A model generated the notes under the pieces. That model saw nothing but the letters and a program-made list of their open reading frames with translations. It searched no databases and was not told the DNA's origin. A stretch of 59,154 nucleotides of DNA, the filler included, from Basidiobolus ranarum (lineage: Eukaryota): the NCBI GenBank assembly GCA_040143965.1. It is 5 parts of 5 records of this genome, joined end to end, with 100 filler letters (N's around TTAATTAATTAA, not from the genome) between each part and the next. Parts side by side here need not be neighbours in the genome. Positions count along the whole stretch, not along the records: positions 11,892 to 23,652 come from JASJQH010000589.1; 4 more parts are not named here. One strand, 5' to 3'. Shown piece after piece: positions 1 to 59,154 of the stretch. The translations under genes were made by a program, and so were the position numbers. Within the stretch, counting starts at the first letter, position 1. Each line of letters opens with the position of its first letter.

Positions 1-556
1 CGTATTGCTTAAGGAAAAGACAAAATGATTAATTGGGAAATCTTTGTATTAATGCACCAAAAACTGAGTGGAGAAAGGAGCAAGAATAACCGAATCTCAT
101 TACGCATATCCTCAAGACTAAGGGTAAATTCATATTTTAGTTAATAAATCAACAAGGTTTACTTTCCACATCAATTAATGCTGAGAAGTTAAGACATACT
201 CTAATTTAATCAAGTTAAATGATAGTTCAAAACGTTTCCCAATCAAGAGCTAAGCGAATCTAATCAAGGCCGAAACCTATACGGATACCTAAAGAGTTGT
301 TTATCACTTTATGCTTAAAAATAGCAATATCCTGCCTATTTATACTATTAATAGATTACTCCAATTTGTCTCAGAATTGATGGATCACAAATAAAATATT
401 TATTTTGGATTGCGACACGTTAATAATCTAAAGTTAGCAATAACCTAGATGTGATGATATGCAAAAAAATCTACAATGGAACGTGCCTATGATAATGGAG
501 TACTTGGTTGGTGCTACTATAGGAGAAGGGGGAGGATTAAAGACCATGAGGGAAAA

Positions 557-2054
557 TTAGTTTTGGCCACCACTAGGGTTGAGTATACTACGGAAGAAGC
601 CCGGACCATGCCAGATTCCTTTCAAAATGCCATTCCAATAAAACTCTGGAAGGACATGAGCAGTAAGTTGGTACATAGATGATCTCTCCTGTGCTTGGTT
701 GATAGGGAAGGTTTCAAGAGGCTTGGAGCTGTAGCCGCTAAATTCCGCAAGAATAAGTTTGTTTCTACCCGTAACTAATGGGCATGAAGTGTAACCATCA
801 TATTTGGCAGTTAATTCCTTGCCAGCCATCAATGACAATAAGTTACGTTTCACAACATGCGATTCAGAGGTAATCGCTGCTGCAGTCTTGCCAGTTGGAC
901 AGGAGGAGCAGTCACCAAGGGAGAAGATGTTCGAATATTTGGTGTGTTGAAGTGTAGCAGCATCTACATCAACCCAACCAGCCTTATCTGCAATAGGTGA
1001 TTTCTTGATGAAATCAGGTGCACCCATAGGGGGAGTTACGTGCAGGAAATCGTAGTTGTAAACTTTTTCTTCAGAGCCATTAGGGCCAGTTGTTTTAAAG
1101 ACTGCCTCCCGGTTATCAGCTCTGATCTCAGTAAGCTCAGTTGTAGTATTAACAGTGATGTCTCTTTCCTTGCAGATTTTAGATAAAGTCTTGGCATATT
1201 TTTCAATGCCGAATAATCTACCGGTACCAGTATTGTAAATAACATTAGCGTTTTCGCGGACTCCATTACGTCTGAATTGTTCTTCAGCCAAATACATGAT
1301 TTTTTGTGGAGCACCAGCACACTGGGAGAATGTTCATATTAGAACAATATTCATCAAAGCGTTAATTTCAGGTCTTACCTTGACGGCTGTACTAGGCATG
1401 GTAAAGATAGCATTTCCACCCTTGAAGTTGTTAATGAATTCCCAAGTGCGTTGAACACTATCAGCAGAGTAGTTGCTAGTTACACAATCTTTACCAAGTG
1501 CTTCCTTAAGTCCCTTAATATCACCCCAATTGGTCTGGATACCAGCGGCAACGACCAAGTAGTCGTAGCCAACCTTTTGACCGTCATTCAAGATGACCAT
1601 GTTCTTATCAGGCTCAAAGCCAGCTGCAGATTTTTGAATCCAATCGACATCTTTAGAGATCACATCTCCCATATCTCTCTTGGATTGATCGAAATCTTTG
1701 AGACCGCCACCGACGAAAGTCCACAAAGGTTGATACTAATATGGCTAAAGTTAGTTTTTGAATTGGGATATACTATAAGAAGAATGGTACATACATAGTG
1801 AACATTTGAAGGCTCGATAACGGCTACATTCTTACTACCAAGGATTTGCGATAAAGTTGAAGACACTAATGAAACGGATTCTGTTTAGAAGCATTTCGGT
1901 GGAACATTCAATAGATAAAGTATTTACCAGATAGGCCACCAGGTCCGCCACCAATAACTACTACTTTGTATGAGGAGTTAGCTAAAGTAGAGGCATGGCG
2001 ACGAGTGGAAAGAACTCGAGAATTAGGAATGCGGCCCAAGGTAGCTCTCAACAT
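557..2054 (-). CDS. SQOR: Mitochondrial sulfide:quinone oxidoreductase (SQR/Hmt2 family), 4 exons (~2054-1928, 1865-1795, 1735-1379, 1321-557)
   Basis: Arg-rich presequence MLRATLGRIPNSR; FAD motif VVVIGGGPGG; HYYQPLWTFVGGG; VKCAGAPQKIMYL (catalytic Cys); YDGYTSCPLVTG. GT-AG introns join the frames. Confidence 0.93.
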
Positions 2055-4284
2055 TGTAAAGTCCTTAATAATGCGAATGATGACTGGTTTAGTGCAAACT
2101 GGCAGCTTATATACATCCGAACCGGCAGAAAAAGAATATTAATCAGTAGCACATTGCGATGACAACGCGAAGTTGTCACAGGTTTTGCGAGTCGTAATTC
2201 TTCAACAGTCCATTTGCGCAATATGTCATCATATTTGTTATTGTGGGGTATGTAATAAAATCTAAGGTTGAAGTGGGGTCAGTTACAACATCTAAAAGCG
2301 GATGCCTCCGTAAAACTTTAAAAGGAATTGTGCTTAAACAGTTTTTCATTAATCTCCTAAATTGGTTCATGCAGTGAGGTAGTACACAGGAAAACATGGC
2401 ATAATTCCTTTTTTGAAGGAACGGTTGGGAGCATAGTGTACCCTACACTACCATAAAGCTAATTCAAACTGCAAGTAATGGTAGCAAATAATAGTATATA
2501 CAATATTAACCTTAGCTAAATCAAGGAAAAATTCTCACCGATTCACCAGTTACTTCAACAGAGTTATTGAAACTGTTTCTTTAATTGAACGGGCTAGACC
2601 AAGTCCATTCACGTGTATGTAGCGTTCTTTCTGAATGACTAAATACTACATAGTGGCATACATGTTCAAAGAAAACAACAGCGACTTTAATTCTATATTT
2701 GGTAAGTCAACGTGGTGAATGTATATTTCCAGTAGTGCCCAATATAAACACTTGGCCGACGTCTGGCTAAATCAGTCTACTAATTACTCCATTTCCGCCA
2801 CTGGATTGAAAGCAAATTTTGGATTTCTCCTAATAGATAAATAGGTAAGAGAGAAATGAGTTTAGAGTCAACTAACCACAGTATTCTGTCCATTCAACAC
2901 ATTCTACGTTTGTGCCAGAGTACTTGAAAGTGTACGTTGAAATCGACTTGATCGATGATTGTACTCTGTTATAACATGATCAACAAACAGTACAATTCTA
3001 TATAGCTTATCTTTTCCTTTTGGGTCTTGATTTAAGATTAAAAGAAATATGCTTTTTGACTCTCTTTTTTCTCCAAGAAGGTTGATCTGCATTGCAACCT
3101 GAAAATGAGTCAACTGTGACATACATATACACGAAAGGATTCAAAAACTGAGAATGATCAACTATGCTTATTTATTACAATATTAGTAATCTAAACCATG
3201 ATGGATGCTTCGGTAGGCAGTATGATGACCTACGTGGACAGCAACCCTCATGTGTGCCTGGATGAAATCAAGCAACTACCCATTCTAGTTTAGTTGCCGC
3301 TCATTACGCTCAGTGATTCCCTTGACTCGTCATTGCTATTCATGTCCCTCTCCTATTAAGTACCCTTTGCCCGATGTACTTGCCTCTAATTTGCATTGTG
3401 TTGTTATTAAGCACACCTTCCTTGAATATAACTTCGCTCGTATGAGAGGACCTTTGACCCAGTCTAGAAGCTATTATAGTCAAAATTTCACAGCTCTTCT
3501 AGAACGCCTATATGAACTGAGAAGATGAGACACTCGACTCAATCTTAATACCACTACACGAGATCCCACTTAGAATGTGTGACGATACCATCTTTATGAA
3601 GACAAAATAGGCCTTGAAATCTACTTATTCCACCCTGGGTTACTTCTGATGCAAGAAATATATTGATTATATTCGCACCAGAATTCTTGAAAATTGGATA
3701 GAAAAGATGATTAAAAAATGGAACAAATTAACCAAATTTAGCCTAGTTTCTTAGTTGAATTATTTACTTAATACTGCTTTAATACGTAATTAAATTATTG
3801 GATGGAGCGTATATTAGCTATATTAAAAGTGTATAATGCAAATGCTTAAAATAGTCATCTTACCAAATAAGGGATGTTGAGTAAACAAATTAAAACCTGT
3901 GGTTTTGATCTCATAATGCTGATTTATACTTCGCCCTTACTTTCGTGCTATGGGAGAGGGTCAAAGAGAAGTCAGATGGTTAGGTGTGTTATTCAATCAA
4001 TCTTTGGAACTCGATCAGTCAAACATGTAAGGATTCAAAACTGCATCGCTATTATGAAACGCGGGCCAATTGCTGATCAAACTCTCGTTACTTGCTAATG
4101 TAAGTACATTCATACACTAAAATGCATATACAACATGTCACATTATATGGGACCTTAATTAATCTTTGAGTATTTCGTTTCACCATAATTCATTTTTCAT
4201 GGTATAAATATCTGCTTAGATGAGGAATACATTGCTTCATTTCAGTAAAATCCCCCCTACTTTCCTTAACAAATTCCCTTTAAC

Positions 4285-4956
4285 ATGGTCTATTTCAGCT
4301 CTACAAGTCTAACATTGTTGCTTGGTGCAAGTTGCCTATCCGGAGGTGCTAACGGATTTAGCGTAGTGAATACTATCAAGCAGCAGGTCTTCAGTATGAT
4401 GGAGCTATCAATGCCACATCTAACTGAGCCAAATAGTCATTTCGCTGATGGAATACACAATCCAAATCCAAAGTGTCGTTCAGCGATCATCGATGCAGAC
4501 GAGAAATACCCAAACCTAAGTAAATGCTTCCCACAAATGCCGTTGTTCTTTGCAACGTTGGACGATGTATGTAAAACCGATTGCTTCCTAGATACCGTAG
4601 GCGGTTCAAAGTTGGTTTCAGAGAACTGCGACATTCTTGCATCAGCTTCAAATAGTCAAAGAGTCTATAACTCCTGGGCCAATAGTGAAGCAGCTAATGC
4701 AGCCTGTAAAAAGGTTGATTCTTCCTATTGTTTATCAAAAGTTATAAGAGCCGGTGTATCTTTGGAAAACGACGCAGTCCGGTCTGTTCCCTTACCACGG
4801 GAGGAGCTTAAGAAAGAAATATGTTTGCCATGTACTGAGGAATTCTATAAAGCAGTGAAAAAAGCGGGCTCAGAGCCAGTATTGTATTATTACCAAATAA
4901 TGCACGCAGATAAGTTGTTCAAGGCCTTTGAAGAGTATTGTGGTTACAAAGTTTAG
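4285..4956 (+). CDS. Secreted cysteine-rich protein of unknown function (223 aa, intronless)
   Basis: Hydrophobic N-terminus; about a dozen Cys including LDDVCKTDC and EICLPCT; TATA (gtataaa) near 4202. Confidence 0.75.
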   Translation: MVYFSSTSLTLLLGASCLSGGANGFSVVNTIKQQVFSMMELSMPHLTEPNSHFADGIHNPNPKCRSAIIDADEKYPNLSKCFPQMPLFFATLDDVCKTDCFLDTVGGSKLVSENCDILASASNSQRVYNSWANSEAANAACKKVDSSYCLSKVIRAGVSLENDAVRSVPLPREELKKEICLPCTEEFYKAVKKAGSEPVLYYYQIMHADKLFKAFEEYCGYKV

Positions 4957-5794
4957 CTGATGGGAGATTAATTTCAAACATAACTTCATTTCATACATAA
5001 CGACTATTTTGAATAAATTACTCATTTCGTCCATAACGATAATTTCAGATATGACTCAATGGCATGGTGCATTACGATGATTTTGAACATGTGGCTAAAC
5101 GGTTGTAAGCAACCCAGATTATTTGTCGCAAGAAATTTTACGCGATTCAATATATAAACAAGTATGCTACTGCTACTTATTGGACAGTTGTGATTATTTC
5201 TGTATCCATGATGGATGACAATTCGATGATTATTCTTGGCATTACATAAGTGTATATAATTAAGCTTCAAGAATGTGGCAAGCGCAAAGTAAACGTGATG
5301 CCGGATTGATTTTATTTATGCCGAACGAGATAACTCAATTTGCTAGTATGTGCATGATTGCAACTAATTTCAACCTCTATAATTAAGAGAGTTCTAATCC
5401 GTTTTGCCATCTAAGAGGTTATTTTTATTAATGAGATAATTGATAGGTTACTGAGATCTACCATTACAAATATACTAGATATCAAATACGCTAGATACCA
5501 AAATTTCATTAAGCTAATTATCCTTCAAACTGTAAACTAGGTCCATCTCTTTCCAAACCATAATGGATACCACCTCTTGGAGTGCATTTTACGTAAAAAT
5601 AGTTTGTTGGAGCAGCTGTCGACCCGATCGAGAATGCTTCACCAATAAGCGTCCTGATACTTACTCGCACTAGTAATCTTTTCACGTTTGGTGTAAAAAT
5701 AACTTCCTTCTAGATGAATCGTTACTGAAGCAAACATATAAAACGGAATTATGTCCATCGAAATATTCATACCATATCTCTCCAACTAGCAACT

Positions 5795-6751
5795 ATGATC
5801 AATATTGGACGCTCCCTTCTTTTAACTTGGGCTTCAGCACTTGTGGTACAAGCACAGGGGCCGTTGGTCACAAATGTCTTTCCTCTAGAAACTGTCACCT
5901 GGAATATTGCGACCGCCTTGGTTACTGGTACCATTTCTGCCCATACTCAGCGGGTTACAGTTAACGGTATAACTTATTCGGAGACTGTACCTGGTGACAC
6001 TATCACCGAGAATGATGGTCGTACTAACGTAGTTAGAACCATATCACCGGAAACCATCACAAGACAGATTCCTAGCTCAATTTTGGAGGCTTCTTTGAGG
6101 CTGGTCAGCATTACTAGAACTTTGGTTTCTTCGCATTTTACTGAAACGTTATTGCCCGACACTATAACTGAATCAGAACTTACAGGGGATTCCGCTTACC
6201 TTTATACCTTAACTGGTCCGATCAGCAATGGAGTGGCCATTGGAACGATAGTAGAGATATTGTCTTCAAGATCAATAATAAAAACCATCGATGGTCCCAC
6301 CGTGACCCATGTTATTGGGGAGGGAGATGAGATAGTTCTCACCAACAATGGTGTAGTTACAACTCAGTTTGCTAGTACTTCTCTCTACACAGAGTCTTTC
6401 GATTCAACACTTATAACCCGCGTCATCCCTACTTCTTCTATAACTCGTCAGGTTACTTTAACTGTTTCCACTCCATCCCCCTCGGGTAGTGTGAGTGGTA
6501 TCGAAAGTTCAAGAACTTTTCCCTCTACCCCGACTGTCACTTTTACTCAAGGAGTTACTGCTTCTACCACTATTGGATCAACGGTTATACAGACTTCCGT
6601 AGCCTTTTCTACAGTTGGTGCTCCACAATCTGGGTCAGCTTCTCAATCAGGTGGAACGAACACCAAATGCACTCCCATACCTACCAAAAATTCGAGCGCA
6701 TCCAAGTGTCACACCAAGGTGAAGCCAACCAAGTGCCATACAAAACATTGA
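5795..6751 (+). CDS. Secreted Thr-rich protein, paralog A (318 aa), with Cys/Lys/His C-terminal tail
   Basis: Signal peptide ending VQAQ; Thr/Val/Ile-rich; aligns by eye with 8502-9431; TATA (catataaa) near 5735. Confidence 0.85.
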   Translation: MINIGRSLLLTWASALVVQAQGPLVTNVFPLETVTWNIATALVTGTISAHTQRVTVNGITYSETVPGDTITENDGRTNVVRTISPETITRQIPSSILEASLRLVSITRTLVSSHFTETLLPDTITESELTGDSAYLYTLTGPISNGVAIGTIVEILSSRSIIKTIDGPTVTHVIGEGDEIVLTNNGVVTTQFASTSLYTESFDSTLITRVIPTSSITRQVTLTVSTPSPSGSVSGIESSRTFPSTPTVTFTQGVTASTTIGSTVIQTSVAFSTVGAPQSGSASQSGGTNTKCTPIPTKNSSASKCHTKVKPTKCHTKH

Positions 6752-7371
6752 TCTACCAAGTGGACAGATGCTTACTATATTTACCCCGTATCCTAAGTTA
6801 AAAAGAATGTTTTTGATCTCCAATATATTCTCTAATGGTTATCATCAATAAATTATTTACGTTAATAATATCGGTAAATCTATATATCCCGCATTTCATA
6901 ATGGTTATGGTTTCCAATCCCATCGAAGTGCTATTTTCTCCATAGAATCTATTCTTGTTGACACTTTTAAAAATCAGTACTCAAGTAGGAAAAATTGCTT
7001 TCTCTACTCCCTTCGGAGTTTCATCGGTTATGTAATGGAATTATGGTGGAAATGATCCACTCAAAATATACTGAATCTGCACACTATACTCCGATGAAGC
7101 ATACAAGGTATAGTTAGGAATTTGCGCTCGCATTAAACAATCCATGTATGCATCGAAGACAAAGCAAGTGGAAGAGGAAAGATTCTTCAATATGTCGCAG
7201 CTACCATTGATCAGTACATACATATGTGGATCGGAAGGGGTAAAGCAAGTGGGGGTGAGAGAGATGAACTTATAAGAATGTAGAAATTCTGCTGTTATCA
7301 AATATCATAGGCTAGCAATCTACACTCCACTTCATCTTATCCCATCTCAATAGAATAAGTCTAAATCAAAT

Positions 7372-8116
7372 ATGCTTTTAAAATCCATTTTGACCTTTTC
7401 TGCTGCTTTCATTTTTGCAACTGTGAGTGCTTTTTCTCCAGCAAGGTTGATCTGCATTGTAAACCGTGAGCGAGTTAGCCGAGGGCTCAGACCATTGGTG
7501 CTCAGCGGGTAAGTTTGTCAATGTTTGAGGAATATTTGGTTGGTAATGGATAGAGGGAAGGAAGGGAGAGAATGAAGAAGAGAAGTTATAGCATGTTAGA
7601 CATTCAACTAAAAACCCACCTCTTAATTGCAATGTTAGTGCGCTAAATGACGTTTGTCAGCGCCACTCACGCATGCAAGCTCAATACAACCGAATGACCC
7701 ATGATAGGTATGATCACTCCTCTATGGACAAGGCAATTAATGAACATGGCCTCAGGTGGACACAATATGGTGAGAATGTCGCACGTGGTCAGAGATCTGA
7801 AGAGAGTGTGATGCGTGCCTGGATGAACTCAGCACGTATGTATTCAAGCAACTGACCGTTCTAATTTACACTTATTGATCACTCCCTTGTCATTGTTACT
7901 CCCGCTCCTGCTCCTCTTCCACTAGTCCCCTTTAACCCGATTTACTTGTTCCAAGTATAGCATTAACTCTTATTTCATTGTAATTCAGCCCACCGTCGCA
8001 ACATTCTCAATCCTGGTTTCACTCATATGGGAGGAGCATTGGCTCAACCTGGAAACTATTGGACCCAAGGATTCGCAACCCTTCCAGGCCGTTGGAATGC
8101 GCCAGTGTGCCCCTAG
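7372..8116 (+). CDS. Secreted CAP/SCP (PR-1/YkwD-like) protein, 3 exons (~7372-7508, 7639-7836, 7990-8116)
   Basis: Signal peptide MLLKSILTFSAAFIFATVSA; VNRERVSRGLRPL; YGENVARGQRSEESVMRAWMNS-AHRRNILNPGFTHMG; YWTQGF. Donors GTAAGT and GTATGT. Confidence 0.88.
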
Positions 8117-8501
8117 ATGGACTCAGAGGATTGGCATGATATCTTCATACAATATACCATTTAGATTATGCAAGAGAGACAGAAACGATACCACCTCCAT
8201 GAGGATAAGGATAGACTAATTTTTTTACCCCATCCTAAAGAAATAAAGTGACACGTTTTGTATGCAATCTCGTCTACTGATAAGATTCTAAACCTTTTCT
8301 ATAAAATCTAGCTAAATAAAATTTACATGCATGAGCTTGACTAACTAACGGATTACTTTTTGACCGGAGTGAAGGGATTATAGGTAGGTAGCCAATGAAT
8401 GGCGGATTAGTTGTTTCAGTCATTTTATTTCATAATTTAATTTTAAGATAAATAATTTTGTGTAAGGTGATAGATTCCACATAGTTAATTGGAAGGAATA
8501 T

Positions 8502-9431
8502 CTAATCAAAAGTAGTGCACTTGGGCTTAGGAGTACATTTCTTGGGTTTGGTTGGGCACTTGGTAGGACCGGAAGTAGCAGATGAGCTGTTATTAGTGCT
8601 GGAAGTTACTGGTGTGGATTTAGAAGAGCTGTTGCTGGTGTTTGAAGTGGGCGATGGGCTGGACACAGGAGGACTGGATGTTGGGGCACTTTGAGTGACT
8701 GTAACAGTTGTTGTCGATACACTAACAGAAGCAGAGCTCGAAGGCTGGTTTGTCAAAGAGCCTGTGCCAATCGAGGTGGATACTGTTTCTTCAATGTTGC
8801 GGGTAACACGGGTAGAACCAAACGTTTCAAGAACAGTGATAGGATTATCATAAATAGTTGTCACAACCCCACTCTCTGTAGCAGTGACGGGATCACGATC
8901 ACCAACGATATAGGTGATTGTAGGTCCGGGTATAGTATTGATTTTTTGGCGGCGATCAAAGCTTTCGATCACTGTATATATATAGGAGTTCCCGAAAGTA
9001 GGGCCGGTGACAGTGTAGTAGTCGAGAAGCTGCCCACTTGTAGGTGTGTAAGTAGCAGTAGCTTGAAGCAAAGTTTCGGTTGCAGTTGAATAAAATAGTG
9101 ATCTAGTGATAGTTTGCTGAGGAAGGGATTGCACAATGGTCACATCTGGGTTCACTCTGGTAAAGGTTGCTCCAGGAACTGTTCGTGTAACAGTTTGGCG
9201 GCCATTTTTGTCAGTATATGTTGCATCTGCTACAGTGTCGGTGGTAACAAATCCAGAAACCGTATCAATTTGAGTGTGAGCTCGAATTGTTGCAGTAACA
9301 TACTCTCGATTAACTTCCCAGGTTACAGTTTGAAGTGGGTACTCAACAGTCACGGTAGATTGCCCATAGATTGAGACACTACATGAGAGGGCTAATAGAA
9401 AGAAAGCACCTTTTTGAACTTTGAGATTCAT
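8502..9431 (-). CDS. Secreted Thr-rich protein, paralog B (309 aa), with Ser/Thr linker and Cys/Lys/Pro tail
   Basis: Signal peptide; motifs shared with paralog A: PLxTVTW, TIxAHTQ, TETLL, YTxTGP, TIxGPT. Confidence 0.85.
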   Translation of the reverse strand: MNLKVQKGAFFLLALSCSVSIYGQSTVTVEYPLQTVTWEVNREYVTATIRAHTQIDTVSGFVTTDTVADATYTDKNGRQTVTRTVPGATFTRVNPDVTIVQSLPQQTITRSLFYSTATETLLQATATYTPTSGQLLDYYTVTGPTFGNSYIYTVIESFDRRQKINTIPGPTITYIVGDRDPVTATESGVVTTIYDNPITVLETFGSTRVTRNIEETVSTSIGTGSLTNQPSSSASVSVSTTTVTVTQSAPTSSPPVSSPSPTSNTSNSSSKSTPVTSSTNNSSSATSGPTKCPTKPKKCTPKPKCTTFD

Positions 9432-10311
9432 TATTTTAAATATCGGAGAAGGATTGATGTTGCTTGTTAGAGTGAGTTCGTTGTTAACTTTATACCTTTT
9501 CTACCGTACGCTATGACTATGATATATGTCTATTTTTATTAGCAGAGGGGACAGAATCTCCAAATTGTTAATATTTGAACGCCACTATTCCTTGGTTATC
9601 CTTCAGATGAGTTAAAATAATATTCTGTGCTTCATCAAAACTGAGAATACTCGGAATTGTCTATTTTTCATCCTTGGACAGTATCTTTGGTTTTCTGGAT
9701 AGCTGACTTAAAGTGTAACAGTATGATTGGTTGGTAACTACGAACTAATAGATATTACCTTGGAACGGCAAGTACCTGGGGTAGAGAGAGCAAACTGTAA
9801 CGAATATAAAACCAGAAACCCAAGCCAATCACGATTCGAGAGCAACCAGAATATCGGTTATTAATAACCTCGGATATAAAATTCATTAACCAGGTATTTA
9901 CCATTAACGGTCAGACATGGTATTATCCCTAATTGGAGAATACCAACTTACCCCAACCATTGAATATAGTAACTAGAAACCATCCCAAAAATATTCTCGA
10001 TTTTTAATTACTAAACAGGTATTAAAACCAGCGAATCATCGAGATATTCTGAATAAGGAAATTAGTGGATATTTGTTGCCACTACCTTTACCCCTACCAT
10101 TACCTGTCTCAGAGAGGTTTGGTATTTCATTCGTAACAAGCAAGCCAAATATAGACTTCTCCGAAGCTCTTGGTGATTCATGAAGCAAATAGTCATTTGT
10201 GAGTTTCATCAATGAGAGCTGGTTAAAGAAGTTAGAGTTCGATACTCCTGACCAAGGTTAAATTTATCATTCACGTACACAAGCAATGACATATGGACTA
10301 ACAGTTGAGAA

Positions 10312-10412
10312 ATGAGCAGTTGCTACTCTATATTTGAACCATGGTCTATGATGAGCAGTTGCTACCCTATATTTGAACCATGGTCTATGATGAGCAGTTG
10401 CTACTCTATATT
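10312..10412. repeat. Tandem repeat, ~39-bp unit x2.5
   Basis: atgagcagttgctactctatatttgaaccatggtctatg repeated directly. Confidence 0.85.
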
Positions 10413-10916
10413 CGCCAACTTGATTAGCTGAGCCATGCTATGAATCATCGCCTTTTCTGTACTTGATGTGGCTGGGTGAGTGTCAGGATATGCTTCAGCC
10501 TCAATTATAGCCTACTTCAAGTAGTTATTCTATATTCATCCGCTATTCAATTAAGTTGCTAATCATGTTTACGAATAGAACCAACAGCAATAGAAACAAC
10601 ATAGAGTTGAATAGCTGTAGTAAATGCCAAGGTAAATGGCAAATTAAATCCTGAAGTAACAGCTCTTCTTTCACGAAAATAACTTGGTATTACGTTAAGC
10701 AATTAGTTAAGTTATACCTACTAATTTCGCTAAATGTTGGCCTGTATGGACTGCCAAGATTTGGTATTTAGCTTTTTTGAATTTTATAGCCTATTCGTAC
10801 CGGGTATGGTCATATAGTGATGCATACCGGTAACTCCCGATAAATATGATGAATGTCGACAAAAGAGGCAGAAAATAAAGTCAGTAAAGATAAGTGGAGA
10901 CTACTAAGATAAGGAC

Positions 10917-10993
10917 TATTGTATTCAATATTAGGGTATGGATTATTGTGTTCAATATTAGGGTATGGATTATTGTGTTCAATATTAGGGTAT
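10917..10993. repeat. Tandem repeat, 27-bp unit x~3
   Basis: tattgtgttcaatattagggtatggat repeated directly. Confidence 0.85.
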
Positions 10994-11523
10994 GCTGAGT
11001 GAAACATATACTAAAAATCACGATTGGATTGTCACTTTAAATGATCACTCAAACTTCTTGGAATTACCCCACAAATACCCTCACTTTGAGAATAGCCATC
11101 ACAGTCCTTATCAAGAGGCAGGCTATTTTTGAGGTTTCGTAAGCAAGTTAGCAATAAAAATACCTAATAATATCCTGTGTTTATCTCGTATTCGTTAAAG
11201 TTAACAGTGAATAAGGTTTAATATTTTGTAGAGATGACATTAGAAATTGTGAATTTAGCCATAAACCAAATGCTGTGGATGTGGCAAACATGCGCTGAAT
11301 GGAGAAATAACTGGTGGTTTTTGCTTCTGGGTGAACAAGTCTACAGTGACAATGCGAACACTACTCACTGACAGTTCATAGATGAGGCGGATAGTGAGCT
11401 GACTGATAAAGAATATACTGTTATTATTTATCGCTAAATTTGTTCGAATAGATGGAATATACATGGTTTATATTTGGTAAGGTAGGTGCTTGTATTTAGG
11501 AAACAGAGAAAGCAATAGCACTG

Positions 11524-11595
11524 ATATTTTATGTTCATGAGGTTGAAATCGGAACAAATATATTTTATGTTCATGAGGTTGAAATCGGAACAAAT
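11524..11595. repeat. Tandem duplication, ~36-bp unit x2
   Basis: atattttatgttcatgaggttgaaatcggaacaaat occurs twice. Confidence 0.85.
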
Positions 11596-11791
11596 GTTTC
11601 AATGAAATCTAGATAAAGTTAATCAATATTCTTCAATTGAACAAACTTGGTTTAGTGATCTATAGGTTGGTGTATTCTTTGTTTTGATTTAGGTAAAGTA
11701 AATGAGATTTTAGAATTCGCTATTCAGATCAAATCTGTATTAGTTATCAGAGTGAAAGTTTCACTTTGCACTATTGGTATTGTATTCATGT

Positions 11792-11891
11792 NNNNNNNNN
11801 NNNNNNNNNNNNNNNNNNNNNNNNNNNNNNNNNNNTTAATTAATTAANNNNNNNNNNNNNNNNNNNNNNNNNNNNNNNNNNNNNNNNNNNN
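11792..11891. other. Assembly gap with artificial TTAATTAATTAA linker
   Basis: 100-nt N block containing a six-frame-stop linker; identical structure at all four gaps. Confidence 0.97.
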
Positions 11892-11977
11892 CCAATCCAT
11901 TCGTGGAAGGAAATGGGGCCCTTAGTGGTGTTGGCTTTGAAATCAGGTGCGACACTACCGAGACGAAGAGCAGACAT
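11892..11977 (-). CDS. Second 1-Cys peroxiredoxin copy; only the 5' end is visible before the gap
   Basis: Sequence matches 14528-14613 (MSALRLGSVAPDFKANTTKGPISFHEWI); upstream region homologous but diverged. Confidence 0.8.
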
Positions 11978-12517
11978 ATTGAGTTGGTTTGGGTTGTTAA
12001 GAACAGAGAATGTACATTCCAGACTGGCCCAGTCGCCTATTTATATAAGTATGGGCAGAGTCGATCTCAGTTGGGCTTAGCCACATCTCAAACCTTAATT
12101 CCGCATCAATTATTACACTATCTTTCTACTTTATTCGCTATCTCCACGCACTCATCACACCATAAGGTAGGAAATCCACTAAAATCAGCAAAATATACCC
12201 ATTTAGTCTACCAACTCATGAACTTTGCATAGCGTTATCGAAGAGCAAATATACCTAATTTACTCGTGTGATGGCGACATCTAAATCTTCTCGTTCTTTC
12301 GAAAACTCTAACAAATCAATGATGACCTCGCCAATCACGAATATCATCCAATTGTATAACAGCAACCACCTCATCGGCCAGTGAACTTATACTTGTTTCC
12401 ATAAATCGACTTTCATATTATGCCATATAATGAAGTTAAGGATTGGGTCTGAGACATCCGAATTCACGTCAGCAATGTTGTTATGTTAGACATATAGTTT
12501 ATATAATACAAAATAAG

Positions 12518-13508
12518 TCAGTGTATTTCGGAAAACGACTTGAAAGACGTATCTTCCCTAATAATAATTGCAAGTGCATCTCTGGTGTGAATTCCATACA
12601 TTTCAACATCAATATTCCCAACAGGGCAAGTGATGGTAAAGTACATTTTGATAATTGACGCCTCACTCTTGAGGTCTTCGATTTCTTCATGAACTTCTGC
12701 CAAATCATCTTCATGTATATGGCTAAAGAATGAAGTACCTACCATATCCTCAGGACATAGGCCAAATAATTCTTTGACAGAATCAGTACAGAATAATATA
12801 TCACAACGATGTGTGTAATGATCTAACAAAAAGGCTGCTCGCATCTCCAGCTTCAAATTTGCAGAGTCGAATGGATCTTGGTAAATTATACTAGAGTGAA
12901 ATTCGGAATTTCGTCTGTATACCATCTTCTCTTCCTATATTTAGATAAATGTCTGTTAGTTGAAGTTATTTTCGAAAATAATCTAGTAGTAATATATTTG
13001 GTGTGGCTATTGTATGGTTGTAGCAAAAACCACTTACTATTCTTGTGACTCCGGCTTCGTCGATTAGATAGATTGCTTCAGCAAGCGCGTTTCGACCTAA
13101 ATACTCTAGTTTGAATTTTTTCACAAGTACAGAGATTAGAAACTTTTACTTACTCCAAAAATCCACAATGTTTATAGAATCTATAACTCGACATGTGCCT
13201 ACCACCCATGTGTAACAGAAACTTATTGTGCATTCCAAATAAACGCTCTGTCCAGTCTTCAGTCTGATGCGGGTATAGAATACTGAGGCGATTGTTTGCT
13301 TTAGCCGCTGCTCTTTGTATGCTAGATATGCGTTACTGACGTCAAGTTCGTGAAGAAAATCAAAAGTAGACCTATCGAGACATTCTTCTACTTCAAAACC
13401 AGTACCCTCTTTGATACTTGGTGTGGCATATATAATCTTAATGGGTGGTCCAAATTTGCTCTTCTTTGTAGCGTCGCCGATAATAGCGTAACTAATGTTA
13501 TGACTCAT
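12518..13508 (-). CDS. Tandem PAS-domain protein, ~3 exons (13508-13154, 13096-~13038, ~12934-12518)
   Basis: Two PAS-like segments: IIYATPSIKEGTGFEVEECLDRSTFDFLHELD and ILFCTDSVKELFGLCPEDMVGTSFFSHIHEDD. GTAAGT donors keep the frame. Confidence 0.75.
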
Positions 13509-13950
13509 GGAAACATCAAAAATCAATACTTCTTCGGAACAAGAGGGAAGTTTATATTCCTTGAATTCTCAACATATCATCGATAATGAATTTCACTACT
13601 TGGAATGTTACACCATAGTCTTGGGTTCGACAAGCAATCCACCTAAAATAGCTATTCTGAGCTCTCATCATTTTCCTTTGTAAGTCTAATTTCTGAACGG
13701 TCCATTGAAAGTACTGGTCGACAACCGTGTCACTGATAGCTCTTTGCCACCAAATAACAAGTACAAGTCAGACAGTACAATAGTGTTACAACCAGTGTTG
13801 ATTTAGTTACCAATCGCTAACCCTGGTGGGTTCAAAGATGACAGTATTGTGATGCTCAAAATTCATTAATTTATTAATCTTAATTATCTTTACGCCCTGT
13901 TACAGTTCATGTATCACTTAAATGCTTTGGTGCTTATACAGCCATCTGGA

Positions 13951-14613
13951 TTAAGCATCGGCTGGTAGAGAAGCGAAACGAAGGTAGGGTCTGACTTGTC
14001 TGTAGCCGGGGAACTCCTTCTCAGCCTCCTCATTGCTCACACTCACATGGACAATCACGTCCTTACCGGGGGTCCAGTTGGCTGGAGTGGCGATCTTCTT
14101 TCTGTCAGTCAATTGAAGGGAATCGATGACTCGGAGAATCTCATCGAAATTACGTCCACAACTGGCGGGATAAACAATCACTAAGCGAATCTTCTTGGCG
14201 GGATCAATGATGAACACACTGCGGACGGTGAATGGGATTCCGTTAACTACGTTGGTTGGGTCATGTTCTTCCGAGTCCAACATATCATAGAGTGTGGCTA
14301 CTTTGCGGTCGGCATCGGCAATGATGGGGAACTGAACGTCGACATTGCCAACCTCGTTGATGTCTTCAATCCATTTCTCGTGATCGTCTAAGCCGTTGGT
14401 GGACAGACCAATGGCCTTCACTCCACGCTTCTCAAAAGCACGAGAGAGTTTGGCAACTTCACCGAGTTCTGTGGTGCAGACTGGGGTGAAATCAGCAGGG
14501 TGGGAGAACAAGACAGCCCAAGAGTCACCAATCCATTCGTGGAAGGAAATGGGGCCCTTAGTGGTGTTGGCTTTGAAATCAGGTGCGACACTACCGAGAC
14601 GAAGAGCAGACAT
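13951..14613 (-). CDS. PRX1: 1-Cys peroxiredoxin (Prx6 family), intronless
   Basis: FSHPADFTPVCTTELG peroxidatic motif; YPASCGRNFDEILRVIDSLQL; TPANW. Confidence 0.95.
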   Translation of the reverse strand: MSALRLGSVAPDFKANTTKGPISFHEWIGDSWAVLFSHPADFTPVCTTELGEVAKLSRAFEKRGVKAIGLSTNGLDDHEKWIEDINEVGNVDVQFPIIADADRKVATLYDMLDSEEHDPTNVVNGIPFTVRSVFIIDPAKKIRLVIVYPASCGRNFDEILRVIDSLQLTDRKKIATPANWTPGKDVIVHVSVSNEEAEKEFPGYRQVRPYLRFASLPADA

Positions 14614-15132
14614 ATTGAGTTGGTTTGGGTTGTTAAGAGAAGAGAATGTGCATTCCAGACTGGCTTAGTCACCTATTTATACGAGAAGGTTTACTTGTGT
14701 TTAGCCACGTACTCAGCAAACCTTAATTTCACATCAACTATTACACCATCTATCGTTGTCTAACCATAAGAGACCTCTCGTAACGGACCTTTACAGCGCA
14801 ACCATAATATTCCAGTCAAATGGCGACATTAATGTGGTTGGTGAGGTTTGATTATTTGATGGCGACATCTTGTGTATTGATGATTAATTATCCAGGTTTT
14901 AGTCGAAATCTAAGTCCTGTGAAACGAACTCTCCTCTGAGGAAGAGGAATTGCTACATTAGTATAAACCAAATTATCTTTTCTATGCCTTGGTGTTCAAA
15001 AGATAGTCAACCTAATCCAACATTTACCATCAGATGTTGTTTACGTAATAACAAATCAAGGACCATGATAACTGATAATTGCTCATTTTCTACGTTACTT
15101 TCTTATTACCTCTAAGCTATTGAACTTTAATA

Positions 15133-16241
15133 ATGCCAAGTAACAAGGCCGAGATTGCTTGGGTTCCTTTAGAATCTAACCCAGAAGTTATGAATGAAGT
15201 TGGTATCCCCCCTTTCTTCCTCTTTCTCTCTATAAGAACTATGCAATATTACTAAAAGTATCAAACTGACCACCGGTTGCTTGTATAGTTCATTCATAAC
15301 TTGAAAGTTAGCAAAGTATGGAGTTTTACTGATATTTGGGGTAAAGACAATTGAATTATATACACTAGATTTCTAAATTCAGTGCTGAAATTTGACTCTG
15401 TAGGCCTCGATGACGATTTATTGCAAATGGTTCCTCAACCATGTGTATCACTTTTATTATTGTTTCCTATCACACCAGGGGTAAGTTTTACATCACAAAT
15501 ATTTCCACAAAATAGAATAATTAGGTTTACACTACTGATGCACTTATAGTACGAAAAGTTTCGTATTGAAGAAAGTAATAGATTAACAGAGAGCGGACAA
15601 CACATCAGTGATGAAGTTTACTTTATGAAACAAACCATTCGCAACGCTTGTGGCTCTATCGCAGTTTTACACTCCTTAGCCAATACAGCAGATAAAGTGG
15701 AAATTCGTATGTGTCTCAGACATTTTAGATAGATGACAGAGATTCCTTAATCATATTGTACCATTTTTATAGTGGACGGTCCTCTGAAAGAATTTCTTGA
15801 CAAAACTCAATCCTTAAGTCCCAGTGAGAGAGCAAAGGTTTTGGAAACTAGTGGAGAGATTGCTCAAGCTCATCAAGTCACTGCACAAAGTGGACAGACT
15901 CAGGTATGCTCAATGGTTTCCCTTGTTTCAAATGGTCTACGCTAATCCGCTGTCTCAGGCTCCTGATGCTGAGGATGATGTTGATCTTCACTTTATTTCT
16001 TTCATTGAACGTGATGGTGAAATCTATGAACTCGATGGTCGTAAACCTTTCCCTATTAACCATGGAAAGTGTGACTCCCTTTTGAAGGTAATTTTGGATT
16101 TGATTGCACAATATTTGCTACCGTTCGTGACATATTTGCTTTGATCAGGATGGCGCCAAACTTATCAAAAACTTCATGGAGCGGGATCCAGATCTCCTAC
16201 AATTTACTGTCATAGGATTGGCTCCTAGCCAAGACTTTTGA
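15133..16241 (+). CDS. YUH1: Ubiquitin C-terminal hydrolase (UCH-L3/Yuh1), multi-exon
   Basis: [30 protein letters not shown] (Cys); DLHFISF (His); [14 protein letters not shown] (Asp). Confidence 0.92.
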
Positions 16242-16473
16242 GATATTCCTTAGCAATAAGATTCACATCATGTGACCTTATTAGCTTACGTTTTCTATGT
16301 ATCGTGAATTTATATTGTATCTTTTAAAATGCCATAAATCAAATTCCCATTTGCATCAGAAATTGTGACTTACTTTCACTAGCAACAAACTTGGCTTCTC
16401 TCTTCCTTGCTACCATTTTTTTTGATATATTAAACTTGACTTTGAACTCCATTACTTCACTTGATTCCATAGA

Positions 16474-17413
16474 ATGTATACGCTACTGAATGGCTTCTAT
16501 AAATATTTAACTAGAACCGAAGAATATTATGTCATCATTTTGGGCTTAGATAATGCCGGAAAAACTGTAAGAATTGACCTTACAAGAACTTATTTCCATA
16601 ACTAGAGGAAATACTCGCCGACACTTGCTCAACTTACTTTTATACTATGCTAGACCCTTTTAGAAAAGATAAAATCCATTTTCACTGGTAGTAGAGGTCT
16701 GGCTCCTGAAAAGATTGCCCCCACTGTTGGTCTCAATAGTAAGTAACCAATCTGTTATTTCAACACTATATTATCTCACCATCTATTTTTCCATAATTTT
16801 TGCCGGCACTCTTCAGTTGGAAAGATTGTGGTTGGAAAATCTCGAGTGAATTTTTGGGATTTGGGTGGACAGAGAGACTTACGTACGTTATGGGAAAAAT
16901 ATTATAAAGAATGTCACGGTATAGTGTTTGTAGTGGATTCCACTGACTCTTCAAGAATTCAAGAGTGTCACGAAGCTTTTGGTAAATAGAAAATATCTTG
17001 TTTAGAGGGGGAAACTCCTCCCTTTATATTATGAGGTTTTAATTTGGCTTATTGGTACGATTTTCATTTCATTTTTATTACCTTGTGTAGAGAAAATGGT
17101 GGCACATGATTCAACAGAAGGAGTTCCGGTCATCATGTTGGCTAACAAACAGGACTTACCAAATGCAATGAAGGTAGAAGAAATCAAAGAGATCTTCAAT
17201 AAAATCGCGCTAAGTTTAGATGCTCGTGATAGTAAAGTCATGCCCATCTCAGCGCTAAATGGGTAGGTACTTTGGATAGACAATATAAAACTTCACAGTT
17301 ACTTAAAACAACACCTATGTTTATTTTCTAGGGAGGGTGTAAAGGAGGCCATTGAGTGGTTACATTTTCGTTTGGAACGCAACGTTGAGCACAGACCACC
17401 AGTATTACGTTAA
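16474..17413 (+). CDS. ARL3: ARF-related GTPase ARFRP1/Arl3, ~5 exons
   Basis: MYTLLNGFYKYLTRTEEYYVIILGLDNAGKT; IAPTVGLN; FWDLGGQ; LANKQD; C-terminal RPPVLR. Confidence 0.92.
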
Positions 17414-17770
17414 TTCATTATGCTAATTCATATATATTACATTGCAGTACTTTTTGAAGGGTTTTCTTTGGAAAGATAAACATTACGATTATCTTCAATT
17501 GTCAGCGTTCACTTTATTGTACATCTAGCAAAAATCCCGCCAATAAATGCACTTAATATTCATGTATAAATACCGAGATATATAGCCAATCAGTCAGTTG
17601 AAGTATTTTCAATTGGAAAAAAAACCCTGAAGTCTCACTGGGCAGGGGGGGAACCCTGATTTGCATTTCTAGAGAAAGTAATATATATACCTCTCAAATA
17701 GTTACTTGATCCTTACCTCTCTCCGCTACTTGGTAAGTTCTCTACCTCTATATGTCATAGTATTGTAATG

Positions 17771-17853
17771 TGAAATGATGATTGCTTTGCCGCCCCAGTC
17801 GGACTATCTTATCCATGGCGAGAATATAAGCAACAGCCAAAAATCTGAGTTCA
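17771..17853 (+). ncRNA. snR67: C/D box snoRNA, snR67/SNORD31(U31)-like; guides LSU P-loop Gm (yeast Gm2619, E. coli Gm2251 equivalent)
   Basis: Box C ATGATGA 17775-17781; guide TGCCGCCCCAG complementary to LSU CUGGGGCGGCA; degenerate D' CGGA 17800-17803 puts the second G at +5; box D CTGA 17845-17848; TGAA/TTCA terminal stem. Confidence 0.8.
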
Positions 17854-18021
17854 TACATACCATGATGCAAGCAACATTCTATCTCGTGCAACTTATTAAT
17901 CCCTGTATTTTCTAGTTACAGTAGCATGTATACAATGTACATATCCGCACATCGCACATGAATCCGTATAGAACCCGTATAAAATGGTAATTACTATTTT
18001 CTTTTATGGTTGGCGGTTGAT

Positions 18022-18120
18022 GGTTTGACTAGTGTGATGATACAATCAAAATATTCCATGCTAATTCGTAAAAACGATGCCGAGAAATTTTGTGCCCTTT
18101 GGGTTTACTGACTTCAAACC
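18022..18120 (+). ncRNA. snR53: C/D box snoRNA, snR53-like; guides SSU Am (yeast Am796 equivalent)
   Basis: Box C GTGATGA 18034-18040; guide TATTCCATGCTAAT complementary to SSU AUUAGCAUGGAAUA; box D CTGA 18108-18111; flanking stem GGTTTGA/TCAAACC. Confidence 0.8.
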
Positions 18121-18437
18121 TATCCTGCTGATTGGATTTAACGTGTCCCGATATTAATGATCTCTATTATTTTAGATATACCGATTATTATATAAATATG
18201 CAATTGTAAAATAAAATTATTTCAATCATCATCATTCGCAATCAATTGATTTACTGTTTAAATAGTCATCGAGTGTATACCAAGTTTGTGTTGAGATATC
18301 CTTTAAAAGAATGTCACAAATATGGATGTTTACTTCGTTTTGTTACCAGGGTTGGATAGCTATCACAATGTTTATGGTTGGTAAGTTTCAAGGGATACAT
18401 TTATTAATATGAGCAGTGTTGTGTGAGTAAAACAACA

Positions 18438-20141
18438 ATGAATCTTTCCAATACTGAACAAATCAACTTGATAAAGTTGGTAGTAGACGATGTAAATTAT
18501 TATTTACGCACAGTATGGGAGAAACATGCAGAAGAACCCATCTCCTTAACACTAACTCTGACCAATTGTGTTTCCTTTTGGAAGAAGAAAGGTAGTACTT
18601 ATAGCCATGAATATTCTCTCCTTTTTTAACTAATAGTTCGTATAGTTAGTGTTAGTGAACTCAATAAGTTGAAACCCAATTATATGAAACTCGAAGACTA
18701 TATAAACTTGACAGAACAAACTTTTTCTGGTTTACCGAACACTCTCAAAGAAGAAGTCTTCTGTACAATAGAGGAAAACCACTTCAGAGTACCTCATGCT
18801 TCAGTAAGAATGTATTTTGTACTACTATATAACACCACTTTTTAATTCCTTTTCTGTTGTTTGAAAAAGAAAATTTTGAAGTGGAGTCTCGAGCTGGAGA
18901 AAGGGAATAAGGTAAAATAATCAATCATATAGCCGCAAATATAATTTTAACATTATTATTAGTATGGTTTGGGTCAATTGGCTCTTACACCATTAGAAGA
19001 AGTGGATATCCCAAACGAGTGGATCTCTTGGCTTGATATTCTAATGAATGAACGAAACAATCATAAGGTGAGGGATTTCTCTGAAATGAATGGCTTCAAT
19101 ATCACTGCTCTTCTAACTCTTTTCCATGATTATTAGAAGGAAAACGAAAGGATTCAAAAGGAATTTTCAACACTAAATAGTACAAATAAGTTACTACATC
19201 AACAGTTGGAAAACCTAGTTAGAGATAAAAACGAAATGGAACTAATAATGGTTCACAAGGTAACTTCACAGTTCTTATCTTCCACCGAATTGAGGTTCAT
19301 GTGCAGTTCAGTTTAAAGATATTCTCAACGCCAAAAAGCGTAAGATCCGGAAGCTTTTGAAGGTCAAAGAAGGTATTTATTAGTCTTTATTTCTTATCAT
19401 TAGTCTTGCTCTGATTCATGCATATTAGTACGGCCTTCAGAGACACAGAGTACAGGTATAGAAGCGACAAAGTTAGTGCCACCAAGTAGATCCAATACGA
19501 GTAAGCCTAATTTGGGCAGGGCTATTTCCGAGAAAAAGAACTTGGTACCTATACCCAGGATTGACCAAGGTGTCTCAGCAGATAATAATATACCCAACGC
19601 CAACAAACACCACACTCCACCGAACGAAACACATCCAAGTAAACACATACCACCATCCAAGGAAGTATGCGAAGTCGTGAGTGTAGAAGGCGACCGAGAG
19701 AATCTAACCAGGCGACTTCATGCAACTCACTCTTATCCTTCATTGCCATCCAACTCGAAGAAGGTACCGAGACTCGAAAGGGCGCAGTCAGATTCATCAC
19801 CAATTATAAATTTACATACTTTCCTTGCCTCAAAAGTTCAGATTCAGACATCTATACAGCGGCTTTTAAATTTTGATGATTCCCCTACAAAAGAGCCCGT
19901 GGAAGAGCCTTTACTTCATGTTGTTGATGTTTGTAAGAGTACTCCAGAGAAAAAGACTCCTCAATCGCCTGAGCTCTTCCGAAGTTATTCTGACATATCT
20001 CCTGACCTATTCCCTAAAAGAAATCCCAAAAGGGACCTTTCAACTGATACCTCCCCGGAACTGTTTCCTAAAAGGAGCAAGCCCTCCAAATCACCTGTTA
20101 CTTTTCGAAGTTTTTCTCATAGAGTTCTTAGAAGTCCTTGA
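18438..20141 (+). CDS. XRCC4: XRCC4/Lif1-like NHEJ factor, multi-exon
   Basis: Beta-rich head (YYLRTVW, LTLTLTNCVSFW); coiled coil; FKDILNAKKRKIRKL resembles the XRCC4 ligase IV-binding helix (FxxVLNEKKxKIR); disordered Ser/Pro-rich tail. Confidence 0.75.
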
Positions 20142-20639
20142 TATGTTAGCAGTGCCGAGTTAACTATTCAGTTGTTAGTCATACACTAGATGAATCTTGT
20201 TGGCCAGAAATTGTAAATGTTTGCAATACAAGTACAAAAGCATTTACAGTCCAAAAATAACCTGCATGTTGCCTCTTATGCTGAGGTAAATTGGAGGGTA
20301 TTAGAGGGTAAATTAATCTCTTCTGGAAAGGGCTATATTTAATAAAGGTATCGGTTACCGAAAATCTCTCGATACCTTGTTTCAGCTATACAGTATCCTC
20401 TCAATACCGATACTAAACGATTAGCCATAAAGAATCGGCCATATGGAGGGCTTCAAAACCGATACCTATACATCAGAAATGAATTTAGTCCAATCAGTGA
20501 GTACTTTCTGTTTGTTATTTATAGGTATTCACCTATAGAATACCGCTGGAGAGTACCGTTGTATTGGTTGGAACAATAATGGAATATTATTTAAAGGTTG
20601 CAGGCAATCTTTGGAGAGGTTAATTCAGTTTATTTCATC

Positions 20640-21639
20640 ATGGATAGCCTTGCTTACAACGATCCCGATATGCTAGCTATGCTCGACACAGAGCAAAGAA
20701 ATCCTCGTACTACAGAGATGGACACTCTGCCAACAACGGATCTGCTAAAGCTTATGAATAAGGAGGACTACTATGTCTTGCAAGCCATCGAAGATGCAAC
20801 CGAGCCCATAGCTCAAGCTGTGGACTCTATCGCCCAAAGATTTAAAAGAGGTGGTCGGATAATTATGGCGGGTGCCGGTGCTAGTGGTCGAATTGGTGTC
20901 ACCGAAGCTGCTGAGATGCCACCCACTTTTAATTTGGATCCCAAATGTTGCGTTGCTCTTATGGCTGGTGGAGATGCTGCTATGTTGGGAGCATTAGAGC
21001 ATTTGGAAGATAATCCCGATTTGGCAGAAGGAGATTTGGAGAATCTACAACTCACCAAGGAGGACACTGTCATTGGTCTTTCAGCCTCAGGTAGTTCATG
21101 TTCATAGCTTGGAAATTGGGTATCGAAATTAATATTTTGCGGGGTTTCTAGGACGTACACCATATGTACTACAGGCTCTATTACACGCTAAGAAAATCAA
21201 CTCCGAAGTCTTAACTATTGCCATCACCACGAATCCTGGTACAATTATCGCCAAGACTGCTGATATCTGCATTGAGGCTTTGACAGGACCGGAGATAATC
21301 ACCGGAAGTACACGCTTGAAGTCTACCACTGCTCAAAAGTTGATCTTAGACATGATTACCAGTGCAGTCATGATCAAACTTGGAAAAGTTCACGGAAACT
21401 TGATGGTTAACCTTCAGCCTAGAAATTACAAGCAGCAAGTAAGAGCCATCCGTATTGTAGTCCAAGCGAGCGGATGTTCTTCTCAAGAGGCAGAAAGCTG
21501 TCTTAAAGAAAGCAAAAATGAATTAGCCCCTGCAATTGTTATGGCAATGGCCCAAGTAGATATTTCCACTGCGCTAGATGCTCTGGCCAAAACCGAGGGC
21601 ATTATCGGTCATGCAGTTCGTTTGTTACTCTCCAATTAG
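20640..21639 (+). CDS. murQ: N-acetylmuramic acid 6-phosphate etherase (MurQ family); 2 exons, intron 21091-21151
   Basis: TEQRNPRT; GGRIIMAGAGASGR; AEMPPTF; LEHLED; GLSASG|RTPYV restored by a 61-nt GT-AG intron; TGPEIITGSTRLKSTTAQK; GKVHGNLMV; KQQVRAIRIV. Confidence 0.9.
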
Positions 21640-22169
21640 TTGATTTATTAGTTAATTTACATAAATATTCCATAGCATAACTACCATAATATAACATTAG
21701 TGGGGTTTCCAAGTGCGACTCTTCTCTTTGACAAATTTGGCCATCGCTAAAGGTTAGGCTTAGGTTGATCAACTATGCAATGATGCCAGAATGTGTCACT
21801 ATAAATGCAAGGTATCTGAAAACATCCTTTATTCAAGCCAATGCTTATATGGAGTGACAAATGATGCACAATGACTAGCGCAACATCATCCAAAAAGCAA
21901 TAAACAAAGCAAGGTATTTTAAGCTACCAACTCCCAAAATACTTAACCTATTTGGATTATATTAAAACTTCAACTGAGCTAGTACTTTGATATTATCCAT
22001 AGCAGTAAGTTGTCAGTCACCTTTTGATTGATTTTCTATTACTTACCATTTGAAGTATACCCTAGCCCTAACCTTAACCTTAACCCTAAATAGCAATATT
22101 TAGGCAGACATGCTTATGCTTATTTTAAAAGTAATGTCGACATCGATGCGTTTCCTATAATTTCATTTG

Positions 22170-22276
22170 AATTTTACCAATTGCTCCTCTTTATACTAAT
22201 CTAAATTTTACCAATTGCTCCTCTTTATATTAATCTAAATTTTACCAATTGCTCCTCTTTATACTAATCTAAATTT
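22170..22276. repeat. Tandem repeat, 34-bp unit x3
   Basis: aattttaccaattgctcctctttatactaatcta repeated directly. Confidence 0.88.
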
Positions 22277-22279
22277 GAG

Positions 22280-23442
22280 TTATCGATCCTGGCCAAGGAG
22301 GAGAAGTAGTCGCTCAGTTCTTGCTCATCCGTGCTCGGGATCATGCGGCCTTACAGATGCGTAGTGCAGATCTAACCAAATATGACTGCCTGACCTTTCC
22401 AATCAAATTACGTATGTTCTTGAATAGACTGTTGGGGGACTCTATCGTGGAATTCATTTCGAGACGCGCTGCCGAGCTGGCCAAGCGTTGCAATCTCATT
22501 AATGTGATCGAGGAAGGAATGATAGCCTTCAACCACTTTTGTTATATTGACAAACTCCCGACGGAGGAGGAATTACTAATGCTATATGCAAGAGGAGCGG
22601 CACTCGTAGCACCTTGAGGTCAGAAGGGCGCTGATTTGATTATTATTTACCTTTTACCAGACGCCAAAGGTGACTACCTACTTTGTCCGGAAAACATTGG
22701 AATAATGGTCATTCAGGTCAAAAATTGGAAAACTGCAAAAGATAAGCGCTATAAAGTATCATCCACCACAAAGCTATCAACATCATCTATCGGTTTGGAA
22801 AGAGTACCGCGGCATATGTACCTTTCCTTTTATATGGGACTGGGTGGATGCTACGGCTATTGTGAATTTCCTCCAGACCTACCAGTGGAAATTGACGAAA
22901 CGGAGTTTCAAGATATCAATACAAAGTTAAAAGATTATCTCACCCGACCAGACTGCCCACAGTTATATGAACAGCAATTAGCATCTCTACGAAAATCTGA
23001 TCTCTCTGCACAAGAGTTGGAAATAATTCGTCGTAACCGGCAAGTATCATTTTCTGCTTTAGGATTTAGCAGTCAAGTGTATCCTTGCTTAAGAGAATTT
23101 GATGAAGAAATTCCAACTCGGAGCTGTACAACGGCTGCGCCCAGTACGCAGTTTCCGAAAAAACAATGAGTAAAGATTTGGCATGCTAAACGGTGTCCCG
23201 AGGAGAGTGTATACACCACCAATCTACTATTCCAACTAGATCGCATCCTAAAATGCTTTCCGGATCCAGTTGCTTATCACTCGGATTCAACAGAAAAGCA
23301 ACTGATACGGCGTATTGCAGTTCCGCAATATTTGGCTGGGCTCCACCCCATTAACACTCTTGAAACTCTCACAATTGATGATGATGATGATGGAGATGAA
23401 GCTGTTGAAATATTGGAACAACTCAATCCTAACGATGCATGA
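22280..23442 (+). pseudogene. 5'-truncated Crinkler-like PD-(D/E)xK (REase-fold) gene with two in-frame TGA codons
   Basis: GQGGEVVAQFLLIRARD...FNHF...RGAALVAP*GQKGADLII...VIQVKN. One frame runs 22321-23442, broken only by TGA at 22615 and 23167. Confidence 0.6.
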
Positions 23443-23522
23443 AGCTCGTGTCAATACTATTTTATGTGACTTGTTTTATTCAACTTCTATAGTATAGATA
23501 ATGTGAAAAATTAAAACTTTTC

Positions 23523-23652
23523 TTAGGGGGATGAAAAGCACCAGATGGTGTAGACTTTATTTAGCTCAAAAACTAATCTAAACAAAGTGACAATCAAGAA
23601 ATCAATCTTTTAAGATATTGTGACAATACTGGATCATATCCATACTTAACCT
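23523..23652 (-). repeat. Repeat terminus shared with 36313-36440 (possible non-LTR 3' end)
   Basis: ttagggggatgaaaag(c/t)a followed by similar AT-rich sequence at both sites. Confidence 0.4.
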
Positions 23653-23752
23653 NNNNNNNNNNNNNNNNNNNNNNNNNNNNNNNNNNNNNNNNNNNNTTAA
23701 TTAATTAANNNNNNNNNNNNNNNNNNNNNNNNNNNNNNNNNNNNNNNNNNNN
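23653..23752. other. Assembly gap with artificial linker
   Basis: N block plus TTAATTAATTAA. Confidence 0.97.
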
Positions 23753-25425
23753 CACAAAACCCTTAGGATATTGCAGTTATAGTTACTGCTTACACCCTAA
23801 AACAACCACAGCAGAATGTGTTGCTACTACTGTATATCTAAAGAATAGCAGTTTTACTAGAAGTCTCTCTAGCTCTACACCATATCAAGCTTGGTTTGGA
23901 GTTAAACCTGATGTAAAATGTTTGAGGATCTTTGGATGCATTGCTTATGTGAAACATTACCAAAAATTGGTCTAAATTGCATCCAACAAGTAAGAAATGC
24001 GTAGTGCTGTGTTATTGTAATCAAACTGAGGCTTATTGACTCTGTGATACCAGTATTTTAAAGTCAATCAAGTCCAGGGATGTTTTTGTTGAAATTATTT
24101 AGGGAGAAATATTGTTCTGGCCAGGATTTGAACCTGGGACCTCCTTCACACTAGCAAGGTGCTCTAACCACTGAGTACCAGTCCTTGTATGCTATGCCTA
24201 TATTGCTAGGGAACCTCAACCTAGTCTGTCAATATATGGTACTTGGGCATTTCAGCTTTACAAGCAACTGATTGGCCTTAGGCTTTGTGTTCAGATGCAG
24301 TCACCATACTCCATATTTTCCTCTTTTGGAATTACTGCTTGTACCACAAGTCACCAGACTTTCAACAGTTTTGGTTTACAAAAATGAAAAATCTTCACCC
24401 AAAATGACCACAGATAGTAACAAAAATCAATTTTCTATTGATCCAATAATTCAAGTTGATTTAAGCCAAACAATGAAGAAATGGCATTCCTGTGGACCCT
24501 TCAACCAAGATTCTGCCTACCAAAGTCCCTAATATAATGCCAGAAGCTGTAGTACCTTTATCCCATGCTTATGTCACACATATTCAGGATCAAACTTTGA
24601 TCTGATGGGATATGGAGATGCAACTTGGTGAAGAGATATTGAAGACTGGAGATCCACTACTGGATACTTATTTCTTTGCTATAATGAAGCTATTTCTTTA
24701 AATTCAAACAAACAGCCTAAGCACTTTCAACAACAGAAGCTGAATACATGGCCACCTGTGAAGCAACAACAGAGGCAATATTACTGAAAAAACTCTTAAC
24801 AGATTTGGTTATTCTCAAGATTCACCAACTAAAATAGTTGAAGTTAATCAAAGTTGTGTTAAATGAGCTAAAAACCCCATGTTTCATAATAGAAGCAAAG
24901 ATATAGATAATAGAAATCACTTCATTAGAGAGACTATAGAGAATAAGTTATTGACTTAGTTTATTGTTGTACTGAAGACATATTGGCAATATATAACCAA
25001 ACCATTGGCTAGACATAAGTTTGAGAAATTTAGACCTTCCTTAGGATCAGTATATATGACTATTTAGTTGACAGAGAGCATCAAATTAGTATTGCCTAAG
25101 CACCTATATAGTTGTATATAGCTTAGTACTTAGGTACCATATATTTCACCAGGATATTACTTAGTATTCTAAATTGAAATTTACTTAGAGTAGTTTTACC
25201 AAATAAGATGTTCTTGGATATATAGATTTTGCAAACTTGTACTAGAGGCTCTAAACTTTGAACACATGTTCCAGGGACCTTCCTTTGCACATTGTACATG
25301 TTAGCTTTTTTACATCTTGAAAAAACTATAAATGTCAACTTTCTACTCAATAAATCAATAAGTGAAAACCACCAATCTCTCTAATTTTCCAAACCACCTC
25401 CAACAGGCTCCCAAGTACTTTAACA
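23753..25425 (+). mobile_element. Degenerate Ty1/copia retrotransposon: integrase end, RT/RNase H relics, 3' LTR ~25080-25425
   Basis: TPYQAWFGVKPDVKCLRIFGCIAYV; SRDVF; GYGDATW; RSTTGY; STTEAEYMA; NPMFHNRSK. LTR homologous to 34604-34950 and 48182-48525. Confidence 0.85.
24113..24184 (-). pseudogene. tRNA-Thr(AGT)-derived sequence (pseudo-tRNA or SINE head)
   Basis: GGACTGGTACTCAGTGGTTAGAGCACCTTGCTAGTGTGAAGGAGGTCCCAGGTTCAAATCCTGGCCAGAAC: A and B boxes, T-arm CCAGG/CCTGG, AGT anticodon; acceptor stem and D-arm defective. Confidence 0.7.
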
Positions 25426-28400
25426 ACCACAACTTCTGGCATTGTATTGGGTATATACACTTGCTCTAGCTCTTGACATCATTAGTGCTGAAGGCTTGTT
25501 GTATCAAGGCTGCTTGATTTATGCTTGACCAGCCTGCTCAAACTAAAATCTAAACATATTAGTGGCTAAATAAACGTCTGTAACAGGGAGAAATGAGAAA
25601 GTAATACTGATCAAAAGCTTGCCAGAGCTACAAAGTACCATTAAAAGCAGCGAATGTCACAAGCAAAATGTTAATTTATGTTTATTAGTGGAGATCTATC
25701 CCAAGTGATCAAGATAGCGGCTAAAACAAAGGTAAACAGAGGAATTTATCTATTATTCGCATCTTGTTGGGACCTCATGCACCAAAGTATTTTCTACAGT
25801 AGTGCTTATTTACTCAGAGCATGCCGCTGACACCACAAAGGTGTAATAACTATTTGATTTTGGCTCAAATCAGAGAAGCAAGTGGCAACCTGAGATACTG
25901 GAGTTTATCTGAATCTTTGTGTAAGTGTTCAACTAACTCTTCCAAATTTGGAAAAGCTCTACTACGGGAGAGGCTATTCAAAAAATTAGCACTATCGAGC
26001 TACATTACTTAGCAACAGGTACTTTTATGGCTATTCAGTGCTAACTTCGTTACAAAATGACGTACATATTTATCACTCTCTGGGGCTAAGCAGGTAAGAT
26101 ACAGATTTTCAAAGCAATACGACTTCATGGTTGTAGAATTAAATATTGTGTGTCATATCCAGGAATCCACGGTACATTCATTGGAAAGATCTTCAGTTTG
26201 GCCGAGAATAAATGACGGCTCCTCATGCAACTTTCCATCCGAAGTAGAGTTCCAGATTAAATCTTGATGCAGGCCATTACTTCATGACTATTAAATACAG
26301 ATACTAAAGCTGTCTTACCGAACTATCATCAACAACTGGCCTTTCGATTGTCACGTGGAAAATTCAATATTACAGTATAGATATCCTGGGAATATGCTGC
26401 AAGTTAATGGGAGGCTCTGCATTTTGCGACGACTAGAAGTATTTGTTACTTTGATGGGTATGCTACCAATTGAGAATATTCCACTGCGGCTGCATTGAAG
26501 CAAATACCCCTTCCTATGTAGAGAGCAAGTGCCATTACTAATCCTCTTCAGTGGAATTCACATGGGGTGACAGGATTAGGGTTTTTGCTATAGACTTCTA
26601 TGCAAGTTTTGCTTGTTCGGTTCAGTACTATGCAAGACACTTAGACACGCAATATCCAGTGTGATCATCCTCTGGTAGTCACATTCTAGATAGGTCCCTG
26701 TAAATATCCATCATTTGGTGTATTTTTAACTGTTCCACGAAAGTAATTGTAGTTACAAAAAAGTACAGCTATAAAACCAGTTTTGACCTGGCAGGGGTCT
26801 AGTAATAGAACTGGTACGCATCTTGAGCTATCCTGTCATGTAATCCGCTAGAAACTAGCTAGCTTCGTATTACTAGGTTGAGAATATCTGAAAGACATAG
26901 AATTGAATGGATTAAGACGAATTGTGGTTCTTACCTTACAAATTGGATATAACTTAATTGCAAACCAGGCCTGCTTTCTAAATCGGATGTTTTGTCTCAG
27001 TATGGTGATTTCTGGTCGAATTGCATAGAAAGCTCTGTTAGTTGTATGGTAAACGAATGACCGGTAATGCTGCTACTAGCCAACTGTAGCTCTATAGTCA
27101 TAAATTTCAAAGGTACTGCTACATTGTGTGAAATGTCTTCTATGTACTACCAATAAGTGTGCACTAGTAAATGCTTGGAATCGTAGATTGATATATCGAC
27201 CATACCAAAGCCCAGTTGCGTTATAATTATGTTGTGACTATTAGTGATAATTTTCAAATTCTCTCTTCCTCATGAATGATTCCATCATGTGGGTGGGTTA
27301 GACTAATTATTTCATTCCTTACTAATGAAACGTTGTTCAGGTTTTTTTGGCCACTTTACTCAAGCCTACAAGTAGTTTGGTTACTTTCTCCTCGATAGAT
27401 GTTATTTCAGTGCAACTATTAGGTGGAACTAACCTTACTCCCTGACCCTCATATTAAATACACGGGAGATGCGACGATAAGCAGATAGAAAATATAGTAG
27501 TAAATTGCGATTGGATTCAAGATCCCATACTATAAGTACTTGTAAAATATGCAACAGAGGACACATAAATACCAATGTTGGTTAACATTGGGTTTTAAGT
27601 GCCTAGTAAGCTAAACTAAACAGGAAGCAATATTTCCAATCACAATACCTGGGAACCTGAAATGTCTACCATTCCACAGCAAGGGAGGTTAAATGAAATC
27701 GGCATACAACTTGCATTGGATATGACTCCTATGCCTGGGTCTGCAGTTGCATACACTACCTGTATTCACCTGTCATGTAACGGCTTTGAATAAGATGCTG
27801 TAGCTTCCTTGCAACGATTGTCAGAGTACAAAATAACAGTTATCGTAGCCTTTGATTTGGTGAAACAGTGGTGTAAATGCACCGGGCTTTGGCAATTTCA
27901 GAGTTTCACTGAATACCATCTACTAGTAATCAAAATACTAAAGTGACATAATGAATGGCTGAAAAAGTCATTTACATATGCATAGTTATTTCAAATAATC
28001 GGGCATTACTGACGAAAATGGGCATAATACATCTAGGATTAATATTTCTTTGAAATTGCCTATTTACGCAGTTAGCAAGTCATATTTTCGTGATTGCACC
28101 TTGTTTCTTCACGGTACCTTGATGACATAAGAGTTGCAGAATAATTTGGCCAAAAATAGTATTCTGTCTAATTTTAGATGAGTTGCAGATCAACGTTGGC
28201 TCAGAGAGTATATTGATACTGCCTCCTACTTTGAATGGCCAATGCCACATCAAATGCCACTGAGTACAAATTCCTATTTTTATCAAATATCCGGTTGTAA
28301 TTTAATCAGCGAAGTCTCTCAACCTATCTGTTGGCGTCGTAAAATTTGTTTAGTGGTTAGTGAAGTGAACAGGTTTCATTGGTTACAGAGTTTTGATATA

Positions 28401-28819
28401 GTGTTCTCATGTTTATACAAATTAAGCTTCAAACTCAGGAAATACCAGGAGGAGTTGGCAACTATGATGCATTTACTGTAATGCTATATTTGGCGCTGTG
28501 GTCGTCTGAGATTGCCATGGAGGGGGTTCATCATATACGAATTGACGCCAATCAATATCGATTCGGGCTTGGTTACATCAAATATATATTCATATATATA
28601 TCCATTTGTATTACTGTCATTTATCTGATGCTCGCCACTAATAAGATACTGCAGGAACCTCCAATTATTTTTCCCTCTTGTCACCTTCAGGAAGTGCGTT
28701 CTAGCCCAAGAGTTTTGTCTAACCTAGTGGTTGAATTCTATATACACTTATTCCTCCTTCTCCGAAATATTCTTTAAGCTCATTTCAACCGTTTTGTTTT
28801 TTACACTCCTGACATCTAT

Positions 28820-31209
28820 ATGTCCGACTTCTCTGATACACTGGTATTATTACCTTACTTCTGTCCTCAACAGTTGTAGAACTTCTCCCTTCAAACAGAC
28901 CCTAACCGACCATTGTTTTTTTTACTTCATTAAAGCAACGAGATGAAAGTGTCGAGTATGGTTGTCGTGCGATTAAAGAAATTGCTGAGCGTAATCAGTC
29001 AGAATTCGCCTCCGTAATTACTTTTTTTAAACTACGGTAAATACCTTTATTTACTTTGAGTACATTTGAAGGGAGAATATTTTCGTGAATTTTGACTAAC
29101 TTGAAACCAATATTTTAGTATGCAACTAGAAGAAGTATACTATAAGGGTTTGGAAAGGTTAACCAAGCGGCAAGATATCACTGGACATGGGTAAAGTACT
29201 TTGAAATATTCATTGGGTGGGGATGTTTACTCATACGCGTATTTTGAATTTGCCTCTATATAGTGATATTACCACTTGCTCCCATGCATTTAGCGAAATA
29301 GTAGGTAGCAGTGAAAAACTGGCGAAACACCACCGTAACTTTATGAATACTCTTGAACGTTTAATAATAGAGCCATTGGCCCAGGCTAAGGTAAAGCCAC
29401 TCTTATTAGTAGATAAAGCAGACCATAGTTACTTATGATTTGATATTTGAATATACCAGGAATATCAACAAACTCGGCTTAATATCTTGAAGATTCGAGT
29501 CAAAGGGGTCACCAAGGAATATTCTGATTTAAGGGCCCAACTTTTCCCTAAGGTATGTTATTTCTCTCAAGTAGTCAGTATTTCTCTGACTAAAATGGTT
29601 TATTGCTTTTGAATTAGTTGAAAAGAAATTACATCAACAAGTGCAAAGAGTATTATGAACGTTCTATGGAAGACGAAGAGGATGCCATTGATTTTACTAG
29701 AACCTTTAACAACAATAAAACCACCAAAGTAAGCATATATCTATTAATCCTCTGATATATTCCTGTAATCACTAAGCTCATATATTCTCTCTAGTTCTTG
29801 CAGCGACAAACCAAAGCTCGAAAAGATATGGAGTCTGCAGGTAAAGTCCAAGCTCTTTTCTAGTAATCTGTTCTATGTATCTGACCTATCAACCCTGTAG
29901 ATGAGGATTATCGTCGCGGGGTACAATCCTTAGAGCGAGTTCGTCAACGGCACATTGAGGTGATGAAGATGGCTAATGAAGAGTGCCGCAGACTGGAGAA
30001 CCAAAGAGTCGACGTCATCAAAAGTGGACTCAATATCTTTCAGCAATCCGAATACGCTCTGTGCGAAAAAGCCAAGATGGTAGGCAATCGAAACTAAAAT
30101 GGATTCTACAATCTTTCAATTGAACTAATCCATTCTAATTCACTTAGCTTTCCGAAAATATAAATATGTTCGTTTCCTGCATCAAACCAGTTATCGATGT
30201 TGAGCTATCGATGGCCACTTTGCACACTGGCAAGTCGGTGTCCCCCGCACCTGTTTATTATGAGAACTACCATGCTGGAACAACTAAAGGTTTGTACTCG
30301 TTTTCAGTATTCTCAAAGCAAGTTATTAACCTCGGGGTGTTGGTATTATTAGAGTTGATTTTTGGAGTTTCTCTTTGCGACTATTGCGAGAAAAAGAATT
30401 GCACGGTCCCGTATATTGTAGAGAAATGTATTGGTTTGATTGAAGATCAAGGTAATTTTCTTTTCTTCATTCTGATGATGGAAACTCCTCTAAACTCAAG
30501 CTCTAGGACTCGAAAAGCAAGGGTTATATCGCGTCTCTGGGAATAAAGCTCAAATCGAGAATCTACGTCATGCATTTGAGCAAGATGAAAATATTACCTT
30601 TGGAAGTGAGTTGAACGTCTCTGCCTTGGCAAGTTTATTGAAAAGTTACTTCCTGAAGTTACCTGAGCCTTTGTTCAACTTTCCTTCTGAGCGTAGAATT
30701 GAATATTCAAGTAAGTATAAATACGAGGATGAGTTAGTCGAGTGTAGACTAACAAGTTTGCTCATCACAGAAATCAAGGATGAGTTCATTCGTTTGGAGT
30801 TTCTTCGCCAAGAACTCAAATTGCTTTCCCCTCCGCATTATGATACTTTGAGATATCTGGTGAATCATCTTGGCCGGTAAACATCAGATTGTTTTTTTCC
30901 TCATTAATAAGCAGATGACTAATACCGTTGTTTTGTAGCATCGCCCAATTCTCTGAAACGAACAAAATGACACCATATAACTTATCGCTTATCTTCACTC
31001 CGGTCATTTTTCAAGATACCCCCGAGACCAAACGAACCAACTCTATCTATGAATGGCAATATGATAATGTATTAGAAGATATGATATCGAACACTACCAA
31101 AGTGTTCGATATTCCGCCGTTCGCACAACTCAACAAGCCTTTGGCAAAGTCAAGAACCACCAGCAAAGTCGGAAACATCTTTCGACTGTTCCCAGGCTAT
31201 AGCAAATGA
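28820..31209 (+). CDS. F-BAR (FCH) plus RhoGAP protein, Rgd1-like, multi-exon
   Basis: F-BAR helices (FFKLRMQLEEVYYKGL; ADEDYRRGVQSLERVRQ); RhoGAP motifs IFGVSL, VPYIVEKCI, QGLYRVSG (Arg finger), LLKSYFLKLPEPLF, NKMTPYNLSLIFTP. Start exon approximate. Confidence 0.85.
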
Positions 31210-34200
31210 GACCGCTATGTGGAAACGGAACTCGGTGTCTAAAGTTCTTTGCTGGCCATTGATTGGCTGTGAAATATACACGAGCAATCTTTTCAACGAT
31301 CGTGCTTCCTCAAATTAGACGAAGGGCATCTTAATTCACATATAATATTGCCCTTCGTTTCATATTTAATTTGTTCTGTAAATAGCCCTATTGAGCACAT
31401 CCCTTGTGTTGTTTTGGTATCTAATTACTTTAATTTACTATGTATTTCCACCCCTCCATCACATTCGTGTGGTTAATGATTTTTTGATTATCTACTAATT
31501 TTCAAGAGTTTTGGGCTTAGCTTCCAAACCATTCATCATTCTGCATTGTATCATGCCTTTCGATCCTCGAGTCATAATAAACAACAAATCTTTTGCGCTA
31601 ATATTCATATGCCATACTGACATCAATTCAAAAGCATCGCTAAGAGCTCTTGAGCCCAAGAATGCTTGAAGAAACGCTGCAACTGACCAATAACCAGTAA
31701 TATCGATTACGAGTAGTGGATACGTTGTGTTTATCTTGGTATTTACTGTGTACATTGTGGATATTATAACATGGGGCGTCATATTTTATTATGGATGTTA
31801 GAGCTCGGTTCAAGTATCTATAAAGTATGTTTGGTATTGGGCCAAAGATGGTGGACTTGGCACATCATCGTAACGTTGGAAGTATTAGCGCGGAATGTCT
31901 ATATCGCCATATAGATATTTTGTTCGTCGTATTCTACAGCTCTTCAAAAACCTTAATGCATGACACTGTAATAGTATATATATCTAAAATACCAGTAGAG
32001 TGCTGATTTATCCTTTAGTCTTTATTTATTTTGCTCTTTTAGCATATCGAATGCCTTAGAGTACTTTTAATATGCCTAGATATTACTATTGCGCTCAAAT
32101 ATACTGATGAAAGCAAGCCACTGATATACTTCGTGGGTTGAAGTTTGATATTTAAATCCTTGGAGTTAATTGATAAAAGTTTGTAAGTGGCACAATTTCT
32201 TCAAGGTGGCAAGGTCATTACAAAGAATAGAGTGAATAGTAAATGACATAGTAGAGAGATGTGTAAGCACTGAGAATTAATAAAGTCATTATTGAACTAC
32301 AGGTGTCCAACAATGTTACTTTTATTTGCCCTAATTCTTCAAGCATCATGGCCAAGTTACAGGCCATTTATCACATTCTGGCTAGTTATCTGTACATAGT
32401 GAAATATTACTGGATCTAAATTCACAACATATATCTAGAATATATGCAAAGCATGAATGCATTGGTAGAGTTGCAGCTAGTATTTCAAAAATATCTAGCA
32501 AGGTCTTAGATGACAAATCCTACTCTCATAGATGCTTTGAATACAACTATATTGTATGCATTGAGTGTCATTTCAAAGTTGTTAATATTTCAACTCTAGT
32601 AACTTTTAGTAGAATCCAAGGTACTTGGACACTTATAACCTGAACTGCTGCAAAGTGCTGTGCTACTGGATGTTAGATGTAAATATCTAAAAAGCTGAGA
32701 AGTTTAAATGTTTAGTTATAGTAATATTGGATTTCTCAGGATGATTGGTAGTAAAACATCTTAAGAAAATATTGTTTATACATACTTGTTTATTGGTTTG
32801 AACTTTGGTATCTGTACCTGTTTTTGTTATTCTAAAAACTCATAATGGTGTCATGGTTGGGAAGATGTTATGATACTTTGTAGAAAGTTGGGTGGCTAAG
32901 GATAACTCAGGAATATGAGCAAAAACTCAACATTCCTGAATTTTAAAAATATAAATCAAATAGGTACAGAATTAATTCACAGTACAAGTTAATTTCTAGC
33001 AACGTCCAATAGCTAACTTAAATGTAAATGGAAACACATATGTGTGCTTCACCACATCAGACTTGAAGTTCAAATTTCATATGCTAGTGTCTATGCTCCT
33101 ATTTTAAGTATTAAAAGTAAAGCAAAATAACTGGTAAGATATTGAGGTATATAGACAGCTATACATGACTCAATAGAAGATAATGGAATAAGTGGATATT
33201 TTGAATACTATCTCATATGTGACTGATTATTCATCTATACCAAGACTTGCCTGACATAACCACCATTGTGTACACTGAATAGTAAGGTTTAACGTAAACA
33301 CTATAAAGACAAATGCTGGTGAGTCATTATATCCCAGAATCTTCCTGTCTGAATATTCCATATGCTTCCAATACTTTTCCATGCCAAAAATGATCTATAT
33401 CCTAATGTTTGCCAAATCATCAGGTATTTTGTAGGTGGTTGCAATATGAAAATTTTGTGACACCAAAGAAGTTTTCTCAAAAGCTAGAAGTTCTTATTTG
33501 AAGTATCTTTGAAACAAATTAATATGGAGTTGAGATGGTGTGTGACTTAATGGGATTACTTAGGAATGATGAAAAATATAAAGATTAGAACTTTGTGCTT
33601 AATTGATTCAAAATTATGCTTCAATATAAGCAGGTATATAATAAAAACAGAGCCAAGACAGATATAAGTTCATAAGGTAGGCTGGAATTTGCAAGTCATA
33701 TATTATGGAGCTTTGAACCAATGGAGGATCTTGAATGTTTAATGTATATGCTGAGCAAACAAGAATTAAGTACACATAATCAAATCTGAGGTATGCAGAA
33801 TGCTCTAGAAAATAAATATATGTTGTTCAAATGTCAAAAATGCTGGAAAAGATTGATCTTTTACTAACTCAGCTAAAGCACTCCAAATCTTACTGCCAAC
33901 TTCATGCACCCTGTAGAAGCACACTCCTAATGATACTTTCTTTCATTTTGAGAAGTAGTAGTGATACTAATTCCCAATGGAATAAATTACTGAGTGCAAG
34001 TTATGTATTCCTTCACACAGCCACTAATGCCCCAATCCTATATATTCAAAGAAAATCCACTTGATAACTTTTTAACTTTTACCTTATTCTTATGTTGGTT
34101 GTGATACATAGTTAACTTGTAATGCTAAGACCTAGAATTTGGTCCAAAAGCTTATGAATATTGACAATGACAGATTCAATATGCTTCAATATATATGGGG

Positions 34201-34603
34201 AAAAGTGTGAATTGAACCAGTAAAGAGCAAAGATTGGACTACCTTACTGATCCAAGTGAAAAGCTCAATGACTCAGATTGACCAAGTATTTCCAAATATT
34301 TGGTCATAGTAAGGATAGACTTGGCCAATTTTAATTAGAAGCTAAGGTCCATAGATATGTTGCCTTGCTGCACAAGATAAAGGTAACACTACTAAAGATG
34401 ACAAAGGCTAATTATGCATTAGATCCAGCTTTAAAATTAGTCATCTCTTACTTGAAATCTAAACTGACTTTGACATGACAAACAAGTTCATATGATGAAT
34501 AACTTACCTTGTTTCTTACTATCATTGAGTTTGGCAAATGGTTGTACCTTTTATCCACAGGTTTTTGGATCAAGCTTTACATACTGCACTAAATGGCTGA
34601 TAC

Positions 34604-35512
34604 TGTTGAAGTTAGCATTGCAAAATACTTGTATAGTCAAATATTCACTAGTGTTTTGTTATCCTATATTTCACCAAGATAATAACTACTAATATCAGTT
34701 GAAATTTACCTAGAATATTCTTACAAACATCAACGTTCTTAGATAAACATATCATTCTAACTTATGCTGGAAGCCCCAAACTTTGCAAGCATGCTCCTGA
34801 GACCTTCCCTAACCCATTCTACATGTTACCTTGTTAACATTGTGACAAAAGTATGAGTTTTAACTCTCTACTCAATAAATCAATAAGTGCAAACAACCAA
34901 TTTCTCTAATTCTCTCAATAACTTCCAACAGACTCCCAAATACTTTGACAGGTCATGAGTCCTAACCTTGCACTCTCTTTAATGACTACACAAATATATG
35001 GAACTTTTCCCTCTTATAACAAATTCAATGGAAACAATTGTCAAGTTGGGAAAATTAAAATGAAAATGTAGCTGCAAGAAAAAGGACTTTGAGACGTTGT
35101 TGCAAAAGAAGAAAATAATGTAAAACTATCTGAAACCAAAGTTCTACTCCAGATTAAGCAAGAACAAAGTACCATTATCACAATTTGTCTTGATGTTAAA
35201 GATACATTACAGTTTCAATGTTTAAGAGCCAAACTATCAAGAAGGTAACCCTAACAGAAATTTGAGGATTATTATTGTAGGAAAACCATCACAATTTTAA
35301 TCCATTTGGGATGGACCATTTACTTACCATCATAAAATTGTCAAGTTAGATTTGCTTTTAATCAATTTATTCAGTTTCAGGAGTGATATTTCAAGATCTC
35401 ACAAAATAGTTGCACATGATTGGCTAAAATCTCAGAGAACTATGGATCAACACATGTGCAAAAAACATAACTCAAATTTTACACAATTACCACTTGAATG
35501 CTAATTTGTCAC
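34604..35512 (+). mobile_element. Copia 5' LTR (34604-34950), PBS (34951-34962) and degenerate gag start
   Basis: LTR TGTTGAA...TTTGACA; PBS GGTCATGAGTCC; gag-like KFNGNNCQVGKIKMKM.LQEKGL*DVV. Confidence 0.8.
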
Positions 35513-35612
35513 NNNNNNNNNNNNNNNNNNNNNNNNNNNNNNNNNNNNNNNNNNNNTTAATTAATTAANNNNNNNNNNNNNNNNNNNNNNNNNNNNNNNN
35601 NNNNNNNNNNNN
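35513..35612. other. Assembly gap with artificial linker
   Basis: N block plus TTAATTAATTAA. Confidence 0.97.
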
Positions 35613-35639
35613 TCTCATCTTCCACTCTCCTCACCTTAG

Positions 35640-35991
35640 GATCGACAACAAAAATAACGTACCCATGCCTACTGCCATCACTCTAACGTTGATGAATGGG
35701 TCACCAGCCTTGTTACAAGTTGTGGAAGTGATAGGAACCAACATTCCTTCGTCAGCCGGTAAATATGAGTGGGCAATCCCCACCAATCTTTCGCCAGGAA
35801 AATATGCCATCAGAGCCTCTGGTAGCCCTGAGCCTTCATATTCTCCATTCTTCAGTGTCGTCCTTAGTGGGGGTAGTAAGGCTGATTTACCTCGCGCCAT
35901 CTCCCCTAATCCCAAACCCCCCGCTTCATCTCCACTCCAACCCGTTACAAGAAAGCTGGGTACCGATGGAAAGAGTAAAGCCAGAGGATGA
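35640..35991 (+). CDS. Last exon of a Kre9-N-like (Ser/Thr-rich GPI-anchored family domain) protein; 5' part lies in the gap
   Basis: ITLTLMNGSPALLQVVEVIGTNIPSSAGKYEWAIPTNLSPGKYAIRA...SYSPFFSV; acceptor ccttag at 35639; no hydrophobic GPI signal in the tail. Confidence 0.65.
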
Positions 35992-36307
35992 GTAATGTTA
36001 TCAGCAAATAACGCTATCAGTAAAATGATTATTCGTTCACCTATTTGATTGAAAGTACCAGGTACAACTTAAAATAAACGATGTATCTGAATTGAAATAA
36101 TCATTTAGGTTATTCTTTGAGTTGCCATTACGTGACGAGATACTTGAACCCATATGAGAGCTCAGAATATCCCTCCTCAACTTATATTTCGTGACCAGCA
36201 TAAAGCTTACTGATTTTTTTCTTGCATTTAGCTTCCAATTTTATATATAAATTCTAATAACTCCACTATGAAGAGGATGATTCATATGCAATGAGTTATT
36301 AGTAGTT

Positions 36308-36800
36308 AGGGTTAGGGGGGATGAAAAGTATCAAAAAGTGTAATATTTATTTATCAGTTTAATCAAACATAATAAATAACTAGGCTAGGTTAAGATGTAA
36401 AATTAAATGACAAAGTCAAGATGTTGACAAGGATATGTTGCCCAGTAAACCACGCCTAAGAGGATTTCAGATAAAATGGAGCAAAGATTAGAGAATTCCA
36501 GAAAGGATGTGTCCTAAGTAGAGCTTTCCAGAATGGATGGAGCTAACAATAGAGTAATCCTGGTGAGCTAGGCCTAAGAGTTGTGGATAGTAAGAAGTTG
36601 CTGAGAGTTAAGAAGTAAGAGGTGAGAGTTGGGAAGGTGTCTTAGGTTCCTTTGCAGGTTAGTGTAGAAGGAGTTGTAGTACAGTAGAAGAAGAGAGAGA
36701 AGTTGGGGAGGGTGGGTGCAAATCAGAGAGTGATAGAAAAGGAAAAAACATCCACAATCCAGCAATTTATAGACAAATATCCCAAATGAGAATCCAGTTC
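36308..36800 (-). mobile_element. Possible non-LTR retrotransposon 3' end relic
   Basis: Minus strand ends AATAAA...cttttcatccccctaaccctaa; CpG-poor, pyrimidine-rich degenerate coding upstream; terminus shared with 23523. Confidence 0.3.
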
Positions 36801-38599
36801 ATTAAATGGCCAAATTCATTTACTCACTAGGCAATCAAAGCTATTTGCCACCTGAAATATTTACCTTAAAATGAACTTTAAAGCCATGCTGCTTTTAAAT
36901 AAAGTTTACAGTCATTTGGAATTTAAATCACCATATGGATACAATCAAAAAAATATAAAAGGGCCAAACTGAAATATATGGTACTAGCACTGAGTAAAAT
37001 TATTTCAAATATGCAAGCATTCATCCAAATACTGTAAAAACTAGTCAAGTAGTTTTCAATCAGAATTAATATAGACACTGGTTCTGAAAAACTGCTATCT
37101 TAGAATGTTTGAAACACACACAACTCTTAACAACTGGATATGACAATAGGGTTGCCACCAGACAGAGCTTACACTCAACATGAATTTTTTCCCACTTGAA
37201 ATGAACATTCTAGTAGTATAAGTTGGTAGATGAGGTTTATTCATGGTAGCCAGGTGATGTTTCTCACCTGCATGGGATGCAAGTCATTAAAAATTAACTA
37301 TATCAATGTAAGCATTGATTCAAAAATATTGATTTGCACACAAATACTAAAAATAGAAGTCAAACTGAGAGGATCAGATTTTCATAGGTTGGTAATCCTT
37401 AAGAAGTAAGAAAGTGATAAGGCCACAAAGCCATTGATAAAGAAATACTTGCTGTGCCCAATCAATAGTATTAGTTCAAGAGATTAATGGTTGCAGCCAA
37501 TCTGCAAATTTGTGTGTGGATCAGGTACATTTTTGGAGCCAGCAAGCCAAGTATTGTCAGATGAGAGGATTTATTGATAATTAGCTGGCAAAATATTTGG
37601 TGAATAAACTTTATTGTTGTAGCCAAATGGCTCCTTTAAATGAATCCAATTGGATTCACCAAATTAGCAGTTAACCAGGAGATTATTCCTCCCTCTCCTC
37701 TCCCCTAATTTGCCATACTGTGCTTTGACTTTATCAGTCATCTGACTTATCTTACAAACATACCTATACTGCAGCCACTCACAAAACTCAATCCTACAAA
37801 CATTTGTATGGCAAGACTGTAGTATATGAGATTGGCTAATGATTGAAAGTTCAACAAGTAGCTTTGGTCAAGCATATTAAATCAATTACAGAGTAACTAT
37901 GACCGTGACTATTAATTTCAAATGGAACAAGTTGTTTTCATTATCCATATTCAGCATCCTTCACTCTATACTACCACCTATCTAAACTGGTGGTGATTAA
38001 TACTTCCTATATAGGTAATAAGCTCTATTAGTGTCATACACTGACTAATATGGCATGAATATTCATTGTCTTGAGTGAATAGTACGGTGTTGATAGTAAG
38101 ACATACAATAACTTAGTATGTTTAGAAGTAAAGTCACTCTATCCAGCTGCAATAGAACACTACGATCAGCCTTATGGTAATTGCCGCAAGACCTTGGTTA
38201 AACACTTTACAGCTCTTGCTATTGGGATTAAGAGTACATTAACCAGAGCTGCCATTCAATACTTTTGTATTTCTAATGAAAGTAGCAGAGGTGGTAGAGA
38301 TCAAAGAACAGGATATCTCTGCACCAGTGCCACAAGAACCGGAACCCAATAAAGTTACAGCAATAGTACATGTATCTGCATCCATGCCCCAACAAACAGC
38401 TGGAATCTCCTGATTATTGTATGCTACTGGGTCAACCAATTCTAAAGAAAGAGGCCAGCAGTGACTTCAGTCAAGATACTAACCCCTGTTTGAGTAGCTA
38501 TGAAAGCTTTACCAAATTAAGGTAAGCTTACTAGAACAGAGAGAGCTATCAAGACAGACAAAGCAAAGAGAAGATGTTTGAGAAACATTACTGTGATAA

Positions 38600-39420
38600 A
38601 TATTAGTATTGAACCAGCTTCTCCTTTGTGGACTGCAGCCTTCAATTGCAATTTGAAAATACTAACAAGTCATGCATCTTCTTTGGGTAAGTAAATCTTT
38701 GAGCTATTGCACATAATATTTATGAAGTCAAATCACTCAATAATGCTTTCCTTACTCCATCCATACTATCTATCATGATCCAATATCATTATTTTAGTAG
38801 CTCAAACTCTGTTGTATCACTATTCTTAGAAGTCTATAAGTTGTAATAAGTATCTACAAATGCTCAGTATTATATATTAACTTGCTGGTTAGTAATTTTT
38901 TTAAAATACAAGCTATCCATTAATGAGCTATTAAAATAGCTTTAATAACTTTCCTCACTTCATCATTTGTTAGTATATTAAATTAGCCTCAAACTTAAAC
39001 AGTACTAGATAAAGAGCTTCATTCCTTTGAATCAACCCATGCTGTTACAAATCCAAATATTATATTTCATGACTATTTTTCTCTTACTCCCATCTTATCT
39101 ATAATGAGGCTAGTTTGTTACACCCATTCAGAAATGTTGCTACATGGACTGTATACCTTAGTTCTCTTCATTACTGAAATAGACCTTGATTTCATCTTAT
39201 CCTGTCCAAAATAATGTTTATATGCTTTGCTCCTAGACATATTCATACCATCATTTATGCTATCTGATGTGCTGGCAGATGTCCTTGTTTCATCTAATTT
39301 GTCTAATACACCATGGTTGCTTCAGCACTAAAGAGTTTTGTTTTCTTATCACACTTTGCCAGAATATCTACACCTAATTTTTGTACGATCCTGGTTTCTC
39401 TTTCAATATTTGTAACCACT
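38600..39420 (-). mobile_element. Highly degenerate Tc1/mariner-like transposase relic
   Basis: In order on the minus strand: WTD/DEIK-like, IWICNSMG (VWGCIS-like), NNDIG (QDND-like), and an SPDLNPIE-like remnant; many stops and frameshifts. Confidence 0.35.
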
Positions 39421-39992
39421 GCTATGGTTACAAATCAGATAGCACACAAAACATGCTTTGATTTAAAAAAGCAAATTCTAAAATTAGTAAGAGTGGTTCC
39501 AATTATAGTGGTTCCGATGATACGAGAATAACGAAATGTTCACTAATAATTATCCACTTGTTACGCACACAGTATACTAAATCACCATTTATCAGATCCG
39601 CTGTAGGTGCTCTGGTTAAGACTCGATTAGTATGATTAGCAAACTTAATCCTAACATTGTTAAACCAACTTTACTACCTTAACCTTTTTTGTTTTAGTTT
39701 ATATTCAAACAACTATTAAGTAATGCATAAAAACGTTACCTGGTGGTAATACAAAGCTGCATAACAGGAATCTTGTTTGATAGTTTGTGCATTTCTCTAA
39801 TGATGACAAATGGACTATTATAGTCACTCGGATTACTAATGTCTTTGTGCAAACATGACAAATTCAAATCCACCCAAACTTACACAAGATCATCTCTAGT
39901 CTTCTTCCATTCGAAGATCTCAGTATAAAGGTGGCAGTTTTCCCTATACCAAGTTTACATACCACATAAAACTCCTTAACGTAAGAACCATT

Positions 39993-41015
39993 ATGGAGAA
40001 ATGCTGCTATATACACAAGATATTGAGACTACTTGTTCTCATATACTTGACTTTCAGAGTTGAAGCGTCAGATACTGCTGCCTATAATTGTGTGCGCCCA
40101 GACTATCATCCCTCTAACAATACAATCTACAGGTCATTTCATCACTATTCTGCAAACATTATGAACAATGGTACTCGCGTAAAAGTCCACTATGTCCGTG
40201 AAGGGCCAAGGGATGGCCAGACAGTGGTGTTGATTCACGGCTATCCCCAGAGCTGGTACGAATGGAGACATCAAATACCGCAGCTTGTCAAGGCTGGGTA
40301 TCAAGTGGTTGCATTTGATACTCGTGGTCAAGGAGAATCATCCATCCCCGATGAGGGATATGATGGGTTAACCGTTGCAACCGATCTGCATCTTGTGCTA
40401 CAATCGCTGAATATCACCAAAAATATGCATGTTGTCGGACATGATATTGGAGTATGGATTGGATTTGCCTACGTGAAAGAGTTTGCTAAAGAAGTTTCAA
40501 GCTTCACAGTAAGTGGGTCACCCATTCCCAATGAAGTCTTTGGTGATTTTTCTGCATATCCTAGACCCGGTATATTCAAATGGTGGTTTGCATCGTTACA
40601 AACAGAACCAAGTCCATTTTCAGAATAACTTGTTAGATGTAAAGAACGCTTATACTTCAGGCATACTTTCGACTTTTTGATGCATCCAGATACCCGCTCC
40701 GGTATCAACGAAGAAGATTTCGATGAATATGTCCGCATCTTATCCCGAAAGAACGCATTCAGAGCGGGAAATGATTACTATAGAAACTTTTGGAAGACGG
40801 TAGATATATACAAATATAAGGGTTACTACAAGACACCTCTTACCATTCCAGTACTTGCTGTAGTTGATACAGTTGTTGGTGCGCTTATTGCTTCAACTAC
40901 AAAGGATTATGCCTCCAACCTCACATTACAGACTTACCATGGTGGTCATTATATTTGGGAAGAGGTACCAAAAGATACAACAAAAGGGCTGATCAGCTTC
41001 TTGAGCCATGTATGA
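39993..41015 (+). pseudogene. Secreted alpha/beta hydrolase (epoxide hydrolase-like), intronless, one in-frame TAA at 40626-40628
   Basis: Signal peptide; LIHGYPQSWYEWRH; DTRGQGES; VVGHDIG (Asp nucleophile); GGHYIWEE (His). Frame continues after the stop: SE*LVRCKERLYFRH. Confidence 0.8.
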
Positions 41016-41479
41016 ATACAAATTATCTATCATTTCATATTTCTTCGATGATAAAGTACAGTGCAAAATATTGTATAGAATGTACCTTGAATACTACGAC
41101 AAATGCACCGTTTGTACATTGAGCATAAGCACTCAATTAGTAGGATCTGGGCATTGCTGAATAGATTTACAAGTCACAAATAGCATGTATTTACATTCCT
41201 ATGCTCAAATTTATACTTCTATCTCTAAAGCCAATCGGTATATAATTACTTGAAAATTTCTTATTTTAACTAACAAATAACCGGGATTATTTTGTTTAAA
41301 CGTTAATGCATGCAAGATTATTATCAAATACAGAAAATAGTCCACTCATCCAATAACCAGTTGTCACCATACTTTTAACGCAATTACTTATCTCTCTTTT
41401 CTCTTCCAATGCTTTCGAACTATAATATTCTGCCTAGTTCTTGGATCATTATGCAAGTAAAGATATCATCCTCTGAGTA

Positions 41480-42515
41480 AGTTTTTCTTAGACCTCACTT
41501 AAATTAACTTTGATTCAATCACTATCCATATCACTATCCGTATTGTTGAACAAATCGAATCTGGCCATAGAAGGTATTGTACCGATCTCGGTCAATATCC
41601 AATAGGCTTGAATGCATTTTTATTCGGAATGATCAATAATGAGTGCCAATAATGGACATAAGTAGCATTTTTTAGAAGACTCTTGACTTCAGGTAGCAGT
41701 GGCCCATTGGGTCCATCTTCGACACTAGAGGTAAGTACAACTGGAATGTCTAGTAATGCCGAGGCCTCAGCTAATCCCAGAATATTGGCCTTGAATTCAT
41801 CTGACTGCCAGTCATCAACGAGAGAAAAGAGACCAGCCTGGTGATCAAGAAGTAAAAATACTGTATCGTTGACATTCAAACGCTTGTAGAGATCCTTGTT
41901 GGCTCTATCTTTTGAGGTAAACAATCCGAAGTTCAGAGGAGAAGCTGCGGCGGAGAATGCTAGAGGTGCTACTTGGAATACGGCTAAGAATATCATGTTG
42001 GGGATTCTGAGTTTCAATGGGAGCTATCAACGGCCATTAAATAGATTTCTTCTCCTGTGCGCCAACAAGACGATTCTTGGAGAAATCCACTGCTATAGAT
42101 GAAATCTCTTCTAGGCAGTTTCTGTCGGAGAAAGCAAACATTATCAATGTATTCCTCTTAGAGAAATCTACTACTATAGATAAAATCTCTTCTAGTACTT
42201 ACCGAAACCTACCATTAGTCACAGCAAGAGGCACTGTTACACGAACGGATGAGTATGCGAGTTAGGGATGCGGGATGAACGAACATCCACATCAGTAGTA
42301 AGCGCATTTGGGATTCACTCCGGCTACTTGATGTGAGGTGAAGGATTATTCATGTTCAGTAATAATAGCCTTTGGGATTTGCTCCGGTAACTCTATAATT
42401 ATCATGGAACTGTTTAGTAAAACATATTTACTTTTCCAAATTCGTTGTTTCTACCGCAACAATATCTATCGGTATTGGCATCGGATAGTCTAAGTAGCTA
42501 TAAAGTGAGAAACTT
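41480..42515. mobile_element. Non-autonomous long-imperfect-TIR element, copy 1 (carries YcaC fragment)
   Basis: Left end ctcactt..cactatcc..tattgttgaacaaatcgaatctgg mirrors right end ccaaattcgttgttt..caacaata..cggatagt..aagtgag; body homologous to 44880-45275. Confidence 0.6.
41650..41996 (-). pseudogene. 5' fragment of a secreted isochorismatase-family hydrolase (YcaC-like)
   Basis: Signal-like MIFLAVFQVAPLAFSAAAS; YKRLNVNDTVFLLLDHQAGL; LTSSVEDGPNGPLLPE. Similarity stops at ATYVH; the catalytic Cys half is absent. Confidence 0.8.
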
Positions 42516-42753
42516 GGCATGTTTATTTTTATGCTCAATATTGGAAGAAAGCCGACTAAGAGGGAATAAAAAGAGATTTGAATACATGAATGGGTGTTTT
42601 GGTACTAAGTAAAACTCGATCCAAGGCAACTACATGTCTTTAGTAGAATTTATTTTTATGTTCCAGTTCTATTGGATAGTGACAGAAATTATTTAGCTTA
42701 TAATGAATTATGTACGGTAAGTTGTGAATATTTTAGTAGATATCACGCCAGAA

Positions 42754-44235
42754 TCAACATTCGCCGGAAATTTCTTCCAATGACTTTCCTTTGGTTTCTG
42801 GAACCCAGAAAGTAGACAAGAATCCAAGGAACATAATGGCTGCGAAGATGCCCAGTGTTTGAGGGAGGAAGGCGTGATCACCATCTTTACCCCCGATTTC
42901 TACCAATTGATTGAATCCAAACGTGGCAATAATAGCGCCAAGTTTACCTGAAGCAGCTGAGATACCATGGGCTGTAGAACGGAAACGCGTAGGGAAAACT
43001 TCAGAGGGGAGTACGAATGTTGTGGTATTGGGACCAAAGTTAAAGAAAAATTGGGCTAAAGTAAACAAGGCGATAAACAATGCAACAGCTGTGTCCCGGA
43101 TTTTGTAGAACCCAGCTGAGAGTACAATGAAAATGATTGTAAGGAAAGCAAAGCCCATCAACTGAATTTTGATGCGGCCCATGCGTTCAATGAGGAATAC
43201 AGTAAACCAGTAACCTGGGACAGTGCCCATCAATGAGATGATTAAATTTCCTGTGGCCTCGGTCCACATTGCATCATATGGTGAGAGTCCTTTAGAAGAA
43301 TATCCAATGGCTTGCAATATATACGATTGATTTAGGGAGAGTCCGTAGAAAGCAATATCAAGGAAGAACCAAGAGAGTGAAGTGCCAAGTAAGACTTTAA
43401 GATTCTTCCACTGGCCAAAATACTGGCCGAAAGTCAATTGGGATCCTCTGCTGGCCTTTCCAACAGTATGTTGTGCTTCCATAATGCCCTTATCGTTCTC
43501 TCCTGAGATTCCTTTAAGATCCTCAGTAGTTTTCTCGACGTCTCCATTTACTTCTAAAGTATACCGCGGAGATTCGGGCATGGTTAAACGGAAGTACACG
43601 GTGAAAATGGCGGGGACACATCCAAAGGCAAGCATCAATCTCCATACATAGTCGAAGTTATTTTGATCGGCACGAATTGCCCCTTGGAAAATCGCTAGCA
43701 TTATGACGGTAAATAATCCTCCTACCAATATACCAGTTCCCTGTGATGCGAATACGGCCGCAATCATCATGCCTCGTCGTTTTGTGGAGGAAAATTCAGA
43801 CGTAATGACTGCCGATACTGGATAATCACCACCAATTCCAATACCGAGAATAAACCGCCAAAAGCCTAGAACGGCAACAATATTTACACCTTTAACCCAA
43901 GAGCCAGCAATTGCGCAACAAATGGTAGCAAAAATGATGATAATCAACTCCGAGCCATACATTTTCTTTCTTCCAAGGCGGTCACCCAAGTAACCAAAGA
44001 GCAATTGTCCAATGAGAGTACCGAAAGCTGTAGCACCTTTGAGTGGACCTTCGTATTGTTTAGGAATTTTGTTATTGTTGTTACTATAATACACATATCC
44101 CATCATTGGTACAGCCAGGTTAATGATAAATATATCGTAGGCATCAGTGAAAAAGCCAATACCGGCAACGATAATGGCACGGAGATGCCAGCCCGTAAGT
44201 TTTGGTTCTTCGAGGGAATGTAGCTCACCAGCCAT
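42754..44235 (-). CDS. PHO84: MFS phosphate:H+ symporter (PHO84/PHT1 family), intronless, 493 aa
   Basis: GFFTDAYDIF; GDRLGRKKMYG; GIGGDYPVSAVITSE; WFFLDIAFY; NFGPNTTTF; PTRFRSTAHGISAASGK; PETKGKSLEE. Confidence 0.95.
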   Translation of the reverse strand: MAGELHSLEEPKLTGWHLRAIIVAGIGFFTDAYDIFIINLAVPMMGYVYYSNNNNKIPKQYEGPLKGATAFGTLIGQLLFGYLGDRLGRKKMYGSELIIIIFATICCAIAGSWVKGVNIVAVLGFWRFILGIGIGGDYPVSAVITSEFSSTKRRGMMIAAVFASQGTGILVGGLFTVIMLAIFQGAIRADQNNFDYVWRLMLAFGCVPAIFTVYFRLTMPESPRYTLEVNGDVEKTTEDLKGISGENDKGIMEAQHTVGKASRGSQLTFGQYFGQWKNLKVLLGTSLSWFFLDIAFYGLSLNQSYILQAIGYSSKGLSPYDAMWTEATGNLIISLMGTVPGYWFTVFLIERMGRIKIQLMGFAFLTIIFIVLSAGFYKIRDTAVALFIALFTLAQFFFNFGPNTTTFVLPSEVFPTRFRSTAHGISAASGKLGAIIATFGFNQLVEIGGKDGDHAFLPQTLGIFAAIMFLGFLSTFWVPETKGKSLEEISGEC

Positions 44236-44879
44236 CTTTTAAGTATTTCTTGTAAGCTGTATTCCATACCGGAGGCAGCTATGCTCTCTTTTAAAGCTCT
44301 TCAAGTTTGATCGGGGTAGCTCATTTTCTCTCAAGAACACTAGCCAATCCTATGATGATTCTTTCCACGTTGGCTTCGAAAAGAGATCTCAGTGGAAGGG
44401 AACGCTACTAGGGACAGTACTATGTTCTACATCTAAATTTGAACGACTGTTACCCAAACTACAGGAATTGCTTGTGGACCTAAGATTATCTCATCACCCA
44501 ATAAATTATCGGTATTTTTGCATGCTCGACAACTGCTGAGAATTATTCCCTACTTAAGACCAGAGATAACAAACTGTGTAACTAACAATTGTTAACCAGT
44601 CATTCTTGACACGCTTAAAAATTCCCTTTTGAGACTAATATTAGCAATATGGTAATATCATATCAGGTCTTGGTGAGTTTGGAGAGTCATACTTACAAAT
44701 TCCCTTTTGAAGTACGATTTCAAAGAAACACCCACCAGGGTCGCAGCCATCTGGTAACAATCAATCGAAGTGTTCTAATCATATAGACAGTTGTGCTGAA
44801 TTTAATGACTCGTTTAATCATTCTAATTGCGTGGGTAAGTGCGCGAAATATTATAATCAAACTATCGCCTTACAAACTG

Positions 44880-45275
44880 ATTTTACTTAAATTAACTATC
44901 ATTTAATCACTATCCGTATCACTATCCGTATTGTTGAACAACCTGAATTTTGCCTAAGGATTAATCTACTGCTATAGATAAGCTCTCTTCTAGTAAGCAC
45001 TGTAATCTACCATTAGTCGAAGCAAGCGACACTGTTACACGAACGGACTAACAATCGGATGAATATGTGGATTAGGTATGCGGGATGAACGAACATTCAC
45101 ATCAGTAGTAATCGCGTTTGGGATTCACTCCGGCTACTTCACAATTATCGTAGAACTGTTTAATCAAACGTAATTACTATTTCAAACTCTACTCTCGCTC
45201 ATTTGTTGTTTCTACCACAACAGAATGTATTTATATTGGTATCGGATAGTGTGGGTAGATATGAAGTGAGAAACT
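44880..45275. mobile_element. Non-autonomous long-imperfect-TIR element, copy 2 (no cargo, ~400 bp)
   Basis: cactatccgtat (44908, 44920) versus atcggatagtg (45241-45251); homologous to 41495-41565 joined directly to 42165-42513. Confidence 0.6.
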
Positions 45276-45485
45276 ACGCACTGATAAGACAGTATATAAT
45301 TATATCCTTTGTACAAGCCACCTTGCTAGCCAGCACCTAACATTATATACTTACAATACTCTCCTTTCGAACACAACTGTCATAGGATTAGGTTATTACT
45401 TTTTAGATTGATTTTTCATTTAAAAGTACAAATCAAAGTATATTTATTCATATGTAAATACTCTATAGAAACGAACCAACTAAAG

Positions 45486-46157
45486 TTACAAGTTGATTTG
45501 GATTAGCCCAGTTAAGCATACTTCCGCATCCACTTGTATTCCAAGAGCTCTGAGATGGGCTCTAATAGTATTACAAGTTAAAAGTGCTCTCTCATCGTTA
45601 GAATTTCCTCCTATTAGGGATACAACCTTGACCAATATTTCTTTCTGACTTTCATCTCTGATGGCCTTGAAGGGGTAGATCACCAGAAGTTTATCTAAAC
45701 AGATTACTGCCTCCGCACGAAGACCCTGCGAAACTAGAGCTGCCTTGATGTTTGGGCAGTTGTTAGAATCAGTATCTATAGGGTTGATCACATCATTGGT
45801 TGAGTCAATATTCCCTGCTGTTTGGTTGATATCTGGCTGTTCATTCAAATCAGTGTCAGGCGATCTGGTATCCTCAGATTCTCCATCAAGTTCCAGCCTC
45901 CTACTAAAATATTCGTCCTCTCCGTATGATTGATCCTCACGGGATAGCGAAGGTTTGGTATAGATCCTGCGGCTACTAGTATCATACTTATGCTCTCTGT
46001 ATGATTGTGCTGCATACATTTCGCGAATAGCGTTATACTCTTTAGCGGGGCCGTACCTTACTTCATCAATATTGAGATTTCTTCTTGGTGTTGGGACAGC
46101 GTTTACCCAAGTGACGGCAACCAGTGTATAGACTACAGCATAGGTGGTGAAACGCAT
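45486..46157 (-). CDS. Secreted protein of unknown function (223 aa) with duplicated Cys-pair motif
   Basis: Signal peptide ending VNA, followed by RR; acidic linker; repeats CPNIKAALVSQGLRAEAVICL and CNTIRAHLRALGIQVDAEVCL. Confidence 0.75.
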   Translation of the reverse strand: MRFTTYAVVYTLVAVTWVNAVPTPRRNLNIDEVRYGPAKEYNAIREMYAAQSYREHKYDTSSRRIYTKPSLSREDQSYGEDEYFSRRLELDGESEDTRSPDTDLNEQPDINQTAGNIDSTNDVINPIDTDSNNCPNIKAALVSQGLRAEAVICLDKLLVIYPFKAIRDESQKEILVKVVSLIGGNSNDERALLTCNTIRAHLRALGIQVDAEVCLTGLIQINL

Positions 46158-47209
46158 ATTGTTTGATGTTTATGGAGAGGGAATGTGGTCAGTAATAACT
46201 ACGATCCTTCATCTTATATATCTACAACATTTTCATTACTGATGATTATTATGAAAGCAACGCGAAATTGACTCGACAATTGTCTATGCATAAGTAAATT
46301 TCCTAGTATTGTTGAGTGAAGACTATTTTTTTGCAGTAGACATGTCTTTAGAGATATTAATGCATGCACGGCTGCAACCCATGCCTTCATGGATTGTGGA
46401 GTTGTTGGAAAGTAATATTGTACTGGCGTTACGATATATATGCCTATATATCCTAAAAAGACATTCTCTCTCAAGTATACCCTTTAAGTGACTGTTAGTA
46501 TGAGGCAACTCCGAAGCCTTAATTGAGTGTATATAAATAGTGTTATGGGATGGTGAGCATAATAATATCTGGAGAATAAGGAAAGATGAGTCTCATATAT
46601 TTATGTTTTACAAGGTGTCTATTGAGGTAGTATGTATCATGGAACTGGAATCTACGACTCTTTACAAATTGCATCTATCCTTCGCCCGCTCTGCCTCATC
46701 TTAAGTACATAGCTTTACTAGTGATTGAAATGTTTGAAGGGAGTATTATACATTACAGCTCATAAGTTGTTTACTTTTTTGGCAACCACTTAGCAAATGA
46801 CAATAACTCTATATTCGCTGCAAAATTCCATTACATATTTAACCCATAGTGTAATCAGAGCTTAAATAATAATCTTTGACCTTGCCAAGGAGAGTGCACT
46901 ACTCTTTGCAATGTTACCTTCATTTTTACCTGAAATGGCTAGTATTTTGAGCTCAATATTTTTTTACAAAATCATTATTGACTATATCTCTAATGGAGGA
47001 TCAGTCATAGTATCCATATGCTATATTATTTAGAAGCAACTTGTGATGCTGTTTTAGTTGCTTCATTCATAACAGAATATGTGATTTTCTCATGGAAGTT
47101 TTAAAATCTTAACTTTCCTAAGGTTTTCTCATAGTATTCATACCCTTCAGCTTGCATTTTCCCTTGTTTTTCTATGTTATTTATACTCGTATGTTTCTCA
47201 GGGATAGCA

Positions 47210-47640
47210 GAGAAGTATATAATTTGTTTGAGATATTAAGAAGCTTGAGCACCAAGACGCAATAGATTACAGTAGGTAATAAGACACACCAGCTAAAGAG
47301 ATACGGAGATATTCCTACTTAAAATATAGGATCTGCTGTTATNNNNNNNNNNNNNNNNNNNNNNNNNNNNNNNNNNNNNNNNNNNNTTAATTAATTAANN
47401 NNNNNNNNNNNNNNNNNNNNNNNNNNNNNNNNNNNNNNNNNNATTCTTAAGAGTAAATGGTGACTTATATATTAGAAAAGTAAATGAATTGTTTGAGATA
47501 TACAGGAGTTTTTGTAATAAGATATAATAGATAAGTGGGGGTAATAAGACACACCTGTTATATAGATATAGAGATATTCCTATTTTGAATATAGGGGCTA
47601 TAGATATGTTGCTTTCTGTTTCTGATATATGTATCATAAC
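47210..47640. repeat. Two diverged copies of an LTR-like repeat on either side of the gap
   Basis: tgtttgagatat...ggtaataagacacacc...agatattccta...aatatagg present at ~47225-47342 and ~47488-47600. Confidence 0.55.
47343..47442. other. Assembly gap with artificial linker
   Basis: N block plus TTAATTAATTAA. Confidence 0.97.
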
Positions 47641-47649
47641 TAAAGTTAA

Positions 47650-48525
47650 CTACTATGTTGAACAAAGATCAATTATCCAACAGCTTCAGTTAGATTGACT
47701 TGAATTGTTCCCATTGCAATTGGATCCAATGTGCAGTCATCTCCCATGAAAACCTCTCTAATTGGTATTTCTTCATAATCCACATACCAATATTTTTGTA
47801 TATGAAAAGTTGGGAGGCTCCAGAATCAATATACCATGTCTGAGAATCATTGTTGGTAGTCATAAATAGATCTGATATAAACAAGTGATCTTCTGTTGTA
47901 ACCACCTTTCCAGATTCAGTATGTTTTTCATTGGAATTCCTTTAAAGCAATCTTTGACACTTTGTCCTTTTTTAATCTGGAGTAAAACTTTGCTTTCAGA
48001 TAGTTTTGCATTGTTTTCTTCTCCTGCAACAGTGTCCCAAAGTTCTTTTTTCTTGCAACAACATCTTCATTTAATTCTCCAAACTTGATAATTGGTTCCA
48101 TCCAATTTTTCAGAAGAGGGAAAAGTTCAATAAATTTGTGAAGTATACATTACAGAGAGTGCAAGCTTGGGACTCATAACCTGTTGAAGTATTTAGGAGC
48201 CTGTTGGAAGTGGTTTAAAGAATTAGAGAAATTGGTGATTCTCACTTGTTGATTCATTGAGTACAAAGTTGGCATATGGAGTTTTGTCAGGATGTAAACA
48301 AACTAACATGTATAGTGTGTTAAGGAAGGTCCCGGTAACAGGTGTGCAAAGCTTGGGGCTTCTGGCACAAGTTATCATAGTCTGTATATCAGAGAACTTC
48401 TAAGTTGGTGTCAATATTCAAAGTAAATTCAAATTGAAAATAATTAATAATATCTTAGTTAAATATAAGATAAGTACTAAGCTATATATGACCATATAGG
48501 TGTTTAGACAATGCTGATTTCAACA
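47650..48525 (-). mobile_element. Copia 5' LTR (48525-48182), PBS, internally deleted gag and protease
   Basis: LTR TGTTGAAATCAGCAT...TTCAACA; PBS GGTTATGAGTCCC (48181-48169); EKLDGTNYQVWRIK...LWDTV; protease WYIDSGAS. Confidence 0.85.
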
Positions 48526-48536
48526 TATATGAATAT

Positions 48537-48686
48537 GTAGGTGTTTAGGCAATGCTGATTTCAACAAATAATACTCCAAGTAAATTCCTCTTGAGAATAG
48601 TGGGCACTATCTTAGTTCAATATGGAATAACTAAATACCAAGCTATATATGACTATATAGGTGTTTAGGCTATGCTGATTTCAACA
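48537..48686 (-). mobile_element. Two further truncated 5' LTR ends of the same copia family
   Basis: taggtgtttaggc(a/t)atgctgatttcaaca ending at 48566 and 48686. Confidence 0.8.
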
Positions 48687-49412
48687 GTACTAAACCTCAC
48701 CAATTCCTTTCTGGTAGGTAGAGGAGTATATGTGCCATAATACTTTACGTATATATCACTATATTTGATAGAATTGTCTAGCAAACTCCAGTGTATTTTA
48801 TAAACCACTAGTGTGTAAAAATATCCAAAAATTGTTTGGTTCAGGATCAATGAATACTAAATATATCTTACCAACCCTCGTCCATATTCATCTTTAAATG
48901 TCATTTTCACTAGGAATAATGATTGAATACATTTTTGAGATTCAAACAGTAATCAGCAAGAGTCCGCTATGAGTTTTTTGTGACTTGTTGGAGTCCAACG
49001 TGAAATATGTTGAATGAATCTGCTATGATGGTACATTTATTTCACGGTAAGATGTATTCAATATAGATTGAAGATTGCCACTATGTTCTACCAAACTCCA
49101 TTTCTTAAACACATGGAAGAATCTTTAAAGTCGTGGAGCCGGAGGAAGATTGGAAAAGGAAGGTTGTAAAAAAAGTGAATAATAGTAAAAAGGGTCCGTT
49201 ATCAAAGTTTGAAAAGAAAGCAAAATAAATCCCAATTCAACTGGAAGAGAATGTTACTCTTGCAACTATAGTCCCGAGACGTGGATATCGATTTCAATGA
49301 AATAAATGAAAATTCTGGGGGAAGATTGGTGGTGGATGTTAGATAATACGAAGTGTCTGTTAAAAAAACAAATGTAACTGTTCATTGGAATATGCAGGTT
49401 TCATCCAAAGGA

Positions 49413-50392
49413 TTATTCACTCTCGTTGAGTTTCTCTGGAGTAGGAGGATCTAGTGAAGTGATGGGTGGGTGGTTCTTCTCACAGAAGTCAACATGCGCC
49501 TGCAAGTTGAAAACTCGAGATTGTAGCGTCTCCACTTCATCATCTAAATTGACAATCAGCTGGTCGGACTCTGAGTTGACAGCAATTTTAATCTTTAAAT
49601 TCTGCAGCATTTGGGACGCTAATAGAATGAAATACCTTTGATATTTCCTTTCAGTTCATCTATCAATTTCTTTTGCATAGCAATCTCCAATTCATACTGC
49701 GCTACACGACCTTGGCATAACCGCTTGCCTAGTTCTTCATTTTCATGTTGTAGACTGCGACATTTGGCCAACAATCGTTTTCCTGTTAAACTATATAGAG
49801 ATGGTATCAACAAATGGTGGATAAAGTATGAAACATGGTATAGAGTAATACCTTGATGGAGTGAAGTTAACCGCTTCTAATTCCTCAGTTAATTGCTTTA
49901 TCTTGGCCTCTTTTTTTCCTAGTTCCTTCTTCATCAAAACAAACAAAGCATTGATAGCAGGATCTAGTAACTTTCTTCTCATATCATGAGTCTCAGGATT
50001 AAGATTCTGAGCGAGAGATTTAACTTCTCCCTAATAAATTAAATAAAACGTGTTAATTAAATGAGATACAATAAAGTCTATGAGTATAGGAGTACCAAGA
50101 GTAGTTGCATGTCTTCTTCTTTCTTGGCTAATTTGATGCTTCTATTAGGATCATCTTCAGTGAGTGGTTTTCTATGCTCTACAGCTTCAGATGTTCCAGA
50201 AGGCGTATTTTCTGCTAGCCTATTTCCGGTCGTTAATGTCATGTATGGTTCTGTGTGTTGGTCCTGTTTCGGGCCACAACGCTATACGATGCAGGGAGGG
50301 GAAGGGATTATCACTAAGATACAATGGATGAACCACATTAAGAGCGAGTAAATACCCTTTTATATTCGAGATTCTGTAAAACTTCCAAGTCT
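49413..50392 (-). CDS. WTAP: WTAP/Fl(2)d/Mum2 homolog (m6A writer adaptor), multi-exon; start codon not located
   Basis: KLAKKEEDMQ; RRKLLDPAINALFVLMKKEL; EELEAVNFTPSSLTGKRLLAKCRSLQHENEELG; GRVAQYELEIAMQKK; LDDEVETLQS. Confidence 0.9.
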
Positions 50393-51728
50393 GTAGAGAG
50401 ATAAAAGAATCAGTTGTAAAGATAAAATGATATTAGCTAAGATCGTATAAAACAGAAAAAAAACACGTAGAAAATAACCCAAGTTGATTTATGAAAAGAA
50501 GTAGTTGACGACAATGAAGGCCCAACAATAAGGGAACGTTTAAAGATAAAAATTCAAGGACCTGTTTGTAACGTAACAGAGCGAGTTCTTTTTCGAACAG
50601 ACTTGTCGGAAGACATTGATATCAGAAAAAGCCCACCATTCCAATCTATATTTTACCCAACAAATTTCCATGATTTTATTCGATTGGTGCTGATTTTGCG
50701 ATGTTGTTATTGGTGAGATATGATTTGAAATATTTGGTAACAACAAGTGATCTAATACTTGGACTTTGAATGATTGAGCTGAACATTGGCGATCTGTCAG
50801 GTACAGATTACAAGAAAGTCCTATGCGTGCTATTTTGATTTGGAAAATCTCATCGTCTTGAGGTCATTCTGCTAGCTAACGTCAAGGAGGCTCTACCAAA
50901 CATGGCTAGATATTCAAGGATAGTTCAGTTTCTATACGGAATGTTCGTAGTAGTAGGCCATAGAGATATGAATATCCGACGTCACGTGCTGGCGCCACAC
51001 CTGTAGCAGTCATTAGCCAACTAACTGGTCTAACTCTTTGAAAATGGGCAGCATTACCAAGAATAGTGATGGAGATATTGTTACTAGATTTGTGGAAAGT
51101 CTTTTCAATGTTTGTCTTACAGCTCATCGAGGTACAAGTCCTATTTTTAAATATTCTCGCGAGTTTGTTGCTTAGATCAAGTGAACAAAAGCCATGAAGA
51201 TCTTGTGAGAAACGCAATTGTGCCACAGGTTAGCCCGTGATAGTTTGACGACAACAAGAGGCGGTTTGCCACCTATATATAGCCAAGGACACTTCCAAGC
51301 GCTCGTTTATATAATGAGCATTTATATAGAATCCCAATTTAGTATATCCTAAGTTCACTGGATTGATTTGTGGAAACATAGATGAACATTCCATAGGTTG
51401 TCTTAATTTAAAGTTATCATTGAATGAATGAATTATCAAGTGGAAGGAGATTAATAGCTAGTCATTCTAAAACAGTGTACTTGATATAGGCAGCCCCTCC
51501 TTTATGTTGATACTTGAGGTTCCACGAAACTAATTCCTACCCCTCTAACTTCGACTTGTTTCGAAACTTGCAAGCGTGTGTAAAGTTATATATTATCGAG
51601 AACTGCTTGTTTGCTGCGCAGTTTAATTTCTCTGAACGTCCAATAGCAACTCTCCTTACTCTAAGGGCCCGTTGATTTTTTACCTTATATTATCCGATTA
51701 CCTCCAGGTCCAACTGTACTTTATAGAG

Positions 51729-54700
51729 ATGGCAGATTATGAACTTGAAGACGAGTATTGTAGCGGCTGCGACTTGGTCATAAACGAAGGAAATGTCATC
51801 ACTTTTGACGATAAAGTTTGGCATGTCAAGTGGTAGAGTTTGTTCATTTAAGTCTCAGTCTGTGAGAAAGAATCCCCTTACTTCATATTCAACCTGTTTG
51901 TCTTTAGCTTTCGGTGCTCCAATTGTCGTTCTAGGTTTCAAACAAACTCTAACATATTAATCCTGAACCAAAACCCTATTTGTGAAGCGTGTTCGTATAC
52001 TTGTGAAGTATGTAAGAAGCAAATAGCTGACCAAGCAGTTTTACTAGGTAGATACCTCTGTTTTTTCTGGTTTCAATTGGTATACTGATTTAACTGTTCT
52101 TTCTACACCCACAGGGGACAAAAGCATTCAGGCCTTCCATCGAGCTTGCTTCAAGTGCTCTACGTGTCAGAAGTCTCTTGAGCCCACTCAATACACATTG
52201 ACTAAAGAGGTAAGAGAAATAGAGGGAACTTTAATTCGAGTAGAATTTTGATGGTTGATGATTTCGTCCAAAAGGGGCTTCAATGCTCGAATTGTTGTTT
52301 GAGAAACGATGCATCAAATGACAAGGCGACGGATACACCTCAACAAACGGTGGCCGATGTTAGTATCTCTTAATATATTCTTGATTCAATTCGAGTTTCA
52401 GGTTTCATACTCATTTAACTTGTTAATGTTTGGATAGTACTCCAATGTCCATTCATCTCACGCTAATGGCCAGATAAACCAATCCGAACTTGATCCAAAT
52501 ATCACCATTACATCCTCGCTACACCGTAGTCGACCGCATTTCAAACCTCCGACACGTAGCTCTTCCATCACAAAAAGACCTACCCGATCACACTCACTTC
52601 GTTCGCCTAATGGACAAAAAGTAAAACTTAAGAAACGGCAGTCAATGATGCCATCACGATCTTTCTCGGAACGCTATCTGGAAGAACGTGGACCACCCAC
52701 CCTTCCTCCCTTACCATTTTTGGAGGAATCCGTATCGGAAGAGAATCTAGGGCAAATAATTAGAGGAGTTAGGGATGCACACCTCAACAATGACGACACC
52801 GTGAAAACCGCTTGTGTGGAAGGATCTTCTGAGGCCTCTGTTGTGTCTGAGGAAGAAAAACACAGTGGAAATGGTCGCATCTCTCCACAAATTGAAACAG
52901 TAGTTAATGATGTAGAGTCTATCTCTCCTGATATTTCTTCCGAGTTGATCTCTTTAAAGGCATGTCTACGATGTACCCTTCTAAACAACATCTTGGCTCT
53001 TACTCAATCGCATCATTTATAGGCTCTAAATATCCAGCTAATAGAGCAACTCGAACAATTAAGAAAAGAACTTCTAAAAGAATGCGCACTACGCCAAGAC
53101 TTGGAGAAAAAATACCAAATATTGGAAACAGAACGAGACCTTCTGTCACACTCTCATGAAGAATGTACCAACCAGAAAAAAGAGAATGTTAATATGTATA
53201 GGATTCTATCGGATAATATCGAGCATCTGTCCATACAGAAGGAGGAAATGGAGACCGTGATCTACGAGCTTCAGGTGCAGAAAGAAAAACTTTATTCAGA
53301 TATTGATACTCTTTTGAGGAAGAAGCAAATAGAATTCAACAGGTAGAGCAACTCATTTGAAATCACAAGCATCCAAATTCCATATTGATTTGATACTTCC
53401 ACAGTTTATCAACATCGAACGAAAAAGTATGCGATCCTTATACCATTGTATCTAATGACTGCTTAGATTCGATAAAAGTCCCAGACCCTCTCGCCACCAT
53501 CACATCTCCTCTTGTAATGAGACCCCTACCTCCTTCCTTGAATTATGCTGCAAAAAAATCCAACAATGAGAAACTTAGCAGAAGATCCGCTGTGGTCAAT
53601 CAACACAATACTTCAGACAATTCAAATCTAAACCTTGCGATATCGTACGAGGACACGGGTTTGTCACCGGTAAACGGAGCTGAATGCCGACCTGTCAATG
53701 ATACCCTAGACATACCCATTTCAATCAAACCAGATGCCAAAAAAGAATCCAAAAAATTCAAATGGATGGGTGGTAATTCATCCAAGGCCAAGGGAAAACA
53801 CGGAAACGTTGGTGAGAAAGAATGTGGTAAATATATTCAAATATGCTAGATGGAATTAAGGTGTCATACATTAACAAGGGATCTGTTTTCGCGGTTTCTT
53901 AGATTTGGATAATACACAGATATCAACAAACAACCGGTTAAAATACAAAAAATCTAACATCAGTTCGCCAATTAACAACAAGGCACATACATTTACCATG
54001 TACACTTTTATTCGTCCTTTGAAGTGCGATCATTGTCGAGAGAAAATGTGGGGATTGCAAAACAAAGAGATGAAGTGCCAACGTAAGTCTCAGCCCATGC
54101 TTACATGTGTCGAGTATTTTTTTAAATCCGTTCATTTTCTAGTATGCGGGTTTCGAAGCCATGTTAAGTGCTCTAACTTGGTCATGCTTGATTGTCCAGG
54201 ACATGTTCAAACTGAAGCGGAACCTTCTGGGGGTTAGTATCACCTCACCAAGAGATTATATGATCTGTAGAATACTTATCCCTTCTCATTTTAGTCATCA
54301 ACATGTTTGGAAATGAGTTGGAGGATCAGTTGATATTGGAAGGAAGGGCGATTCCTCTGATAGTTGAACTATGTATTGATGCGGTGGAAAAGAGAGGTAG
54401 ATTTCCTAGCGACACATCTGAGTTTACGTGTCTATAATCATTTGAAACTGATAGAATATGCTATACAGGCATCATGTTGGAAGGAATATATCGTAAATCC
54501 GGGCCTACGTCACAAATGCGAGAGATTCAAAGCGCGCTGGCACGTGCCTCCAACGGGGAAGGACCATCTCCGGACTTGGAAGACCCTGACGAATTTACTG
54601 ATATTACGGCAGTTACTAGTATACTGAAGCAGTATTTCCGAGAACTTCCTGTTCCATTGCTTACTTACGATTCGTACAAAGATTTCATGGATGCCTTATG

Positions 54701-55201
54701 TAAGTCTTTTAAAGAAATAGTCGTGTGATCCAGTCAAGTACTCATATGATTTAACCGCAGATACAGATGTTGAGGAAGAGAGACTAACCCTATTCAAATA
54801 TACACTGAGTCTACTCCCCAAGGCCTATTATGATACCTTGAAATATTTGGTTATGCATTTGATCCGGTAATTATCGTCATATCCCCTATAATCTTTTACG
54901 CAATGGCGATTGAGTGAACTTGCATTGAATATTTAGGATACAGCAGTATGAATCAGTAAACTTGATGAGCATCAAAAATTTGGCAGTGGTTTTTGGACCC
55001 ACATTAATGCGAAACCCAGATCCTAGCCAAGAGTTTTACGATACCGCGGGCAAGAATGCAGTCGTGGAATATTTGTTGTGCTGTGCGGAGGATCTGTTCG
55101 AAGAAGAGTGTTCGCAACCACCCGCAACGGAGTATGATTACTTTTCACAAATACCCAACCATGATCAGAGCTTAGATAACCCGATCCCAAACATGGTGTG
55201 A
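51729..55201 (+). CDS. LIM-LIM / coiled-coil / C1 / RhoGAP protein (Rga-type), multi-exon
   Basis: LIM CSGC...WHVKCFRCSNC; second LIM; C1 HTF...CDHC...CQ.CGFRSHVKC...C; RhoGAP EGIYRKSG, LKQYFRELPVPLLTY, NLAVVFGPTL. Confidence 0.9.
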
Positions 55202-55560
55202 AAAATTCAGAAAGTAGTTACGAAGGATCCAGATTATTTGATTATTATCTTCACCTTCGAGCTGTCATTAAATTTTTTTATTTTACATAAGTTGCTGATA
55301 GATGCATAACGAATGATGTTCTTCCCCATTACATATTGATGATCTTCATTTTACTGTATCAAATCAATGGCATTCAGTAATCGCACGAATCATATTGTTG
55401 CTTAATAAAGGTGTATATATATTTAGCAGTGTAATGTATTGGAATGGCAAGCAACAGATTGGCAGGGGTATTGGCGGATTAGAGGGAGAGGGGAGAGAAT
55501 ATTCAACATGGGGTGGTAGGTACTAGGCAGTGGGAGACGAATTCAATGGAACATGGTACT

Positions 55561-56461
55561 TTACAGAAGATATGGGATGACGGCCTTTCTAGATTTTGGA
55601 TAGTTCAAGAAGGTAGTTTTGTACCATTGATGAATTTGTATCGCTCTAGGGATAAGATTGGATGCGGTACAAATAGCGAATAAGCTACCAGGAACGGATC
55701 GAGTAGCGATAGCGTAACCGGTCCATTCGATGATTTCAAAGAAGTAATGTGGACAGGAGATGAATTCGAATAGATGTCCATATGGTATTTTGTATTTACT
55801 CTGCTCTTTATCTTTACCAGATACGTAATTACTACGTAAATTCATTAAGGTATTATCCGCTAGGATATTACCAATGAGACCGAAGAAAAACATCGCCGTA
55901 CCCAGTAGAAATTCGAATGAGGTCAGGTATGTGTTGGGATAATATCCAAATATTGCTACCCATCGTCCATTCATGTACCCATTGCCAATGTTGAAAAAGA
56001 CCGCACTCATACAAGTGATGATTGGCATTGGTGAGCGGTAGGATGCTCGCCATACCGAAACGAATGAGCGATTAATATAGTGGGTTAACCACATGGCTAA
56101 GAATATGTAACTGGCTATAGTAGGCTGGGAATGTTGGGCTGAAGATGGCGTAAAGAAAGATAGGAGATACATCAGCGGAGACATTGCTTCCATAATCATC
56201 CAGCCAAGTTTCCCATTAATTTTACCCAAAGGAACGTTATTTGCGAGCATGCCTAAAGTAAAGAGTATGATAATTTAGTACATATTAATCACGTAAGCAT
56301 TGTGCTTGCTAATAGTTACCATATGGAGAAGTTAGTATACATGAGGCAACAATGACCACCACTGGAAACGCAACATAGCAATAAACTACCCGATTTAAAA
56401 GAGTGATTTCGGGGTCCTGAGAGTCATAGCGAGTGCTATTAGTGAAAAGATTAAATTCCAT
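55561..56461 (-). CDS. 3-oxo-5-alpha-steroid 4-dehydrogenase (SRD5A/DET2 family), 2 exons (56461-56320, 56252-55561)
   Basis: SPYG; GWMIME; HYINRS; FNIGNGYMN; YKIPYGHLFEFISCPHYFFEIIEWTG; NLIPRA; YPKSRKAVIPYLL. Confidence 0.92.
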
Positions 56462-58120
56462 GACTGCGAGCTTGGTGGATGTTTCTTAGAAGTCTGGTTG
56501 AAAAAACAGATGGGCTGTCACACAGATTTATATAACAAATGGTCACTGATCGAATGAATGCCATCAAGATCTAAACTGCCAGTGGGTCGACTCATAAATC
56601 GGATTAGAGTCCATAATGGCCATTCACACGCAGAGTAAATCTTAATGGTTGAGTCATCGTGATCGAAGTATTCCTCAGTGAACACCCGATGCTGATTCTC
56701 AGCAGCAAGTTCAGTCATCCATGTACCTCATGAGGATCGAAATCGACCAGAAGCCATTCGATTTCTACGCAATATGCATTCCATTATCCTCCATCCCCAC
56801 ATCTTACTTAATTTTGTTACTCCTGATTATGCATGTTCATACTATGATCTACTTGGAATCAGTGTTGAGAATATTCCAAGCAGGATGTCTGTAAAGGGAA
56901 CAGCTTGCCTCTGATTACAAACTGTATCTTACAGGTTAACCAACAGACCCTTTCCACCAGCATTATGCCCATACCATGGAAATCCGCTGATTAACCGGCA
57001 TTGTGATACAGTGGGAGCGTATGAAGACAATATATGCATCTTCCATTATCCGAGAATAGCCATAGTTATTGTCAGTATCTCAAGCAAATCTTGGAGCGAA
57101 CGTCTTATTGATTTAGTATCGAATACCACCAAATTACCAACAAATGCCCGCTACTTCGTTTGCAGAATTACCAATAGCTTTAAGCGTACATTCGGTGCCT
57201 CAAGATAGATTAGAGTGAAGATCGGTCTAAGGCAGATAATCTAATCCATCATTTACCAACAAGCAGCCATCAAGAGTTGGGTAACATCCACTTGCTTCAT
57301 TTCTAACCATATACCTAAATCAAGAAAGGAATGTTGGTTACACCATCCTGCTATGCCAAATCTGGTGTTTTTCCCATTAATCGATGGGATAAGCTAAATG
57401 AGGTGATGATGCACTGTAGCATGCAGCAATGGCCTTCTAAGCAGAGCAAATATATCTGGGACTGATCATGGCCATGTCATACCTATACCATACCCTTTGC
57501 ATGAATATCTCCATTGCCATCATGTACACTGCTTCCTAATGATCACAACAAATATGGATTACAACAGTGTTATGCGTGATTGTTTACTCTGCTATCATGT
57601 GATGTGTTATATGGTGAGAACACTATGTTGATGGAAGAGAACAGCTTCATCGATACAAGTCAGTTAAACGCTAAAATTTTGGCATTTATATAATCAACAG
57701 CTTCAATGTGCGTAAAATAATACTTAATTTACAAGGGCAAAGATTGTATCGTGAAGCATAGGATAATATAGCCCAGTGTAATATACACGTTGGATCTCCC
57801 CTCATCAGCGGTACTTTGGGAATGATAGAAGCTGTTATTCTGCCTCTTTCGCTGGAGAAGATGAACTTGGAGTAAAACAAAGTTGGATGAAGAAATAACA
57901 ATAGAATTCGGAGATATAAAGGTTGGCAGACGGAGGTAATATTTGCATCATGATGGCCAAAAGTGGGATTCCCAAATATACTGTTCCATAATATAATACA
58001 ATTTTCAATCAAATGGTAACCTTGCTTCGAGGCTTTACACCTACAACAATGAATTTACTTGAATGGTAGTAAATTGCTTTTGACAAATAGTCAGTGGGGT
58101 GACAAATATACGGTAAAGAA

Positions 58121-59154
58121 CTAAAAGCCATAGTACCCAGAATATAATGACGATGGTCCCCTCCTGCCTCCTCTATCCGCGCTATTATTTTCGGTCATGG
58201 GACCTGGCATTTCAAACGGAAGAAACGATTCTTCAGTCCAAATTCCCGTGTTAAGTTTGTTTTTCATGTGTGCACGTCCATATCCATTGTTCAGCCCTAC
58301 ATGCATGTGAGATTAGTCAGATTGTTCGAAAGAGAAGTGTTACATGTACTTACAGCTCAGAGAAGCACTGTCCAAGGAGCTGCTGTCGTGAGGAAGCCAA
58401 ATGCTATCTTTGGTGGTAGAAGAAAGAGAAAGATTTCGTTCGAGCGGGGTGCTAGAGTACCTTCGATGCTGATATGAGGATTGGTTGGTAGGTGGAGGTG
58501 GACACTTTTGCATATTTAGGCTGGTATACGTATTTCTCCGTTGGGTATTGGGTTCGAAGATGACACCAGCATCGAGATCAAAAAGGCTATAGCTTCGGTT
58601 GTCTCTGATTGGTCTCGAATCGGAGGCTGATGGAGACAAATTACTAGACATACGCCTAGGATAAATGTCATAAGACCCATTGGTTGCAAGTCCACCTGAA
58701 TTGAAGAAAGAGATTTGAGATGACTCTAAATAGTCTTTGAGGATCTGTTGTGCTCTAGGTAGTTTATGTACATCACGTCGTTCATATTTAAAACCAAAAG
58801 TACAATGGCCAGAATCATTTAAGCTGTGCATGCCGTGTAATGGCGATGCTTCTGTATTGGCGTTAAGCGATATATTGAGTTCGTGCTTGATTTTCCTGAC
58901 CAATTCTTGAAAATAGGGATTTTCAATGGAGTGGACGAGGGCTGGAGATGAAGGCAGATGCATGAAATACTCTTCAGTGACTACCTCCTGAAAATCAAAG
59001 TTTTTCTTAGTACAGACGAATTATGAGACGATCGGATAAATACTACTTACTGAGGGTTGTAAAGAGCTGCTATTCACGGGCTGCTCGTAGCTTCCATGAT
59101 GGACCCCAGAATCGTGCCTTGAGTGAGATCTGAGAGAGGGTGGTATAGAGTGTG
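58121..59154 (-). CDS. 3' portion of a multi-exon gene running off the window; possibly the C-terminus of a fungal multi-KH RNA-binding protein
   Basis: Open exons ~59154-59052, ~58987-58354 and ~58296-58121 joined by GT-AG introns; FGFKYERRDVHKLPRAQQILKDYL then a low-complexity tail. Family guess is weak. Confidence 0.6.

What the first reader, a model, noticed from the sequence alone, without database searches (positions are those of the whole stretch)
20640..21639. Bacterial-type peptidoglycan-recycling etherase MurQ with a spliceosomal intron
Seen: stand-alone, full-length (~310 aa) MurQ. Both catalytic Glu positions are retained (AEMPPTF and HLED, versus E. coli SECPPT and GAED), and a clean 61-nt GT-AG intron interrupts SASG|RTP. 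Some conserved residues deviate (GASGR for GTSGR; STTAQK for AGTAQK). Known: MurQ converts MurNAc-6-P to GlcNAc-6-P plus D-lactate. Inference: a domesticated horizontally acquired gene letting a fungus route bacterial wall sugar into chitin or energy metabolism. That implies unlocated muramidase, transporter and MurNAc/anhMurNAc kinase partners.
Basis: partly seen in the sequence, partly recalled or inferred. Interest (0 to 1): 0.7.

Follow-up and report, generated by a model that had tools for sequence, protein, structure and literature searches.

The report
Stand-alone spliced MurQ gene in Basidiobolus
The gut fungus Basidiobolus keeps a real, intron-containing gene for the enzyme that bacteria use to recycle their cell-wall sugar MurNAc; other fungi carry a related enzyme fused to its kinase, whereas this copy stands alone with an altered sugar pocket, so its origin and exact substrate are still open.

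Summary
The gene is real. Two exons and a 61-nt GT-AG intron give a 312-aa MurQ identical to a public Basidiobolus ranarum model and 78% identical to its B. meristosporus orthologue. It lies among fungal genes, passes all three MurQ family cut-offs and folds like H. influenzae MurQ. (1) MurQ is not rare in fungi: 28 of the best 120 longer relatives are named fungal proteins, 27 with a kinase domain on record. Free trees keep Basidiobolus outside that group, but no AU test rejects inheritance from it (p 0.43-0.66). (2) No AnmK, BadF/MurK, ROK or NamZ partner was found in the fragmented genome. What is distinctive: 12 of 80 strongly conserved columns differ in the window protein (median 2 in 447 relatives), while the recalled catalytic E92, E123 and K244 are kept. 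Best reading: a cytosolic MurNAc-6-phosphate etherase for digested bacterial wall (about 0.5); a shifted substrate or sensor role is a serious rival. murQ transfer is published for ants and ciliates, and this scan noted fungal MurQ genes on other DNA.

The parts
20640..21090 (+). murQ exon 1 (residues 1-150 and the first base of Gly151). A second Met at 20670 matches the start of the B. meristosporus model.
   Evidence: (NF003915 3-141, E 4.5e-47)
21091..21151 (+). 61-nt GT-AG intron, phase 1, inside the Gly codon of SASG-RTP
   Evidence: stops in all three frames, GC 0.36 against 0.47 and 0.44 in the exons; spliced product equals the public model. No RNA evidence seen.
21152..21639 (+). murQ exon 2 (rest of Gly151 to residue 312 and stop); end of the SIS domain and C-terminal lid
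   Evidence: (NF003915 143-296, E 5.7e-50)
20913..20915 (+). Glu92, aligned with H. influenzae MurQ Glu89 (catalytic role recalled, paper not held)
   Evidence: Alignment to 4lzj_A; kept in at least 85% of 447 relatives
21006..21008 (+). Glu123 of HLED, aligned with the Glu of GAED (E. coli Glu114; role recalled)
21430..21432 (+). Lys244, aligned with H. influenzae Lys239 (catalytic role recalled); the next residue is Gln where 446 of 447 relatives have Leu
11892..23652 (.). The 11,761-base contig (G000:C589) that carries the gene, with PAS-domain, 1-Cys peroxiredoxin, ubiquitin C-terminal hydrolase and Arf-family genes; no sugar kinase or transporter recognised on it
   Evidence: (N spacers)

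Best explanation
An old, selected, single-copy MurQ-family enzyme of the genus Basidiobolus that most likely still works as a cytosolic MurNAc-6-phosphate etherase. Proposed route: (1) secreted wall hydrolases break bacterial peptidoglycan in the gut or soil habitat (genes shown for CHAP, activity inferred); (2) MurNAc is released and imported (no muramidase-transporter set identified, inferred); (3) it is 6-phosphorylated, perhaps by one of the hexokinase-family genes, since no MurK, AnmK or ROK kinase was found (inferred, the weakest step); (4) the MurQ homodimer removes D-lactate to give GlcNAc-6-phosphate (fold and residues shown, activity inferred); (5) NagA and the chitin precursor pathway use the product (NagA genes shown). 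Origin is unresolved: about 0.55 for its own transfer from bacteria, about 0.45 for descent from the old fungal MurQ-kinase fusion with loss of the kinase half.
For: Passes the cut-offs of NF003915 (351 vs 168), NF009222 (349 vs 255) and the equivalog TIGR00274 (307 vs 302). AlphaFold model pLDDT 93.8; TM 0.90, rmsd 1.6 to H. influenzae MurQ 4lzj. 68 of 80 strongly conserved columns kept, including S82, E92, E123, S150, T153, K207, N242, K244. Constraint between the two species: 78 of 80 identical at strongly conserved columns against 73 of 125 at variable ones. A bacterial MurQ with the same TEAAEM segment lies next to a glucosamine-6-P deaminase and a BadF-type kinase (L101), so that part of the deviation fits a normal MurNAc setting. 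Genome holds 50 CHAP matches of 56 candidates, 2 full-length NagA genes among 10 matches and 13 hexokinase matches. Eukaryotic MurQ relatives can be active etherases (Naegleria, lancelet; bioRxiv 10.64898/2026.05.08.723886).
Against: No MurNAc kinase of a known family found: AnmK 0, BadF only an FGGY kinase, fungal fusion kinase halves 0, ROK 0; NamZ 0; the one GH25 gene has an in-frame stop. 12 of 80 strongly conserved columns differ (13 in the orthologue); only 22 of 447 relatives differ as much, median 2. A81, T209 and D217 each occur in 1 of 447 and Q245 in 0 of 447. The equivalog score passes by only 5 bits. No expression or activity data.
Confidence: 0.5

Rival explanations
1. Shifted substrate: with no dedicated kinase, the enzyme drifted to another amino-sugar phosphate and catalyses the same beta-elimination on it (for example GlcNAc-6-P dehydration as Streptomyces NagS does, or a de-N-acetylated or otherwise modified muramate phosphate).
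For: Rare substitutions cluster in three segments that carry the phosphate loop and the recalled catalytic residues (76-89, 209-221, 237-245), and all 12 sites listed are shared by both species, so they are fixed, not decay. Stem branch 1.0-1.5 changes per column against 0.33-0.37 between the species. No MurNAc kinase found. NagS shows that a MurQ-related SIS protein can act on GlcNAc-6-P (PMC12680351).
Against: Still scores as MurQ, and only at E 0.001 on a weak SIS subfamily model. Part of the deviation also occurs in a bacterial MurQ beside a BadF kinase and a deaminase (L101). I could not map the substitutions onto the ligand-bound structure.
Confidence: 0.3
2. Sugar-phosphate sensor or hexokinase regulator: the etherase site has been kept as a binding site, in parallel with what happened to vertebrate GKRP.
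For: Precedent: GKRP arose from MurQ and lost etherase activity in mammals (bioRxiv 10.64898/2026.05.08.723886). Partner kinase not found; 13 hexokinase matches in the genome.
Against: All three recalled catalytic residues are kept in both species. It is a single-domain MurQ (44-47% to solved MurQ, 16-18% to GKRP), without the duplicated GKRP layout. No binding partner was tested.
Confidence: 0.12
3. On origin: not a Basidiobolus-specific transfer but the vertically inherited fungal MurQ-kinase gene that lost its kinase half.
For: Fungal fusions form one clade at 98/93 in the careful 50-row tree, branching Harpellales, then Umbelopsis, then Ascomycota. AU p 0.427, 0.559 and 0.661 for Basidiobolus with all fungal rows or with Harpellales. 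Under one site profile the held trees score -18456.6 and -18453.4 against -18457.3 free. No fusion copy found in the genome. Not listed as a xenolog in the supplements of a survey that included B. meristosporus (PMC11291939).
Against: All 6 free trees placed it outside the fungal rows. It carries 3 and 2 of 17 fungal signature residues where left-out Harpellales carry 9, 9, 7 and bacteria 4.5 +/- 2.1. Identity is 46-47% to the best bacteria and 38-42% to fungal fusions. The best regrafting is a three-way tie with no branch uniting it with Harpellales; only 1 of 33 accepted placements is a purely fungal branch, on a backbone taken from the held tree. In the 62-row tree Harpellales did not group with the other fungi.
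Confidence: 0.45
4. Contaminant or decaying pseudogene.
For: Fragmented assembly of 13,754 contigs; many unusual residues.
Against: Spliceosomal intron, eukaryotic neighbours, GC like the window; orthologue in a second species at 78% with constraint at core columns; no bacterial sequence above about 50%.
Confidence: 0.03

Closest known systems
Bacterial MurQ (H. influenzae 4LZJ/4M0D, Y. enterocolitica 4S12; TIGR00274, PRK05441)
   Same: Single SIS domain plus lid, about 300 aa, 44-47% identity, TM 0.90, recalled catalytic residues kept.
   Different: Has an intron, no operon, no PTS, MurK or AnmK partner found, and 12 of 80 conserved columns changed.
Fungal MurQ-BadF kinase fusions ('glucokinase regulator family protein'; Furculomyces, Smittium, Umbelopsis, Aspergillus, Xylaria and others)
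   Same: Fungal MurQ domain, 38-42% identity; common descent not rejected.
   Different: They are 620-720 aa with a kinase domain and, in the three inspected, keep the canonical GTSGR, D, GT, N and KL residues. The Basidiobolus protein is 312 aa with no kinase.
Horizontally acquired murQ of Camponotini ants (PMC13320244) and anaerobic ciliates (PMC13198582)
   Same: A bacterial-type murQ kept in a eukaryote; the ciliate paper proposes peptidoglycan digestion (passages).
   Different: The ant gene has an identified Mollicutes donor, and the ciliates also acquired anmK and namZ. Here no donor and no such partners were found.
GKRP and the Naegleria and lancelet GKRP-type etherases
   Same: Eukaryotic MurQ descendants, some active etherases.
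   Different: Two fused MurQ repeats, about 600 aa, 16-18% identity to this protein.
Streptomyces NagS (GlcNAc-6-P dehydratase, PMC12680351)
   Same: SIS fold related to MurQ with a shared phosphate-binding mode.
   Different: A separate clade by that paper; this protein scores as MurQ. Its residues were not compared with NagS directly.

Membership tests
MurQ etherase (TIGR00274 / PRK05441) | Whole-protein score above the curated cut-offs | tested here: met
   351/168, 349/255, 307/302 bits
MurQ etherase (TIGR00274 / PRK05441) | SIS domain plus helical lid, MurQ fold | tested here: met
   (TM 0.90, rmsd 1.6 to 4lzj_B)
MurQ etherase (TIGR00274 / PRK05441) | Catalytic Glu, Glu and Lys (E. coli E83, E114; H. 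influenzae E89, K239; roles recalled, papers not held) | tested here: met
   E92, E123, K244 align with them
MurQ etherase (TIGR00274 / PRK05441) | Canonical pocket motifs GTSGR, LD-x-x-E, K-x-GT-x-x-K, N-x-KL | tested here: inconclusive
   Changed at 81, 88, 89, 209, 217, 245; the 88-89-93 changes also occur in bacterial MurQ L101. Effect on binding not mapped.
MurQ etherase (TIGR00274 / PRK05441) | MurNAc-6-P to GlcNAc-6-P plus D-lactate activity; homodimer | not testable with these tools
   Needs an assay; no complex prediction was run.
MurNAc catabolic pathway (MurP, MurK or AnmK with MurQ) | A dedicated route to MurNAc-6-P in the same genome | tested here: inconclusive
   AnmK, BadF/MurK and ROK not found with these queries in a fragmented, intron-containing genome; PTS, AmgK and transporters not searched.
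Fungal MurQ-kinase fusion | C-terminal BadF/NAGK-type kinase domain in the same chain | tested here: not met
   Stop at 21637-21639; the kinase half of P0124 found no match in the genome
Fungal MurQ-kinase fusion | MurQ domain belongs to the fungal clade | tested here: inconclusive
   Outside in 6 of 6 free trees; not rejected in 3 of 3 AU tests
GKRP | Two fused MurQ repeats, about 600 aa | tested here: not met
   312 aa, one SIS domain; 16-18% identity to GKRP chains
Basidiobolus-specific bacterial xenolog | Nested with support inside a bacterial clade, with the vertical alternative rejected | tested here: inconclusive
   One starred grouping (99/83) with a long-branch Ruminococcaceae MurQ that may be long-branch attraction; 33 of 93 placements accepted

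The most novel reading that the evidence does not exclude
After losing or never gaining its kinase, the Basidiobolus MurQ was rebuilt into something new: a lyase for a different amino-sugar phosphate, or a sugar-phosphate sensor that reports digested bacterial wall to fungal metabolism. This would be an independent parallel to the MurQ-to-GKRP change in vertebrates, in a fungus that carries about 50 CHAP wall-hydrolase matches.
Probability: 0.2. Interest if true: 0.75.

Novelty: new variant of a known kind. Interest (0 to 1): 0.42.

Why it matters
If it is an active etherase, a non-phagotrophic gut fungus would be using bacterial wall sugar as food, which gives a purpose beyond killing to its large set of wall hydrolases and points to an unidentified MurNAc kinase. 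If it is not, it is a natural case of the MurQ pocket being repurposed. Either outcome is cheap to test in E. coli. The wider point, that many fungi encode an untested MurQ-kinase fusion, is visible in databases; I found no paper on it in searches (open-access library only, so subscription reviews of MurQ distribution could already mention it).

Tried and rejected
Close bacterial donor: none found. Best non-Basidiobolus hits are 45-53%; exact-pattern scans found 0 relatives in 40 genome stretches and 0 in 180 metagenome stretches. The TEAAEM signature scan found 1 bacterial locus (L101); it groups with an unrelated E89 clade, not with Basidiobolus, so the match is treated as convergence. Ruminococcaceae L082 as sister: two long branches; with it removed the placement moved; no donor is claimed. 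The BadF hit L003 is an FGGY kinase. The first signature count (4 and 3 of 23) was circular for the fungal rows and was replaced by the leave-one-out count. Tree sets: 449 domains in FastTree, then subsets of 62, 50 and 52; the 50-row set dropped 18 long or redundant rows and added 6 top hits. Ligand-contact mapping was not possible because the structure papers were not held and a search for residue numbers gave nothing relevant. RNA support and intron positions in other fungi remain open. Supplements of PMC7466969, which list Basidiobolus HGT candidates, could not be read and may include this gene's orthologue. No complex prediction was run because a MurQ homodimer would pass by likeness to solved structures.

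Full report
Observation. The window is a string of contigs joined by N spacers; the gene lies on the piece 11892-23652, which is G000:C589. Exon 1 (20640-21090) and exon 2 (21152-21639) are separated by a 61-nt GT-AG intron with stops in all three frames. Spliced, they give 312 aa; unspliced, the frame stops at codon 156. The exons match consecutive parts of the MurQ profile, 3-141 and 143-296. The spliced protein is identical to KAK9763641.1, named by its source as Basidiobolus ranarum, and 78% identical to ORX88603.1 of B. meristosporus. Neighbours on the contig are PAS-domain, 1-Cys peroxiredoxin, ubiquitin hydrolase and Arf-family genes, so contamination is unlikely. RNA reads could not be examined, so splicing rests on homology and gene models.

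Family. The full protein passes NF003915, NF009222 and, by 5 bits, the equivalog TIGR00274. Its model (pLDDT 93.8) matches H. influenzae MurQ at TM 0.90 and rmsd 1.6, with GKRP far behind at 16-18% identity. E92, E123 and K244 align with the residues I recall as catalytic in E. coli and H. influenzae MurQ; the primary papers were not held, so these roles are recalled. Between the two species, 78 of 80 strongly conserved columns are identical against 73 of 125 variable ones, which indicates selection.

What is unusual. Against 447 other MurQ domains, the window protein differs from the consensus at 12 of 80 columns conserved in at least 85%; the orthologue differs at 13, the median is 2, and 22 of 447 differ as much. 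A81, T88, T209 and D217 each occur in 1 of 447, E89 in 6 and Q245 in none; all 12 sites listed are shared by both species. Most fall in segments 76-89, 209-221 and 237-245. A metagenome scan for the TEAAEM segment found one bacterial MurQ (L101), beside a glucosamine-6-P deaminase and a BadF-type kinase. It does not group with Basidiobolus, but it shows that this part of the change fits an ordinary MurNAc locus. The changes at 81, 209, 217 and 245 remain unexplained.

MurQ in other eukaryotes. Among the best 120 longer relatives, 28 are named fungal proteins from Harpellales, Umbelopsis and Ascomycota, 27 with a BadF kinase domain on record (the Candida boidinii entry has none listed). Transfer of murQ is reported for Camponotini ants (PMC13320244, passages) and anaerobic ciliates (PMC13198582, passages). 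GKRP-type proteins of Naegleria and lancelet are described as active etherases (bioRxiv 10.64898/2026.05.08.723886, parts 1-2 of 4). Basidiobolus is reported to have 2-5% bacterial-type genes, 39% of them with introns (PMC7466969, passages; supplements not readable). The orthologue's accession does not occur in the two supplements of a stricter survey that included B. meristosporus (PMC11291939, passages and supplement search). Searches listed no paper on a Basidiobolus or other fungal MurQ; I saw listings only, and the library lacks most subscription papers.

Origin. No relative outside Basidiobolus exceeds about 50% identity. All six free trees placed the pair outside the fungal rows, on a stem of 0.8-1.5 changes per column, and its neighbours changed with sampling. 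The fungal fusions formed one clade at 98/93 in the careful 50-row tree but not in the 62-row tree. Holding Basidiobolus with all fungal rows gave p-AU 0.427 and 0.559, and with Harpellales 0.661; in the 50-row set the held trees scored slightly better than the free one. Regrafting on all 93 branches of the Harpellales-held backbone accepted 33 placements, the best a three-way tie at the Harpellales stem. Leave-one-out signature residues favour a non-fungal source (3 and 2 of 17, against 9, 9, 7 for Harpellales and 4.5 +/- 2.1 for bacteria), but a long stem would erode such residues. I put a separate transfer at about 0.55 and vertical descent with kinase loss at about 0.45.

Partners. The genome has one murQ locus. 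Not found with these queries: AnmK, a BadF/MurK kinase (the one hit is an FGGY kinase), the kinase halves of two fungal fusions, ROK kinases and NamZ. The assembly has 13,754 contigs and is searched exon by exon, so absence is not proved. Found: 50 CHAP matches of 56 candidates (a lead from earlier scan notes), one GH25 gene with an in-frame stop, two full-length NagA genes among 10 matches and 13 hexokinase matches. Transporters, amidases and NagB were not searched.

Mechanism. The most likely reading (0.5) is a cytosolic MurNAc-6-P etherase that feeds GlcNAc-6-P from digested bacterial wall into NagA or chitin precursor metabolism. Fold, residues, constraint and downstream genes are shown; uptake, phosphorylation and activity are inferred, and the missing kinase is the weak step. 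A shifted substrate (0.3; precedent NagS, PMC12680351, passages and section 13) and a GKRP-like sensor role (0.12) are the rivals.

Verdict. A real gene and a new variant of a known kind. It is less surprising than first read, because fungi widely carry MurQ and eukaryotic murQ acquisition is in print. It remains worth a simple assay because this copy has no kinase attached and has a fixed, altered pocket. Interest 0.42.

Noticed in passing
L091:1420-2130 (G000:C8408): The only GH25 muramidase match in the genome has a hydrophobic N-terminus and an in-frame stop about two thirds of the way through; the frame continues behind it.
   Followed up: partly
G000, many contigs: 50 CHAP-domain matches, several in tandem on one contig (C251 three; C928, C2428, C7094, C7950, C9487, C859, C1249 two each).
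   Followed up: partly
window 11836-11940 and 13951-14664: The contig begins with a near-copy of the 5' end of the 1-Cys peroxiredoxin gene that lies complete 2.7 kb further on: a tandem duplicate or an assembly overlap.
   Followed up: no
window 22279-23442 (+): Three consecutive open stretches in one frame, separated by single stops, downstream of murQ; no Pfam match for the two scanned. An 'IQVKN' segment recalls Crinkler-type nuclease domains (recalled, untested). Looks like a decayed gene.
   Followed up: no
window 22170-22280: About three tandem copies of a 35-base unit downstream of the gene.
   Followed up: no
window 12440-13570 (-): Two PAS-domain open frames next to each other.
   Followed up: no
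L101:1448-2398 and P0354, P0380: A bacterial MurQ subgroup with E-A-x-E-M in place of D-A-x-E-C; P0354 is fused to a Ser/Thr protein kinase domain.
   Followed up: partly
L082:527-2328: A divergent, short (282 aa) Ruminococcaceae MurQ directly behind a BadF-type kinase; it was drawn to Basidiobolus in the trees that included it.
   Followed up: partly
P0124, P0134, P0135, P0165, P0275 and other fungal fusions: Fungal MurQ-kinase fusions keep canonical pocket residues in the three inspected and branch roughly like the fungi themselves in the 50-row tree; an untested one-gene MurNAc pathway that may be old in fungi.
   Followed up: partly
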